Source: Sedimentisphaerales bacterium
Lineage (GTDB): Bacteria > Planctomycetota > Phycisphaerae > Sedimentisphaerales > Anaerobacaceae
Direction of reading: 5' to 3'
Assembly (NCBI GenBank): GCA_963708075.1
Contig: OY970194.1
Coordinates: 384,001 to 448,000, forward strand
DNA: 64,000 nucleotides
How positions within the stretch are numbered: position 1 is the first letter of the stretch; each line of letters starts with the position of its first letter. The position numbers were made by a program, and so were the translations under genes. The notes beneath the pieces are model-generated. The model saw nothing but the letters and a program-made list of their open reading frames with translations. It was not told where the DNA came from and ran no database searches. This document shows positions 1 through 64,000 of the stretch, piece after piece.

Positions 1-691
1 TGCAGGAAATGGGCATGAGCCGTGACCGCTTCAAGGAATACAAGAAGAAGCAGCTCCTCAGCCGGTACTATGTCCTCTCAAAGTTCCCGTACAACCGGCC
101 GATTACCCATCGCGAGCTCGTCGAGTACTACGACAAGATGAAGGCGGAAAGCTTCTTCCAGCCCGCGGCCATCCAGTTCCGGCTCATCGATATCCAGATC
201 ACGAAAATGCCGCTCTCTGATGCGAATGACGACCCGATCCTGGCAGCTCGGACCCTGGCGAAGAGCGTGATGGAGCGAGCCAACGCGGGAGAAGATTTCG
301 GCGAGTTGGCGAAGAAGTGCTCGCATGAGCCCAGGGCGCCTCCGGCGGATTGTGGCCGGAGATGGATCCGGATGCGCTGGCCGCGCCGTACGATGTGCTG
401 GGCGAGAAAGCAAAGGAGATGAAGCCGGGCGAGGTCGCTGGCCCTATCGAGGCGCTCGATCACATGTTCATCATGAAGCTGGAGAAGAAACAGGAGGAAG
501 GCTATCGGCCTTTGACCGAGGTCCAGGCTGAAGTGGAGGAGCAGATCATGACCGATCGCCGCAGCGAAGCTTCGAACCAGCTCAAAGAGGAGATCAAGCA
601 GTTGACTGCCGCCGGGAATACGGACCGTTTCGTTGAATATTGCCTGCAAGACTTGTACCGTCAGGCCAACACGCCGGCTCAGGCCCGGTAG
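1..691 (+). CDS. PpiC/SurA-type peptidyl-prolyl isomerase, 5'-partial, one frameshift near 340
   Basis: ORF 9..422 carries the rotamase motif 'GEDFGELAKKCSH'. It continues in ORF 350..691 as 'GGLWPEM...MKPGEVAGPIE...FIMKL'. Confidence 0.8.
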
Positions 692-695
692 TACC

Positions 696-1094
696 ATGGA
701 AATTATCGCTCACGGCATAGATCTGGTGGATTTCCCCCGCATCGCGGATATGGTCGAGCGGCACGGGGACCGGTTCGTCAACCGCGTCTTCACCGCCGCC
801 GAGCAGGGGTACGCACGCTCGAATCGCAACACGGTCGAGAAATACGCCGGCCGCTTCGCTGCCAAGGAGGCTATCCTCAAGCTCCTGGGCACCGGGTGGC
901 GGGGCAAGATCGCCTGGACGGACATCGAGGTGACGAACAATGCTGCCGGCCGGCCCGATGTGACGTTGTCCGGAGAAGTGAAGGTGATCGCCGACCGCAT
1001 GGGGATCGAGCACATCAGCATCAGCATTACGCACACGGCCAATTTCGCGATTGCCTCGGCTGTCGCACTGACTGCATCACATGAGGATAAATGA
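696..1094 (+). CDS. acpS: holo-[acyl-carrier-protein] synthase
   Basis: Motifs 'GIDLV', 'RVFTAAE', 'AGRFAAKEAILK.LGTG' and 'ISITH'. ATG at 696. Confidence 0.95.
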   Translation: MEIIAHGIDLVDFPRIADMVERHGDRFVNRVFTAAEQGYARSNRNTVEKYAGRFAAKEAILKLLGTGWRGKIAWTDIEVTNNAAGRPDVTLSGEVKVIADRMGIEHISISITHTANFAIASAVALTASHEDK

Positions 1095-2928
1095 CTTTGA
1101 TTGTATCGTCATAGGAGGTGGGCACGCCGGCATTGAGGCGGCACATGCGGCCGCGACGATCGGGGCCCGAACCTGCCTGCTCACGCTGAGCAAGGCCACC
1201 ATCGGCAAGATGAGCTGCAACCCAGCCGTCGGCGGTCTCGGCAAGGGGCAGATCGCCCGCGAGGTCGACGCCCTCGGCGGCCTGATGGGCCTGGCGACGG
1301 ACGCGACCGGCATCCAGTTCCGCCTGCTCAACCGCTCGAAAGGCCCGGCCGTCCGCGCCCCGCGGGCCCAGACGGATAAGTACAAGTACCAGGATTTCAT
1401 GCGGCAGTGCCTCGAAGGGACACCCAACCTGACAATCGTCGAGGCGATGGCTTCTGAGGTACTGACACAGGGCTTGCAGGTCTGCGGCGTCCGATGCGCC
1501 GACGGCAGGACTCTCTCCGCCGCGACGGTGATTCTCACGACGGGCACGTTCCTTCGCGGTCTGATGCACGTCGGCACGGAACAGTCTCCGGGCGGCCGGC
1601 TGGGGGAACCGGCGGCGAACGAGCTGTCGGAGAGTCTCGAACGGATCGGACTGGAGGTGGGACGGCTCAAGACCGGCACGCCGGTCCGCCTCGACGCATC
1701 CACGGTCGATCTGGACAAGTTGGAAATCCAGCATGGCGACCCGGACCCCATGCCGTTCTCGTTTCTGACCGACAGGATTGACCGGTCCCAGACGCCGTGC
1801 TGGATCACGTACACGAATCAAGCTATCCACCAGCTTATTCGCGACAACCTGAGCCGTGCGCCGCTCTACACCGGCCAGATCAAGTCCATCGGCCCGCGGT
1901 ATTGCCCAAGTATCGAGACAAAGATCATCCGCTTTGCCGACAAGGACCGCCACCAGGTGTTCCTGGAACCGGAGGACGAGGCCCGCACGACCATCTACTG
2001 CAACGGGATCAGCACGTCGCTGCCGAAGGACGTGCAGGAGCAGATGCTCAAGCTCATGCCGGGCACGGAGCACGCCCGCATAGTGCATTATGCCTACGCG
2101 ATCGAATACGATTACTGTCCCCCGGTGCAACTGCAGCCGAGCCTGGAGACAAGACGGATTGCCGGACTGTTCCTGGCCGGACAGATCAACGGCACCAGCG
2201 GCTACGAGGAGGCGGCCGGCCAGGGCATCATCGCCGGGATCAACGCCGCCCGCAAGCTCCAGGGCAAAGAGCCTCTGGTATTGGGCCGCGACCAGGCATA
2301 CATCGGCGTCCTCATCGACGACCTGCTCACCCGGGGAATCGACGAGCCGTACCGCATGTTCACCTCTCGCGCGGAGCATCGGCTGACTCTTCGTTCGGAC
2401 AACGCCGACAGAAGACTGACCGCCATCGGCCGGGCCGTCGGGCTTGTCGATCAGAACCGCTACGACAAATTCCAAAGCAAGCTTGATGCCACAGAAAGCC
2501 TCAAACAGTACCTGCAGGGCACGCGTCCGGGCGGCATAAGTCTGTGGGACCTCCTGCGCCGACCCGACAGCGACATGCCTGAGAAATTGTTCGAGCTACC
2601 CGAAGTCAAGTCGGGTGGATATGGGCCGGACGTGTTGGAAGCCGTGATCGTCGATGCAAAATATGAAGGCTATCTGGCCAAGCAGGAGCGGCTCATCGCC
2701 CAACAGCGCAGCCTCGACAGCAAGGAGATTCCGGCGGACTTGGACTACACAACGATAGAGCACCTGCGGGTGGAGGCGAAGGAGAAACTCACGGCGTTCA
2801 AACCCGCCACGCTCGGCCACACCTCGCGCATCAGCGGCATCACCCCGGCCGATGTCACGGTGATCCAGATTCACCTGAGGAGATACTTTGGCGAGAAGTG
2901 TCGCCGCGAGGGGGAAACTGACGCATAG
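1081..2928 (+). CDS. mnmG: tRNA uridine-5-carboxymethylaminomethyl modification enzyme MnmG/GidA
   Basis: '[12 protein letters not shown]', 'MSCNPAVGG', 'GPRYCPSIE', '[17 protein letters not shown]', '[11 protein letters not shown]'. Confidence 0.98.
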
Positions 2929-2932
2929 GACC

Positions 2933-3952
2933 ATGCTGCAACTCTCGGATAACATCTACAATCGCAGCGTAGCTCGTGATGAGCCGAAGTTCAAGCTCTG
3001 GCGATCAGCGGGGCTGCTGCTGACCTACAAGTGCAACGCGGCGTGCGAGTTCTGCTATTACAACTGCTCGCCCCAGAAGGGCGGGCTGATGCCTGTAGAA
3101 ACCTGTATCGCCGCGTGGAGGTCGCTCAAGACACTCGCCGGCGATCAGGCCAAAATCCATCTGACCGGCGGGGAGGTGTCTCTCTACTGGGATCATGTCG
3201 TCAGACTCCTGTCCGAGGCAAAGAATCAGGACCTCGGCCCCGTCGATATGATCGAGACCAATGGTTTCTGGGCAGGGAACGACCATCTTGTGGCGGATCG
3301 TCTCAATACACTGATCGAACTGGGCGTACAGCGGCTGAAGATCAGCGTCGATCCGTTCCATCAGGAGTACGTGGACATCGTGCCGGTGCGTCGGCTGGCC
3401 CAAAAGGCCGGGGAAATGCTTGGGTCGGACCGTGTCCTGGTTCGTTGGGAGAAATACCTTACCGAGTGCGGAATGCGGAGTGCGGAATGCGGAGTGCAGG
3501 AGCGGGACAGAGCATATATCCAGGCGTATCACGACTACCCGTTCCGTTTCACCGGCCGGGCGGCGGGGCAGGTGGCCGATCTACTGGCCTCGCAACCGGC
3601 TCAGGCCTTTGCCGACGACAATTGTCTGACGGGTTTCCTCGGCGCCAAGGGCGTTCACATCGATCCATACGGCAACATCTTCAGCGGCACGTGCAGCGGG
3701 ATCGTTCTCGGTAATGTCAATGAGAAACCACTGGAGGAAATCTGGAAGCAGTTTCACCCGGCACAGAACGCGTTCATTCGGACCCTTTGCGAAAGGGGCC
3801 CGTACGGACTGCTTGAGCAGGCCAAGACGCTCGGCTACGAGGCATTGCCCGCCTACGCGAGTAAATGCCACCTCTGCACGCACATCCGCCGATTTCTGTT
3901 TGCGAAGCACGAGGTCCTATCGACTCTCGGCCCCGCCGACTGCTATACGTAA
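2933..3952 (+). CDS. radical SAM protein with C-terminal SPASM-like Cys cluster
   Basis: CxxxCxxC 'CNAACEFC', 'LTGGE', 'IETNG'; C-terminal cysteines including 'CHLC'. Confidence 0.9.
3464..3498 (+). repeat. in-frame heptamer tandem repeat (GA[AG]TGCG) x5 inside the radical SAM gene
   Basis: gagtgcg gaatgcg gagtgcg gaatgcg gagtgca, encoding '[12 protein letters not shown]'. Confidence 0.9.
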
Positions 3953-4049
3953 CTGACAGGCTGAGATATCGTGAGCGGGTCCGGGCAGAAGGTGTGCCGC
4001 GGCTTGCATCCTGCCGCCAAAAAATTCTGAGAAATCTGCAAGATTGTGA

Positions 4050-4101
4050 TTGACTCTACGTGTTACAAATGTAACATTAGAGTTATGTTACAAGTGTAAC
4101 A
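4050..4101 (+). promoter_or_regulatory. promoter overlapped by two BlaI/CopY-type operators
   Basis: TTGACT at 4050. Palindromes TGTTACA-AA-TGTAACA (4061-4076) and TGTTACA-AG-TGTAACA (4086-4101), both with the TACAnnTGTA core. Confidence 0.9.
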
Positions 4102-4119
4102 GTAGATAAGGAGCCAGCA

Positions 4120-4518
4120 ATGAGAAAGGTACCTCGAATTTCGGAGTCGGAGTGGGAGGTCATGAAAGTCCTGTGGGAGAGCTCGCCTTTGACGGCCAAT
4201 GACATCGTGGAGGTCTTGTCCAAGCGGGCATCCTGGCAGCGGGAGACGATCCGGACCCTGATCAACCGGCTCGTGCAGAAAAAGGCGGTGCGCTTCGAGA
4301 AGAAGGGGCGCCAACATCATTACTATCCGGCGGTGGTGGAAACCGAATGCATCAAGGCCCAGACCCGCTCCTTTCTCCGGCGGTTTCGGGCCGGCGCGAT
4401 CGAGCCGATGCTGGCGGCGTTGGTCGAGGAGGAGCGGCTGTCCGCCGAGCAGATTGCCCGTCTCAAAGAGATACTCGATGGGAAAGACGCGAGTGGAAAG
4501 CGTCGCAAGCCGCAGTGA
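4120..4518 (+). CDS. BlaI/MecI/CopY family transcriptional repressor
   Basis: 'ISESEWEVMKVLW', 'W..ETIRTLINRLVQK', 'LSAEQIARLKEIL'; AAGGAG RBS upstream. Confidence 0.95.
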   Translation: MRKVPRISESEWEVMKVLWESSPLTANDIVEVLSKRASWQRETIRTLINRLVQKKAVRFEKKGRQHHYYPAVVETECIKAQTRSFLRRFRAGAIEPMLAALVEEERLSAEQIARLKEILDGKDASGKRRKPQ

Positions 4519-4544
4519 CATGTTCCGTGTCGAAAGGGGAGCCT

Positions 4545-7511
4545 GTGGAATCGCTTGATACGAATCTCAACGTATTGTTTCAGTGGCTGCTGCGAGCCAC
4601 CGTTCAAGGCAGTCTGCTGGCCTGTTTGATTCTCGCGATCAAGCTCGTGCTGCGGGAGAGGCTGCCGGCTCGCTGGCACTATTGTCTCTGGCTGGTCCTG
4701 CTCGTGCGTCTGTCCCTGCCCTGGGCGCCCCAGAGTCACCTGAGCATCTACAACTTGATCCCGCGGTTGCTTCCGTCCCACCATGCGATCCCGGTCCCAA
4801 CCGACGGTGCGCGGTCGGATATTATGGGTGGGAAGCCGGGCACTTTGGGACAGGAGGGGACCACAGGGCTTGCATTGTCCGGTGCGCAAGGCGAAGCACC
4901 GCAGCGAGGGCGAGGCGGGGTTGCGGTCTCCGCCCCGCCGGCCGCCGCGTTGCCGCAAAGCGACATCGCGTCCGATGTGGGCCGTCGTTCGTTTGCTGAG
5001 TCTGCGGCCGGCGTTGTGCCATGGCTGTGGCTCTGCGGCTGTCTGGCGTTGGGCGGGTACATCTTCGTCAGGGCTTTCAGCCTGTGGCGAGCTGTCGCGT
5101 CCGAGCGGCCGGTGACCGATCAGCAGATCCTTGATCTTCTGGAGGACTGCAAGATGCAGATGCGCATCCGGACCCTGGTGGGCGTGGTCGTCACCGACAA
5201 GGTCCGGACGCCGGCCCTTTACGGCTTCCTCCGTCCGCGCATCCTGCTGCCGCAGGGCCTGATCGAAACCCTGGGCCTCGACGAGCTGCACTACGTTTTC
5301 CTTCATGAGCTTGCGCACCTCAAGCGGCGGGACATTTATCTGGCGTGGCTGGTTTGTCTGCTCCAGGTGCTCCACTGGTTCAATCCGCTCATTTGGCTAG
5401 CGTTTCGCCGGATGCGGGCCGACCAGGAGATGGCTGCCGATGCCCTGGCTCTCTCGGCTGCCGGGACCGAAGAATCCCGCCGCTACGGCCAAACGATCCT
5501 CAGTCTTCTCGAACGTTTCTCCCAGCCCCAGTATTTGCCCTCTCTGGCCGGGATCTTAGAAAACCCCTCTCATATCGAAAGGAGAATCCAAATGATTGCC
5601 AGATTCAAGGGAACCACACGTAGACCGTTGCCGGCCATGGTGCTCCTGGCCGTTCTGGGGCTGATCACGTTGACCGAGGCACAGAACACGTCGCAAGGCG
5701 GCAAGCCCGCGTCCCAGCCGGAGGAGAATACAGGCTTCGCGCCGGACAGGAATGCGCCTGTCGCGCCGCAGGCGACCGGTGTGTCTGCCACCGAAACGGC
5801 CTCTCTCGGCGGGGGACTCGTCGCACGCCGGGTTCTCGCAGACGCCTCCGGCGTCAGCGGGGTCTTGACCCCGGATGGCAAATACATCAGCAGCATGGAC
5901 AAGACCACGGGTGACATGGTCCAGTTCGAAGTTGCCAGCGGCCAGACGAGCCGAATCACAAACAGGGGGCCCGCTCCCGAGAAGGGGGATGTCTACGAGT
6001 TGCCAGTGTACTCACGCGACGGAAAACAAATCGCGTACTGCTCGTATACGAAGGAGAATGACTGGGGCCCTCAACTGCGGATTAGAAACCTGGATGGTTC
6101 GGGCCTTCGCACACTCTACAGTGAGAAAGGCGTGGCTAACATTATGCCAATGGACTGGTCGCCTGACGCGGGGTCCATCCTCGCACAATGCAGTCGTAAC
6201 AAGACTCCCGCGGTCCGCGCGATGGAACTAACGCTGATCTCGACAGGAGACGGCTCGGTACGCGTCCTGAAGAGTATTCAAGCGCCCATGTTCTGGTCTC
6301 AAAGGGCCAGTTTCTCGCCCGATGGGCAATATGTCGCGTTCAGTTTTGTGCGTGAGGGCAGCCCGCCCCATGGCGAAGTTTTCTTGATGACCGCCGATGG
6401 CCGCAATGAGGTCGTTGTTGCCGGGCACCCCGCGGAGGATAGACTGCTTGCATGGACACCGGACGGGAGAAGCCTTATCTTCCTCAGCGACCGCTCGGGG
6501 ACATGGGACCTCTGGACCGTCGCCATCACCGGGGGCAAGCAGCACGGAGAACCAGAACTGCTGAAAAAGGACTTCGGCGATAAGAACTTCGTCCTTAATG
6601 CAGAGGTTCTTGGCTTTGCACCTGGCGGCTCCTTTTATTACAAGACTCAAACCTCTTCAGGTCGTCTCTACACGGGTGAGGTCGACCTTGAAACCGGTAA
6701 GGTACTCTCGCCACCCGCGCCGGTCGCGACGCGTTATACCGGCCTACCGGCACAGCCAACATGGTCACCCGACGGCAGGAACTTGCTCTACATTTCAGGT
6801 TGGGGAAACAGCGGTCCCGCCATCCTCACAATCCGGTCCGCCGCAACCGGGGAAGAGCGCTTTCTGTCGCGTCGTCTTCGTTTCGTTAACCAGATCTCCT
6901 GGGCGCCGGACGGCCGTTCCATCATCGCGCTCGGGACTACCGAGAAGGAAACTGGAATCTTCCGAATTGACGCTGAAACAGGCGAGATCACCAGGTTGGC
7001 AGATGCACACCTGTGGCCCAAGCTCTGTCCGGATGGGAAGACCTTGGTGTTCGCGACGGATGGGCCAATCATCAGGAAACGGAACCTCGACACCGGTGAG
7101 GAGTCGGAAGTTGCCAAGGTAGGGGCAATGTCCTATGACCTCTCGCCGGACGGCCGGGAAGTAGTGTTCCAGGTGGACGATGCTGTAAAAACCGTGTCCC
7201 TCAACGGAGGGGAGCCGCGGGAACTGTTTCGCGGTTTGGCGCAGCGGTACGCCGGGCTGAGTTGGACGAGGGAGGGCCGTTACATCATTGCCCGGGCACC
7301 CGCGAGTGGTGAAATCTGGCGGGTTCCGGCGCAGGGCGGGACGCCGCTGAAGCTGGACCTCTCCGTTCCAAAAATGTTGTCCTTCGCCGCGCTTGCGCTT
7401 CACCCGGACAACCGCCGCTTTGCGTTCAGCGTCAATGAGGGGTCCAAGAGCGAGCTGTGGGTGCTGGAAAACTTCCTGCCGGCGGGCATGGGTGCGAAGG
7501 ACTCGAAATAG
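4545..7511 (+). CDS. BlaR1-type M56 membrane metallopeptidase with C-terminal TolB-like (PD40) beta-propeller domain
   Basis: N-terminal TM helices, 'LHELAHLKRRD' (HExxH), 'HWFNPLIW', 'EMAAD'. Repeated 'WSPDG/FSPDG' blades. GTG at 4545 follows AAAGGGGA. Confidence 0.9.
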   Translation: MESLDTNLNVLFQWLLRATVQGSLLACLILAIKLVLRERLPARWHYCLWLVLLVRLSLPWAPQSHLSIYNLIPRLLPSHHAIPVPTDGARSDIMGGKPGTLGQEGTTGLALSGAQGEAPQRGRGGVAVSAPPAAALPQSDIASDVGRRSFAESAAGVVPWLWLCGCLALGGYIFVRAFSLWRAVASERPVTDQQILDLLEDCKMQMRIRTLVGVVVTDKVRTPALYGFLRPRILLPQGLIETLGLDELHYVFLHELAHLKRRDIYLAWLVCLLQVLHWFNPLIWLAFRRMRADQEMAADALALSAAGTEESRRYGQTILSLLERFSQPQYLPSLAGILENPSHIERRIQMIARFKGTTRRPLPAMVLLAVLGLITLTEAQNTSQGGKPASQPEENTGFAPDRNAPVAPQATGVSATETASLGGGLVARRVLADASGVSGVLTPDGKYISSMDKTTGDMVQFEVASGQTSRITNRGPAPEKGDVYELPVYSRDGKQIAYCSYTKENDWGPQLRIRNLDGSGLRTLYSEKGVANIMPMDWSPDAGSILAQCSRNKTPAVRAMELTLISTGDGSVRVLKSIQAPMFWSQRASFSPDGQYVAFSFVREGSPPHGEVFLMTADGRNEVVVAGHPAEDRLLAWTPDGRSLIFLSDRSGTWDLWTVAITGGKQHGEPELLKKDFGDKNFVLNAEVLGFAPGGSFYYKTQTSSGRLYTGEVDLETGKVLSPPAPVATRYTGLPAQPTWSPDGRNLLYISGWGNSGPAILTIRSAATGEERFLSRRLRFVNQISWAPDGRSIIALGTTEKETGIFRIDAETGEITRLADAHLWPKLCPDGKTLVFATDGPIIRKRNLDTGEESEVAKVGAMSYDLSPDGREVVFQVDDAVKTVSLNGGEPRELFRGLAQRYAGLSWTREGRYIIARAPASGEIWRVPAQGGTPLKLDLSVPKMLSFAALALHPDNRRFAFSVNEGSKSELWVLENFLPAGMGAKDSK

Positions 7512-7687
7512 TCGATGTGCCGGCGAACTCGAAGCGGGCGGCATCCAACTCTCCGAGGGTGCTGGGTGCAGGCAGCGCTGCCGCCGTCACCGAGTCTCGG
7601 TTCGCTTGATTCAGGACAGGTACTTCGCCAGGAACGTTGTCATATACCGATTACGCATGAGTCTTTCGTAACGTATCATCAAGCTTT

Positions 7688-7768
7688 GGGTGGCAGCGAC
7701 AAGCGCACGCTTGCCGATGGTTTGCCCATCCGCCATCGGCAAAGCCTTCGGCCTTGCCGCTGCCACCC
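7688..7768. repeat. REP-like palindromic element (GGGTGGCAGCG...CGCTGCCACCC family)
   Basis: 11-bp terminal inverted repeat plus internal hairpins; a second copy lies at 50918-51005. Confidence 0.85.
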
Positions 7769-7880
7769 GGAGATACGAAATACTCAGCCGTAATCGGTAT
7801 TACTCACGCCCCCAAATCCTCGATTTCACCACGAGAATGCAGATCTTGCCGTGACTCGCAAAAAATTCCCGATTTTTCCG

Positions 7881-7932
7881 TTGACCACATGACTACAAGT
7901 GTAATATGCTCGCTATGACTACTATTGTAATC
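7881..7932 (+). promoter_or_regulatory. promoter with two BlaI-type operators
   Basis: TTGACC (7881) and TATGCT (7905). Operators TACA-AG-TGTA (7894-7903) and degenerate TACT-AT-TGTA (7920-7929), each flanked by GAC and AT. Confidence 0.8.
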
Positions 7933-7946
7933 AAAGGAGAACCACG

Positions 7947-8324
7947 ATGAAGAAGATGCCGAGGATTGCGGAATCGGAATGGAGAGTCATGCAGGTGCTG
8001 TGGGAGCACGGACCCCAGACCGCCAATGAGGTGATCCATGCGCTGTCCGGGGAGGTGAAATGGAAATCGAGGACGATCAAGACGCTGATCAGCAGGCTCG
8101 TGAGAAAGGGCGCCGTCAGATTCCGAGAGGAAGGGAACAAGTACAGGTACTTTCCTGCGGTCAAGGAGTCTGAGTGCATTCGTTCGGAGACGCAGTCCTT
8201 CGTCCATCGCGTGTACCAGGGGGCGATGAAGCCGGCGCTCGCGGCCTTCCTGGAAGACGTGGACTTGTCCCCCCGGGAGATCGATGAACTGCAGAAGATC
8301 CTTGACCAAAAGAGAAAGGGATAA
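7947..8324 (+). CDS. BlaI/MecI/CopY family transcriptional repressor (second copy)
   Basis: 'IAESEWRVMQVLW', 'WKSRTIKTLISRLVRKG', 'LSPREIDELQKIL'. Confidence 0.95.
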   Translation: MKKMPRIAESEWRVMQVLWEHGPQTANEVIHALSGEVKWKSRTIKTLISRLVRKGAVRFREEGNKYRYFPAVKESECIRSETQSFVHRVYQGAMKPALAAFLEDVDLSPREIDELQKILDQKRKG

Positions 8325-8326
8325 CG

Positions 8327-11251
8327 ATGGAATGGTTGGCGACGCTCGTGTGGCCGTTTCTCCAGTGGCTCTGGCAAACCACCTTGATCGCAAGTCTCGT
8401 GATCTGTCTGATTCTGGTGGTGCAACGATCGCTCGGCCATAGACTCGGCCCGCGCTGGTCACACGCTCTGTGGCTGGTGTTATTGGTCCGCATGGCCGTG
8501 CCCTGGGCGCCTCAAAGCCGAATCAGTCTGCTCCATCTCTTGCCGTCATCGGTCCGGCAAGCCCAGCCGCCGGCGATGTCCACTCTCACTGAGCAAGACC
8601 CGGGTTTTCACTCGGCCGCTGTCTCTGACGCCGCCAAAACGGCGACACTGCAGGAGGCAACGCCCAGCCCATCCGTTCAGAAGGCGGCGCCTCCAAGACC
8701 ACGGACACTTGCCGAAGCTGAGCGGTCCCCGGGACCGCCGTTCCTGCCACTGGGTCGTATTCTGCCTCTGCTTTGGCTGGCCGGGGCGGCGCTCGTCGGC
8801 GCGTACCTTTTCGCCAGTCACTTTGCCCTCTGGCGGATTGTCAAGCGGGAACGTCCATTGGTCGATCAATCGACGCTGGAACTCTTCGAGGAGTGCAAGA
8901 CGCAGATGGGCATTCAGACCCTTGTCGCTGCGGTGCCAAGCGACCAGGTTGCGAGCCCTGCTCTTTTTGGATTCGTCCGCCCGCGTTTGCTCCTGCCCCG
9001 GCAGATGCTCGACACCGCCAGCCGGGACGAAATGCGATACGTCTTTCTCCATGAGCTGGCCCATCTGAGACGCCATGACATCTACCTTGCCTGGGTCGCG
9101 AGCTTGCTGCAGGTTCTGCACTGGTTCAACCCCCTGGTTTGGTTTGCCTTCCATCGCATGCGGATCGACAGGGAAATGGCCTGTGATGCCCTGGTGCTCG
9201 CATACACCGGAGAGCAGGAATCACAGGAGTATGGAAGGGCAATAGTAGCTCTCCTGCAGCGACTGTCCCGGTCACGGCCCCTGCCCGCCATGGCCGGAAT
9301 CCTTGAAACCAAATCCCAACTGAAAAGGAGGATAGCCATGATTGCACGGTTCAAGAACAACTCTTATCGCTGGTCGCCCCTGGCGGTTACCTTGGTTGTC
9401 GTGCTGAGTTGTGCCTCTCTGCCTGACGCCGGATCGCGAAAGGCCGCCCAGCCCTCCACAGCAAATCCAACGGGCGTGTCCGCGTCCCAGCCGGAGGAAA
9501 AGACGGACTTAGCGCCGGACAGGAATGCGTCTGTCGCGCCGCGGGTGACCGGTGTGTCTGCCACCGAAACGGCCTCTCTCGGCGGAGGACTCGTCGCACG
9601 CCGGGTTCTCACGGACGCCTCCGGCGTCGGTGAGGTCTTGACCGCGGATGGCAAGTACATCAGAGGTATAGACTGGGGCACGGGTGACGTGGTCCAGTTC
9701 GAAGTTGCCAGCAGTCAGACGAGTCGAATCACAAATGGGGGACCCTGGACTGGGAACGCCCTCCATGACCAAGCGTTCTCGCGCGACGGAAAACAAATCG
9801 TATACAACGTCGAAAGTTCCGACCCGAATACGAAGGACTGGCTCTATCAACTGCGGATTAGAAACCTGGATGGTTCGGGCCTTCGCACATTTTACAGCGA
9901 GAAAGACTCTTACGTTTATCCCTTGGACTGGTCGCCTGACGCAGGGTCCATCCTCGCATTTCGCCAAGGTAACAAGGTGAGTGAACTAACGCTGATCTCG
10001 ACATCGGATGGCTCGGTGCGCATCCTGGGGAATATTTCTATTCCTACGGGCTGGTTAAGGGCCGGTTTCTCGCCCGATGGGCGATTTGTCGCGTTCAGTT
10101 CCGTGGTGGGTGAGGGCAGTCGACACCAGGGCGAAGTTCGCCTGATGACCGCCGATGGCCGGAATGACGTCGTTGTTGCCGGACATCCCGCGGAGGATCG
10201 ACTGCTTGGATGGACGCCGGACGGGAGAATCCTTGTCTTCCTCAGCGACCGCTCGGGGACGTGGGACATCTGGACCGTCCACATTACCGATGGGAAGCAG
10301 CAAGGAGAACCAGAGCTGCTTAAAAAGGACTTCGGCTATTATTCTGAGGTCTTAGGCTTTGCACCCGACGGCTCCTGTTATTACAAGACTGTCACCCCTT
10401 TAGGTGGCCTCTATAACGGTGTGATCGACATTGAAACTGGTAAGGTACTCGAGCCACCCGCGCTGGTCACAACGCGATATACCGGTCCACCATCACAGCC
10501 AACATGGTCACCCGATGGCAGCAACTTGCTCTACATTTCACGTTGGGGCTTCGGTCCCGGAAAGGACATCCTCACCATCCGGTCCACTGCAACCGGAGAG
10601 GAGCGCCTACTGTCGGGTCTCGGTTTCGTTAACCAGATGTCATGGGCGCCAGACGGCCGTTCCGTTATCGCACTCGGGGGTGTGGGAATCATCCGAATTG
10701 ACACTGAGACAAGCGAGATCACTAAGTTGGCAGATGGAGGCCTTTTCCCCAAGCTCTGCCCTGATGGGAAGACCCTAGTGTTCGCGTCGGGGCCAATCAT
10801 CAGGAAACGCAACCTCGACACCGGTGAGGAGTCGGAAGTTGTCAACGAAGGGACAGGAGGGACAGCGCAATGGTTGTACGACCTCTCGCCGGACGGCCGG
10901 GAAGTGGTGTTCCAAGCGAAAAACGCTGTAAAGACTGTGTCCCTCAACGGAGGGGAGTCGCGGGAGCTATTTCGCGGTTTGACGCAGAATTTCTACTGGC
11001 TGAGATGGACGAGGGACGGCCGTTACATCATCGCCCAAGCACGCAATGCCGCGAGCAGTGAAATCTGGCGGCTTCCGGCGCAGGGCGGGACGCCGCTGAA
11101 GCTGGACCTCTCCGTTCCCAAAATGGAGTCCTTCACGCTTCACCCGGACAACCGCCACTTTGCGCTCACTGTCAATGAGGGGTCCAAGAGCGAGCTCTGG
11201 GTGCTGGAAAACTTCCTGCCGGCGGGCATGGGTGCAAAGGAGTCGCAATAG
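8327..11251 (+). CDS. BlaR1-type M56 metallopeptidase with TolB-like beta-propeller domain (second copy)
   Basis: 'LHELAHLRRHD', 'HWFNPLVW', 'EMACD'; PD40-like 'SPDG' blades closely similar to those in 4545..7511. Confidence 0.9.
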   Translation: MEWLATLVWPFLQWLWQTTLIASLVICLILVVQRSLGHRLGPRWSHALWLVLLVRMAVPWAPQSRISLLHLLPSSVRQAQPPAMSTLTEQDPGFHSAAVSDAAKTATLQEATPSPSVQKAAPPRPRTLAEAERSPGPPFLPLGRILPLLWLAGAALVGAYLFASHFALWRIVKRERPLVDQSTLELFEECKTQMGIQTLVAAVPSDQVASPALFGFVRPRLLLPRQMLDTASRDEMRYVFLHELAHLRRHDIYLAWVASLLQVLHWFNPLVWFAFHRMRIDREMACDALVLAYTGEQESQEYGRAIVALLQRLSRSRPLPAMAGILETKSQLKRRIAMIARFKNNSYRWSPLAVTLVVVLSCASLPDAGSRKAAQPSTANPTGVSASQPEEKTDLAPDRNASVAPRVTGVSATETASLGGGLVARRVLTDASGVGEVLTADGKYIRGIDWGTGDVVQFEVASSQTSRITNGGPWTGNALHDQAFSRDGKQIVYNVESSDPNTKDWLYQLRIRNLDGSGLRTFYSEKDSYVYPLDWSPDAGSILAFRQGNKVSELTLISTSDGSVRILGNISIPTGWLRAGFSPDGRFVAFSSVVGEGSRHQGEVRLMTADGRNDVVVAGHPAEDRLLGWTPDGRILVFLSDRSGTWDIWTVHITDGKQQGEPELLKKDFGYYSEVLGFAPDGSCYYKTVTPLGGLYNGVIDIETGKVLEPPALVTTRYTGPPSQPTWSPDGSNLLYISRWGFGPGKDILTIRSTATGEERLLSGLGFVNQMSWAPDGRSVIALGGVGIIRIDTETSEITKLADGGLFPKLCPDGKTLVFASGPIIRKRNLDTGEESEVVNEGTGGTAQWLYDLSPDGREVVFQAKNAVKTVSLNGGESRELFRGLTQNFYWLRWTRDGRYIIAQARNAASSEIWRLPAQGGTPLKLDLSVPKMESFTLHPDNRHFALTVNEGSKSELWVLENFLPAGMGAKESQ

Positions 11252-11314
11252 CCCCACAACCCATCCGACGCACGACACGGACTTGGGCACAAGATATGAG
11301 AAGAGGAAACGGCT

Positions 11315-11506
11315 ATGGACCAACGGCTGAGAACAATCCAGGAGCGCCTACCGCCCGATATGCCAACCTTCAATGGCCAGGGGGATCTCCTGCTGATTGG
11401 GTTGCTGTGCGGGCTGTCGGTTTTGCTTATTCTGCTGTGGCTGATGGCGGTGTGGCGGTACACACGCACTGCTATGTTGCAGCGGCAATGGCGTCCCGGA
11501 GATTGA
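11315..11506 (+). CDS. possible small single-pass membrane protein
   Basis: 63 aa with one strong hydrophobic stretch and GAGGA upstream; it overlaps the hisA 3' end by 35 bp. Confidence 0.3.
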   Translation: MDQRLRTIQERLPPDMPTFNGQGDLLLIGLLCGLSVLLILLWLMAVWRYTRTAMLQRQWRPGD

Positions 11507-12230
11507 GGGTGCCTTCGTAGAGGCTTCGGCCGACGATGACGCCGGCGACGCCGATGGGCTTGAGCTTACGGATGTCGTCGGCTTCTTTCACGCCGCCGGA
11601 GGCGATGACGGGCGTTTTGACCGCCTTGACCAGGGCGTGGGTCCTCTCGATGTTCGGGCCGGAGAGCATGCCGTCTTTGCTGATGTCGGTGTAGATGATG
11701 GCCGCCAGGGGCAACTCATCGGCTTGAGCGGCAAATTCGAGCAGGGTCTGCGTGCTGCCTTCGATCCAGCCGTGCGTGGCCACTGTGTCGCCGCGGGCGT
11801 CGAGGCCCAGGACCAGTCGGCCGTGAAACTTTCGTGCCATCCGGCTGAACCACTCGAAATCACTCACGGCCTTGGTGCCGATGATAACGCGGGTAACGCC
11901 CAGGTCCAGCAACTGGCGAATCGACGCTTCATCGCGGATGCCGCCCCCGACCTCGATCTGTAGCCAAGCCGCCCCCGGCTGGGAACCAGAAGTCCCCCCC
12001 GAGGGCGGGGGGGCTACATGGGCAATCGCGGAGATTGTCTTCGTATTGACGGGCCGGCCCGCCTTGGCGCCGTCAAGGTCCACGATATGCAGCCACGCGG
12101 CCCCGTCGGCATGGAATTCCCGGGCCTGCTCGACCGGGTCGTCCTTATACGTGATCTGCCGGTCGTACTGACCCTGGATCAGCCGCACGCATTTGCCGTC
12201 TATCAGATCAATGGCGGGGATAATGTCCAT
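11472..12230 (-). CDS. hisA: ProFAR isomerase HisA, with an in-frame 20-codon palindrome insertion
   Basis: 'IIPAIDLIDGKCVRL.QG', 'LHIVDLDGA', 'EVGGGIRD', 'TDISKDGMLSGPN', 'IASGG'. Confidence 0.97.
   Translation of the reverse strand: MDIIPAIDLIDGKCVRLIQGQYDRQITYKDDPVEQAREFHADGAAWLHIVDLDGAKAGRPVNTKTISAIAHVAPPPSGGTSGSQPGAAWLQIEVGGGIRDEASIRQLLDLGVTRVIIGTKAVSDFEWFSRMARKFHGRLVLGLDARGDTVATHGWIEGSTQTLLEFAAQADELPLAAIIYTDISKDGMLSGPNIERTHALVKAVKTPVIASGGVKEADDIRKLKPIGVAGVIVGRSLYEGTLNLRDAIAAAT
11959..12018. repeat. 60-bp palindromic element inside hisA
   Basis: Bounded by TGTAGCC...GGCTACA, with internal hairpins; homologous to the intergenic element at 31170-31220. Confidence 0.8.
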
Positions 12231-12251
12231 TCGTGCCCTTCGCAATTGACT

Positions 12252-12314
12252 ATTTACCATTTACGATTTACGATTTAGCCTCGAATGATAAATCGTAAAT
12301 CGTAAATGGTAAAT
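12252..12314. repeat. perfect 26-bp inverted repeat built from ATTTAC[CG] heptamers, 11-nt loop
   Basis: atttaccatttacgatttacgattta-gcctcgaatga-taaatcgtaaatcgtaaatggtaaat, in the divergent hisA/hydrolase gap. Confidence 0.95.
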
Positions 12315-12335
12315 GGCAAAAGCTGGAGGCCGATT

Positions 12336-13358
12336 ATGACCATGCGATCTTACTACTCTACCAGGTTTCTCCTGTTGGCTCTTCTGGCCGTTGTGGTGAA
12401 TCTCGGACTCGCCCGCCGGGTCGAATCCGCGGTCCCATTGCCCGTCATCCTCGATACGGACCTCTGCGATGACATCGACGACACCTGGGCGATCGCGGCG
12501 ATGCTTCAGTCGCCGGAGCTGGACTGCAAGCTGATCACGACGGCGGTCGGCAACACAGAGGCTAAAGCAAAGGTCGTGGCCAAATACCTGCAGCGGGTCG
12601 GCCGGACGAAGATCGCCGTGGGCATCGGTGTCAAGCAGGGCGATGGTGTTCACCGGCATACCTCCTGGGCTCAGGAGTATGACTTGGCGTCCTATCCGGG
12701 CAAAGTCCACAGGGACGGCGTACAGGCGATCATCGACACGATCATGAACTCACCCACCCGCATCACGCTCATTGCGATCGGTCCATTGCCGAACGTGGCG
12801 GAGGCCCTGAAACGCGAGCCCCGGATCGCCGAAAAGGCCGATTTTGTCGGCATGCACGGCAGCGTCTATCGGGGCTACGGCAGCGAGAAACCCGACGCCG
12901 AGTACAACGTGAAGGCGGATGTCGAGGCGGCCAAGAAGGTCTTCACGGCCCCGTGGCCGATGACGATCACGCCCCTGGACACCTGCGGTCTCGTCGTCGT
13001 CGATGGCGACAAGTACCAGAAGGTGCTCAAGAAGAATAGTCCCATTACGACCAATCTGATCGAGAACTATCGGATATGGTACAAGGCCGGCTTGAAGGAC
13101 CGCAAGGACCTCGACGAGGCGGGCCTCAACCGCCTCGTGGACGAGAAGATCAACAACAGCAGCTCGACGCTGTTCGACACTGTGGCGATTTACCTGGCCG
13201 TCAGCAGACAACTGGTCGAAATGGAAAAACTGCCCATTCGCATCACCGATGACGGCTTCACACGCGTCGAGAATGGGGCCAAGATGGTCAACTGTGCGGT
13301 GAAGTGGAAGGACCTGGACGGCTACGAAAGCTGGCTTGTGGAGCGGCTCACGAAGTAA
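12336..13358 (+). CDS. inosine/uridine-preferring nucleoside hydrolase family protein with signal peptide
   Basis: 'ILDTDLCDDIDD' (DxDxxxDD), 'IAIGPLPNVA', 'AEYNV..D.EAA..VF', 'PLDTC'; hydrophobic N-terminus; GGAGG RBS. Confidence 0.9.
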   Translation: MTMRSYYSTRFLLLALLAVVVNLGLARRVESAVPLPVILDTDLCDDIDDTWAIAAMLQSPELDCKLITTAVGNTEAKAKVVAKYLQRVGRTKIAVGIGVKQGDGVHRHTSWAQEYDLASYPGKVHRDGVQAIIDTIMNSPTRITLIAIGPLPNVAEALKREPRIAEKADFVGMHGSVYRGYGSEKPDAEYNVKADVEAAKKVFTAPWPMTITPLDTCGLVVVDGDKYQKVLKKNSPITTNLIENYRIWYKAGLKDRKDLDEAGLNRLVDEKINNSSSTLFDTVAIYLAVSRQLVEMEKLPIRITDDGFTRVENGAKMVNCAVKWKDLDGYESWLVERLTK

Positions 13359-13373
13359 TTCCGAATTGTGACT

Positions 13374-13452
13374 GGGTGCCATGCTTACGCTTGCGTAAGC
13401 ATGCCTTGCCCATCGAAGCAGACATGTCTACGCGAGCGTAGACATGTCACCC
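13374..13452. repeat. REP-like doublet (GGGTGCCATGCTTACGCTnGCGTAAGCATG family)
   Basis: Two hairpins inside a terminal inverted repeat. Near-identical copy at 37708-37785; a further copy is split by the IS at 32285/33780-33810. Confidence 0.9.
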
Positions 13453-13495
13453 GCTCAGTGGCCGGCACGACAAGTTTGTAGCAGGAGAGGCAAGT

Positions 13496-14419
13496 ATCGG
13501 CGGCGAAGACGTCAAAATCGTAGTTGTCGGCAGTTCCAACATGGACCTGGTCGTCAAGTCCGCGCGGATTCCGGTGCCGGGCGAGACGATCCTGGGCGGG
13601 GACTTTTTCATGGTCCCCGGCGGCAAGGGCGCGAACCAGGCGGTGGCTGCCGCCCGGCTCGGGGCGCGCGTGTGCTTCGTGACCCGGCTCGGCGACGATC
13701 TTTTCGGCCGCAAGTCCCTGGAGAACTTCCAGCGAGAGGGTCTGGACACAAGATTCGTGACGCTGACTTCGCACACGCCGTCCGGCGTGGCACTCATCAC
13801 CGTAGATGAGATCGGCAACAACGCCATCGTCGTGGCGCCCGGGGCCAACGCGAAGCTCTCGCCCGAGGACGTGTACCGGGCAGAAGCGGAGATCCGCTCG
13901 GCCGGCGCTGTGGTCGTGCAGCTCGAAGTGCCCATGATGACGGTGCAATGCGCTGCGGAACTGGCCAACGAGGCCGGCGTGCCGTTCATTCTGAATCCCG
14001 CTCCGGCACAGAAGCTTTGCCCGGCGCTGCTGGCCCGAGTGGAAGTGCTCACGCCGAATGAGACGGAAGCCCAGATCCTCACCGGCATCGAGGTCACCGA
14101 CAATGATTCGGCCCGCAAGGCCGCCGAACGGTTGTTGACCACTGGCGTCAAGGCGGTCATCCTGACAATGGGCGTCAAGGGATTCCTGCTGGCCGCCGCC
14201 GACATGATGGAGTTCGTCCCGGCGTTGAAGGTCAAGGCGATCGACGCAACCGCGGCGGGCGATGCCTTTACGGGCAGCCTGGCGGTCAGTGTGGCCCAGG
14301 GCCGGCCGCTCCGCGACGCGGCCGCGTTTGCCAACCGCGTTGCCGCCTTGTGCGTGACCAGAATGGGCGCCCAGCCGTCGATGCCCACGAGAGAAGAGGT
14401 CGAGGAGTTCGCTGCGTAA
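13496..14419 (+). CDS. rbsK: ribokinase (start codon uncertain)
   Basis: 'KIVVVGSSNMD', 'PGGKGANQAVAAARLG', 'LTPNETEA', 'DATAAGDAF'. Conserved sequence extends upstream of the ATG at 13541. Confidence 0.93.
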   Translation: MGGEDVKIVVVGSSNMDLVVKSARIPVPGETILGGDFFMVPGGKGANQAVAAARLGARVCFVTRLGDDLFGRKSLENFQREGLDTRFVTLTSHTPSGVALITVDEIGNNAIVVAPGANAKLSPEDVYRAEAEIRSAGAVVVQLEVPMMTVQCAAELANEAGVPFILNPAPAQKLCPALLARVEVLTPNETEAQILTGIEVTDNDSARKAAERLLTTGVKAVILTMGVKGFLLAAADMMEFVPALKVKAIDATAAGDAFTGSLAVSVAQGRPLRDAAAFANRVAALCVTRMGAQPSMPTREEVEEFAA

Positions 14420-14444
14420 ACAGGTGTGGTTCGAGGAGAATGTA

Positions 14445-15428
14445 ATGAGTCATAGAAAGACATGGATCTGTCGCGTTTTCATGGTATTCGCGGTTCTGGG
14501 CTTGGTCCTCGCCTGTGGCTGTCGCGAAAAAACAGGTGTGCAGGGCAATGCGAAGAAACCAACCATCGTTCTCATGATGAAGTCCCTGGCCAACGAATTC
14601 TTCAAGACGATGGAAGAGGGGGCCAGGGCCCACCACGCGCAGCACGCGGGTGAGTACAACCTGAAAGTGGTGGGCATGAAGAACGAGACGGACGTCGCCG
14701 AGCAGATCACCAATATGGAGTTGATCGTGGCGCAGGGGGCGGATGCCATCGTCATTGCGCCCGCTGATTCCAAGGCTCTGGTCTCCGTCTGCAAGCGCGC
14801 CATGGACGCCGGCATCGTCGTGGTCAATATCGACAACAAGTTCGATCAAAGTGTACTCGAGGACAAGGACGCGAAGATTCCTTTCGTCGGTCCGGACAAC
14901 CGCAAGGGGGCGAGACTGGCCGGCGTGTATCTGGCCAAGAAACTGCAGGCGGGCGATAAAGTCGCCATCATCGAGGGCGCCCCGAACGCCTTCAACGGCA
15001 TTCAGCGAAAGCTCGGCTTCGAGGACGCCATGAGTGCCGCAGGCATGAACATCGTCAGCTCCCAGACGGGCTACTGGGAGACGGACAAGGCCCTGCCGGT
15101 CGCCTCGGCGATGGTCAACGAGCACCCGGACCTCAAGGCGATCCTCTGTGCCAATGACAGCATGGCCCTCGGGGCCGTGGCGTCCGTGCACGAGGCGGGC
15201 AAGCAGGAGAGCATCCACGTGGTCGGCTTCGACAACATCGCGGCCGTGCAGCGGCTGCTCAAAGAGGGCAGGATTCTCTGCACGGTGGACCAGCATGCCG
15301 ATAAGCTCGCCTTGTTCGGCATCGAATATGCCCTGGAGATGCTCAAAGGCAACGCTCAACCCGCCGACAAGGAGACACCGGTCGATCTGATTACGGCGGA
15401 GATGCTCCAGACGCCCACGCAGAAATGA
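14445..15428 (+). CDS. rbsB: ribose-type sugar ABC transporter substrate-binding lipoprotein
   Basis: Lipobox 'LACGC', 'KSLANEFF', 'FVGPDN..GA', 'CANDSMALGA', 'VVGFD'; operon context. Confidence 0.85.
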   Translation: MSHRKTWICRVFMVFAVLGLVLACGCREKTGVQGNAKKPTIVLMMKSLANEFFKTMEEGARAHHAQHAGEYNLKVVGMKNETDVAEQITNMELIVAQGADAIVIAPADSKALVSVCKRAMDAGIVVVNIDNKFDQSVLEDKDAKIPFVGPDNRKGARLAGVYLAKKLQAGDKVAIIEGAPNAFNGIQRKLGFEDAMSAAGMNIVSSQTGYWETDKALPVASAMVNEHPDLKAILCANDSMALGAVASVHEAGKQESIHVVGFDNIAAVQRLLKEGRILCTVDQHADKLALFGIEYALEMLKGNAQPADKETPVDLITAEMLQTPTQK

Positions 15429-16945
15429 TGACAGAGCCCACGACTGACAAGCTGCTCGTTGCGACCGGGATCGATAAGGCCTTTCCGGGCGTGCAGGCGC
15501 TGTCGGGCGTCGATTTCGAGCTTCGCGCGGGCGAGGTCCATGCCCTTGTCGGCGAGAACGGGGCGGGCAAGAGCACGCTGACCCGGATCATCGCGGGAGT
15601 GGAGACGGCCGACGCGGGACAGATGCTCCTGGCGGGCCGGCCTTATCAGCCGAGGTCGCGGACGCACGCGGAGGTCCACGGCGTCCGCATGGTCATGCAG
15701 GAATTGAATCTGATCGGTAACCTGACCGTCGCGGAGAATATCTTTATCGAGAGGCTTCCAAACCGGCTCGGATTCATCAACTATGAGAAACTCCACCAGG
15801 CGGCGCGGGACGTGATGGCGAAGGTTGGCCTGGAGGGGGTGGACCCGGCCACGCCCGTACGGTCGCTCGGCGTCGGCCGTCAGCAGATGGTCGAGATCGC
15901 CGCGGGACTGTCTCGCCGGTGCCGGGTACTTGCCCTCGATGAGCCCACGGCCTCGCTGACGGACAGCGAGGTATCCCTGCTGTTTTCCCAGATTCGCCGG
16001 CTCAAGGCCGAGGGCGTCGGCATCCTCTACATCTCGCACCGCATTGAAGAGGTGCTGAGCATCGCCGACCGCGTGACCATCCTGCGGGATGGCAGGGTCG
16101 TGGCGACGCATTCGAGCCGGGACGTCGATGCGGACGCGGTGATTCGCATGATGGTCGGCCGGGACCTGCAGCGCGAGCACCTGGCGCCGTCCGGCGGGGC
16201 GGGCAAGCCGGCCCTGCGCGTCGTGGGGCTCACCCGTGGCGACAAGGTCCGGGACGTCTCCTTCGAGGCCCGCTGTGGCGAGATCCTGGGCATCGCCGGG
16301 CTCATGGGGTCCGGCCGAACGGAAACAATGCGAGCGATCTTCGGCGCCGATAAGCCCGAATCCGGCGCCATCTACCTGCACGGCAGCGATCGGCCCGCCC
16401 GCATTCGAAAGCCGAGCGATGCTGTCCGCAACCGCATTGCTCTGCTGACCGAGGACCGCAAGGAGCAGGGGCTGTTTCTCACCTTGCCCGTGCGAGCGAA
16501 CATCTCCATCGCCAGGCTCTGCAGTATAAGCCGGCTTGGCTGGATCAAGCGTTCCTGTGAGCGGCAGGTGGCCCGCCGGTACATCGATTCGCTGGGGATC
16601 AGGGCGTGGTCCGCCGAACAGCCCGTCGGCCAGCTCAGCGGCGGGAATCAGCAGAAGGTCGTCATCGCCAAATGGTTGTTCCGCGACTGCGACATCCTCA
16701 TTTTCGACGAGCCGACCCGCGGCATCGACGTCGGGGCCAAATTCGAGATCTACCGAATGCTGGCCGAGCTCGCCGGCAGGGGCAAAGCCATCCTTTTCGT
16801 CTCCTCCGACCTCAAGGAGCTCATGGCGGTCTGCAACCGGGTTCTCGTCATGTCCGCCGGCCGGGTCGCCGGGACTTTCGAGCGGGGCCAGTGGACGGAA
16901 GAGGCCATCACCGCCTCCGCGTTCAGCGGGTACATCAAGGGCTGA
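15425..16945 (+). CDS. rbsA: sugar ABC transporter ATP-binding protein (two ABC domains)
   Basis: 'GENGAGKSTL', 'LDEPTASL', 'LSGGNQQKV', 'DEPTRGIDVGAK'. Confidence 0.9.
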   Translation: MMTEPTTDKLLVATGIDKAFPGVQALSGVDFELRAGEVHALVGENGAGKSTLTRIIAGVETADAGQMLLAGRPYQPRSRTHAEVHGVRMVMQELNLIGNLTVAENIFIERLPNRLGFINYEKLHQAARDVMAKVGLEGVDPATPVRSLGVGRQQMVEIAAGLSRRCRVLALDEPTASLTDSEVSLLFSQIRRLKAEGVGILYISHRIEEVLSIADRVTILRDGRVVATHSSRDVDADAVIRMMVGRDLQREHLAPSGGAGKPALRVVGLTRGDKVRDVSFEARCGEILGIAGLMGSGRTETMRAIFGADKPESGAIYLHGSDRPARIRKPSDAVRNRIALLTEDRKEQGLFLTLPVRANISIARLCSISRLGWIKRSCERQVARRYIDSLGIRAWSAEQPVGQLSGGNQQKVVIAKWLFRDCDILIFDEPTRGIDVGAKFEIYRMLAELAGRGKAILFVSSDLKELMAVCNRVLVMSAGRVAGTFERGQWTEEAITASAFSGYIKG

Positions 16946-16964
16946 AGAAGGGAAAGGGCATCGC

Positions 16965-17945
16965 GTGGATGACGTGAGTCGAAGCGGCAGGATCAATCTC
17001 AGGGGGCTGGCCACCGACTACCTGGGTATGGCGGCGGCGCTGCTGCTGCTGATCGTCATCTTCGGCGTCAAGGCGGAGAATTTCTTCAGCAAAGCGACGT
17101 TCCTGACGATCTCCAACCAGATTCCCGACGCGACCATCGCGGCCGTGGGCATGACGTTCGTCCTGATCATCGCAGGCATCGACCTGTCGGTGGGCTCGGT
17201 GATGGCGCTGGCCGGGGCGGTTCTCGGCATCGCACTGATCAACTGGGGTCTGCCTCTGGGACCGGCAATCGTCGTCTGTCTGCTTGTCGGCCTGGTCTGC
17301 GGCGCCGCCAACGGCCTGATCATCATCCGCTGGAGGCTCCCTTCGTTCATCGTCACACTGGGCATGCTGGAGGTAGCCCGCGGGGCAGCGTATCTCGTGA
17401 CGGGGTCGCGCACCATCTACGTGGGCGGGCCAATCGAAGTGGTCACCGGGACATCCGTATTCGGCCTGTCGCTGCCGTTCCTGCTGGCGATCCTCGTCGT
17501 CATCGCCGGCCAGATTGTGCTTTCCCGCACCGTTTTCGGGCGGTACCTGGTGGCTATCGGGACGAACGAGGAGGCGGTGCGGCTCTCAGGCATCGATCCT
17601 CGCCCATACAAGGTGGTGGTTTTCGTCCTCGCCAGTGTCCTGAGTGCGGCGGCCGCCGTGATCCAGACGGCCCGGATGTCCTCCGCGAACCCGAATACCG
17701 GCATCGGATTCGAGCTACAGGTGATCGCTGCCGTGGTCATCGGGGGGACCAGCCTGATGGGCGGCCGGGGTTCGATTGTCAGCTCCTTCTTCGGCGTCCT
17801 GATCATCGCTGTCCTGGGAGCCGGTCTGGCCCAGGTGGGGGCCCAGGAATCCACCAAGCGTCTCATCACCGGTTGCGTCATCGTCGCCGCCGTGATCCTT
17901 GACCAGTATCGTCACCGCGCCCGCAAATCACCAAAACACAGTTGA
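16965..17945 (+). CDS. rbsC: sugar ABC transporter permease
   Basis: 'GMTFVLIIAGIDLSVGS', 'LPSFIVTLG', 'ELQVIAAVVIGGTSL.GG.G'. Confidence 0.9.
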   Translation: MDDVSRSGRINLRGLATDYLGMAAALLLLIVIFGVKAENFFSKATFLTISNQIPDATIAAVGMTFVLIIAGIDLSVGSVMALAGAVLGIALINWGLPLGPAIVVCLLVGLVCGAANGLIIIRWRLPSFIVTLGMLEVARGAAYLVTGSRTIYVGGPIEVVTGTSVFGLSLPFLLAILVVIAGQIVLSRTVFGRYLVAIGTNEEAVRLSGIDPRPYKVVVFVLASVLSAAAAVIQTARMSSANPNTGIGFELQVIAAVVIGGTSLMGGRGSIVSSFFGVLIIAVLGAGLAQVGAQESTKRLITGCVIVAAVILDQYRHRARKSPKHS

Positions 17946-18023
17946 TATCATCACTTGGAGTGTGCTGGAATCATGACCGGGACCCGGTGACTGCTTTTTT
18001 ATTCTGGAAATCCTTTTGTTCTC

Positions 18024-18052
18024 TTGACATGGGCCCTCAGACGCGCCATAAT
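18024..18052 (+). promoter_or_regulatory. sigma70-type promoter
   Basis: TTGACA-N17-CATAAT upstream of the FHA gene. Confidence 0.75.
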
Positions 18053-18089
18053 GAGACACTAACAACAACCCGGATGCGGAGATAAAACG

Positions 18090-18971
18090 ATGCGTCTGGT
18101 ACTAAAACAGAAGGATGGGGAAGTCAAAGAGTATCAGTTCGCCCAAGGCCCGATCCACATCGGAAGAGCCGCCGACAGTCACATTCTGCTGCCCGACCGG
18201 GCCGTCTCCAAGAAACATGCGACCATTGCATGCAATGGCGAGGGCTCATGGACAGTTCAGGACCTGGACTCGGCGAACAAGACATTCCTCAACGGGCAGG
18301 CGGTCCATGCGGCGCCGATCAAGACCGGCGATGCCATTCAAATCACCGACTTCACGATTGAAGTCTGTGTTGAAGACAAGCCGGCGGGTGCGCACCTGGA
18401 GGAGTTCGAGGACACGCTGAACCTGGAGGCGGGCCTGTCGACGCCTATGCACGAGACCGTCGTGCGTAAGCCCGACGCCGGCCATGCCCCCGCGATGCGA
18501 CTGCCCGCCAGACGGCTCACCGATTTTGTGCAGGCCTGTGACATCATCTGCAAGGGGAAGAACGTTGAGGACCTGCTGGTCGCCCTGCTGAGTATCTCGC
18601 TCAAGCAATTCAGTGCATTCCACACGTGGTGCGCCTTGCGGGAGCAGCCGAGCGGTCCGATGACGTACCATGCGGGCAAACGGCGGGACGGCCACCCCGT
18701 GGAACTCCAGGAACTGAAGCTGGCCGACAAGATCAACCATGCTGTCGAGCGAGGCCAGTCGCTGGTCATGCCGAGAGTGGCCGCCGATCTGGAGGAGAAG
18801 GAACGCATCCGCTCCGCGTTGATCGCGGCGATCAACAGTCCGGCCGGTTGCCACGGCATCATCTATCTGGACAACGCGATGGTGCACGACCACTACACTC
18901 TCGGAGACTTGGATTACCTGATGCTCGTCGCCATCCACACGGCGACCGTGCTGCGCAGATTCATGACATAG
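18090..18971 (+). CDS. FHA domain + GAF domain protein
   Basis: FHA motifs 'IGR', 'VSKKHA', 'DLDSANKTFLNG'; GAF-like C-terminus 'IRSAL...GIIYLDN...YTLGDLDYL'. Confidence 0.85.
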   Translation: MRLVLKQKDGEVKEYQFAQGPIHIGRAADSHILLPDRAVSKKHATIACNGEGSWTVQDLDSANKTFLNGQAVHAAPIKTGDAIQITDFTIEVCVEDKPAGAHLEEFEDTLNLEAGLSTPMHETVVRKPDAGHAPAMRLPARRLTDFVQACDIICKGKNVEDLLVALLSISLKQFSAFHTWCALREQPSGPMTYHAGKRRDGHPVELQELKLADKINHAVERGQSLVMPRVAADLEEKERIRSALIAAINSPAGCHGIIYLDNAMVHDHYTLGDLDYLMLVAIHTATVLRRFMT

Positions 18972-19088
18972 CCGGACCGACCAGCTATTGTTGTATGCTG
19001 AGGAGGAATCACCGGTATTCCGTGGGGGATTTGAAGCAGGTGATACCGTTCTCGTCCTGGCGGACGATTCTGGGACTCTCTGCTCGCG

Positions 19089-19243
19089 CAAGGCTATCGC
19101 ATCTAAATTGGCCAGCCGCGATTCCTTGTTCAGAAACGCAGGTTGGTTCAGGTGATTGACGACCGCAATGTCAGGTTGGCCACCATCCGATCAGCGTTCT
19201 CGGGGCCAAGAGGGCCAGCTCGAATTTAGATGCGATAGCCCTG
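19089..19243. mobile_element. 155-bp non-autonomous MITE with ISAs1-like ends
   Basis: 21-bp terminal inverted repeats CAAGGCTATCGCATCTAAATT / AATTTAGATGCGATAGCCCTG (1 mismatch). Exact 10-bp direct repeat TCTGCTCGCG at 19079-19088 and 19244-19253. Confidence 0.9.
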
Positions 19244-19262
19244 TCTGCTCGCGGGCTGTATG

Positions 19263-19291
19263 TTGACTTTTTCGGATAACCTACGTATAAT
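19263..19291 (+). promoter_or_regulatory. sigma70-type promoter
   Basis: TTGACT-N17-TATAAT. Confidence 0.8.
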
Positions 19292-19394
19292 AGTCCTATC
19301 ATGGAGGAGGTGAAGAAGAGGGCTCTTCATATCCACTTTATAGACCCTGATCCATGACTTGGGCGGGTCTGCCTTTGATGGAGGATAGAAACCG

Positions 19395-20588
19395 ATGTGT
19401 TGGGCGAAATGGCCGATAGCGGGATTCGTTGTGATCGTATGTCTTTGTCTGCCTGCGGCGGCCGAGGAGACCGCGATCAATCTCGGACCTGAGGAGTTCG
19501 TGAAGGCCGCCGGAAGCGATATCGTCGTGCCCGGCTACTCCGTGCCGTCGTTCGAGGACTGGAACGGCGATCATCTCAACGATCTCATTATCGGCGAGGG
19601 CGGGGGCACCATCCCCGGCAAAGTGCGCGTCTATCTGAACGTGGGAACCGAGTCCGACCCGTGCTTTGTGAATTCCTTCTACGTCCAGGCGGACGGCCGG
19701 GACCTGAGCTGCACGCCTGAAGGCTGCATGGGCTGCTTCCCTCGTGTCGTGTACTGGGATGAGGACAGCCGCAAGGACCTGCTCGTCGGCCTGGCGGACG
19801 GCACGGCCAGGATCTTCCTGAACGTGGCCAGCGACAACGAGCCGGCATTCGATGCCGGCCAGAATATCAAAGTCGGCAGCGAGTCGGCCGACATGCTCGA
19901 CGTCGGTGCGCGAGCGACGCCGGTCATGGTTCACTGGAATGACGACGGCATGCTCGACATCGTCTCCGGCGGCTTGGATGGCCGGCTTCACGTCTATTAC
20001 AACTGCGGCTGTGGCAGTTCTGTGCCGCCGCACTTTTATTTCTCCGACCCCGCCGGCGCCTTCGCCCAGGACAACGGCATCGATCTGCGCGTGCCCAACG
20101 GACGTTCAAGCCCCGTGATCATGGACCTCGATGGCGACGGCAAGAGCGACCTGCTCACCGGCAACACCGACGGCCTGATCCTGTTCTACAAGAACACCGG
20201 CCTGGAGTCGAATCCGACATTCTCCGGGTACTCCCTCGTCAAATCGAACGGCCAGCCCATCGACCTTCCGGGCTCGTTTCGCTCACGCCCATTCGTGTGT
20301 TACTGGACCGGCGCAGGCCATTTCGGCCCGAAGGACGGCTACTGGGACCTGCTGGTTGGATACGGGGACGGTAAGGTCCGCCTCTATCGCGGCATCGCGA
20401 AGCGCGCCGACTTCGACGGCGACGGCACCCTCGATGGCGACGACTTCACGTTCATCGCCAAGGCGCTGGATAAGCCGGTCCCGTCCGAGGGCAGCCCCGC
20501 CGATCTCAACGGCGACGGCGCCGTAGACGTCCTCGACCTGCGGATCTTCGCCGACCTCTGGCTCGCGGCGAACGACGTGACTGGTTGA
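19395..20588 (+). CDS. secreted FG-GAP/VCBS-repeat protein with C-terminal dockerin-like domain
   Basis: Signal peptide; repeats 'DWNGDHLNDLIIG', 'WNDDGMLDIVSG', 'DLDGDGKSDLLTG'; tail 'ADFDGDG...ADLNGDGAVDVLDLRIFADLWL'. Confidence 0.85.
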   Translation: MCWAKWPIAGFVVIVCLCLPAAAEETAINLGPEEFVKAAGSDIVVPGYSVPSFEDWNGDHLNDLIIGEGGGTIPGKVRVYLNVGTESDPCFVNSFYVQADGRDLSCTPEGCMGCFPRVVYWDEDSRKDLLVGLADGTARIFLNVASDNEPAFDAGQNIKVGSESADMLDVGARATPVMVHWNDDGMLDIVSGGLDGRLHVYYNCGCGSSVPPHFYFSDPAGAFAQDNGIDLRVPNGRSSPVIMDLDGDGKSDLLTGNTDGLILFYKNTGLESNPTFSGYSLVKSNGQPIDLPGSFRSRPFVCYWTGAGHFGPKDGYWDLLVGYGDGKVRLYRGIAKRADFDGDGTLDGDDFTFIAKALDKPVPSEGSPADLNGDGAVDVLDLRIFADLWLAANDVTG

Positions 20589-20655
20589 CGGCTATTCCGG
20601 AGCGCGGCCAGGGCAAAGGCAATCGTCATGGGACTGTGCGGGGGTCTTCCCCTTC

Positions 20656-22053
20656 TCATAAGGCCCTCAGGAATTCCACGACGTCTTTCTTCTCCGCTTC
20701 CGTAAGCTTGATTCCGGTTACAAGATTGAAGAACTCAACCGTATCGTCGAGGGTAAGCAGCCGGCCGTCGTGCAAGTACGGCGGCGAATCCTTTATGCCT
20801 CGAAGCGGGAAATTCTTGATCGGCCCATCCGATGCGGCGTATCTGCCGTTTATCATGTGCGGCTTGTAGAACCGTTCCGTCCGCAGGTTGTGCATCAGAT
20901 TATCCGTATAATACGGTGGAACGTGACATTCGCCGCACCGGGCCTTGCTGAGGAACAGCTTTTCACCTCGCGTTTCCGCCGCGGTGGCTTTGGCAGGGTC
21001 GAGCCTGCCGAAAATATCCAGCTTCGGCGCCGGTGGAAAATCCATCAGTTCCTGGAATTCCGCCATGAAATGCACCTGGCTTCCACGCTCAAGAACATTG
21101 ACCCCTTTCTTGGTGGCAATGACCGGGTCCCCGTCAAAATACGCAGCTCGCTGCTCGAACTCCGTGAAATCCTCCACGCTTTTCAACGCCCTTTGCGAGC
21201 CAAACAGCCGCTGGATATTGACACCTCGCAAGGGGGGCGTATCGAGCCGGTGGCGAAATTCCTGGGGTCTGATGTCGCCAACAAGGTGCGTCGAGCTATT
21301 CGTATGACCGTTGGCGTGGCAATCAAAACAGGCAACTCCTCTGCTCGGCTTCTCGCTTCGGCGGTCTTCCGTCTGGTTGAACTGCTGCTGCGGGAAAGGC
21401 GTTACCAGCAGACGTAAACCTTCAATCTGCTTTGGATTGAGTATCCCGTTGAACAGTTCGTAGTAGTTCTCGATAGTCACGACCTTGCCCTGCGAGACAT
21501 CCCCGAGGTCGGGACGGGTGGTCAGGAAGATCGCTGCCGGATACTCGGGCAAAAAATGGTCTGGAAGGTCGAAGTCAAGGTCGAACCGCGTCAGGTCCCG
21601 GTTCTCCTGTTTCTTCAGCTCGTCTATGACAAATTTCGGGAAGAGCATGCCGCCTTCATTATGGTTCGGATGCGGCAGAGGCAAAAGCCCTTTGGGAAAC
21701 AGGCTTTTCTCCCGAATTTCATCCGGCGTCATCTCGGACAGTCTCTCCCACGTCATGCCCGCAGGCAGCTTTACCCGAACGCCTGCCTGAACGGCCTTGC
21801 CGCGAGACATGGTCACGCCCGATGCGGGCTTGTCGGAAAGATCGTATCTCTCGCCAAGCAAATCCATCTGTCGTTTCATGATCTCGCCCTTGGCGGCCTT
21901 CATGCGCGACAGTACTGTCGCAAAGTCCTCCGTAATGACGACAGGCGAGTAACTGGAACGCTTTTCCTGCGGCGTCTGTGCAGAAACCGCCGCAGCAAAA
22001 GAGAGCAACAGCGCCGCCCCGCACAGGATGATCCGTTGTCTTGCCCCTTTCAT
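20656..22053 (-). CDS. secreted di-heme cytochrome c (peroxidase/MauG-like)
   Basis: Signal peptide; heme motifs 'CFDCH' and 'CGECH'; 'PLRG...PPYLHDGR.LTLDD'. Confidence 0.85.
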   Translation of the reverse strand: MKGARQRIILCGAALLLSFAAAVSAQTPQEKRSSYSPVVITEDFATVLSRMKAAKGEIMKRQMDLLGERYDLSDKPASGVTMSRGKAVQAGVRVKLPAGMTWERLSEMTPDEIREKSLFPKGLLPLPHPNHNEGGMLFPKFVIDELKKQENRDLTRFDLDFDLPDHFLPEYPAAIFLTTRPDLGDVSQGKVVTIENYYELFNGILNPKQIEGLRLLVTPFPQQQFNQTEDRRSEKPSRGVACFDCHANGHTNSSTHLVGDIRPQEFRHRLDTPPLRGVNIQRLFGSQRALKSVEDFTEFEQRAAYFDGDPVIATKKGVNVLERGSQVHFMAEFQELMDFPPAPKLDIFGRLDPAKATAAETRGEKLFLSKARCGECHVPPYYTDNLMHNLRTERFYKPHMINGRYAASDGPIKNFPLRGIKDSPPYLHDGRLLTLDDTVEFFNLVTGIKLTEAEKKDVVEFLRAL

Positions 22054-22438
22054 CTCATTCTCCTTCCATACCGAGTTCCTGTATGTGTTGAACCTCCGGC
22101 TCACCTCACGATGCTATGTCATAATCCTCAGACAAATCCCAACAGTCAACCGAGGAAAGCACCTATTTGTATGTAGGGATAGACTTCAGCAGGGCTGGTG
22201 GTGGACGTTGTAGATGGGTCCGCCGGTCCGTGCGTACTGGCGGAGCATGGGCCTGGGCCTTCTCACGGAGAACAAATAGCCGGCCGGTTCAGGAAAGGCC
22301 GCTCAATAGTGGCTTCCGCAGGAGCAAAAAAGGGAACCGGTCGTGGGGCCGGTTCCCTGGGGTGCGCCGTATACTCATACTCACTGGCCCTGGAAAGGCA
22401 GGGCTCACCTGGCTACGAACACCGATGGAGAGGCACGC

Positions 22439-23399
22439 CTAGATCACTTCGAACCATATGGTCATAGTCGTGCCGTCCGCCAGTGTGACGGTGACGGGAC
22501 GCCATCCGATCAGCGCGTCCGGGGCGATCGTGATCTGGACCGTCAGCGACATGTCGGCGGTCACTGTTACGGAATCCACCGTGATTCCCGCGCCGAAGTC
22601 AACCGTTGGCGCCACGTCGTTTGCCGCCCCATTGAAGTCCAGATTCGCGCCGGTGATCGCGACACTCATTGACGTGCCCAGCGTGCCCTGGTACGGAGCG
22701 ATGCTCGCCAGGTGCGGAATGCTCAGCGGATCCGGGGCCTGGGTCGGAACGCCTTCATAGAAGCGCAGTTGCGCGATCCGGACGCCGTTGTTGTCGTAGT
22801 TCCACAGGTAATCCTGCAGCAGGTCGGAGAACAGCGGAATCCGCTGGTACGTCCATACTCCCGCATCATAGACCCACGCATAGATGTAGAGTAGCGACGC
22901 ACTGACATTGGCGAACTTCATCGAACCGCTTTCACGCACCGCGACCGTGCTCAGATCGGACACGACCTCGCCGAGATCCGGGTCCGTGGCAGACGTGGTC
23001 ATCCTGATCTTGCCGCCGGGCTTGCCGAGCACGCGAAGATACACGGAGTATTCCGTGATCCCGTCATTGTCCGGATCGGGGTTGGGGAGCTGGAACTTGG
23101 CGGAGCCGTCCGTGCCGTCATAGTCCAGCACGGCGAAATCCGTGCCTTCCACGAGAAGAATCTTGGCCGTCGCTTTGTTGTCTTTACTTCCGAGTGGCAC
23201 GAAGATTCGGTGTCCCTGGCTCGTGATGGAGTTCGGGTCCACGTTCTTCGCCTTGTCCATGCCGATGATGTTCAGATTGTAGTGTGCCCCGCTCGGAGCG
23301 CCGTTGCCCGTTTGTGCCGTGCCGGCGAGAATCGACCCGGGAACGAGAACCTACAACCAGTACTGTTGCCACAACCCAATAGACTACCTTGCGTTTCAT
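22439..23399 (-). CDS. secreted hypothetical protein with C-terminal Ig-like domain, frameshift near 23345
   Basis: Signal-peptide ORF 'MKRKVVYWVVATVLVVG' joins, after removing one base, to 'LVPGSILAGTAQTGNGAPSGAHYNLNIIGMDK...'. Beta-rich tail 'VAITGANL...FGAGITV'. Confidence 0.7.
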
Positions 23400-23852
23400 T
23401 TGATTCCCTTTTTGACGTTCGACGGAATAGTCAGCTCAGCATCAACATCCATAAGTCATACTGTGCGGCAGCCTTTCGGCGCCGTCATCCCTGCACCCGC
23501 TCTCCACAGGACCTGTGTGATTTCCACCCCTTTCTCACATGAGCATACGGCGTGCGCATATCCCGGCCGGGCTTATGAAATGCCTTGGCCTGTAGCGCGT
23601 ATCTTTACCCGTTGCAGATCTGTGCGGATGAGTGTGTTGCAGAGATTAACGCGGAAGGAATGAGTGATCCACCGATGACCCCCTATACTCCTGTGCCGTC
23701 CCCTTTTCCATGACTCTTCTCAATTCTTCACTGCTATTCCAAAGTATCGAATTCCAGGTCCGCTTGTCCAAATGAGATCCGAAATTTTCTCCGCAGGGCT
23801 CGCCGGCTCACATACAAGCTATGGTGTATCCACAAAGCAGCGGCCCGTGCGA

Positions 23853-24428
23853 TCACGATTCCTGGCGTGCGTTGTAGATGAGTCCGCCGGCCTGGGCGTA
23901 CTGGCGGAGCACGGCCCGAGCCTCCTCGCGAAGCACGTCGCGGAGCACGTCGATGCCGCGCCTGCGCAGCTCGCCGATCCAGTCCGCAGGCTTGGCTCCC
24001 TCGTCGAACCCGATCTCGCAGGCATCCTCGCCGTGTGCCGCGCATACGACCCGGCGGACTCCCGACCACGGAATCGCGCCCAGGCACATCGCGCACGGCT
24101 CAGCACTGGTCACCAACTCATAGCTGGCCGTGCCACCGCCGAGATCGTAATGACCCACAGCCTGCTGCGCGATCGCGATGGCGAGCATCTCCGCGTGGGC
24201 GAAGGAACAGTTCGATGCCTCCACGCAATTCACGCCGACGCCGACAACCCGCCCGCTGCCGGCCTCGAACACCGCCGCCCCGAACGGCCCGCCCGTTCGC
24301 CGCTCCACGTTCTGCCTCGCCAGCTCGATCACAAACCGCATCCGCGACTCGACGGTAGTAAGCCCGCCCCCTCGCTCCGCGACCATCGGCCCGACCCACT
24401 CCGGCAACCGAATCTCAATCTTCGCCAT
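23853..24428 (-). CDS. cytidine/deoxycytidylate deaminase family (nucleoside/guanine deaminase-like)
   Basis: 'GGPFGAAV', 'AHAE', 'EPCAMC..AI.W', 'IGFDEG'. Confidence 0.9.
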   Translation of the reverse strand: MAKIEIRLPEWVGPMVAERGGGLTTVESRMRFVIELARQNVERRTGGPFGAAVFEAGSGRVVGVGVNCVEASNCSFAHAEMLAIAIAQQAVGHYDLGGGTASYELVTSAEPCAMCLGAIPWSGVRRVVCAAHGEDACEIGFDEGAKPADWIGELRRRGIDVLRDVLREEARAVLRQYAQAGGLIYNARQES

Positions 24429-24485
24429 CAACGACCTCATTCCTTGGAGCCTTCAATGTAATGAGAGCAGAGCAAACACCACCTC

Positions 24486-24560
24486 ATGTCATTCCCGCGA
24501 AGGCGGGAATCCAGCTACCCTCTGTACGTTCCTGGACCCCCGCCTGCGCGGGGGTGACAT
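24486..24560. repeat. REP-like element, GTCATTCCCGCGnAGGCGGGAATCC family
   Basis: Double hairpin inside ATGTCA...TGACAT; related copies at 42371-42446 and 32179-32227. Confidence 0.9.
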
Positions 24561-24765
24561 ACGGACGCCAATCCTGTCAGGTGGTCTTGTGAAATTACGT
24601 TCCTTCTTCTTTCTACGTTCGGTCATGGTAAACTGCGAACGCCCGGCAGGCAAGCCGGCGCGTTTTTTTTCTGAATTCCGGGTTCGCAGGGTGTTACTTT
24701 TCCTATACCATGTGCCTTTAATTACGGGGGTGGACATTTTCGATGTTCACAGGAGGAACCTGGAA

Positions 24766-26832
24766 GTGAAAACGAGAGAACTGCTGTGTATGATCTTGGC
24801 GACCGTGCTCCTCGCCGGCGGATGCGACAGGAGACGTGGGCGGGCGGGCCAGTCCCTGGATGATGCGGTTCTGATGAATGATATTGAGCGCGTGCAACGC
24901 TTGCTTGTTCGAGGAGCCGACGTCAACGTGAGGGACAGTGGGGGCGACACGCCCTTGCACACGGCTGCCTCTTACGGGCGGACCTCTATCATGCACATGC
25001 TGATTCAGCATGGGGCGGATGTCAACGCCGTTGATGATAACGGGGAAACGCCGCTGCACTCAGCGGTCTCCCGCAGCCAAAAGGATACAGCCAGACTGCT
25101 GATTGGTTATGGTGCCAACGTCAATGCTGCTAGAAAGAACGGCGACACGCCGCTTCATATGGCCGTCTATCTTGGCGAGACGGATATAGCGAGGCTGTTG
25201 ATCGAACACGGTGCCGGTGTTAATGCAGGGCAGGAGGATGGCGAGACACCTCTGCACCATGCGGCGTCCCGGGGCCATGTTCCAGCCATGCGCCTGCTCA
25301 TAGCACATGGTGCTGAGGTCAACCGGGCGGATGACGACGGCGATACGCCCCTGCACGATGCAATTGGATGGCATGGTGTGGAGCCTGTGGAGGAGCTACT
25401 CAAAGCCGGAGCTAAAGTGAACGTCAGGAACCGAGGAGGCTGGACGCCTCTGGATCTTGCGCTGCGTGAGAACGAGGAGAGTCTCGCAAATCGCCTGATA
25501 GCCGCAGGTGCCGAAGTACCGATCTATATGGCGGCTAGCCTCGGAGACTTGGAACGGGTAAGGGCCCTCGTCGAGAACGGTGCCAACGTCAACGCACGAG
25601 ATATGGACGGTTTGACTGGTCTACACCACGCGGCGTCGGGCGGACAAATTGATATTGTCCGGCTGCTCATCGAACGCGGAGCCGACGTGAACGTCCCTGA
25701 TTCGAGGCAGCAGACCCCGCTGTATTCGGCAATTCGTGGAGGCCATCGCGATATCGTCGAGTTTCTAATGGCTCACCACGCGGTATTTACGACCAACGAC
25801 TCCGACAAGTCTACGGCGTTGCACGTCGCGGCAGAATGGACGGCTGATAAGGTTGTGGAGTTCCTCGCTGATAAAGGTGCGGATGTCAATGTCCGGGACG
25901 AGGACGGATTCACCCCTTTGCACGCAGCACTCGGACGGCAATATCTGCGCGAGGACGACGGGAATTCCGTGGCCAACATGGTGGAGTCTCTCATCCGTCA
26001 TGGAGCCGATGTGAACGCGACTGACCCCCACGGCCGCACGCCACTACATTATGCAGTTAGCAGGGGCTGTAGGCGCGCCGTCGAACTCCTTATCGCGAAG
26101 GGAGCCAACGTCAATGCGAAGGACAAGGGGGGCGGTTACTTCTCCGCGCCTGGCGGCCAAACGCCTCTCTTGCTCGCGGTTCGCAACGGTATGATCGATG
26201 TGGCCGAACTACTGGTTGCCGAAGGCGCCGATGTCAACGCGAAGGACGATGCCGGCGCGACGCCTCTGTTGCTCACCCTCGCCGCTGAGCGAGAGAACAT
26301 CGGTAGGATCTCCCGGTATGTGCCGGGAGAAGACGGCAACGAGATGAGTGATGCTGATGTGGCAGCATATCGTACTGAGCTCCGTGACGTCTATCGCCAG
26401 TTTGCCACGCAGCTTCTCACCCTCAGGGCTGATCCCAACTCTGTGGATGGAGACGGCAACACGCTCCTTTACAATGCTGTGCAGGACAGAGATGAGGAAC
26501 TGGCAAGACTGCTTGTGGACAGTGGCGCGGATATCAACGCAAAGAATGCTGGGGGCGCAACCGCTCTGCATAAAGCTGCCTGTGGGTCCAGAAGCATGAC
26601 TGAACTGCTCCTGTCGCATGGGGCGGCGGTCGATCCGCGGGATCGGCAGGGCGATACGCCTCTGCACGAGGCTTCCCTGCGGGGCCACGCCGATATCGTC
26701 GCGCTCCTGCTGTCTAAAGGTGCGGATCCCAACATCAAGAACAGCGCCGGTCAGACACCTCTCGATAGAGCCATTCGTCGTGGGCGCACAGAGGTCATTG
26801 ACCTGCTCCGCAAGCACGAGGCGAGGGAATAG
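24766..26832 (+). CDS. ankyrin-repeat lipoprotein
   Basis: GTG after AGGAGG; lipobox 'LLAGGC'; more than 15 'G.TPLH.A...LL..GADVN' repeats. Confidence 0.92.
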   Translation: MKTRELLCMILATVLLAGGCDRRRGRAGQSLDDAVLMNDIERVQRLLVRGADVNVRDSGGDTPLHTAASYGRTSIMHMLIQHGADVNAVDDNGETPLHSAVSRSQKDTARLLIGYGANVNAARKNGDTPLHMAVYLGETDIARLLIEHGAGVNAGQEDGETPLHHAASRGHVPAMRLLIAHGAEVNRADDDGDTPLHDAIGWHGVEPVEELLKAGAKVNVRNRGGWTPLDLALRENEESLANRLIAAGAEVPIYMAASLGDLERVRALVENGANVNARDMDGLTGLHHAASGGQIDIVRLLIERGADVNVPDSRQQTPLYSAIRGGHRDIVEFLMAHHAVFTTNDSDKSTALHVAAEWTADKVVEFLADKGADVNVRDEDGFTPLHAALGRQYLREDDGNSVANMVESLIRHGADVNATDPHGRTPLHYAVSRGCRRAVELLIAKGANVNAKDKGGGYFSAPGGQTPLLLAVRNGMIDVAELLVAEGADVNAKDDAGATPLLLTLAAERENIGRISRYVPGEDGNEMSDADVAAYRTELRDVYRQFATQLLTLRADPNSVDGDGNTLLYNAVQDRDEELARLLVDSGADINAKNAGGATALHKAACGSRSMTELLLSHGAAVDPRDRQGDTPLHEASLRGHADIVALLLSKGADPNIKNSAGQTPLDRAIRRGRTEVIDLLRKHEARE

Positions 26833-26925
26833 CTGATTGCCATTCTTTTACCACGGTGAGACTATGTGGATGGAGCACAAGGACGGATGCAGAGTGCATC
26901 GGATTCGGAGTTGAAAGGAGAAGCT

Positions 26926-27249
26926 ATGACACGGAGGTATTTGGTGATTGTCGGGATTGTGGTTGCGGTGATGGCGGCGGTGGTTTGGGCGGGGGTGAGC
27001 GGGGCGGAGCGGAGTCCGGCCCGGTGGCAGTACGGCATCTTTCGGGGCGAGGGGGTGTGGACCTGGTACGGGCTTGGCGAGGCGGTGGACAACGTCGACA
27101 GACAGGAATTCGCCAATAAGATCGGGACGAAATACTCGCAGCAAGATACGGAACTGGAAGCGAACGTGCTCAACAGCCTGGCGGCACGGGGCTGGGAAAT
27201 TGTCGCGACGCCGGAGAAGAACAAGTACGTGCTCCGGCGGCCGAGATAA
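26926..27249 (+). CDS. small exported hypothetical protein
   Basis: AAAGGAG RBS, N-terminal hydrophobic helix, tail 'LNSLAARGWEIV...YVLRRP'. Confidence 0.75.
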   Translation: MTRRYLVIVGIVVAVMAAVVWAGVSGAERSPARWQYGIFRGEGVWTWYGLGEAVDNVDRQEFANKIGTKYSQQDTELEANVLNSLAARGWEIVATPEKNKYVLRRPR

Positions 27250-27281
27250 GCCCGGCGACTGAAGACACGCCCAGGTGAGCG

Positions 27282-27310
27282 TTGACACCCGTCGCAGACC
27301 ACTATATGAT
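27282..27310 (+). promoter_or_regulatory. sigma70-type promoter of mdh
   Basis: TTGACA-N17-TATGAT. Confidence 0.75.
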
Positions 27311-27364
27311 GCCGCAGCATTTGGCATTCGAATTTCAGAATTCGAGATTGGAGTGGGCACTGGG

Positions 27365-28297
27365 ATGGGCAAGAACAAGATTACCGTGGTTGGTGCTGGG
27401 AACGTGGGGGCGACGACGGCGTATATCGCCGCGACACGACGGCTGGGCGAGATCGTCCTGCTGGATATCGTCAAAGGACTGCCGGACGGCAAGGCGCTGG
27501 ATATGGCTGAGGCCAGTCCGATCTACCTGTCGCAACAGGACGTTGTCGGCACGATGGACTGGTCGGCAACCGCGGGCAGCGACGTGGTCATCATCACCAG
27601 CGGCGTGCCGCGAAAGCCCGGCATGAGCCGCGACGACCTGCTCGCCACGAACACCCGAATCGTCCGGGATGTTAGCCAGAAGGTCGCCGAGCACTCGCCC
27701 GACGCCTTTGTCATCGTCGTGTGCAACCCGCTCGACGCCATGGTCCACGTGGCCGCCAAAGTCACCGGCTTTCCCACGCACCGCGTGATGGGAATGGCGG
27801 GGGCCCTGGATTCCGCCCGTTTCAGTTACTTCCTGGCCGCCGAGTTGGGCGTCAGCGTCGAAGATGTCAAGTGCGTCCTGATGGGCGGCCACGGCGACGA
27901 CATGGTTCCCTTGCCTCGTTTCACATCCGTCAGCGGCATCCCGATCAGTCAACTGCTCAAAGGCGACCGAATCGACTCGCTGATCGACCGCGCCCGCAAA
28001 GGCGGCATCGAGATCGTCAATCTCCTGGGCTACAGCGCCTACTACGCTCCGGCCGCCGGCGCGGTGAAAATGGCCGAGGCGATCCTCCGCGATACGAAGA
28101 ATGTCATCTGCTGCTGTGCCTATTGCGACAAGCAGTACAGCGCGGGCGGGTACTTCGTCGGCGTGCCGGCCGTGCTCGGCAAAGGCGGCGTCGAGCGAGT
28201 GATCGAACTCGATCTGAACGAATCCGAGAAGAAGCAGTTGGCCGTATCGCTCGGCCACGTCAAGGAGCTCGTGACGCAGGTTGATAAGCTGCTGTAG
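27365..28297 (+). CDS. mdh: malate dehydrogenase (LDH-like)
   Basis: 'KITVVGAGNVGAT', 'GKALD', 'GVPRKPGMSRDDL', 'NPLD', 'LDSARF', 'GGHGD', 'SAYYAPA'. Confidence 0.95.
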   Translation: MGKNKITVVGAGNVGATTAYIAATRRLGEIVLLDIVKGLPDGKALDMAEASPIYLSQQDVVGTMDWSATAGSDVVIITSGVPRKPGMSRDDLLATNTRIVRDVSQKVAEHSPDAFVIVVCNPLDAMVHVAAKVTGFPTHRVMGMAGALDSARFSYFLAAELGVSVEDVKCVLMGGHGDDMVPLPRFTSVSGIPISQLLKGDRIDSLIDRARKGGIEIVNLLGYSAYYAPAAGAVKMAEAILRDTKNVICCCAYCDKQYSAGGYFVGVPAVLGKGGVERVIELDLNESEKKQLAVSLGHVKELVTQVDKLL

Positions 28298-28304
28298 GTT
28301 GCAT

Positions 28305-28444
28305 CGTGGCGAGGGCTTCCAGCCCTTGCGTCGCGAGGGCATCTTGCCCTCACTCTGCCAAGCTGCGACAGGTCTCCTCGTGCCGAAGTGCAAGGGCAGG
28401 ATGTCCTCGCCACGAAGGAACAAGGGCGAGACGCCCTCGCCACG
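28305..28444. repeat. REP-like mosaic, GTGGCGAGGGCnTCnnGCCCT family
   Basis: Four hairpin units in inverted arrangement between convergent genes; related copy at 37549-37652. Confidence 0.85.
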
Positions 28445-28465
28445 GGGCGAACGAGGACGTTCGCC

Positions 28466-29521
28466 CTACATGAGCATCAGGATGACGAAATACACAATCA
28501 TCATCGCCAATCCCAACGGGATCCCGAAGACGGCCCATTCCCGGCTCTTGATCCCGAGTTTGCCGGCACAGATGATGTTCGGGATGTTGCCCGGGATCAG
28601 CATGCCGCCGGCGATCAGCAGGCCCATCAGGATGCTTCGAATCTGGATGAGGGACATCTTGGGCGAGAGTTCTGCAGCCGTGAGGGTGGCGTTGTCCAGA
28701 ATGGCGGAAATCATGTTGATCCAATAAAGGGCCGCGGTGGGGAGGTGGATGACGTACTTATCGATGAGCGGCTGGAAGCCCGTGCCCAGAAGCACGAGGG
28801 CCATGACAAAGAGGTACACCTTGCCCGCGCGGATGAAAACGTCGCGAAAGCTCTCCAGCTTGTTCTCGCTGACGGACTCCGCGTACGCGACTTCCTTGCC
28901 CCGGAGGAACATCGCCACGATGCCGAGGGCCACCACGCCGGGGATGATGAAGATCGCGAGCTTCTGGAACAGGAACCAGAACCCGGCATGATACGGCTCG
29001 CCTGCCAGCTTGGCGACAGCAATCGTGGCCAGGGGTTCTCCCACGGGCGTGAGGGTGGCGCCGAGGCCGATGGAGAAACAAGTGACGATCACCAGCCGGG
29101 TCTCGATCTTCTTGTCCAAACGCAGGCCGGTGATGATCTCCGCCAGCACCAGGGACGCGATGATGGCCGTAATCACACTGGAGAGCAGCCCCAGCAGAAC
29201 CACGACCAGAAACAGGAAGAATCTCTGGCCCACCGCCCGCTCAATGCCCATGACATGGCGGCGCATTCGGTCTCGGAAGAAGCCGAAGAGTAACCCCGCC
29301 ACAAGCACGGCTTCGACGATGGGATGTTTGAGACGGATCGGATCCAGGAGAGCATCGACCACCAGGTGTCCGCTCCACTGGCTGGAGATCGTCACGGCCA
29401 GAACGCCCATGACGAATAAAAACGCCTCAAGCTGCTTTTCCACCTTGTGGATGAGAAACGGCAGCGTCAGGACCAGCACAATGATCGTCGCCAGGCCGGC
29501 GGTTACCAGATGCTCATTCAT
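28466..29521 (-). CDS. DUF1646 family multi-pass membrane protein (putative cation transporter)
   Basis: 'LPF..HKVE..LE.FLF.MG', 'LSSVITAIIA', 'GLGATLTPVGEPL', 'SAILDNATLTAAE', 'GGMLIPGNIPNII'. Confidence 0.85.
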   Translation of the reverse strand: MNEHLVTAGLATIIVLVLTLPFLIHKVEKQLEAFLFVMGVLAVTISSQWSGHLVVDALLDPIRLKHPIVEAVLVAGLLFGFFRDRMRRHVMGIERAVGQRFFLFLVVVLLGLLSSVITAIIASLVLAEIITGLRLDKKIETRLVIVTCFSIGLGATLTPVGEPLATIAVAKLAGEPYHAGFWFLFQKLAIFIIPGVVALGIVAMFLRGKEVAYAESVSENKLESFRDVFIRAGKVYLFVMALVLLGTGFQPLIDKYVIHLPTAALYWINMISAILDNATLTAAELSPKMSLIQIRSILMGLLIAGGMLIPGNIPNIICAGKLGIKSREWAVFGIPLGLAMMIVYFVILMLM

Positions 29522-29631
29522 AGACCGGTGACTCCAAATCCAGATATCAAGAGGCCGTAAGTCTATCGCAACAAGTAGCTCTGTCAAGTACGTGAGGCCC
29601 GAGATCGCCATTCGCTGAATCGGGGCAAGAG

Positions 29632-29660
29632 AAAACGGTGGGGCGGAGGCACCCCACCGT
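29632..29660 (-). terminator. intrinsic terminator
   Basis: Minus strand ACGGTGGGGTG-loop-CGCCCCACCGT-TTT, downstream of the oxidoreductase gene. Confidence 0.75.
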
Positions 29661-29694
29661 GTCATGCATACTACAGGCTCACCGGCCGGATCGA

Positions 29695-31020
29695 TCAGCC
29701 GTTGAGGGTCCAGCCTTCGCGGTACTTGCGGCTGAGCAGGGCGTTGGCCTCGTCGCTGTTCGTGACGCGGCCGGCGACCGGGTCGTAGTCCAGCTTCTTG
29801 CCGACGCGGTAGGCCACCAGGCCCAGCAGCATCATCTCGATCATCGTGCCGCCGTAGTCGAAATCGCACGAGGTCTTGAGATTGCCCTTGCAGGCGTTGG
29901 TCCATTCCTTCTGGAAATGTCCGACGTCGGGGAGCATCTTGTCCTTCGGCCGACGCTCATAGTAGCTCATGTCCGCGTTGTCGCCGAAGGGGATGATCAT
30001 GCGCGAGCCAAAATCGGCGATCAGGAAGCCCTTGGAGCCCTTGAACATCGCGCCGTGCCCGATCTTGTTCAGATCGACGGATTCCCTCGGCGACCTGGGC
30101 ATGGCGCCGCCCTCGTACCAGCCGACGCGGATGGCGGGCCGCCAATCGTTGGCCGGCAGGTCGAAATGGCTCTCCATCTCGACGGGCGTGACCTCCGGGT
30201 TGAACGGGTCGCCTTTGGCTTCCGCCGTGGTCGGCAAGCCGTAACCGATCGCGTCCCAGACGATGTCCATCGTGTGGCTGCCCATATCGCCGATCTGCCC
30301 GCTGCCGAAGTCCCAGTACATGTTCCACTGGAGGCAATTGGCGCCGGGGCCGCCGCTGAAATACTCCGGGTTGTACGGGTGCATGGGCGCGGGGCCGATC
30401 CACAGATCGTAATGCAGGTGGGCCGGCGGGTCGCCTGCGGCGGCCGGGTAGCCCTTGCGGCGGATCTGGCGATTGCCCCAGGCATATGCGTCGCTGAGGG
30501 TGCCGATCGCGCCGTCGCGGATCAGCTCCTGCACGCGATTGAAGTTCGGGTTCGCGTGACGCTGCATCCCGACCTGCGTCGCCAGCTTGTTCCTTTTCTT
30601 GAGCCAGTTCGCGCGGACGATGCGGGCTTCCTCGACGCTGTTGGCCAGCGGCTTCTCGCAGTACACGTGCATGTCCCGGTTCAAGGCCCAGTTGGCGACG
30701 AACGCGTGCGTGAAGTCCGTCGTGCAACAGACCACGGCGTCGATGCCTTTCTGATCGAGGCACTTGCGCCAATCGACGTACGTCTTGGCGTTCGGGAATC
30801 GCTTGGCGCCGAACGCCAGGTGCTCTTCGTTCACGTCACACAGGGCGACCACGTTCTCGCTCGCAAGGGCGTCGAAGTGGGCCTCGCCCCGGCCCCAAGT
30901 CCCGATCAGGGCCACGTTGAGCTTGTTGCTGGGGGCGTTGGCGCCGCTGAGCACGCCGCTGGGCAGGATGAGCCATCCGGCCCCGGTCGCTGCGGTCTTG
31001 AGGAAGTCACGTCGTTTCAT
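29695..31020 (-). CDS. Tat-exported Gfo/Idh/MocA family oxidoreductase
   Basis: 'MKRRDFLK', 'HVYCEKPL', 'TQVGMQ', 'YDLWIGPAP', 'FGSGQIGDMGSH'. Confidence 0.92.
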   Translation of the reverse strand: MKRRDFLKTAATGAGWLILPSGVLSGANAPSNKLNVALIGTWGRGEAHFDALASENVVALCDVNEEHLAFGAKRFPNAKTYVDWRKCLDQKGIDAVVCCTTDFTHAFVANWALNRDMHVYCEKPLANSVEEARIVRANWLKKRNKLATQVGMQRHANPNFNRVQELIRDGAIGTLSDAYAWGNRQIRRKGYPAAAGDPPAHLHYDLWIGPAPMHPYNPEYFSGGPGANCLQWNMYWDFGSGQIGDMGSHTMDIVWDAIGYGLPTTAEAKGDPFNPEVTPVEMESHFDLPANDWRPAIRVGWYEGGAMPRSPRESVDLNKIGHGAMFKGSKGFLIADFGSRMIIPFGDNADMSYYERRPKDKMLPDVGHFQKEWTNACKGNLKTSCDFDYGGTMIEMMLLGLVAYRVGKKLDYDPVAGRVTNSDEANALLSRKYREGWTLNG

Positions 31021-31133
31021 GCGGTCTTCTCCTTCTATCTGCGGTTCTCTCGTCACACAAACCCATCGCCGGACCACCTCCGGCCGCCAGCAGTCTATGT
31101 CCCCCCGCCCCCCAAAGCAAGCCCGCCGGCGGA

Positions 31134-31925
31134 AATTGGCTTTGTTTCACACCGCCGGGTCCGCCACCATGTGGCCCAGCCGCCCTCGGCTGGGATCACC
31201 CCCGGGGGCGGGGGTGCTACCTGACACTTCCTCCAATTGGCTTTGTTTCGTACATCGGCCCTCGCGTGGGCTGTGCCTGTCACCTGCCCGGCACGCCAGA
31301 TTGGCTTTGTTTCACACAACCATCCGCGCTCCCGACTTTGCCCCAGATGCCCCATTCGTCCCAAATTTGGCTTTGTTTCGCACGATCCGCGGTCGCGTCG
31401 CCTGCCGGGCGCTCCCTGGTGCTCGCTCTTGAAATTGGCTTTGTTTTGCACAATCGCCCGTCCCCGAATTGGCTTTGTTCCGCACGGTGGCCTATGTCTT
31501 TCATTCCCGTCTTCCAATCCGCATTCCGTAATCCGAAATCCGCAATCCCAAGGGGCCCCCCCGTCCCCGCCCAATTGGCTTTGTTTCGCAAACTGCCCGT
31601 CCCTGTTGCCGAACACTCGCCACGGCACACACTCGTATCCTTCATTCCGCACTCCGCAATCCGGATTCCGCACTCCCAAGGCCCTTGGCCCCGTGAATTG
31701 GCTTTGTTTCCCGCAGTGTCAACCTGTGCCTTTTCCTCATAACTCTTTTTCTGACCGGAACTTATCCTCAATTAGTCCTCGCCAGAATTGGGTTTGTTTC
31801 ACATAGTGACGATCAGCGAATTGGCTTTGTTTCGCGCAGACAGGGGACGCTAGGCTGCCGGAGACAATCCGCAATCTGCAATCCCCAATCCGCAATCGCT
31901 CTGGCAATTGGCTTTGTTTCGCATA
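31134..31925 (-). repeat. array of 11 co-oriented ~19-nt repeats (+ strand AATTGGCTTTGTTTCGCAC) with unique spacers
   Basis: Copies start at 31134, 31235, 31299, 31365, 31433, 31467, 31573, 31696, 31786, 31819 and 31906. Confidence 0.95.
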
Positions 31926-32064
31926 ATCAGGTCATTTGCCTCCAGCAAGCAGGAGGGCGTGACTGCCCCGGCGTCCCGCCGGTTGTCGAGGATGTGCGCG
32001 TCACCGGCCACGGTCAGCCCCTCCGAATTGACCATCTTACCATTCGCTATTCAGTTGCATTAGC

Positions 32065-32093
32065 ATCATACAAACATTAGCATTTTCCGTCAA
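32065..32093 (-). promoter_or_regulatory. sigma70-type promoter pointing into the repeat array
   Basis: Minus strand TTGACG-N17-TATGAT. Confidence 0.7.
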
Positions 32094-32294
32094 GTGAAAT
32101 CCTGTCGATGCACAGATTTGTGTCGGCGGTAAGTCGTTGCGTGACACGGATTTACACGAGATGTCACGGATTCTCATATCATTCCCGCGAAGGGCCTGCC
32201 CTCGACCTGATCGGGGGCGGGAATCCAAGATTCATTGTTCTGCCACAGAGGGCACCGAGAACACAGAGAGGGATGTCTCGGGTTGGGTGCCATG

Positions 32295-33779
32295 CAACGC
32301 CGTGAACTTAAGCGGCCTTGGTCTTTTCGTAAATCCTTTTGGCACAGCGTTTTTCCTTCTCATTGGCGGGGCGGATTCTCGGTAGGCCCGCGGGAGGATC
32401 GTTCTTCTTGTGCGGCCAATGCCGAGCCTGTTTCGGTCCGCTTCGGACGTAGGCGTCTTTGACTGCCTTTTGCAGTTGAGCCCGAAGACCGGCTCTTCGA
32501 GCAGACCGCCCGAGAGGATGCATGATGCGCCGGACCACCCGCAGCGATTCGCATACGCTCCAGCATAGCGGATCCCGCTTGGCCCCGATCAATGCCTCCA
32601 CGCTCCACAGACCGACTACCAGATACGCCAGCATCGCCCAGTCCAGTTCCCGCCGGGCCTCCTGCGGACAGCCGCTTCGCATCTTGTGCTGCTCCAGCGT
32701 CCGTTTGAACGAGCGATAGAAGACCTCGTGGCCCCACCGCATCCGATAGAACTGACCGATCTGCCGATCCGTCAGGGCCTGCTCCTCCATCACGCTGGTC
32801 ACCAGGTACACCGGTGAATGATGCGCCTGCTCGATCCGGATCAGCCGCAGTTGCAACGGCGGACACTTCGATTGTTTTCGCGTCGGCCACAGCCACACCA
32901 ACTCGCCCTTGATCTTGACGTGCACATCCGTCAGACCCGTCAGCAGCGTACGGTTCGAACCCATCCGCACCAGAACCTGCACTCCACGATCTACCAGCGA
33001 TCGCAGAAGATCAAAACCCGTAAAGCCGGCGTCCGCCACCAGCAAAGACCTGCTCGGCAGCAATCCCGCCATCGAGTGCAGGTGCGTCTGCTCCGACTGA
33101 ATCCCCGCTCCGATCCGCCACGCCCACGGCAGTCCTGTGCCCAGGTGGTACAGACTGGTCAACGACAACTGCGGCCCCGTCTTCTTGCGACCTGCACAAC
33201 CGAAGCTCTTTTGGTTCCTGGCGGTCCGGGGGACTTCGATCCGTGTGCCATCGGCCGAAAAGGCCAACCAGCCGTCCCGCCGCCAGAACGCACCGGCGAT
33301 GCGACGATGGTGACGCCGAAGGTGGTGTTTGATGGCTTGGCGTTGTTTGCCATTGATCCTGCGGCGGGCCTTGATGTATCCCTGGTAGGTCCCGCCGGGA
33401 CGTTTGCGGCCTCGATACATCTCGATCAGCCCCTGGCGGGCGTGAGTGAACCGATCCTTCAGTGTCCGCGACGGCTCCAACGCCATCAGCACAGACAGGT
33501 AGATCACATACTCCAGCGTCCATCGGCCCACACGACAACCGCTCGTGGACCCCAGAGCCGCCAGAGCCGAAAAAAGGGGGCCATGAAAATCTGACTCATG
33601 GCCGAACGCAACGGCTGCCGATGAAAATGCGTAGAGCCTCTGCTCTCGATCTTTCGAGTGTTCATTGGACACCTCCTTGCTTTGTTGTCCGGACAAATAC
33701 AACATCGGCAAGGAGGCTCTATTCTCTTGCGTTTCCTTCACTTGCGTCTTCTATAATCCCTGAAGAGTTCACGGCGTTG
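32295..33779 (-). mobile_element. IS4-type insertion sequence, 1485 bp
   Basis: 14-bp terminal inverted repeats CAACGCCGTGAACT / AGTTCACGGCGTTG; 9-bp target duplication GGTGCCATG at 32286-32294 and 33780-33788. Confidence 0.92.
32308..33741 (-). CDS. IS4 family DDE transposase (true start uncertain)
   Basis: 'SADGT', 'LLVADAGF', 'YRMRWGHEVFYRSFK' (Y-R-W-E-K signature). A better RBS (AAGGAGGT) with ATG at 33665 is out of frame. Confidence 0.9.
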   Translation of the reverse strand: MKETQENRASLPMLYLSGQQSKEVSNEHSKDREQRLYAFSSAAVAFGHESDFHGPLFSALAALGSTSGCRVGRWTLEYVIYLSVLMALEPSRTLKDRFTHARQGLIEMYRGRKRPGGTYQGYIKARRRINGKQRQAIKHHLRRHHRRIAGAFWRRDGWLAFSADGTRIEVPRTARNQKSFGCAGRKKTGPQLSLTSLYHLGTGLPWAWRIGAGIQSEQTHLHSMAGLLPSRSLLVADAGFTGFDLLRSLVDRGVQVLVRMGSNRTLLTGLTDVHVKIKGELVWLWPTRKQSKCPPLQLRLIRIEQAHHSPVYLVTSVMEEQALTDRQIGQFYRMRWGHEVFYRSFKRTLEQHKMRSGCPQEARRELDWAMLAYLVVGLWSVEALIGAKRDPLCWSVCESLRVVRRIMHPLGRSARRAGLRAQLQKAVKDAYVRSGPKQARHWPHKKNDPPAGLPRIRPANEKEKRCAKRIYEKTKAA

Positions 33780-33893
33780 GGTGCCATGCCTATGCTCGCA
33801 TAGGCATGCTCAATCTCCGCAGATGAAACCACGAAGGTCACGGAGAGTACGAAGAATAGCCCAGAGCGACCTTCGGCCACAACCAGATTCACG

Positions 33894-33969
33894 CACGCAG
33901 AGACGCGGAGTCGCAGAGAAAGGCGGGATGAAACATGTTCTAGACTCTGCGTCCCTGCGCCTCTGCGTG
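33894..33969. repeat. inverted 9-mer tandem repeat (CACGCAGAG family)
   Basis: cacgcagag-acgcggag-tcgcagag ... ctctgcgt-ccctgcgc-ctctgcgtg. Confidence 0.8.
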
Positions 33970-34205
33970 AAATATAACCCCTTAGCTTGCCTTGGCTTAT
34001 GCTACCGCTCTGCAAGGAAGCGAGACTGAACGAGTAGTGGTAGAAAGACTGGCACGAAGGATGTCTGTCTTGATGGTTGACGCGGCGTCCAACTGCGGTT
34101 AGGGTAGTGGTGGTACCGGTGGGACATACGTGCGTTGGAGACCCGCAGCCGTAGTTCTTGCCGTCACGCGCCTGTCCTGCTATGTTGCAGTAACGAGATG
34201 ACAGT

Positions 34206-35060
34206 ATGCTGGAACTGAGCAAGATAAAACCTGTGATCGCGACCACGAAGTCGTGGATACGCATGATCAACTTTCTGGCTCCTGGAAGATGGCTCTCACG
34301 GGCAAGGGCTGTACACATCAAGAGATTGTTTGGTTTTCTTGCCGATGCCGATATCACTACAGGCAGGACTCCTCGTGACGACGTCTGTTCACTGCAATTG
34401 TTCCGAAATTGGCTGACGCATCATTTTCGACGCAGGCGCACCATTACCTACACGGACCAGTTGATGCCTCTTGACCTGAGTAAGGACTTATGCACGATTG
34501 GTGGACCCGTAGACCATCCACTTACGCGATATGCTCTGGGCTACGACCATAGTGGCGAGGAGTGTAATCGAATCCTTCCATTCTTCTTTCCACTGGGTGA
34601 GCCTGTGTCATATAAGCAGCCAGTACTCAGGCTGTGGAAAGGCGAATCGTGGGAAGTCCGCAAGTGGTTCATCAGTGATCGCAACGATCGTCCCCAGTTC
34701 ATCCCTGCTCCTGATCGGAATGGGTATTTGAATAAAGACTACCTAATGCTGGTTGTTGTGCCGAATACTTTTACTGAGGAGGCATTCTATACTGGGCGGA
34801 AGCACATGATCATCGCCGCAACTCACGGTCTTGCCCAGCTAGCCGTCAAGGATATCTTAGATAACGACAGCATCTTGGGGAAGCTATGCAAGGGTCGGGA
34901 GAAGAGTGAATGCTTTCAGGCTATCATTGAGGTCACAGCCAGTCTCACAAGGGATGGTAGGAGCTATGTACCATCGGACTTTACTGTCGCAGCCTGTGAA
35001 CCTGTGAATGTGGGTGATTTCGCCAGCTTCATCAGGTTTAGAGAATGGTTGCAGTCGTGA
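34206..35060 (+). CDS. hypothetical protein, lower GC
   Basis: 284-aa ORF with globular-looking motifs 'LCTIGGP', 'DYLMLVVVPNTF', 'MIIAATHGLA'; codon usage differs from the core genes. Confidence 0.7.
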   Translation: MLELSKIKPVIATTKSWIRMINFLAPGRWLSRARAVHIKRLFGFLADADITTGRTPRDDVCSLQLFRNWLTHHFRRRRTITYTDQLMPLDLSKDLCTIGGPVDHPLTRYALGYDHSGEECNRILPFFFPLGEPVSYKQPVLRLWKGESWEVRKWFISDRNDRPQFIPAPDRNGYLNKDYLMLVVVPNTFTEEAFYTGRKHMIIAATHGLAQLAVKDILDNDSILGKLCKGREKSECFQAIIEVTASLTRDGRSYVPSDFTVAACEPVNVGDFASFIRFREWLQS

Positions 35061-35167
35061 CACGTAGGCACAGTCATGACGGACGGGGAACTCTGAGGCC
35101 GGCCTGGAACTCCGGGCAAGGCAGTACAAGCCGACCCCTGAGGAGCGAGTAGGTCCAAGGAATTGAG

Positions 35168-36147
35168 ATGATTACGAAGAAGACTGTACTGGTGTTGGGA
35201 GCAGGGGCAAGTAAGGCTTATGAATTCCCCCTTGGGAGGCAACTTGTCCGAGACATACGGATTTCGGCCGGTTCTCCTGAGAGGAAGAACTGGTGCATAG
35301 CTTTCCTTGAGTTCCTGCAGAGCAACGCGCCAGAAGAAGTGCCACCATGGAGTGACCTTCCTTCCAAGATGGAACGCCTCAGCAAAGCACTTGGAATGGC
35401 CCGCCCAGCCTCGATTGATCAATTCCTAGCATTACGTCCAGATATCGCAAATGCCGGGAAACTGGAGATTGCCATTCGTCTCTTACAGGCAGAGCAGAAA
35501 TCACGAGAACCCTTTGCAGGACGACAGCACTGATGGGCATTGGTACGATTTCGTGAAGTCGCAGATGGTAGGGCCCATTCGCGTATTTGGGGAAAACCAG
35601 TTGCGTATTATCACGTTCAATTATGACCGGTTCTCTTGAACATTGGCTGTATGAATCCCTTTGGCCCTATTACTCCGCCGATACATCAGAGGAGGAATAC
35701 CGCAACGTGATGAATCAGATTCCAATTCTTCACATCTATGGGAGTCTGGGACCTTTGCCTTGGCAATCGGTCACGGGGATAGTCGGATATGGAGCACAGG
35801 GATATGCGGAAATCTTGATAGCCAGCAAGAGCATTAAGGTTCTTCATGAAGGTACAGCCCATGAAGTCAATGACAACTTCCGGAAGGCTCAAGAGTGGAT
35901 GAGATGGGCCAACCGGATCGTATTTCTGGGCTTCGGATTTCACCCGGACAATGTTGAACGCCTTGGCCTTCGGGATGTACTTAAAGGCAACAAACGCATC
36001 ACAGCTACGTGCAAAGGACTAGACCTGACGAACAAGGAGGCTGTGGAGTTCTGTACCGGAGCACCAAAATCGCGCCCCAGCGTCAACTTCCCTGATTCAA
36101 AGGCCGACTGTTACACACTGCTGCACGATTATGTTGTCCTATCATGA
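35168..36147 (+). CDS. SIR2-like (SIR2_2) NAD-binding protein split by two frameshifts (~35510, ~35630)
   Basis: 'VLVLGAGAS..Y.FPLG', 'IITFNYDR', 'ILHIYGSLG' and 'IVFLGFGF...N' are spread over three frames in order. Confidence 0.8.
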
Positions 36148-36177
36148 GAACGAGAGAGTCACCTATTAGAGATATCA

Positions 36178-36425
36178 GGGGGACACAATACTCAATTCAG
36201 ACCCGAAATAGGTAAGCCGTCCCCGGAAATCGACGCCTTTCATTCAACCCGGTAGGTAGCCATTGCGTTTCAGGTCCGCCACGAGCTCCTCATGCGAAAT
36301 CGCCGGTTCTTCCCTGCGTTCAGCAAACACGGCTAAGTCCTCGATATCCTCCAGAAGCTCCTCAAACTCTTTGGATATCGGGAACACAATACTTAATTCG
36401 GACCCGAAGCAGGTAAGCTGTGCCC
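36178..36425 (+). repeat. two ~45-bp direct repeats bracketing TA remnants
   Basis: gggacacaatactcaattcagacccgaaataggtaagccgtcccc (~36180-36224) and gggaacacaatacttaattcggacccgaagcaggtaagctgtgccc (~36380-36425). Confidence 0.8.
36230..36369 (-). pseudogene. remnant of a RelBE-type antitoxin 3' end and toxin 5' start
   Basis: Minus strand 'EFEELLEDIEDLAVFAERREEPAISHEELVADLKRNGYLPG*' overlaps 'MATYRVE*KAS', which resembles a RelE N-terminus with W changed to stop. Confidence 0.65.
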
Positions 36426-36444
36426 GGAAAGGCGAGCACGATTC

Positions 36445-36933
<489 letters not shown>

Positions 36934-37314
36934 CTACCGACTACCGGCTACTTGCCGGGCGAGGAGGGCGTAGGCGGCCAGGGTCAGGCAGACGAGAGCG
37001 ACGATCAGGAGGATGAAGCCGAAGAGGGTGAGGACTCCGGCGATGAAGCCTTCTTCGAAGTAGGGGGAAGTGGCGGCGTGTTTGCGCAGGCGCGCGCCGG
37101 CGGTGAGCAGGGGCCAGGCGACGCCGAGCAGGCCGACGCCGGCCAGGACGCTTCGCAGGGGGCTGTCGAAGAAGGGCTTTTCCGACTCCGGCAGGAGCAT
37201 CACGACGGTGAAGCATGTGACGGCGATGATAAGGGCGATGGCGATTCTGGCTACGAGGGCCTTTGGGGAGGGCCTCTTTGGGGCATTGCTCTGAATGTCG
37301 TTTGTCTGGTCCAT
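36934..37314 (-). CDS. small three-helix membrane protein
   Basis: ATG at 37314; three hydrophobic segments; host-like high-GC codons. Confidence 0.7.
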   Translation of the reverse strand: MDQTNDIQSNAPKRPSPKALVARIAIALIIAVTCFTVVMLLPESEKPFFDSPLRSVLAGVGLLGVAWPLLTAGARLRKHAATSPYFEEGFIAGVLTLFGFILLIVALVCLTLAAYALLARQVAGSR

Positions 37315-37417
37315 AGCGTCACGCTGTTCAAAGGTCGATAGGCTACCACGTACACGATGGCCGGAGGCGGGGCCCGTGTCAACGGAATTTCCTGGGGGGC
37401 AGGGCGGGACCGTTGGG

Positions 37418-37785
37418 ATTTCAGATTTGAGATTTGAGGATTGCGCGTTGACAGGCTTGCTTGTGGTGACGCGGTGGAGACGGAAGGTCTTGCGTCTCTC
37501 CAAATGCCCTTACGGGCACACTACAAACGAGCTGCGTATGAAGGCGCTGTGGCGAGGGCATCTTGCCCTTGTTCTTTTGTGTCGAGGGCGTCCCGCCCTC
37601 GAACCGCGGGCAGGATGCCCGCGACACGCAAGGGCAAGATGCCCTCGCCACGATCCCAGGGGCAAACGAGTTTGCCCGTGCCACCCGGCCTGCGGCCCAG
37701 AAGTGGTGGGTGCCATGCTTACGCTCGCGTAAGCATGTCTTCGCCATGCAAAGAACATGTCTACGCGAGCGTAGACATGGCACCC
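37418..37785. repeat. mosaic of several REP-like families and heptamer repeats (BIME-like)
   Basis: ATTTnAG heptamers (37418), TGCCCTTACGGGCA hairpin (37505), GTGGCGAGGGC family (37549-37652), GGGCAAACGAGTTTGCCC (37660), GGGTGCCATG family (37708-37785). Confidence 0.85.
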
Positions 37786-37988
37786 GACCAGCCGCGATCG
37801 TGATGTAGGCTTCACAGCAAATAACTGCCTTGCGGCTAACGGCTTACTTGCCGTTCAGCAAGAGGCGAGGCGGGAAGTGGGGGATTGACTTAGGGGGCCG
37901 GTGGTTTTTTCGCCTTGCAGGGGGCGGGGGGGCTCGCTTACGATGGGGCAACTGAACTGAGTGCAGGTAGTCGTCAGAAAAGGGCAGG

Positions 37989-38855
37989 ATGATGTCGGAT
38001 AAGCTTCGGATCTTCGATGACGCGAACTTTCGTAACCCGCGGCTGCTGATGGGTTTCTCGGGGTGGATGGACGGCGGCGACGTCTCGACGGGGACGATCA
38101 AGGTGCTGGCCGACCGGCTGTATGCCAAGCGGTTCGCGGAGATCGAGCCGGAGGGCTTCTACCTCTACAATTTCCCCGGGGCGATGGAGGTGACGGCCCT
38201 GTTCCGGCCGCACTGCCGGATCAAGAAGGGCATCATCCGCGAGTTCGAGTTCCCGGAAAACGCCTTTTACGCGGCGGAGAACGAGGACTTGATCCTGTTC
38301 GCGGGCAAGGAGCCCAACCTGGGCTGGGTGGAGTTCGGCGATTGCATCTTCTCGCTGTGCCGGGAGTTCGAGGTCAAGGTAATCTACTTCATTGGCAGCG
38401 TGGCAGGCTTGGTGCCGCACACGCGCGACCCGCGGCTGTTCTGCTCGGTCTCCCATGCGGAGATGAAGCCCCGCTTTCAAAGTTATGGTGTCAAGTTCAG
38501 CGACTACGAGGGCCCGGCCAGTATCGTCACCTATCTCACCACACAGGCGAAGGAGCACGGGATCGAGATGGTCAGCATCGTCGCGACCGTGCCCGCCTAC
38601 GTGCAGGGCAGCAACCCCAAGTGCATCGAGGCGGTGACACGGCGCATGGCGGGCATGCTCGGGGTCCACGTCGATCTGGAAGACCTGCAGGCCGCCGCCG
38701 ATGAGTTCGAGAGGCGGCTGACCGAGGTCGTCCAGGAGCAGCCGGAACTCGCCGAGAACATCGTCAAGCTGGAGCAGGACTACGACAACGAGATCTTCAG
38801 CGAGATGGGCGATTTGAAGAGCTGGCTGCATCAGAAAGGCATCCGGCTCGACTGA
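37989..38855 (+). CDS. PAC2 family (proteasome assembly chaperone-like) protein
   Basis: 'GFSGWMDGG.VST', 'FAEIEPE.FY', 'GKEPNL.W', 'VPHTR', 'YEGPASI', 'VPAYV'. Confidence 0.88.
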   Translation: MMSDKLRIFDDANFRNPRLLMGFSGWMDGGDVSTGTIKVLADRLYAKRFAEIEPEGFYLYNFPGAMEVTALFRPHCRIKKGIIREFEFPENAFYAAENEDLILFAGKEPNLGWVEFGDCIFSLCREFEVKVIYFIGSVAGLVPHTRDPRLFCSVSHAEMKPRFQSYGVKFSDYEGPASIVTYLTTQAKEHGIEMVSIVATVPAYVQGSNPKCIEAVTRRMAGMLGVHVDLEDLQAAADEFERRLTEVVQEQPELAENIVKLEQDYDNEIFSEMGDLKSWLHQKGIRLD

Positions 38856-38908
38856 TCTACGATTTATGATTTACGATTTGTGATTTGAAATCTGCAATCT
38901 GAGATTTG
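38856..38908 (+). repeat. heptamer tandem repeat (ATTTAnG-like)
   Basis: tctacg atttatg atttacg atttgtg atttgaa atctgca atctgag atttg. Similar arrays at 27320-27350, 31867-31897, 36885-36950, 47319-47353 and 52526-52560. Confidence 0.85.
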
Positions 38909-38919
38909 GAGGCTCGACA

Positions 38920-40679
38920 ATGGTACTGGGCATAAAAGGCTTGCGGTTTGCGCTTGTGGCGGTGCTGAGCGTCGCCTTTTCCGCCACCGTGTTCTCGCAG
39001 GAGATCGTCGGTCAGCCGGGCGAGACGCCCGAGCAGCGGGACGCCCGCATGAAATGGTGGCGCGAGGCCCGGTTCGGCATGTTCATCCATTGGGGCGTGT
39101 ACTCCGTGCCCGCCGGGACGTACAAGGGCAAGCAGATCTCCGGCATCGGCGAATGGATCATGAACCGCGGCAAGATCCCTGTCGCCGAGTACAAGCAGTT
39201 CGCCTCGCAGTTCAACCCGGTCCGGTACGACCCGGACGCCTGGGTGCAGCTTGGCCAAGGAAGCGGGCATGAAGTACATCGTCATCACGTCCAAGCACCA
39301 CGACGGCTTCGCCCTGTTCGATTCGAAGGTCACCGACTGGGACGTGGTGGACGCCACGCCCTACGGCAAGGACCTGCTCAAGCCGCTGTCGGAGGCCTGC
39401 GCAAAGCACGGCCTGGTGCTGGGCTTCTACTACTCGCAGGCCCAGGACTGGAACCATCCGGGCGGCGCGGCCGCCGGCGGGCACTGGGACCCCGCCCAGG
39501 ACGGCGACATGGACGCCTACATCCGCAACATCGCCGCCCCGCAGGTGAAAGAGATCCTCTCCAATTACGGCAAGCTCGGCGTCCTCTGGTGGGACACGCC
39601 CGCGGACATGACCAAAGAACGTGCGGACATGCTTCTGCCGCTGACTGGACCTGCAGCCGGGGATCATCACGAACAACCGGCTCGGCGGCGGCTACGGCGG
39701 CGACCTCAGCACGCCCGAGCAGCATATCCCGGCAACCGGCACCCCCGGCCGCGACTGGGAAACCTGCATGACCATGAACGACACCTGGGGCTTCAAGAGC
39801 TACGACCACAACTGGAAGCCCACCGAAACCCTTATCCGCAACCTTGTCGATATCGCCAGCAAGGGCGGCAACTACCTCCTCAATGTCGGCCCGACCTGCC
39901 TGGGCGAGATTCCCGAGCCGAGCGTCGAGCGGCTCAAGGAAATCGGCAAGTGGATGAAGGTCAATGGTGAGTCGATTTACGCCACGACGGCCAGCCCGTT
40001 CTACCGCCTGCCCTGGGGCCGTTGCACGAAGAAGCTCCACGACGGCGGCGCCACGCTGTACCTGCACGTCTTCAATTGGCCCAGTGACGGCAAGCTGCTT
40101 GTGCCCGGCCTGCGCAACGAGGTCCGCAGCGCCTGGCTGCTCGCCACGGACAAAACGTTGAAGGCTACCGCCGGCGACGACGGCGTGCTCGTCGAAGTCC
40201 CTTCGGAGTCGCTGGACGCCATCGACACGGTCGTCGCACTCGAAGTCAAAGGCGAATTGAACGTGGAGATGGCCCTGCCCGGACAGGAGGCGGACGGGAC
40301 GCTCACATTGCCCGCGGACCTGGCAGAAATCCGCGGCACGGCCCAGCTTGAGGCCGTCGGCGGCCAGCCGAACATCGGCTACTGGACGAATGCCCGCGAC
40401 TCGATCGCTTGGCGGTTCAAGATGAGCAGGCCCGGCCGCTTTGATGTCGTCGCTGCCATCGCCACGCCGGCCGAAGTCAGCAAGTTCGAGATCGCCGTCG
40501 GCGATCAGAAGCTTGCCGCCGAGGTCGCCAGCACCGGCAGCTATCAGACTTTCAAAGTCGTGAAACTCGGCGCCGTCGAGCTGAAGCAGCCGGGCGTCAC
40601 CGAGCTGAGCATCACGCCGATCCGAAACCAGTGGCAGGCCATCAACCTCCGCTCGATCACGCTCAAACCGGCCGAATAA
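38920..40679 (+). CDS. secreted alpha-L-fucosidase (GH29) with C-terminal CBM-like domain; two frameshifts (~39251, ~39644)
   Basis: 'WWREARFGMFIHWGVYS', 'AGMKYIVITSKHHDGF', 'LWWD', 'WETCMTMNDTWG', 'GGNYLLNVGP', 'NGESIYAT'. Confidence 0.93.
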
Positions 40680-40743
40680 GTCCGTCGCGCGCGGAGCGTG
40701 GGCCGACATCCTGCCACGCAGACTGTTGAATGAAGGAGCGACT

Positions 40744-41274
40744 ATGGGAGAGCCGACGGTCTACGAGGAATTCCCGAAGCGGATTGTGCTGTTGTCCAAC
40801 CTTCTTTCCGTCTCCATCTACGGGATCGGGGCCTGCCTGATGGCCGGACTTGGCATCTGGGCGCTGGCTGCTTACGTCGTCTACTGCGGCTGGATGGAGA
40901 TCCGCTTGCTCCGGCACGGTTGTGTGAACTGCTGCTACTACGGCAAGACGTGTGCCTTCGGCAGGGGCCGCCTGTGCGCTCTACTGTTCAGGCAGGGAGA
41001 CCCTCAGCGGTTCGCCCAGGCGGAAATCTCCTGGTCCGACCTGCTCCCGGACTTCGCGGTATCTCTCCTGCCCGCGGCCGCTGCTATTATCCTGCTGGTC
41101 ACAGATTTCAGGTGGGTGACCCTGGCCCTGCTGGCGGCTCTTCTCATCCTGACCTTCTGGGGCAACGCCGTGGTGCGTGGCTCCTTCACGTGCCCACACT
41201 GTCGCCAGCGTCAGATCGGCTGCCCGGCCGAGAGGTTGTTCGGCAAATCCTCCCGGAAGTCCGCCACGGCGTGA
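40744..41274 (+). CDS. Cys-rich four-TM membrane protein
   Basis: AAGGAG RBS; 'CVNCCYYGKTC' and 'CPHCRQRQIGCP' each follow a TM pair. Confidence 0.8.
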   Translation: MGEPTVYEEFPKRIVLLSNLLSVSIYGIGACLMAGLGIWALAAYVVYCGWMEIRLLRHGCVNCCYYGKTCAFGRGRLCALLFRQGDPQRFAQAEISWSDLLPDFAVSLLPAAAAIILLVTDFRWVTLALLAALLILTFWGNAVVRGSFTCPHCRQRQIGCPAERLFGKSSRKSATA

Positions 41275-41311
41275 TTTCACGACAACCGCTGCTGGCAGCC
41301 GCGACCTGGTG

Positions 41312-41340
41312 TTGAATCATACCCGGCGAGGGGCTATAAT
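41312..41340 (+). promoter_or_regulatory. sigma70-type promoter
   Basis: TTGAAT-N17-TATAAT. Confidence 0.7.
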
Positions 41341-41433
41341 GAAAGCCCGGCAGGCTGGGGATGCCGGCTTGTGGATTGGTACACTGCGAAAGGGGCAATT
41401 GTCATGCAGAGACAGACGGGCGGTTCGAGAGAC

Positions 41434-42345
41434 ATGATGCGGGAGTTCAACCGGAGGCAATTCATTACGGCGTTGGCGGGGGCGGGGGTTCTCGCTGTTG
41501 GGGGACGGTCGGTCTCGGCAGGGCAGGTGAGCAAGCCCGCCGGGGCGAGCCCGACCACGGAGATCGTGACGCTGGGGCGGACGGGGATCAAGGCCACGCG
41601 GCTGGCCCAGGGCACGGGCTGGAACGGCGGGGGACGGTCCTCGGCCCATACGCGGCTGGGCGAGAAGGCCTTCAACGAGCTGATCCGCCACGGCTTGGAG
41701 CGGGGCATCGCGTTCTTTGACTGTGCCGACCTGTATGGGTCGCATCCGTACCTTCGTACGGCGCTCAACGGCGTGCCGCGCGACAAGTACATCCTGCTGA
41801 GCAAGCTCTGGCCGCGGACCGAATACTGGAACTCCGCGTCCGGCGGGGCCAAGGCCGAGGTGGATCGCTTCCGAAAAGAGCTGAGGTCCGAGGTCATCGA
41901 CATCTGCCTGATCCATTGCATGACGAACGACAAGTGGCCGGACGAGTACAAGCGCATCCGCGACGAGCTTTCCGAACTGAAGGACAAGGGTGCGGTCCGG
42001 GCCGTCGGCGTCTCCTGTCACGACCTCGGAGCCTTGAAGGTCGCGTGCACGCACCCCTGGACGGACGTCGTGTTGGCCCGCATCAACAACGCGGGCAAAG
42101 AGGCGGCGATGGACGCGCCGGTCGAGGAGGTCACGCCGGTCCTCAAGCAGGCCCGGGCCAGTGGCAAGGTCATTCTCGGCATGAAAGTCTTCGGCGCCGG
42201 CAAGCTGACCCAGCCGGAGCAGAAGGACGCCTCGCTGAAGTTCGTCTGGGGCAACGGCCTGGTGGACGCCGTCACTATCGGCATGCTCAGCCCGCAGGAG
42301 ATCGACGACACCATCGAGCGGATGAACAAAGCCCTCAAGGCCTGA
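41434..42345 (+). CDS. Tat-exported aldo/keto reductase
   Basis: 'NRRQFI', 'LGRTGI..TRL..GTG', 'FFDCADLYGSH', 'GAVRAVGVSCH', 'GMKVFGAG'. Confidence 0.9.
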   Translation: MMREFNRRQFITALAGAGVLAVGGRSVSAGQVSKPAGASPTTEIVTLGRTGIKATRLAQGTGWNGGGRSSAHTRLGEKAFNELIRHGLERGIAFFDCADLYGSHPYLRTALNGVPRDKYILLSKLWPRTEYWNSASGGAKAEVDRFRKELRSEVIDICLIHCMTNDKWPDEYKRIRDELSELKDKGAVRAVGVSCHDLGALKVACTHPWTDVVLARINNAGKEAAMDAPVEEVTPVLKQARASGKVILGMKVFGAGKLTQPEQKDASLKFVWGNGLVDAVTIGMLSPQEIDDTIERMNKALKA

Positions 42346-42370
42346 GAGCCTTCAAGGGAATAGCCCCATC

Positions 42371-42446
42371 ATGTCACCCCCGCGCAGGCGGGGGGGCCAG
42401 AATAGTGCGATGTGTGGCTGGATTCCCGCCTCCGCGGGAATGACAT
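42371..42446. repeat. REP-like element, GTCATTCCCGCG family
   Basis: ATGTCACCCCCGCGCAGGCGGGGG...GGATTCCCGCCTCCGCGGGAATGACAT between convergent genes. Confidence 0.88.
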
Positions 42447-42513
42447 ACGGGTGGGGTTTGCCATGTTTTCATCGTGCCAGAGGCTCTGAGCGACGTTGGC
42501 CGCAGGCGGACAG

Positions 42514-43556
42514 TCATTGCTGCCCCAGGGCGGCGCGGTGGGCGGCGGTGGCTTTGAGGATCTGCTCCCGGGATTCGAAGGGCACGTACAGGGCCCGCAT
42601 GACGAAGCGGTAGCGTTTGCCGACTTCGTATTGGGGGATGAACCACTGGAAATCCCACGCGGGATTGCCGTCGCCGGCGCCGGAAGGGGACTGGCTCAGT
42701 CGCACTCCGTCGCTCGGCCGGAACATCTGCACGAGCGCCATGCCGTGACTCACGCCATAGTACCAAGGCCGGCTATAGCGGTGATTCGAGAGGTTGAAGA
42801 CGAGGGACAGCGGGAAATTGGGATCATGCGGGAATTGCCGTTCGTCGTCGATGGCTAGATGAGTCGGGAGTGTGCCGTGGTCCGGCGTCACGCCGCGAAT
42901 CCACTGAGGCTCGGCCGTTTTCTCTGCACCGGCACGCCAAGAAAATGGATGTCCAACGACTCAGGCTGGTGAATGTAGCTGGCGAAGAACAGCCCGATGT
43001 AATCGTTCTTGAAGGCCCGTGCTCGCGGGACGCACTCCAGTGTCATTTCGATAGCGCCGTCCTCGAGCATCTCATACCGCAGCCGGCTCTCAAGCTGCCA
43101 GTGCGGCGTGGGCGGCTGGTGCAACTCGACCGCATGTTCGCCGATCCGCCTGATCTTCATTGGGGCGTTGCGCGGCTCGAAGAGGATTTCCCTCGGTTGC
43201 ACCGTGCCGTCGTGAATATGCTCGTAATTCAAGCCCGCGTAGAGCGGCACGAATAGATTTCTGTTTTGTTTCAGATGGGTGAGCGATGCGACGCCGCTGT
43301 AGCCGGCGCGATGGCCGGGCAGCACGGCGTCGTCCACCGCTTCATTGTTCACGATCACGGCCCGGACGCCGCCTCGCTCCAGCACGACATAGGGCTTGTC
43401 CGGCTCCGAGCCGGCGAAGACGGGAGACGTGAGGCCCGCAGCAATAAGTCCGCACCAGAGCACGGCCAGGCAGATGGATCCGGCTTTCACAGCTCTTCTC
43501 CCCGTGTCTGCCTGGTCGCCTTCTTCTGCCGTGACATGGGAGTGGATTCTCAGCAT
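42514..43556 (-). CDS. exported hypothetical protein (beta-rich), frameshift near 42930
   Basis: ORFs 42888..43556 and 42514..42891 read as one protein: signal segment, 'HRAGYSG', 'AGLNYEHIHDG', 'NPAWDFQW'. Confidence 0.7.
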
Positions 43557-43731
43557 TTCACAGTCCTCCTGTTCAGCTCTGCCATATCGATGCCGGTTGT
43601 TTTGCGGTCGTCCATTGTATCAGTGGCTGCGGTTTGTTAAAATGAATAAGTGACGCTACAGTATGGTCCGGATGAGGTTCCAGTGGGGCGTGAGTTCTGC
43701 TGCAGGAACGCTATTTGAGGGTGATGGCACG

Positions 43732-46700
43732 ATGAAGCACATTTCCGGGGCGGCTCGGCTCGCCGCAATGTCGCTGTTTTGCTGTGTCGCTATGGTTGCG
43801 GCCGCTGTCGCGCAAACGCCCCAGGATGGCCCGGTCATCAGCGAGTTCCTGGCGGTCAACAGCAACGGGCTGCTCGACAAGGACCACGACTCCTCCGACT
43901 GGATCGAGCTCTACAATCCGACCGGGCAGGCCATCGACCTCGACGGCTGGTACCTCACCGACAACATGCTCAATCTCGATAAATGGGAATTCCCGCCTGT
44001 GTCGATTGCTCCGGGCGGATATCTCGTCGTCTTCGCCTCGGGCAAGGACATTCGGGAGCCCGGCGGCGAGCTGCATACGAGCTTCTCCCTGCAGGCCGCC
44101 GGGGAGTCTGTGGCGATTGTGCAGCCTGACGGCGCAACGGTTGCGCACGCATACGTCGATTATCCGCCGCAAGTGGTGGACATCTCCTATGGCCTGAGCG
44201 GCGACAGCGTTGTCTCGCAGACCGAGACCATGCTGCTTGTCGAAGGCGCGGATGCCCGGGCCCTGATTCCCGCCAATGGATCGCTCGGATTGAGCTGGAC
44301 ATTGGCGTCCTTCAGCGATGCTGCCTGGCGCGCGGGCAAGACGGGCGTCGGATACGACTACGCCGGCCTGATTCAACTCGACGTTGGCTCGATGAGGAAC
44401 GTCAACCAGAGTGTGTACGCGCGCATGGCCTTCGACGTGGCGGACGTGACACGGATTGACAAGCTCGTTCTGAGATTGAAGTACGAGGACGGCTTCGTGG
44501 CCTATCTCAACGGCGTGGAAGTGGCCCGCGACAACGCCCCGGCGGCGGCGTCGCTGACATGGAATTCAGGGGCGTTGGCCAACCGCGAGGATAATCTGGC
44601 CGTCGATGCCGTGGAGTTCGACCTCACGGTGCGCAAGGCTATTCTCTTCAAGGGCAGGAACGTGCTGGCCGTGCACGGCCTCAATTCCAGCCTGGGGAGC
44701 TCCGATTTACTGATCCTGCCGCAGCTTGTGGCCCTTGAGGTAGAGAAACTCGACCTGTCCGGCGTGATAGAGGGCCACCTGCTTCGGCCGACGCCGCGCG
44801 CCGCCAACCAGTCTTCCCTGGCACAGATCGGCCCGGCGATTCGCCACGTCACGGAGAATCCGCCGCCTCCCGCCCCGGGCCAGGACCTCGTCATCACCGC
44901 ACAAGTCAGCGAGAATCTGGCGCCTGTCCGCAGCGTGAACCTGATTTGCCGGGTCAACTTCCTGACCGACAACCGGTTCATCCCGAGCGGGGGCCTGACC
45001 ATGCTCGACGACGGAAAGGGCAAGGATGTGACAGCCAACGACGGCATCTATACGGCCGTGATTCCCGCCCAGAACTATGCACCCGGCGACATGGTGTGCT
45101 GGTACGTGAGGGCGGAGGACACCGGCGGCAACGTCTCCCGCGACCCGCTCTTTGCGAATCCGAACGACTCTCCCGAATACTATGGCACGGTTGTGCAAGA
45201 CCCCGCGATTCGCAGCTCGCTGCCCGTCTTTCACTGGTTCGTCAAGAACGTGGCGGCCTCCGAAAACAGCAGCGGCACGCGCGGTTCGGTCTGCTACGAG
45301 GGCGAGTTCTACGATAATGTCGTGGTTCACACGCGAGGTGGTAGCACGGAAGGAGCCATCAAGAAGCACTTCAAATTTCGTTTCAATCACGGGTACAAGT
45401 TCCGTTACCGCAACGACTCGCCCACTGTCAACGAGATCAACCTGAACAGCACCTACAGCGATAAGGCGTATCTGCGGCAGAACATGGCGTTCGAGGCCTA
45501 CGACTGGTGCGGCTGCCCCGGGAGCGAATCCTTCCCCGTCCGTGGGGAACGCAACGGCGATTTCTACGGTGTTCAGATCTTCATTGAGGAGCCGGAGGAG
45601 GAACTCCTGGAGCGCGAAGGCATGGACGCACACGGCGCGCTCTACAAAATGTACAACACCTTCAACACGGGCGGCTCGGCCGAGAAGAAGAGCCGCCAGT
45701 GGGAGGGCCGGCAGGACCTCGATGACTTCTGCAACAGCATCAACAACACCTCCGGCGTCACCCGGCACAACAACATCTTCGATCACGTGAACCTGCCGCT
45801 GACGCTCGACTACATGGTCGGCGTCGTCCTCGTCCATCAGAACGACCATCCCCACAAAAATCACTACTTGTATCGCGATTCCGATGGCTCGGGCGAATGG
45901 TGCTTCATGCCTTGGGACCACGACCTGACGTGGGGCTCCAACTGGATCGGCGACCAGGGCGGCTCGTACGGCGACGTGATCTACGCCAACGACGATCAGG
46001 TGCCCGGGCGGGGCACAAACGTCAAGCCGTCGCATCCATTCATCGGCAAGCAGGATTGCCAGGAATGGAACAACTTCTGGAACCGGCTGATCGACGCGAT
46101 CCTGAACGATGCGACCGCGCGTCAGATGTACCTGCGGCGGCTGCGGACGGTGATGGACGAGTTCCTCAAGCCGCCCGGCACGGCGTACGCGAATCTGTTC
46201 ATCGAGAACCACATCGACGGACTGGTGGCCCAGATGGCCCCGGACGTGGTCCTGGACTACAACAAGTGGGCGAACCCGTGGCAGTGGGGCGGGCAGGAGG
46301 GGTATCCGCGGGACCAGTCCTTCGCCTACGCCATTAACGTGCTCAAGAACGACTACCTGGCCGTGCGACGAACGCACCTGTTCGTCACGCACAACGTGGA
46401 CAAGGTTGCCGGCTACAAGATCGCCGGCTCCTATTCAGCGGCCATTCCCAACGCTCAGCCGGCCAATCCGTCGATCAAATTCGGCGCGTACGACTACAAC
46501 CCGGCCTCGGGCAATCAGGACGAGGAGTACATCGAGTTGAAGAATCCGAATACATACGCCGTGGATATCTCCGGCTGGGAGCTGGCCGGCGGGGTGGAAC
46601 ACATCTTTCTGCCGGGCACGGTGCTCGTGGCGGGGGGGAGCCTGTACGTCTCGCCGAACTCCAAAGCGTTTCGCAGCCGGCTCATCAGTCCGAAGGGCGG

Positions 46701-47317
46701 CGAGGGCCGATTCGTGCAAGGCAACTACAAGGGCCATCTGTCGAGCCGGGGCGAGAACCGTGAGCCTGGTGGACCGCTTCGGCCGGCTCGTGGATACCCT
46801 GACCTACGCCGGCAATCCAAGTGATCAGCAGCGGTACCTGCGGGTCACTGAGATCATGTACAACCCGGCCGAGGGCGGCTCCTTCGATAATGAGCAATAC
46901 GAGTTCATCGAGCTCAAGAACATCGGGACGACCTCGCTGAAACTCGACGGCGTCAAGCTGACCAGCGGCATCTCCTACGCCTTCGAAGTGGGTCGCAATC
47001 GCATGCTCGCCGCCGGCGCCTGCATCGTGATCGCCAGGAATCCGTCGGCATTCTCCTCGCGCTACGGCAGCACCATCAATCTCGCGCCGGGCACGTACAC
47101 CGCCGGCCTCGACAACGCCGGCGAGACGATCAAGCTCGAAGACCGCACGAACAGCACCATTCTCGAATTCGAGTACGACGACGAATGGTTCCCCACGACC
47201 GACGGCCAGGGCTACTCCCTGACGATCAAGAACGCCGCCAACACCGACCTCGACAGTTGGTCCCGCAAAGACGCCTGGCGCGCCAGTCCCGCCAAAAACG
47301 GCTCGCCGGGAACGTAG
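43732..47317 (+). CDS. secreted lamin-tail-domain / CotH kinase family protein, frameshift near 46757
   Basis: LTD motifs 'VISEFLA.N...DWIELYN' and 'VTEIMYNP...EFIELKN'; CotH-like 'RGGST', 'KNHYLY', 'PWDHDLTWG'. Confidence 0.88.
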
Positions 47318-47503
47318 GGAATGCGGAATTCGGACTGCGGAGTGCGGAATAGCAGCGTGGCCATGGTCCGCGGTCACGGATGCCTATCATTGACTTGAGT
47401 TGAATGGCGCGTTCTCATATAGGCGCAGAGATGCGACAAGCTCTGCCCAACACTGTCGGCGAATTATCTGACGAAAGGACCCGTGGTGGCCTTCAGCAGA
47501 AGA

Positions 47504-48629
47504 ATGAGGCGCAAACACCGGATTATCCTTACGATCCTGACAATTGCTGCTCTATCAGGGGCTTTGCTTTTTGCATGGTGTCGCCATGCACGGCTTTACC
47601 GAGTGATGATTCTGCCAAAGTTTCACCGCAGGGTGGTGATGCCTCGGGCGATCAACGATCGCGGGCAAATCGTTGGCTTCTGTGAGGGCCGATTCCTCCT
47701 CTGGGAGCGAGACATAGGCTGGCGGGAATTGGGCGGCGCAATGGATGACCTTCACATCAACAACGCCGGTCAGATCGCAGGTACGGTGCGCGACCCGAAC
47801 TACAGTACGCAATCCTTCCTGTGGGATCCAAACGAGGGGCTCAAACTGCTGGGGACTCTGGGGACCAGGGACAGCATTACGGGCGGGCTCAACAACCGCG
47901 GAGAAGTCGTCGGCGTGTTGATGAACGGCGACAGAGGGCTTCAGGGGTTCATTTGGAGCAATACCCTCGGCATGAGAACACTGAAGGTGGCCAACGGAAG
48001 CCTGATGGCACAATGGGATATGATCGGCTCCATCAGCGACAGTGGGCAAGTTGCTGGATTCTGTTCGTGTACGATGCAAGGATCTGAAGTCCCGCAAGAT
48101 TGCCTCTGGAAGCTGACAGATGACGGTCTCTTGTTACTGAGCGCACTTCCTCCGGGCGCGTCCCGTGCCATCAACAACAACGGCTATATCCATGGCATGT
48201 CGGTGAGAACCCGGCGGGTTTCAGCGCTATGTCTTCATCTGGCAGCGGGATCATGGTATGGAATGGCTTTTCCCCTTGGACGATCCCATGCCTTCGGGCA
48301 TCGCGTTGAATTGGGGCAACGCGATTGGTATGGCTCATGTGGCCGCGATGAACGATGCCAACCAGATTGCTGTTTGCGGTGTGGCGCACTCCGGCCGGTT
48401 GGAACGGCTGACGAAAAGACACTTCGGACCTTATCTGGAATCTTTTGTCTGGACCCGTGAGCGAGGGCGAGTATTCCTTGACGGCTACGTGCTTGACCAA
48501 AGGGGCGAGTTCTTCCACATTGCCGACCTGAACAACCACGGTTGCATCATCGGCACCGTCAACTGGAAGACCGGCGACATCCGTCGGGCCGTGCTCCTGG
48601 AGCCGATTCGCGAGCGGTGGGGGAGGTGA
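47504..48629 (+). CDS. membrane-anchored HAF-repeat-like beta protein, frameshift near 48206
   Basis: Repeats 'AINDRGQIVG', 'INNAGQIAG', 'LNNRGEVVG', 'LNNHGCIIG', ending 'AVLLEP'. Confidence 0.8.
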
Positions 48630-48670
48630 CATATGGTGAGAAAGGTGAGGATTTTGTCTCGTGCAGGTAC

Positions 48671-48988
48671 TTAGCCGTAGACGACCTCTCCATTGCGAGC
48701 GTAATCGGCGATCAGGGAATCGCCGCTCTCCCATTCCTCGGGAGTCATGGCGACCGCCTCAATGGGCTGAAAGACGATGGAAATAGCGGCCGAGAGTATG
48801 TTGATTCTCTCCCAGTAGCCCTTGCCTGCGAAATCCGTGGAGATCACGACCAAGTCAATGTCGCTATCCTCTCGCTGAGTACCTGTACTATGGGAGCCAA
48901 ACAGGATAATCTTCTGGAGCCTGATGCCCTGGGATTCCAACGCTCTGCCAAAGTCGGAGACAATCTTTAGAACTGCGCCTTTATCCAC
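48671..48988 (-). CDS. minimal nucleotidyltransferase (MNT) antitoxin
   Basis: 'IILFGSHSTG...DSDIDLVVIS'. Confidence 0.92.
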   Translation of the reverse strand: MDKGAVLKIVSDFGRALESQGIRLQKIILFGSHSTGTQREDSDIDLVVISTDFAGKGYWERINILSAAISIVFQPIEAVAMTPEEWESGDSLIADYARNGEVVYG

Positions 48989-49347
48989 TTCAGAATTTCC
49001 TTTGTCTGTACCAGGATCCGCGTGGCAATCTCTTCTGTATAACTGCTCTGCAGACTGTCGATATCATCTGGATAGCGTGTGGTAATATTCGCCTCGTTGA
49101 GTCCTGCAATGACCTCACTTCGATCTTGATCCGGTCTCAAGCCGATGCGATTCAACAGATAAATGAGGTTGTGCGTCTTGGGAGGCGTTTCCTGCAGTCT
49201 TTGCAGGTAGAGCCCCTTCAGTGCCTTCTCTACAGCCAAATGGCACATGAAGACGGCGTAGAAGTATCTGCCTCCCGTACACATGAATCTCGCCGTATCA
49301 AAATCATAATCGGCCTGCTTGAGCCATTCGAGAACTTTCTTGTCCAT
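48967..49347 (-). CDS. HEPN domain protein
   Basis: 'WLKQADYD..TA', 'F.CH.A.EKALK', 'PPKTHNL', 'TRYP'; overlaps the MNT gene. Confidence 0.92.
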   Translation of the reverse strand: MDKKVLEWLKQADYDFDTARFMCTGGRYFYAVFMCHLAVEKALKGLYLQRLQETPPKTHNLIYLLNRIGLRPDQDRSEVIAGLNEANITTRYPDDIDSLQSSYTEEIATRILVQTKEILKWIKAQF

Positions 49348-49481
49348 TCAGTTGCTCCGCGCAGTTCCAAGCAGCATCTTCTCGGCCAGATTCGTCTTCA
49401 CGCAGCTATGGTATTCGAAGTGCGCCGGTTCGTAAACCCCAAAGTCTGTGGAATGCCTGATCCAGCCATTGTTCATGCGGG

Positions 49482-50849
49482 TCACAGTCGCCAGGGGCTG
49501 CGGAGGGGGCGGGTGAGGAGGCGATTGGCGGCCTCGTCGTTGGCGAATTGCTCGGCTTTGGGGTCCCAGCGGAGCTTGCGGCCGGTGCGGATCGTGATGT
49601 CGTCAAGATGGCAGATCGTGTCGGAGCGCACGGCGGACTCGATGTGGCTGATCGGCGTCTGGCGGGTCTTCACGCAATCGAGGAAGTTTCGCTTGTGATT
49701 GTTGCTGACGGGCAGGCGGGGCTCGCTCGAATCGAAGGCGGTCTGCAGGAGCGATTTCGGTCCGGCGTCGATGCCGCCGCGAGAGACGATCACCCAGCCG
49801 TCGGAGCCGATGAACAGGATCCCGCAGCCTTTCATGTCGAGGACCGGCGTGACGAACTGTGGGAACTCCTTCTCCGTGTGCAGCGAGTCCATGTGGATCA
49901 TTTTGACGCCGTTGGCATACGTGTGCTCGACACGCCAGGTGATGGGCGTATCGCACAGGCCGTCGCTGGGGAGGACGCCGGTGCCTTCGATTTCCAGCGG
50001 GCCGGTGTCGTCGCTGTTGTTGCCCCACTGGGCGATGTCCACGTGGTGGATGCCCCAGGCGCCGCTGAGACAGCCGAGGCCATAGTCGTGGATGTGCATC
50101 CAGTAGCCGGGACTGCCCTCGGCGCGGGAGGCCGCCCGCTCGAACGTGTAGGGCGACCACGGGGCCGGGCCCAGCCACATGTCGTAGTCGAACTCGGCGG
50201 GGTCTGGCTGTGGCTGCAGGGGTTGCATCGGCAATCGCATTCCCGGCACGGAGCCGACGACGATGGTGTGCAGCTTGCCGATACGGCCATTCCGGACCAG
50301 CTCACACCCGAATCGAAATCCCCGGTCCGAGCGTTGTTGCGTGCCGAACTGGAAGACAGTGCCGTAGCGATTGACCGCCTGTCGCAGGGCCTTGGCCGCC
50401 GCGACGTGCACGTCGACCGGCTTCTCCATGTACATGTCCTTGCCGTTCCTGGCCGCCTCAAGGGCAATCAGAGTGTGCCAGTGGTCGGGCGTGGCGATGA
50501 GGACGGCGTCGATGTCCGGCCGGGCCAGCAGTTCGCGATAATCCTGGTAGGTCTTGCAGTCGCTGTCGCCGTACTTCTGATCGACGGTCTGCTTCGCCCG
50601 CTCGCGGAACGTGCGTCGCAGGTCGCACACGGCAGCCACGCGGACATCCTCCTGGCCCGTGAAGCCGCGCACATGCCCGCCGCCCATGCTGCCGACGCCG
50701 ATGCAGGCCATCACGATCTTTTCGCTCGGTGGCACAGCCCCCTGGGCCCCCAGCACGCGACCCGGAACGATGGTTGGAAACCCTGTCACCGCCATACCCG
50801 CGGCGGCAGTGGCTTTGAGAAACTCGCGGCGATTCATTGTCGTATTCAT
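49482..50849 (-). CDS. Tat-exported Gfo/Idh/MocA oxidoreductase
   Basis: 'NRREFLK', 'IGVGSMG', 'ATPDHWH', 'YMEKP', 'QFGTQQRS', 'YDMWLGPAP'. Confidence 0.92.
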   Translation of the reverse strand: MNTTMNRREFLKATAAAGMAVTGFPTIVPGRVLGAQGAVPPSEKIVMACIGVGSMGGGHVRGFTGQEDVRVAAVCDLRRTFRERAKQTVDQKYGDSDCKTYQDYRELLARPDIDAVLIATPDHWHTLIALEAARNGKDMYMEKPVDVHVAAAKALRQAVNRYGTVFQFGTQQRSDRGFRFGCELVRNGRIGKLHTIVVGSVPGMRLPMQPLQPQPDPAEFDYDMWLGPAPWSPYTFERAASRAEGSPGYWMHIHDYGLGCLSGAWGIHHVDIAQWGNNSDDTGPLEIEGTGVLPSDGLCDTPITWRVEHTYANGVKMIHMDSLHTEKEFPQFVTPVLDMKGCGILFIGSDGWVIVSRGGIDAGPKSLLQTAFDSSEPRLPVSNNHKRNFLDCVKTRQTPISHIESAVRSDTICHLDDITIRTGRKLRWDPKAEQFANDEAANRLLTRPLRSPWRL

Positions 50850-50917
50850 AGTTGTCCTATTATACTCCCCCGTCCATTCCGCGTCACTAAGTGCATGACA
50901 AAAATGGGGATTGCAGC

Positions 50918-51005
50918 GGGTGGCAGCGTCAAGGCCGCAGGCCTTGGCGATGGTCCTGCGCACGGGAATGTCGCCATCGCCAAGCTGCGCTTGACGCTGC
51001 CACCC
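50918..51005. repeat. REP-like element (GGGTGGCAGCG family)
   Basis: Same family as 7688-7768. Confidence 0.85.
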
Positions 51006-51173
51006 ACGAACCTCGTGCCTGTCTTGTCACAATCGTATCGTGCGCCCATCGCCACACCCTGAATTCTCTTGGGGTCGCAGGCCGGATCATGTTACACTCG
51101 TAGGCGATCAAACTGGGCCAACCATCTTGAATGGGCATTCTGATTTCGAGGGTTGATTATGATTGGGGACACA

Positions 51174-52526
51174 ATGAAGACATCCAGACGGCAGTTACTG
51201 AAATCGGCGACGGGGGCGGTGGCGGCGTTCACCATCGTGCCGCGGCATGTATTAGCGGGAGCGGGGGTGACTCCGCCTAGTGAGAAGCTGAACATTGCCG
51301 GCATCGGCGCCGGCGGCATGGGCGGCGGCGACATCGAGCAAGTGGCTCGCGACAGCGGCACGCGGATCGTGGCCCTGTGCGACGTGGACCTTCGGCCCGG
51401 CCATCGCGAACGCACGCAGATCCCCAAGTTCCCGGACGCCAAGGTGTACCAGGACTTCCGCAAGATGTTCGACGAGATGGGCGACAAGATCGACGCAGTG
51501 ATTGTCGGCACGCCGGACCATACGCACGCCGTCGCGGCGATGGCGGCCATCAAGAGAAACAAGCACGTGTACTGCGAAAAGCCGCTGGCCCATTCCGTTG
51601 CCGAGGTTCGCGCCCTGATGAAGGCGGCCCAGGAATACAAGGTCGTGACGCAGTTGGGCAACCAGGGCCATTCTTTCGACACGATCCGCACGTTTTGCGA
51701 GTGGGTCTGGGACGGAGCGATCGGCAACGTGCACACGATTCACTGCGGCTGCAATGCCGTCAACTCCGGCATCGATCGGCTGGCTCAGATGAGCGAGAAG
51801 GAGGAGGTGCCGGCGGGTCTGGACTGGGACCTGTGGCAGGGCCCGGCGAAAGAGCGGCCGTACCATTCGTTCTATCTCCCCGGGCGCTGGCGCGGCTGGG
51901 TTCCCTTCGGCAATGGCACGATTGGCGACTGGATCTGTCACGTCGGGGACCCTGTCTTCTGGGCCCTCGACCTGGGGGCGCCGAAAACCGTCCACGCTCA
52001 GGTCAAGGATTACGACCCGAAGACGCAGGGCGACGCGTTCCCCAAGGGCGACATCATCACGTTCGAGTTCCCGGCCAAGGCCGGCCGCGGGCCCGTCAAG
52101 CTCGTCTGGTATAGCGGCCAAGAGGGGATTCCGCCCGCCAAGGAGTTGGAGGAGGGCCGCAAGCCGGTCGTTACCGGCGCCTACGTCTATGGTGACAAGG
52201 GCGTCATCATGTACGGCTCGCACGGCGCCGGCGGCGTCCGGATCATCCCCGAAGAGAAAATGAAGGCCTACACGCGGCCCGCCGTGAAGATTCCCAGGGT
52301 CAAGGAGCATCACGACGACTGGCTGCGGGCGATTCGCGAAGGCCGCAAGGCAGGCTCCGACTTCTCCTACGGCGGCCCACTGACCGAACTCGCCATGCTG
52401 GGCGTGATCGCCTTGAAGCTGCCCGGCACGAAGCTTGAGTGGGACACCGCGAGCATGCGATTCACCAACAGCGAAGAGGCCAATCAGCACATCAATCCGC
52501 CGTACCGCCAGGGCTGGACCCTCTGA
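51174..52526 (+). CDS. Tat-exported Gfo/Idh/MocA oxidoreductase
   Basis: 'SRRQLLK', 'GIGAGGMG', 'TPDHTH', 'HVYCEKPL', 'TQLGNQG', 'WDLWQGPA'. Confidence 0.92.
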   Translation: MKTSRRQLLKSATGAVAAFTIVPRHVLAGAGVTPPSEKLNIAGIGAGGMGGGDIEQVARDSGTRIVALCDVDLRPGHRERTQIPKFPDAKVYQDFRKMFDEMGDKIDAVIVGTPDHTHAVAAMAAIKRNKHVYCEKPLAHSVAEVRALMKAAQEYKVVTQLGNQGHSFDTIRTFCEWVWDGAIGNVHTIHCGCNAVNSGIDRLAQMSEKEEVPAGLDWDLWQGPAKERPYHSFYLPGRWRGWVPFGNGTIGDWICHVGDPVFWALDLGAPKTVHAQVKDYDPKTQGDAFPKGDIITFEFPAKAGRGPVKLVWYSGQEGIPPAKELEEGRKPVVTGAYVYGDKGVIMYGSHGAGGVRIIPEEKMKAYTRPAVKIPRVKEHHDDWLRAIREGRKAGSDFSYGGPLTELAMLGVIALKLPGTKLEWDTASMRFTNSEEANQHINPPYRQGWTL

Positions 52527-52937
52527 TTGATAATTGATGATTGACGATTGATAATTTGATCAGCCGTAGACCGGATGTCGGTGGGCTCCGGGATGACGGC
52601 TATGGGCGAGTGAAACAACAGGGCACGTGTGTCGAATCCAGCAAACGAGCACACGTGCCCCTTGTCGATGGGCTCAGAAAGCCCGGACCCTATTTGCGTT
52701 CCTTCATGCGGCCTCGATGCCCCTTGCATCGGGCCTCCATATTGTTGGTCGTGCGCCACTCGGAAAGATTTCACGAGACGCCGGAGCTACGAGAGATTCA
52801 CCCGCAGCCGGTTCGCCGGCGAATTGCTGCAATAGGCGGATTGTTTCGTTCGTCTATTCAAGCTGAAATGGGGCGGTGGCCGAAATCATACGATAGGCTC
52901 AGATGCCGGATGTATGTGTGACTGTTTTTAGGGGACC

Positions 52938-53546
52938 ATGATTATGAGAATGACGTTACTATTCAGTCTGGCGGTATCAATGCTGTTGCTGAGTCCGGCG
53001 GTCTTCGCACAAAATAAGCCGGCGGAGTCAACCAGCTCACCGCAGCCGACAGCCGGGCGCAAGTTCAGTGAACTCTCGCCCGAGGAGCAGGCCAAGCTCA
53101 GGGCGAAGTGGCAGAGCGGATCCACCGAAGGCAAGGCCAAGCCCGAAGCGAAGCCGCAGAGCCCATCCACCGAGGACAAAGCCAGGACCAGGGATAAGGT
53201 GCGCGATCGCTCCTCCGAGGCCGTCCCGGGACCGCAGGGCCAGATCCACAAGGAAATGATCGTGGCCGAAATGACCCGGCTCCAGCAGCAGCAGAAGACG
53301 AACGTGGCCGAGTTACAGGCGATCAAACAGCTTGCCGTCAAGGAAAACGCCAAGGAGACCGCCGACGCCCTGACCCAGCTCATCACCAGGCATGAAAGGC
53401 AGTTCAACCAGCAGATACAGGTGTTGCAGCGAAAGATGAAGCTGCTGCAGGGCGATCAGAACGCCAAGGCCGGTCCGGCAGATCCGAAGAAACTGGGGCC
53501 GAAGAAAGAGGAGAGCAAGCCCCAGGACGCCGGGACGAAACGGTAG
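52938..53546 (+). CDS. secreted helical/coiled-coil hypothetical protein
   Basis: Signal peptide ending 'AVFA'; K/E/Q-rich helical body. Confidence 0.75.
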   Translation: MIMRMTLLFSLAVSMLLLSPAVFAQNKPAESTSSPQPTAGRKFSELSPEEQAKLRAKWQSGSTEGKAKPEAKPQSPSTEDKARTRDKVRDRSSEAVPGPQGQIHKEMIVAEMTRLQQQQKTNVAELQAIKQLAVKENAKETADALTQLITRHERQFNQQIQVLQRKMKLLQGDQNAKAGPADPKKLGPKKEESKPQDAGTKR

Positions 53547-53618
53547 TTGTCGATCGGAATGCTGATCCGCCGGCGATTGACGCGGATTCGGATGTGCACG
53601 GTGCCAGAGAGTAATTGA

Positions 53619-53650
53619 AAGGGCCGGATGCCAAAGAGCACCCGGCCCTT
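53619..53650. terminator. hairpin terminator between convergent genes
   Basis: AAGGGCCGGATGC-CAAAGA-GCACCCGGCCCTT. Confidence 0.7.
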
Positions 53651-53660
53651 GGTCTTGCTG

Positions 53661-55514
53661 CTACTGTTTCTTTTCTTCTTTCTTCTTGCCGCCGAGCAGA
53701 CCGCCGAGGCCCTCCACGATATTCGTTGCGGGCTTCTTGAGCGTGTCCTTCAACTCGGTCGGGACTTTATCGCCAAGCTGTTTTTCGAGTTGCTTATTGA
53801 GTTCATTGACAGCGCGATCCTTGCCGGCCTTGAGCAGGGCCTGCTTGAACTCCTCCGTCAGTCCCTTTGTATCGAAGACCAGCCGCGGGTCGGCCGTCGG
53901 ACCCACGACCCGGATCGTAGTGGTCAATTCCTTCAGAACCGCCATGACCTCGGAAGTCTGTTCCGCGCCGAGACCTAGTACGCCCTTGCCTGTCCCCTGG
54001 GCCTGCAGGTCCTTGAGATTCAGGTTGATCGTCAGATCCACCTGGTCCCTGGTCAGTTGCCCTGTGAACGTGCCCGAGGCCTTGCCCGACTGAAACGCGA
54101 TGCCGGCGTCCGGCGAGAGCGACGACTGCATCGTGCTCAGGTCGAAGCCCTCGAATGTCCCGGAGACCTCCGGCGCGCTGCCGGGCTTGGAGTAGTCCAG
54201 GGCGATCTTCATCGCCGCGGGCGTCTCGTAGGACTTCATCTCCAGTGTGATCGGCAGCCCGGCCGCCTTCGGGGCGTCGTTGAGATTCGTCACCAGGATC
54301 TGGCTGTTCTTGAAGAGCTCCGACGGAATCACGACCTTGTCGGCCAGCACCTTCTTGGCCAGCACTCTCGGCGACGGCAGCTCTTTCGCTCTGGCCGTCA
54401 AGTATTCAAGATAGTTCTCGGGCTTCTTCTCGGCCGCGACCTCGTCCTCGCCGGCCTCATTGGAGTCGGGCAGCCACTCGCGGAGCTTACGCAACTGCTC
54501 CTTGACCTTCTTGATGTCCTTGACGTATTTCTCGAGCTTGCCGAGGTTTTCCGCCGTGACGCCGTAATCGCAGGGGTCGAAGGGCTTGTTCGCATCTGCC
54601 GGAACGGGCAACACGACGCCGGGCGTCTGTCTCGCCTGGTTGAACCGCACCTCCGAGATGGTCACGTTCTCCATGACGACTCGGCCTATGAGCAGGTCGC
54701 GCATATTGGCATCGGCCTCGACCTTCTCGATGGCCAGTTGATTCTGCTGTGGCTGCTGCGGGTCGGTGAACTGCAGACCTGTGACGTGCGCATTGCCGCC
54801 GAGCACGGAGAGGCCCAGGTCCCCGATATCGACCTCGGCCTTGTTGGCGTTGGTCAGCGTCTTGGCGGTGTACTGCTTGATCATCGTGCCCTGGAGGAAG
54901 TGGGCGGCGACGAGGAAGCCTCCGACAAGCAGCACGGCCAGTGCCACGCCGACCTTGCGGACGAACTTGGCCTTGGCGAACATGGACTTGACGTCCCTGG
55001 TGCGCTTGCCGATGATGAGCCAGTCGAGAAACCGCACCCAGAATTTGGAGTAGTACAGGCGGAATCTCTCCGATTTCTCGTCGAGTTTGACCATCATCCG
55101 TCGGAAGTTGATGACGATGAGAGCCATCGCGATGCCCGCGACCGCGCCGACGATGGGCCCGATGACCAGCCCGCCGACCAGCGCGAAGCGGCTGTAGTCC
55201 GTGAGGCCGATCACCGGGATCGACGAGAGCGTCGCCAGCACACCGGGCGCATGGCCGTGCACCCAGATCCCCGTATGGTACAGCACAGGCGCCGCCGCCA
55301 GGCTCAACGCCTTGGCCGCGCCCAGCGACAGAATGAACAATCCCAGGTTGAGGTTCACGACCAGGACGATGACCACCAGCACGGTATGCAGGCCCGACCA
55401 GCCCGGCATCATCCCCATCCACGCGCCCATCAGCACCGACAGGAAGATCAGCGGCGGGGCGACGTTGCCCCGGAACACCGCCGATAGCTTCCGCACGAAT
55501 CCCGGAAGAATCAT
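53661..55514 (-). CDS. membrane protein with N-terminal TM bundle fused to an AsmA-like periplasmic beta domain (TIGR03546/TIGR03545-like)
   Basis: About five N-terminal TM segments, then 'ANKAEVDI..L.LS..GG....GLQFTDP' and tail 'VEGLGGLLGG'. Family assignment is from recollection. Confidence 0.65.
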   Translation of the reverse strand: MILPGFVRKLSAVFRGNVAPPLIFLSVLMGAWMGMMPGWSGLHTVLVVIVLVVNLNLGLFILSLGAAKALSLAAAPVLYHTGIWVHGHAPGVLATLSSIPVIGLTDYSRFALVGGLVIGPIVGAVAGIAMALIVINFRRMMVKLDEKSERFRLYYSKFWVRFLDWLIIGKRTRDVKSMFAKAKFVRKVGVALAVLLVGGFLVAAHFLQGTMIKQYTAKTLTNANKAEVDIGDLGLSVLGGNAHVTGLQFTDPQQPQQNQLAIEKVEADANMRDLLIGRVVMENVTISEVRFNQARQTPGVVLPVPADANKPFDPCDYGVTAENLGKLEKYVKDIKKVKEQLRKLREWLPDSNEAGEDEVAAEKKPENYLEYLTARAKELPSPRVLAKKVLADKVVIPSELFKNSQILVTNLNDAPKAAGLPITLEMKSYETPAAMKIALDYSKPGSAPEVSGTFEGFDLSTMQSSLSPDAGIAFQSGKASGTFTGQLTRDQVDLTINLNLKDLQAQGTGKGVLGLGAEQTSEVMAVLKELTTTIRVVGPTADPRLVFDTKGLTEEFKQALLKAGKDRAVNELNKQLEKQLGDKVPTELKDTLKKPATNIVEGLGGLLGGKKKEEKKQ

Positions 55515-55770
55515 GGAAAACCACCTTTCTTTCTGCAATCGAGTTGCGTATTTATGCCCCAGATTTTCAAGGGGCGGATTATACCCCTGCGGGACGCCAA
55601 TGTGCAACCGAAATCCAAGAACCGTCGAGGTTGCCGGTGCACGACAAAAACGCAGTAATTGAAGCGGGTGGTGCAGCAAGGCCGACAAGGGCGGCCATCC
55701 AGGATCCGGTGGTCTTCACGTCATTTCCTCTGTTGCTCAGTAAGATCAAGATGAGTGCAACGGTGCGATC

Positions 55771-56280
55771 ATGACGAAACGTATGAGAAGGCTGCTTGTG
55801 GCGGTGGTCGGTTTGGCCGGCGGCCTGCTGATGCTCGTGGGAGCCTTCCGGTGGCATTCCGGAAGAACACCGGCATTTCGATTCCTGGGTGATCAGCGGC
55901 CCGTATATCACACGTGGAGTCAAGACGCGAGCATGGACATCTACGCCGTGCCGGGCGAGTTCGAGAGCGTATGTGCGGAGGTGAGCAAGAGACTATTGTG
56001 TGCCGGATTTGTGGATATCTCATTTCCGGATTTGGGTAATAGGTATCGCGAGTTCACTCTGCCGGGTCTCGACCGAATCGCCGTCTATGTGCGCCGTGAA
56101 ACGTTCGGAAAAGGGACTGAATATGTCAGTTACTATCGCGATGTGCCATGCCTTGTATCCGTAGAAATTGCGCAGAGCCGTCAATCCCTCCGGCGGTACT
56201 TGTCGCAGCCGCTGCGGCGCCGGATTCCGCCACCGCCGCCCGTTCCGAAGTTGAAGCGAGCAACTGAGTCTCACGGCTAA
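55771..56280 (+). CDS. membrane-anchored hypothetical protein
   Basis: 169-aa ORF with an N-terminal TM helix. Confidence 0.6.
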   Translation: MTKRMRRLLVAVVGLAGGLLMLVGAFRWHSGRTPAFRFLGDQRPVYHTWSQDASMDIYAVPGEFESVCAEVSKRLLCAGFVDISFPDLGNRYREFTLPGLDRIAVYVRRETFGKGTEYVSYYRDVPCLVSVEIAQSRQSLRRYLSQPLRRRIPPPPPVPKLKRATESHG

Positions 56281-56750
56281 CACCTGGAGACGGGCCTCGG
56301 GTCACATCTTTGATTCACTCGTTTCAGGGTCTGGAGGAACCGGGGGGGCGGTTCAGGTTTCGAGTGAAAAAAACTGGTGAGTTTCGGGCGCGAATGCCGA
56401 TAGAAAAGATGAAAACCGTTTCATCTTTTTCTCCGGCGTCGTTGCGTGGACGACGCCTTTTTTATTGTCGAGAATGTCCAGGATTCCCGGGGCTGCGGCC
56501 GCAAAGCGACCCCAGTCTAACGCTGTTGAGGCTCCAGCCTGGGTACTGGTGGTCGGCTTAGACAGAGCTGCCATGTTGGCCGCGGCGCATGCGCGGTCAT
56601 GCTGGCGGCGACAAACTGGCAGACTCACCAACGCGTTGTTCCTGGATAGAGATATTATCGGCCGTCATTTGCACCAACCAGTCGATTTCTGGTGTTGGGG
56701 TGTTTGCCGGTGGCGGGGCCAACGACCGTGGCATGGAAGAGCAGGCATTA

Positions 56751-57976
56751 TCACTGGCCGGATGCGGCGAGTGTGTTGGGATCGACGGTGGGGATTTGCC
56801 AGGCGAAGATCGGATACTGGGGCAAAGCGGGGATGGTCCAATAATCTGTGTTGTCTGCTTGCGGTGATAGGTCCCAGCCGGCGTGCGTGAACGTGGCGGC
56901 CGTCTGGAGTTGTGGCGTCGGTAGGCCGGTCCCGCCGGCGCTGGTGGTCGTGCCGCTGGTCTGGATGTCCCAGAAGGAGCCTTCGACGACGCAGTCCGGC
57001 TCAGTGATCCCTACGAGCCCACCCGTATCTGTGCGGCCGGTCACGAGGCCGGTGCTGTAGCACTTGTGGATAACGCCGGGGAAGCTGCCGCTGTCGTCAA
57101 AGCAAGGGCCATTATAGCTCACGAGTCCGCCGAGGATCGTGCCGCCCTCTATGGACGTTGTCGAATAGCAGTTCATCACTGTTGCGCCTTCGCTGGCGCC
57201 GATAAGCCCGCCGATGTACGACGATCCCGTGGCGAATCCCTTTGCCGAGGACCACTCGATGGCCGCGGAAGTGCAAGCACCGGCCAGGCCGCCGACGCGG
57301 CTGATCCCGGCGATATTTGCGTCCGCCACGCAGTCGCGAACCTCCGCGTCCCAGGCGCACAGCCCCACGAGTCCACCCACCGAGTACTGGCCGTGGACCT
57401 CCGCCTGAGCCGTACATCCTGTGATGCGGGCGTATGTCCAGCCGACCAGCCCGCCGACCGCGCTATAGCCCACCACGTGACCTCCTTCCACGCGACATCG
57501 GAGCACCTCGCCTGTTCCCAGGTGCCCGACGAGAGCGCCAACGGAGATGCCGGTGACGGCCTCGATGTTGGGATCGACCAGACACAGGTCGCGGACGCCG
57601 CCGTTGAGGGCGCGAATGTGTCCGAAAAGCCCTACTCGGTTGTGTCCGGGAGCGATGCAGGTAATGTGCAGAATCCTTTTGCCGGCTCCATCGAAGCTCC
57701 CGCGGAAGGGGATCGTGGCGTTACCGATCATGTATGCGGGGTGCCCCGGGACATCAGCCATATCGATATCGGCCGTCAGCTTGAAGTGGGCGGACCAATG
57801 GTTCGGGTCGGCCGCCAATGCGAGCAGGTCACGCGGGGCGCCGATGAGATAGGGATCTTCCCGCGTGCCGCTGCCGCCGCTGTAGCTTGCCTGGCTCCGC
57901 GAGACCGCCACAAACGACAGTAGCAGGGGCACCAGGATAAGGACCCGGCTGGACTGTCCCAGTCGTAACCCGTCAT
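56751..57976 (-). CDS. secreted GLUG-motif (ZmpB-like) repeat protein; start uncertain
   Basis: 'YSGGSGTREDPYLI', 'FKLTADID', 'F.GSFDG.G..I', many 'VGGLVG' repeats, 'SFWDIQTSG'. Confidence 0.88.
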
Positions 57977-58443
57977 TCCACCTGTGTGGTTTGCTGGTCA
58001 CCGTGCATTCATCCAATGAGTGAATTGTTCCGCCCCAGGGGGCCGGCTGCGCAGACACCAACGAATGGCATCCGGGCACGTCCGTCGCTTCCATGCGTGT
58101 TGCATCTGAACCTGTGCACCTTATTCTACCACCGGGCCTGATGTTTGTCCAGACCGTGCCCAAAGGCGATGTGGTTTGTGATTGGAGCGCCGGGCGGGAA
58201 ATCACCAAAAAAGGACAGAACCGTAATCAAACGGTAACATGGCGGCGGCACAGTATGCGCATGCGAAACCGAGGATGTGCCGTCTCGTTCAGCAAACCAC
58301 TGCAAATATTCAACTTGTGGAAAGTGGCTGGTTTTCGTAAGGTATCGACGCAATGATTTGCCGCCCGGCGCGTCTATAGTACTGTAATGCCGATACGCCG
58401 AAACGGTCGTGGGCAGCATGTTAGGATTAGGAAGGGCCTGAGA

Positions 58444-59833
58444 GTGAGAAAGCTTCGCATACTGATCATTCTTGTCGTCGTGATTGCCGTCGCGGGCCTG
58501 GCGGTGGCCTTTGTCGTGCGGAAGCGAGCCGCGGCCGGCAAAAAGCCCACCATAGTCCGCGTCGAAGAGGTCCAGCCGGGCGAGTTGATCGAGTTCGTCA
58601 GCGCCCCGGGCGAAATCGAGCCGAAGAGCAAGGTCGAGATCAGCGCCAAGGTTTCCGCTCGCGTGGTGGCCCTGCCGTACGACGAGGGCGATACGGTCAC
58701 CGGTGGCGACCCGAACGCCAATCCGCCGGTGCCGGCGTCGTTGCTGGTGCAGCTCGATTCCAAGGATCTGGAGAGCCGACTGCTCGAAGCCCAGGCCCGC
58801 CGGGCCGCACAGGCCGCGGGGATTGAGGCGGAGAAGGCCAGAATCGCCAGCCAGAAGGCCGGTCTTATCGGTACCGCCGCCACACTCGAACAGGCGAAAA
58901 CGAATCTGGAGCGACAGACCAAACTGATCGCGACGAATGACATCAGTCAGGCCGAATTCGATGCGGTGCAGTTGAAGCTGGACGAGTTGCAGGCCCAGTA
59001 CAACGCGGCCAAACGTACGCTTGAGGCGGCGGACTTGAATCTGCAGGTACTGGAGCACAACCTCGAAGCGGCCGACGCCGGTATTGCCCAGGCAAAGGAG
59101 AATCTCAGTTACAGCACCATCACCTCGCCCATCGACGGGATCATTACGCGTCTCAACGCGGAGGTCGGCGAAATGGTCATGACCGGCACCATGAACAACC
59201 CCGGCACGGTGATCATGGAGGTCGGCGACCTGTCCCAGATGCTTGTCGTGGCCCAGGTGGATGAGGCGGACGTGGGCAAGCTGGAGATCGGCCAGAAGGC
59301 AAAAGTGTTCATCGATGCCTTCCTGAATTGCGAGTTCACGGGCAAGGTGTACAAGATTGCGCTGTCGAACGATCTCTCGCGGCAGGGGACGAAGTACTAC
59401 CGGACGGAAATCCTGCTGGATCCGACGGAGCAAAGACTTCATTCCGGCCTGACGGCGAACGTGGACATCGAGACGCGCAAGCACGGCGAGGTGCTGGCCG
59501 TGCCGTCGCAGGCGGTCATGACGCGAGAGATCGAGAGCCTGCCGCTGGAGATTCGTGACAAGTCGTCCAACATGGACAAATCCAAGACCTTCGCGACCAT
59601 CCTCTTCCGGTACAACGACGGCAAGGCGATCATCACGCCCGTCAAGATCGGCCCGAGCAACCTGACCCACACGATCATCGAGGCGGGTGTCGAGAAGGCC
59701 GAGAAGGTCGTCGTCGGGCCGTACAAGGAGTTGGAGAAGCTCAAGCACGATCAGGTCATCAAGGATGAGCGTGAAGCCAAAGCCGAGGAAGAGGCCAAAA
59801 AGAAGGGCGCCAAAGATATCAACGACGTGAACG

Positions 59834-59850
<17 letters not shown>
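58444..59850 (+). CDS. MacA/HlyD-type periplasmic adaptor
   Basis: N-terminal TM, 'GEIEP...VEISAKVS', coiled-coil hairpin, 'ITSPIDG', 'VDEADVGKL'. Confidence 0.92.
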
Positions 59851-60586
<736 letters not shown>

Positions 60587-60590
<4 letters not shown>

Positions 60591-61873
60591 AACCTGTGCT
60601 CACCATACTCAAGACCATCCTCGGAATATTCCTGGCCTTCTTCCGGCTGTTCTACCAGAGCATCTACCTGGCCCTGGGCCAGATCTGGGTGAACAAGACG
60701 CGATCCGTGCTGACGACCCTGGGCATCGTGATCGGTGTTGCCTCGGTGACCGCTGTCATCGCCGCACTGACCGGTCTGAAGGCCAAGATCCTGACCCAGG
60801 TCGAGACTCTGGGGACCAATACCATCTTCATCTCTCCTCGCGTCCCCGACACCGGTCGCAATCGCCACGCGGGCTGGTGGCAGATGCGGTTTCGACCGGA
60901 GCAGATGGACGATCTGCTCGAACACTGCCCCTCGGTTGCGGTGCTCAGTCGCGTGGGCGGCGTCGGGTGGCGCACCGTCAAATTTGGAGAACAGTCGGTG
61001 GATCGCGTGGAGGTCCAGGGCATTGAGCCGGACTTCCATCAGATTGAGCATCGGCCCGTCGTTCTGGGCCGTGTCTTCTCCCCGATCGATGATATGCAGG
61101 TCCGCCAGGTCTGTCTGATCGACCCGAAGCTGCGGGACAAGTTGCGTCTCGATCATGACTGCATTGGCGAAACCATTCGCATCGGGTATCATGCGTTTCG
61201 TATCGTCGGTGTGATCGAGTCCCGCCCGCAGATGAATTTCGGCGACTCCGGCCAGGAGAGGTACGAGGTCTTCATCCCCTTCAAAACGCTCGATAAGCTC
61301 GGCGATCCGTTCATGTGGGCCATGGCCACCGGCAAGTCCGCCGAGACCCTGGAGGAAGCCCAGGCGGAGATCCGATTTTTCCTCCGCCGCACCCGCGGCA
61401 TTCGGCCGGGCGAGCCGGACACCTTCCGCGTCGAGTCCCTCCAGAGTGCCCTTCAGACGTTCAACAAGATCGCCGTGATTGTCACCATGGTCGCCGGCGG
61501 CATCGTCGGCATCTCCCTGCTCGTCGGCGGCGTCGGCATCATGAACATCATGCTCGTCTCCGTTTCCGAGCGCACCCGCGAGATCGGCCTGCGCAAGGCC
61601 GTCGGCGCCAAGCGCTCGGCGATTCTCACGCAATTCATGATCGAATCGATCACGCTCTGTTTCGTCGGCGGACTCGTCGGCGTCGGTTTCGGCCAATTGC
61701 TGACCATGGCCATCGCCAATATCCCGCAGGTCAAGCTGGACCTGGCGCACATCCCCCTGTGGGCGATCGGCCTGTCCTTCAGCTTCGCCGGTTTCGTCGG
61801 CATCGTCTTTGGAATGGTCCCGGCGATCAAGGCCGCACGGTTGGACCCTATTGAGGCGCTCAGGCATGAATAG
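60587..61873 (+). CDS. MacB-type ABC permease
   Basis: 'NKTRSVLTTLGIVIGV', 'VGGVGIMNIMLVSVSERTREIGLRKAVGA', 'PAIKAARLDPIEALRHE'; ATGA overlap at 60587. Confidence 0.92.
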
Positions 61874-63593
61874 TCAGAAGGGAAGAAGAGAAGAACGCAG
61901 GACGGTAAGATCTTTGCTTGTCGCATTCCTGACCTCGCACCTTTCCTGCTTCCTGCCTTTTTGCCTTCTTGCGTTCCTGCCGGCAGGGGGCTGTCAGTCA
62001 CATACGGCCGTCTACGAGCCGGCCAAGGCCGAAGAGATTCGCGAGAAGATCTACGACATCAAGCCGCTGGAGCTCAAGAAGGCTGAACCGAATACAGTCT
62101 CACCGACCGACGCCAATGAGCCGCCGGCCACGAAGATGGAATTGTCGCTCGAACAGTGTCGGGCCCTGGCGCTGGAGAACAACCTGCAACTGAAGGCCAG
62201 TCTGATCAGTCCGACTATCGCCGCCGCCCGGCTCAGCGAGGAAGAGGCCGCGTTCGAGTCGGCCTTCTTCGCCAACGCCGATTTCCGTAAGACCGATATA
62301 CCTTCCGGGGGTTCGAGGCAAGTCGGCGACCCCCCCGTTTTCATCCCCATCCTGGCCACCTCCCAGAATGAAAGCACCGCAGTCGATCTTGGTGTCCAGG
62401 TGCCGTTGCGGACCGGCGGTACTGTGACCTTCGACCTTGGCGACAGCCGGAATAAGAATCTGGACATGGACGGACCCTTCAACCCATCTTATGAGAATTC
62501 ACTGTCCGTTTCTGTGAGTCAGCCGCTTCTGCGGAACGCGGGGCAGTGGGCGAATACGTACTCCATCCGGATTGCGGCCTACGACCGCGACATTGTCAGC
62601 GCGAGGACAAAGCTCGATGTCATCACTGTTCTCGCGGCCATCGATCGCGTCTACTGGCGTCTCTACGCCGCCCGCCGGGAGCTGGAAGTGCGCCAGCAGC
62701 AGTATGAGCTCTCGCAGGTCCAACTTGAGCGGGCCCGTCGTCTCGTCGAGGCCGGTCAGCGGCCCCAGGTGGAAATCATCCGCGCTGAATCAGGGGTGGC
62801 CCAGCAATTGGAGGCGATCATCGTGGCAGAGAACACCCTGCGTGACCGCGAGCGGGAGCTCAAGCGGGTCATCAACAAGGCAGGCCTGGGTATTCAGAGT
62901 CCAACGATTGTAGTTCCAGCCAGCAAGCCGGATCCGGTCCGCTATGATCTGGAGCAGGCAAGGCTTACCCGGCAGGCCCTGGATTCCCGCATGGAATTGC
63001 TCGAATTGCAATTGCAGCTCCTCCAGGATGCCAGCACCGTGGATCTCGCACGCAACCAGACACTTCCCGCGGCTACCCTCGACTACTCATACATTATCGG
63101 CGGAACCGGCGAAGCGCGCGATGAATCATTCGACATGCTTTTCAGCAGTGACTTCGTCAACCACCGCCTGGGCCTGCAGATGCTCGTTCCCCTCGGCAAC
63201 CAGGCGGCCAAGAGCAGGCTGCGGCAGGCGATCTATCAGCGCCGTCAACGGCTCACCACGCGGTCCGACCGTGAGGAACTGATCAAACTGGAGGTCCTCA
63301 ACGCCATTGACCAGGTCGAGGCCAACTGGCAGCGGATTCTGGCCGCCCGGCAGAACACGATCGTGAACGCCCGGCTGTATGAGGCCGAGAAGCGGGAGTT
63401 CGAGGTGGGCATGAGCACCAGCACGAATGTGCTCGATGCTCAATTCAATTTCGCCAACGCCCAGACCTCTGAGATTCGGGCACTGGCGGATTACCAGATC
63501 TCGCTCGTGGACCTGGCCTACGCCACCGGCACGGTCCTCGGCGCCGCCAGGATTCAGTGGGAGCCCATCGTCCCCGAAGCAGGGGTCGATTGA
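61866..63593 (+). CDS. TolC family outer membrane lipoprotein
   Basis: Lipobox 'AGGC', 'LSLEQC..LALENN', 'SVSQPLLRN', 'YW.LY.AR', 'VLDAQ'. Confidence 0.9.
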   Translation: MNSQKGRREERRTVRSLLVAFLTSHLSCFLPFCLLAFLPAGGCQSHTAVYEPAKAEEIREKIYDIKPLELKKAEPNTVSPTDANEPPATKMELSLEQCRALALENNLQLKASLISPTIAAARLSEEEAAFESAFFANADFRKTDIPSGGSRQVGDPPVFIPILATSQNESTAVDLGVQVPLRTGGTVTFDLGDSRNKNLDMDGPFNPSYENSLSVSVSQPLLRNAGQWANTYSIRIAAYDRDIVSARTKLDVITVLAAIDRVYWRLYAARRELEVRQQQYELSQVQLERARRLVEAGQRPQVEIIRAESGVAQQLEAIIVAENTLRDRERELKRVINKAGLGIQSPTIVVPASKPDPVRYDLEQARLTRQALDSRMELLELQLQLLQDASTVDLARNQTLPAATLDYSYIIGGTGEARDESFDMLFSSDFVNHRLGLQMLVPLGNQAAKSRLRQAIYQRRQRLTTRSDREELIKLEVLNAIDQVEANWQRILAARQNTIVNARLYEAEKREFEVGMSTSTNVLDAQFNFANAQTSEIRALADYQISLVDLAYATGTVLGAARIQWEPIVPEAGVD

Positions 63594-63892
63594 TCCTCGC
63601 CCGTGAACTCGACGCCATCGATGCCCGCGTCCGGCACTGTACAAGCATTTCCTCACTGCGCCCGGCAAGAAGTGTACTATCCGCGTCCCGGATTCAAGAA
63701 CGCCGATTCCGCAAGAGCGAGGCACAGACTCCGGCCCACCAGACGCCGAAAACGCCCCTCTTAACCTCGACTTGGCACCCATTCAGGACCGATGGCCGAA
63801 GCTGCCGGAGCACATTCGGCAAACCGTCTTGACCCTGGTCCGGGCACAAGGGCAGGACTGACGGGAACTGAGGCCGGTGAAGATGCCAAAAC

Positions 63893-63924
63893 AAAAAGGG
63901 CTGCAAACTGAAACTTGCAGCCCT
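63893..63924 (-). terminator. intrinsic terminator on the minus strand
   Basis: Minus strand AGGGCTGCAA-GTTTCAGT-TTGCAGCCCT-TTTT. Confidence 0.8.
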
Positions 63925-64000
63925 CACGATACTTCACTGCAGAGTCGGACCTACAACACTCTGCGTCTGCGCAGATGACCCAGGAGACCCATCCCCAGGG

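Follow-up and report, generated by a model that had tools for sequence, protein, structure and literature searches.

The question raised by this locus is what an array of short, co-oriented repeats with dissimilar spacers, apparently fed by a promoter of its own, could be if it belongs to no familiar class of repeat array. We studied it within its window (the whole 64-kb stretch of DNA that was analysed), in the 7.5-Mb source genome and in relatives. The reading that we prefer, and to which we give about an even chance, is that the array derives from a multicopy element, has lost the gene but kept the promoter, and is transcribed as a multi-site RNA that is likely protein-bound.

Organization of the Array and Its Neighbors

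A pattern search with AATTGGCTTTGTTTCGCAC, allowing up to three mismatches, returned exactly the 11 copies counted in the preliminary description of this DNA, all on the plus strand for AATTGGCTTTGTTTCGCAC and starting at 31134, 31235, 31299, 31365, 31433, 31467, 31573, 31696, 31786, 31819, and 31906. Shuffled windows contained a mean of 0.01 matches, and none of 100 shuffles reached 11. The start-to-start distances given earlier were reproduced (101, 64, 66, 68, 34, 106, 123, 90, 33, and 87 nt); in sense order, the spacers are 68, 14, 71, 104, 87, 15, 49, 47, 45, and 82 nt long. The promoter reported before was the sole call of a consensus scan of positions 30900-32500, with 10 of 12 matches, and its hexamers are conserved in five dispersed gene-less arrays, which is consistent with the array being promoter-fed as claimed (Table 1).

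Table 1. Features of the array and its flanks in the window.
Feature	Position	Strand	Basis and remarks
Gfo/Idh/MocA-family oxidoreductase gene; downstream neighbor, co-oriented, outside the element	29698..31020	-	Pfam PF01408, PF19051
Putative promoter of the neighboring oxidoreductase gene (-35 TTGCTT, 17 nt, -10 TAGACT)	31092..31120	-	Ortholog comparison
Array of 11 co-oriented 19-nt motif copies	31134..31924	-	Pattern search; sense reads GTGCGAAACAAAGCCAATT
Leader, RBS, start codon and remnant N-terminus	31925..32064	-	Sequence reading, tblastn, alignment with four other arrays
Putative sigma-70-like promoter TTGACG-N17-TATGAT, directed into the array	32065..32093	-	Consensus scan
DDE_Tnp_1 transposase gene (insertion sequence); upstream neighbor	32308..33741	-	Pfam PF01609, E = 9.7e-16

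Between promoter and array, an RBS (GGAGGGG, 32024-32018, minus strand) and a GTG start codon (32011-32009, minus strand) precede a remnant N-terminus of about 29 codons (AGDAHILDNRRDAGAVT...) that runs straight into the first repeat; its frame meets a stop at 31850 (ORF 31850-32035). Residues 1-32 matched the N-terminus of the gene family described below at 31% identity (tblastn in a small database, E = 0.025), a homology that we regard as modest and only marginally significant. As had been noted, the repeats fall in different reading frames: the spacings modulo 3 are mixed, stops occur in every frame of the array, and the longest open frame covers 74% of it.

The downstream oxidoreductase gene has orthologues in 19 congeners (76–86% identity). 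Its putative promoter, which begins 13 nt past the last repeat and belongs to the neighbor and not to the element, marks the insertion boundary. It was not called by the consensus scan and was read by comparison of 19 orthologous upstream regions, in which CTTGATNG...TAnnAT occupies the matching place and the array is absent. The transposase gene on the other side does not seem to belong to the element.

A Repeat Family Dispersed across the Genome

The window array is not unique: it is one of about 37 in the genome, where 273 motif copies form 52 clusters. All 41 multi-copy clusters have a single orientation, and 37 of them are arrays of 3–13 copies with irregular start-to-start spacing (33–375 nt; 97/64/56 by remainder modulo 3). 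The core TTGGCTTTGTTT is 99% invariant across the 273 copies. Conservation is uneven along the motif (95–100% in the core, 58–85% at the ends), which argues for constraint over plain decay. Variants of the motif include AAAGCC against AAACCC and CAA against CGA. The claim that the repeat is conserved at the nucleotide level stands. Among congeners, the number of 17-mer copies with at most one mismatch ranged from 1 to 506. Rfam contained no relevant match to the array's surroundings in the window or to six related loci, and no description of the repeat or the gene family was found in the texts covered by a full-text literature search, which does not imply absence from print.

The arrays are intergenic by our own gene calls. 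With this rough gene caller, the sense strand of 27 of the 37 arrays faced the start of a gene in the same orientation, and gene orientation at the other flank was random (19 vs. 18). No replichore bias was seen, the sense strand being the leading strand in 16 of 37. The arrays end 13–40 nt upstream of the host gene's -35 box. In congeners, none was present in the orthologous regions upstream of the oxidoreductase gene (0/19), typA (0/19), or glyA (0/22), and the lack of an array at these three sites in 19–22 related species therefore points to recent insertion. Together, these comparisons show the arrays as species-specific insertions just upstream of predicted host promoters. Whole-region DNA comparison with five congeners gave 65–70% identity with broken synteny, and both junctions came from glyA alone.

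Arrays Trail a Widespread Protein Gene

Searches by tblastn identified nine genomic loci, one of them frameshifted, of a small gene encoding an all-helical protein of approximately 170–190 residues with no Pfam family. All nine gene copies are trailed by a co-oriented array, 32–212 nt downstream. One copy, of about 190 residues, lies at genome positions 2340421-2341011, and the N-terminus of the family includes a segment of the form NAxKSTGPxTxxGK. The full element comprises this gene followed by A/C-rich motif copies on the same strand (core AAAC(A/G)AA(G/C)CCAAT); in the source genome the motif part has expanded into arrays. A co-occurring gene family, the absence of which had been proposed as grounds for rejecting the idea of an uncharacterised system, is therefore present, and that idea is upheld.

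Relatives of the gene were found in 24,564 representative protein clusters (E ≤ 0.001). Pfam, NCBIfam, and PHROG gave the family no assignment, its sole label being "hypothetical protein"; a protein atlas search returned unnamed clusters only, and none of 58 longer homologues had a Pfam domain. Foldseek found no match in the PDB at E ≤ 0.001, and the best hits of VIA-align against 48,161 chains (Z 8.2) were generic helical hairpins. The predicted fold is a generic helical hairpin and gives no function. In IMG/VR, relatives were encoded at no more than 21 loci, and the gene is therefore not a typical phage gene. Within the order its distribution is patchy (15 of 61 sampled genomes).

To follow the association further afield, we used a set of 80 loci drawn from Planctomycetota, Acidobacteriota, Pseudomonadota, and Actinomycetota. 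Across this set, the core motif occurred 138 times downstream of the gene in the sense orientation vs. 10 times downstream in antisense, four times upstream in sense, and six times upstream in antisense, and 60 of the 80 loci had at least one downstream-sense copy. By this measure the gene, with the sense-strand motif behind it, is shown to form a module conserved across several phyla. No recurrent partner or partition ATPase was found among the 148 open reading frames (ORFs) nearest the 37 arrays or among 140 ORFs at 28 loci elsewhere, and the small ORFs downstream at loci in other genomes encode no common protein. Defence-type neighbors (TIR, AbiEii, RVT_1, SMODS, HEPN_AbiU2, KAP) were present at 7–9 of the 28 loci in other genomes. 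PADLOC gave a match to PDC-S05 that was not significant (E = 0.049).

About 28 of the arrays lack the gene. Twelve of these match the 5' leader of the element by BLASTN and a further three or four match the family N-terminus by tblastn at E < 0.01, compared to E = 0.025 for the window's. About 16 of the approximately 28 are thereby shown to keep what align as the leader or the first codons fused to the first repeat, the window's case being marginal. In an alignment of five diverged, dispersed gene-less arrays, both promoter hexamers, the RBS, and the start codon stand out as conserved islands. In the gene-less arrays, including the window's, the element's putative promoter, leader, RBS, start, and first codons are apparently joined directly to the array.

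The Spacers Are Unlikely to Be Captured Sequences

The preliminary description held that the spacers are unrelated to one another. This was mostly correct, except that three of the ten window spacers have in common a low-complexity (GCGGAWT)n module. Four of the ten have matches in the rest of the genome, both in other arrays and in dispersed repeats. The suggestion of unique, guide-like segments fared less well: of 221 spacers genome-wide (14–356 nt), 98 are similar to sequence at other array positions, 75 have counterparts among the dispersed repeats that lie outside arrays, and 115 are unique in the genome; there are spacer families common to 11, 7, 5, and 4 arrays. The proposed comparison with mobile DNA was negative. 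None of the window's spacers matched, and a comparison of positions 31100-32100 with 50,697 records of phages and 72,556 of plasmids gave no hit (E ≤ 0.01).

CRISPR arrays have repeats of roughly 23–55 nt at regular spacing, spacers of similar length derived from phages and plasmids, and at least cas1 among their genes. The window array is like them in its co-oriented direct repeats, dissimilar intervening sequences, and leader-side promoter. It differs in its 19-nt repeat, irregular spacers (14–104 nt) that are partly genomic repeats and of which none matched the phage or plasmid records, its 36 or so sister arrays, and the absence of cas genes: a search for Cas1 (PF01867) gave no hit in the whole genome and was positive in 7 of 14 control genomes, in agreement with the earlier statement. 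Integron cassette arrays have an adjacent gene for the tyrosine recombinase IntI and palindromic attC sites. Here, the 148 ORFs closest to the 37 arrays included no integrase (Phage_integrase), reverse transcriptase, or Cas family, and the motif, as read from its sequence, is neither palindromic nor self-complementary. The earlier verdict that the array fits neither class was confirmed.

Reading Frames across the Motif

In seven of eight intact gene copies the protein frame continues without a stop across the entire array and finishes in a conserved terminus (..RPRVAYHxHxxARSY*), and in intact copies the motif is read 34 times in frame 0, 10 times in frame 1, and never in frame 2. One open frame covers 80–100% of each of the nine gene-linked arrays, a coverage that reaches at least 95% in about 6 of the 28 gene-less arrays. 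The open frame and frame bias look like selection on translation, and not solely on RNA or DNA. The preliminary description had taken a single conserved frame as the mark of a repeat protein. That concern proved justified to the extent that the frame is kept open in the seven intact genes; it does not extend to the window's array, with its stops in all frames, and even the gene-linked motif is read in two frames and not one.

Several observations concern the nucleic acid. The motif DNA translates as AKQSQ or CETKP, and in AT-rich relatives it gives QNKPN; therefore no peptide is conserved. In the AT-rich relatives the protein frame terminates before the motif, and a motif-to-motif unit of approximately 90 nt retains conserved blocks with frame-breaking indels in 9 of 30 units, so that this unit is not a peptide. 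Stop triplets are depleted alike on both strands (0.018 and 0.014 vs. 0.038 expected). Gene predictors in public data call the array tails as protein.

Predicted Accessibility of the Motif in RNA

In the sense RNA of the window, the motif had a predicted unpaired probability of 0.60, compared to 0.34 in the spacers. The predicted accessibility of the motif exceeded that of the spacers on the sense strand in all 37 arrays (0.60 vs. 0.36), whereas on the antisense strand the two were alike (0.43 vs. 0.41). The difference stems partly from the A-rich composition of the motif. RNAalifold gave no consensus structure for an alignment of 30 of the 90-nt units, in which a putative small hairpin precedes the second motif.

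Proposed Mechanism and Alternatives

Based on these observations, we propose that the element's own putative promoter transcribes the array on the GTGCGAAACAAAGCCAATT strand and that the resulting RNA would present the motif as repeated single-stranded sites amid structured spacers, as the folding predictions suggest. The motif sites may be the cis target of the family protein, probably on RNA, in which case a gene-less array could serve as a decoy with many sites, or else as a leader that responds to the protein and reads into the downstream gene. A broader version, which we offer tentatively and consider rather doubtful, is a new two-part system found in several phyla, in which a small helical protein recognises a short A/C-rich cis motif on its own transcript and, in this genus, the motif has been amplified into about 28 promoter-driven, gene-less multi-site RNAs closely upstream of host promoters. 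These would titrate the protein or bring housekeeping genes (glyA, typA, an EF-G paralogue, and oxidoreductases) under its control.

The open frames described above invite a different account, in which the arrays encode a repetitive tail at the C-terminus of the protein, the gene-less ones are functionless, decaying pseudogenes, and the motif is conserved through youth or homogenisation by recombination. The frame that continues to a conserved C-terminal peptide, the 34/10/0 frame counts, the treatment of the tails as protein by public gene predictors, and the higher open-frame coverage of gene-linked arrays all fit this account, as do the stops in every frame of the window array and its location within a species-specific insertion. 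We nevertheless think it unlikely, since the three readings of the motif share no conserved peptide, the protein ends before the motif in AT-rich relatives, stops are equally depleted on both strands, conservation is position-specific, and promoter hexamers are conserved in diverged gene-less copies. It is likewise improbable, in our estimation, that the arrays are iterated duplex binding sites for the family protein (centromere-like, iteron, or operator arrays) with incidental transcription. In plasmid partition loci such as sopB-sopC a gene is followed by an array of direct repeats, a layout that the nine array-trailed genes resemble, and the position of arrays just upstream of host promoters also speaks for such sites. 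A DNA site would need neither the strict sense placement seen across phyla (138 vs. 10) nor the promoter, RBS, and start codon kept in gene-less copies; the spacing is also irregular, and the neighboring ORFs contain no partition ATPase or other recurrent partner.

Two further possibilities have much less to recommend them. In type III toxin-antitoxin loci, tandem RNA repeats that are nearly identical precede the gene for an endoribonuclease toxin, and by analogy the protein could be harmful and neutralised by the repeat RNA, with gene-less arrays as orphan antidotes. The repeated loss of the gene body with retention of promoter-driven arrays, the patchy, multicopy distribution, the defence-type neighbors, and the weak PADLOC match count in its favor. 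It is quite improbable given that the gene order is opposite to that of ToxIN-type loci, with repeats downstream of the gene that are neither identical nor tandem and have unrelated spacers between them, that the all-helical hairpin is not a known toxin fold, and that the PADLOC match is not significant. Least probable, and largely refuted, is a capture array in which recombination or adaptation would take place at the 19-nt repeats and the spacers would be captured DNA, as in CRISPR or integrons. The heterogeneous spacers, just over half of them unique in the genome, and the co-orientation of repeats within each array would agree with capture. Against it are the lack of Cas1 in the genome and of integrase, reverse transcriptase, and Cas families nearby, the absence of phage and plasmid matches for the window array, the wide range of spacer lengths, the 75 spacers that copy dispersed genomic repeats, and the non-palindromic repeat.

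Comparison with Known Repeat Families

Like the pneumococcal BOX, neisserial NIME/dRS3, and mycobacterial MIRU elements, the arrays are mosaics in which short conserved units part variable modules from a limited set: the 37 arrays are intergenic and have spacer families common to several of them. Those elements are likewise present in dozens per genome, co-oriented with neighbor genes, species-variable, and able to affect adjacent genes. Unlike them, the present family originated from a protein gene to which it is still joined (9/9), has its own conserved promoter, RBS, and start codon, and has a core motif conserved beside the gene family across phyla; none of these features is known from BOX, NIME, or MIRU. 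The arrays also resemble MITE-type derivatives, with few full copies and many shorter, gene-less ones keeping both ends, species-specific insertions, and copy numbers that vary widely among congeners, and the origin of the gene-less arrays is, to judge from the leaders and N-terminal codons that they keep, internal deletion from a full-length element. No terminal inverted repeats or target duplications of their own were seen at the ends of five near-identical full elements, where there is only a loose CACCC(C)AT-like direct similarity. The encoded protein, by contrast, resembles no transposase.

By analogy only, the putative promoter and the many motif sites predicted to be unpaired between structured segments recall the CsrB/RsmZ sponge RNAs. 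Those are encoded at 1–3 loci as opposed to about 37 and have a GGA motif as opposed to an A/C-rich one. The PE_PGRS and PPE_MPTR proteins are similar in having a conserved helical N-terminal domain and a variable, repeat-rich tail that originally came to notice at the DNA level, and in being multicopy. Unlike theirs, the array repeat occurs in two reading frames where it is part of an ORF, falls beyond the ORF in AT-rich relatives, and is retained in gene-less arrays driven by a promoter.

For a family of about 24,500 clusters with neither a name nor a relative of solved structure, the cross-phylum motif behind the gene provides a concrete handle on function. As gene callers translate the arrays as tails in GC-rich genomes, many "proteins" in public databases are probably artefacts or misreadings. 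Should the arrays prove to be expressed and bound, they would represent a family of regulatory RNAs or leaders born from the decay of a selfish gene; if not, they are still a well-defined new interspersed repeat family. The family accounts for long "empty" stretches between genes and for breaks in assemblies of this Planctomycetota group.

Additional Observations

Readings of the motif as a sigma-54 or ECF promoter were dropped by eye because the spacing was off by one and the -10 partner was absent. One array sits in a 3.96-kb insertion that is flanked by the terminal inverted repeats of another MITE family and by a 7-bp target-site duplication. ARAGORN found no tRNA in three full elements. 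The 3' terminal block of the full element has a T-arm-like sequence, GCGG(T/C)TCGAATCCGC.

Distribution of the Motif and Its Arrays

A pattern search of the window for AATTGGCTTTGTTTCGCAC (≤3 mismatches) identified exactly 11 matches, all on the plus strand, versus a mean of 0.01 in shuffled sequence; on the minus strand, which is the sense strand of the array, the repeat reads GTGCGAAACAAAGCCAATT. The search reproduced both the 11-copy array of the preliminary description and the start-to-start distances reported for it. A consensus scan of 30900-32500 also recovered the promoter-like TTGACG-N17-TATGAT described there, as the sole sigma-70-like site in that interval, and found no terminator-like site on the minus strand. 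Transposase genes similar to the DDE_Tnp_1 gene beside the window array are located near several other arrays.

Coordinates of the array, its neighbors and related features (window positions, or positions on G000:C1, the genome contig bearing the window, where so marked)
Feature	Position	Strand	Remark
Motif array, 11 copies	31134-31924	minus (sense)	
Sigma-70-like TTGACG-N17-TATGAT	32093-32065	minus	
DDE_Tnp_1 transposase gene	32308-33741	minus	immediately upstream of the region holding the array promoter
Gfo/Idh/MocA oxidoreductase gene	29698-31020	minus	other flank of the array
Heptad-run spacers	31840-31880, 31500-31560, 31640-31690		examples in the window
Start codons with (G/T)(A/T)AAC-N16/17-CGTCT upstream	G000:C1:940929 and 2341011		examples
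3' terminal block of full elements	G000:C1:942087-942230 and 2339460-2339598		examples
REP-like repeat within arrays	G000:C1:941599-942040 and 2339761-2340341		examples
Insertion upstream of glyA	G000:C1:211898-215860		3.96 kb
~255-bp MITE copies	G000:C1:313067-313319, 2454710-2454963 and 5111897-5112150		examples, outside the window

The genome, a single 7.5-Mb contig of 60% G+C, held 273 motif copies at ≤3 mismatches (42 perfect; 99, 88 and 44 with one, two and three mismatches, respectively). Of the 52 clusters that these formed, 37 were arrays of 3–13 copies, 4 were pairs and 11 were single copies; every multi-copy cluster had a single orientation, and the spacing was 33–375 nt, with 87, 63 and 34 nt recurring. 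Conservation was uneven: TTGGCTTTGTTT was 99% invariant, the outer positions were 58–85% conserved, and the flanks were weakly conserved, with GGSCGATT before the sense motif and a G-run after it. The 17-mer of the motif (≤1 mismatch) was present in all 23 other genomes of the genus (1–506 copies), in the single genome sampled from a sister genus and, among 16 genomes of other families in the order, in one.

A Gene Family Upstream of the Arrays

All-against-all comparison of the array flanks, with the GTGCG... strand as sense, identified ~880 bp common to the upstream side of a subset of arrays. This stretch codes for a helical protein of ~190 aa starting MGSQARVAANRRNAAKSTGPRTSEGKAVAAQNAVKHGL, and tblastn located nine loci of its gene in the genome, one of them frameshifted, each followed by a co-oriented array 32–212 nt downstream (hereafter, a full element). 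The protein matched no family in Pfam or NCBIfam; PHROGs returned only a weak match (E = 0.018) whose function is unknown, and PADLOC only a non-significant one. An AlphaFold model based on a 127-sequence alignment was all-helical (mean pLDDT 83), and structure comparison retrieved generic helical hairpins only. A HMMER scan of 1.84 billion representatives identified 24,564 clusters at E ≤ 0.001, of which 7,310 passed a cutoff of E ≤ 1e-10, and every source name seen for these relatives was "hypothetical protein". The nearest named records were from Sedimentisphaerales and other Phycisphaerae metagenome bins. Within the order the gene had a patchy distribution (15 of 61 sampled genomes, 1–10 matches each), and it was rare in viral contigs (21 loci).

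Full elements carry a conserved (G/T)(A/T)AAC-N16/17-CGTCT ~100–130 nt upstream of their start codons, which we take to resemble an ECF-sigma promoter and which is unlike the sigma-70-like promoter found in the window's own subfamily. Their conserved 3' end of ~130 nt contains GCGG(T/C)TCGAATCCGCCACCG, which is like a tRNA T-arm plus acceptor strand, and ARAGORN called no tRNA in this block. At two loci in other genomes (L030 and L039) a real tRNA gene follows the motif units.

Conservation of the Gene and Motif in Other Phyla

We studied 80 loci from other genomes, representing Planctomycetota (several orders), Acidobacteriota, Alpha- and Delta-proteobacteria and Actinomycetota, counting the degenerate core A[AC][ACG]AA[GC]CC[ACG]A over comparable sequence lengths per position. 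Downstream of the gene there were 138 copies on the sense strand and 10 on the antisense strand; upstream the corresponding counts were 4 and 6. At least one downstream sense core was present at 60 of the 80 loci, and 4 of the other 20 have <130 nt of downstream sequence. Judged from these sequences, we regard the gene plus downstream motif as an old module.

In AT-rich relatives the protein frame closes 12–90 nt past the conserved domain, ahead of the motif, which there bounds a ~90-nt unit with conserved blocks ...CAAATGAACGTAA...GATTATGAAAAT..., present in one to three tandem copies. Because 9 of 30 aligned units had frame-breaking indels between these blocks and several had early in-frame stops, the unit is evidently conserved at the nucleotide level. 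RNAalifold found no consensus structure in it; by eye, a putative hairpin, short and variable, can often be placed ahead of the second motif. No conserved neighboring gene accompanied the loci in other genomes, and defense-type neighbors occurred at 7–9 of 28. At L024 and L045, two of these loci, short ORFs a few hundred nt 3' of the motif units have putative AP2-type DNA-binding domains (..GRFDDQIEAAVAYD.., by eye).

Origin and Insertion of Gene-Less Arrays

The 5' leader of the element was matched by 12 arrays lacking the gene (BLASTN), and 4 further gene-less arrays matched the first 20–32 residues of the protein (tblastn, E < 0.01). The region upstream of the window array aligned with residues 1–32 at 31% identity (tblastn, E = 0.025), from a GTG at 32011 preceded by GGAGGGG to the first repeat. 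When the window array and four dispersed arrays were aligned, conserved islands fell exactly at the -35, -10, ribosome-binding site and start codon in otherwise diverged sequence. We read the gene-less arrays as internal-deletion derivatives that probably lost the gene body and retained the expression signals, and those signals may still be under selection. As a lead only, the recurrent junction could reflect the likeness of the ..NAAKS.. codons (GCCGCGAAATCC) to the motif (GTGCGAAACAAAGCC).

Based on a rough gene caller, 27 of the 37 arrays face the 5' end of a co-oriented gene in the sense direction, the gene on the opposite side being co-oriented in 19 and divergent in 18. Orthologues of three host genes were compared within the genus, including the array-rich species G005, G007, G013 and G019 where matched. 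The motif was absent within 1.2 kb upstream of all 19 oxidoreductase orthologues (16 of which have 1,500 nt of upstream sequence) and upstream of all 19 typA and all 22 glyA orthologues. At each of the three genes the sequence becomes homologous to that of relatives again at the host promoter; the final repeat lies 13 nt (oxidoreductase) or 38 nt (typA) from the -35 box. These alignments show the three arrays to be recent insertions beside promoters.

At glyA both junctions were visible: the insertion is delimited by GTGGAGTTCTGC in inverted orientation and by duplicated TGAATAA (7 bp), and is missing from all eight aligned congeners. It contains the array, 48 nt inside one end, and ORFs of 223 and 141 aa. 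Both ends are those of a distinct ~255-bp MITE family, of which at least 10 paired copies were counted. The array either travelled with another element as cargo or landed inside one. The MITE has terminal inverted repeats GTGGAGTTCTGCAAAATGG and AT-rich target duplications of ~7 bp. Five near-identical full elements had no visible inverted repeats at their ends; the two sides just loosely resembled each other in CACCC(C)AT. Among the 148 ORFs nearest the 37 arrays there was no recurrent family and no integrase, reverse transcriptase or Cas; transposase-type genes lay near 6–8 arrays.

Spacer Content

Genome-wide, 221 spacers of 14–356 nt were extracted, which clustered into 151 singletons and families common to 11, 7, 5 and 4 arrays. 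The shared families comprised heptad runs of two kinds, (GCGGAWT)n and (GAAGTGT)n, together with REP-like hairpins and a tandemly duplicated 68-nt unit. Against the genome, 115 spacers matched only themselves, 98 resembled places in other arrays and 75 matched outside arrays, some belonging to dispersed repeats of >130 copies. As the preliminary description had proposed, window spacers contain genomic repeat families (4 of 10); the other six are unique, two of them too short to test.

Microsatellite-like (GCGGATT/GCGGAAT)n runs recur within spacers of at least 11 arrays and occur elsewhere in the genome, and (GAAGTGT)n is arranged as inverted pairs. The REP-like palindrome CCATCGGCAAGC..GCTTGCCGCTGCCACCC, found at >130 places, also lies within the 87-nt tandem unit that some arrays contain.

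Open Reading Frames through the Arrays

Seven of the 8 intact gene copies have an uninterrupted frame that extends from the N-terminal domain across the whole array and ends in a conserved ..RPRVAYHxHxxARSY*; the eight are not independent cases, since five are ~90% identical. The 44 motif copies in these frames read AKQSQ 34 times, CETKP 10 times and never the third frame. The same tails and end occur in public predicted proteins of related GC-rich genomes, and the open frame seems to be upheld in full elements of this clade. Both strands of the arrays had about half as many stop triplets as expected, and the longest open frame spanned ≥95% of the array length in 14 (sense) and 10 (antisense) of the 37 arrays; the window array had coverages of 0.74 and 0.77, respectively. 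No peptide motif was conserved family-wide. The window array is itself not an open frame.

Gene callers render arrays of GC-rich relatives as low-complexity tails of 100–250 aa (e.g., the predicted proteins P0001, P0004, P0012 and P0032), so that in database entries of the family a genuine domain stands beside repeat DNA that may not be translated.

Proposed Mechanism and Alternatives

These comparisons establish the family relationship and the gene link, the rule on strand, conservation of the expression signals and recent insertion. Beyond this, we infer that the array is transcribed from its own promoter as the GTGCG... strand, that the motif serves the family's protein as its cis target, and that a gene-less array would act as a multi-site decoy or as a leader reading into the downstream gene. 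We give this whole proposal an even chance, with most weight on its descriptive part.

An RNA target is suggested indirectly by the sense-strand rule across phyla, the retention of the promoter and the predicted accessibility of the motif. In partition-function folding of the sense strand, each of the 37 arrays had a motif core more accessible than its spacers (0.60 vs. 0.36), an outcome to which base composition contributes; the antisense strand showed no difference (0.43 vs. 0.41). We hold the RNA-binding mechanism itself as less likely than not. Rival readings are DNA sites, a coding relic and an antitoxin-like array. A coding relic would suit the open frames of the clade's full elements and sits poorly with protein frames that close ahead of the motif in AT-rich relatives. 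The preliminary description had also offered recombination sites accumulating captured DNA. Such a capture or CRISPR-like reading is not supported, because the spacer families are genomic, neither the window array nor its spacers matched phage or plasmid collections, and a whole-genome search found no Cas1, which agrees with the reported lack of cas genes. As a CRISPR, integron, type III toxin-antitoxin or simple repeat protein, the array failed each test.

In a search of literature listings we found no description that combines a very widespread uncharacterized gene family, a downstream motif conserved across phyla and promoter-driven gene-less arrays amplified from it; we give about one chance in four that this is a genuinely new protein-RNA system. 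In behavior, the arrays were closest to modular intergenic repeats (BOX, NIME and MIRU) and, likewise, to deletion derivatives of mobile elements.
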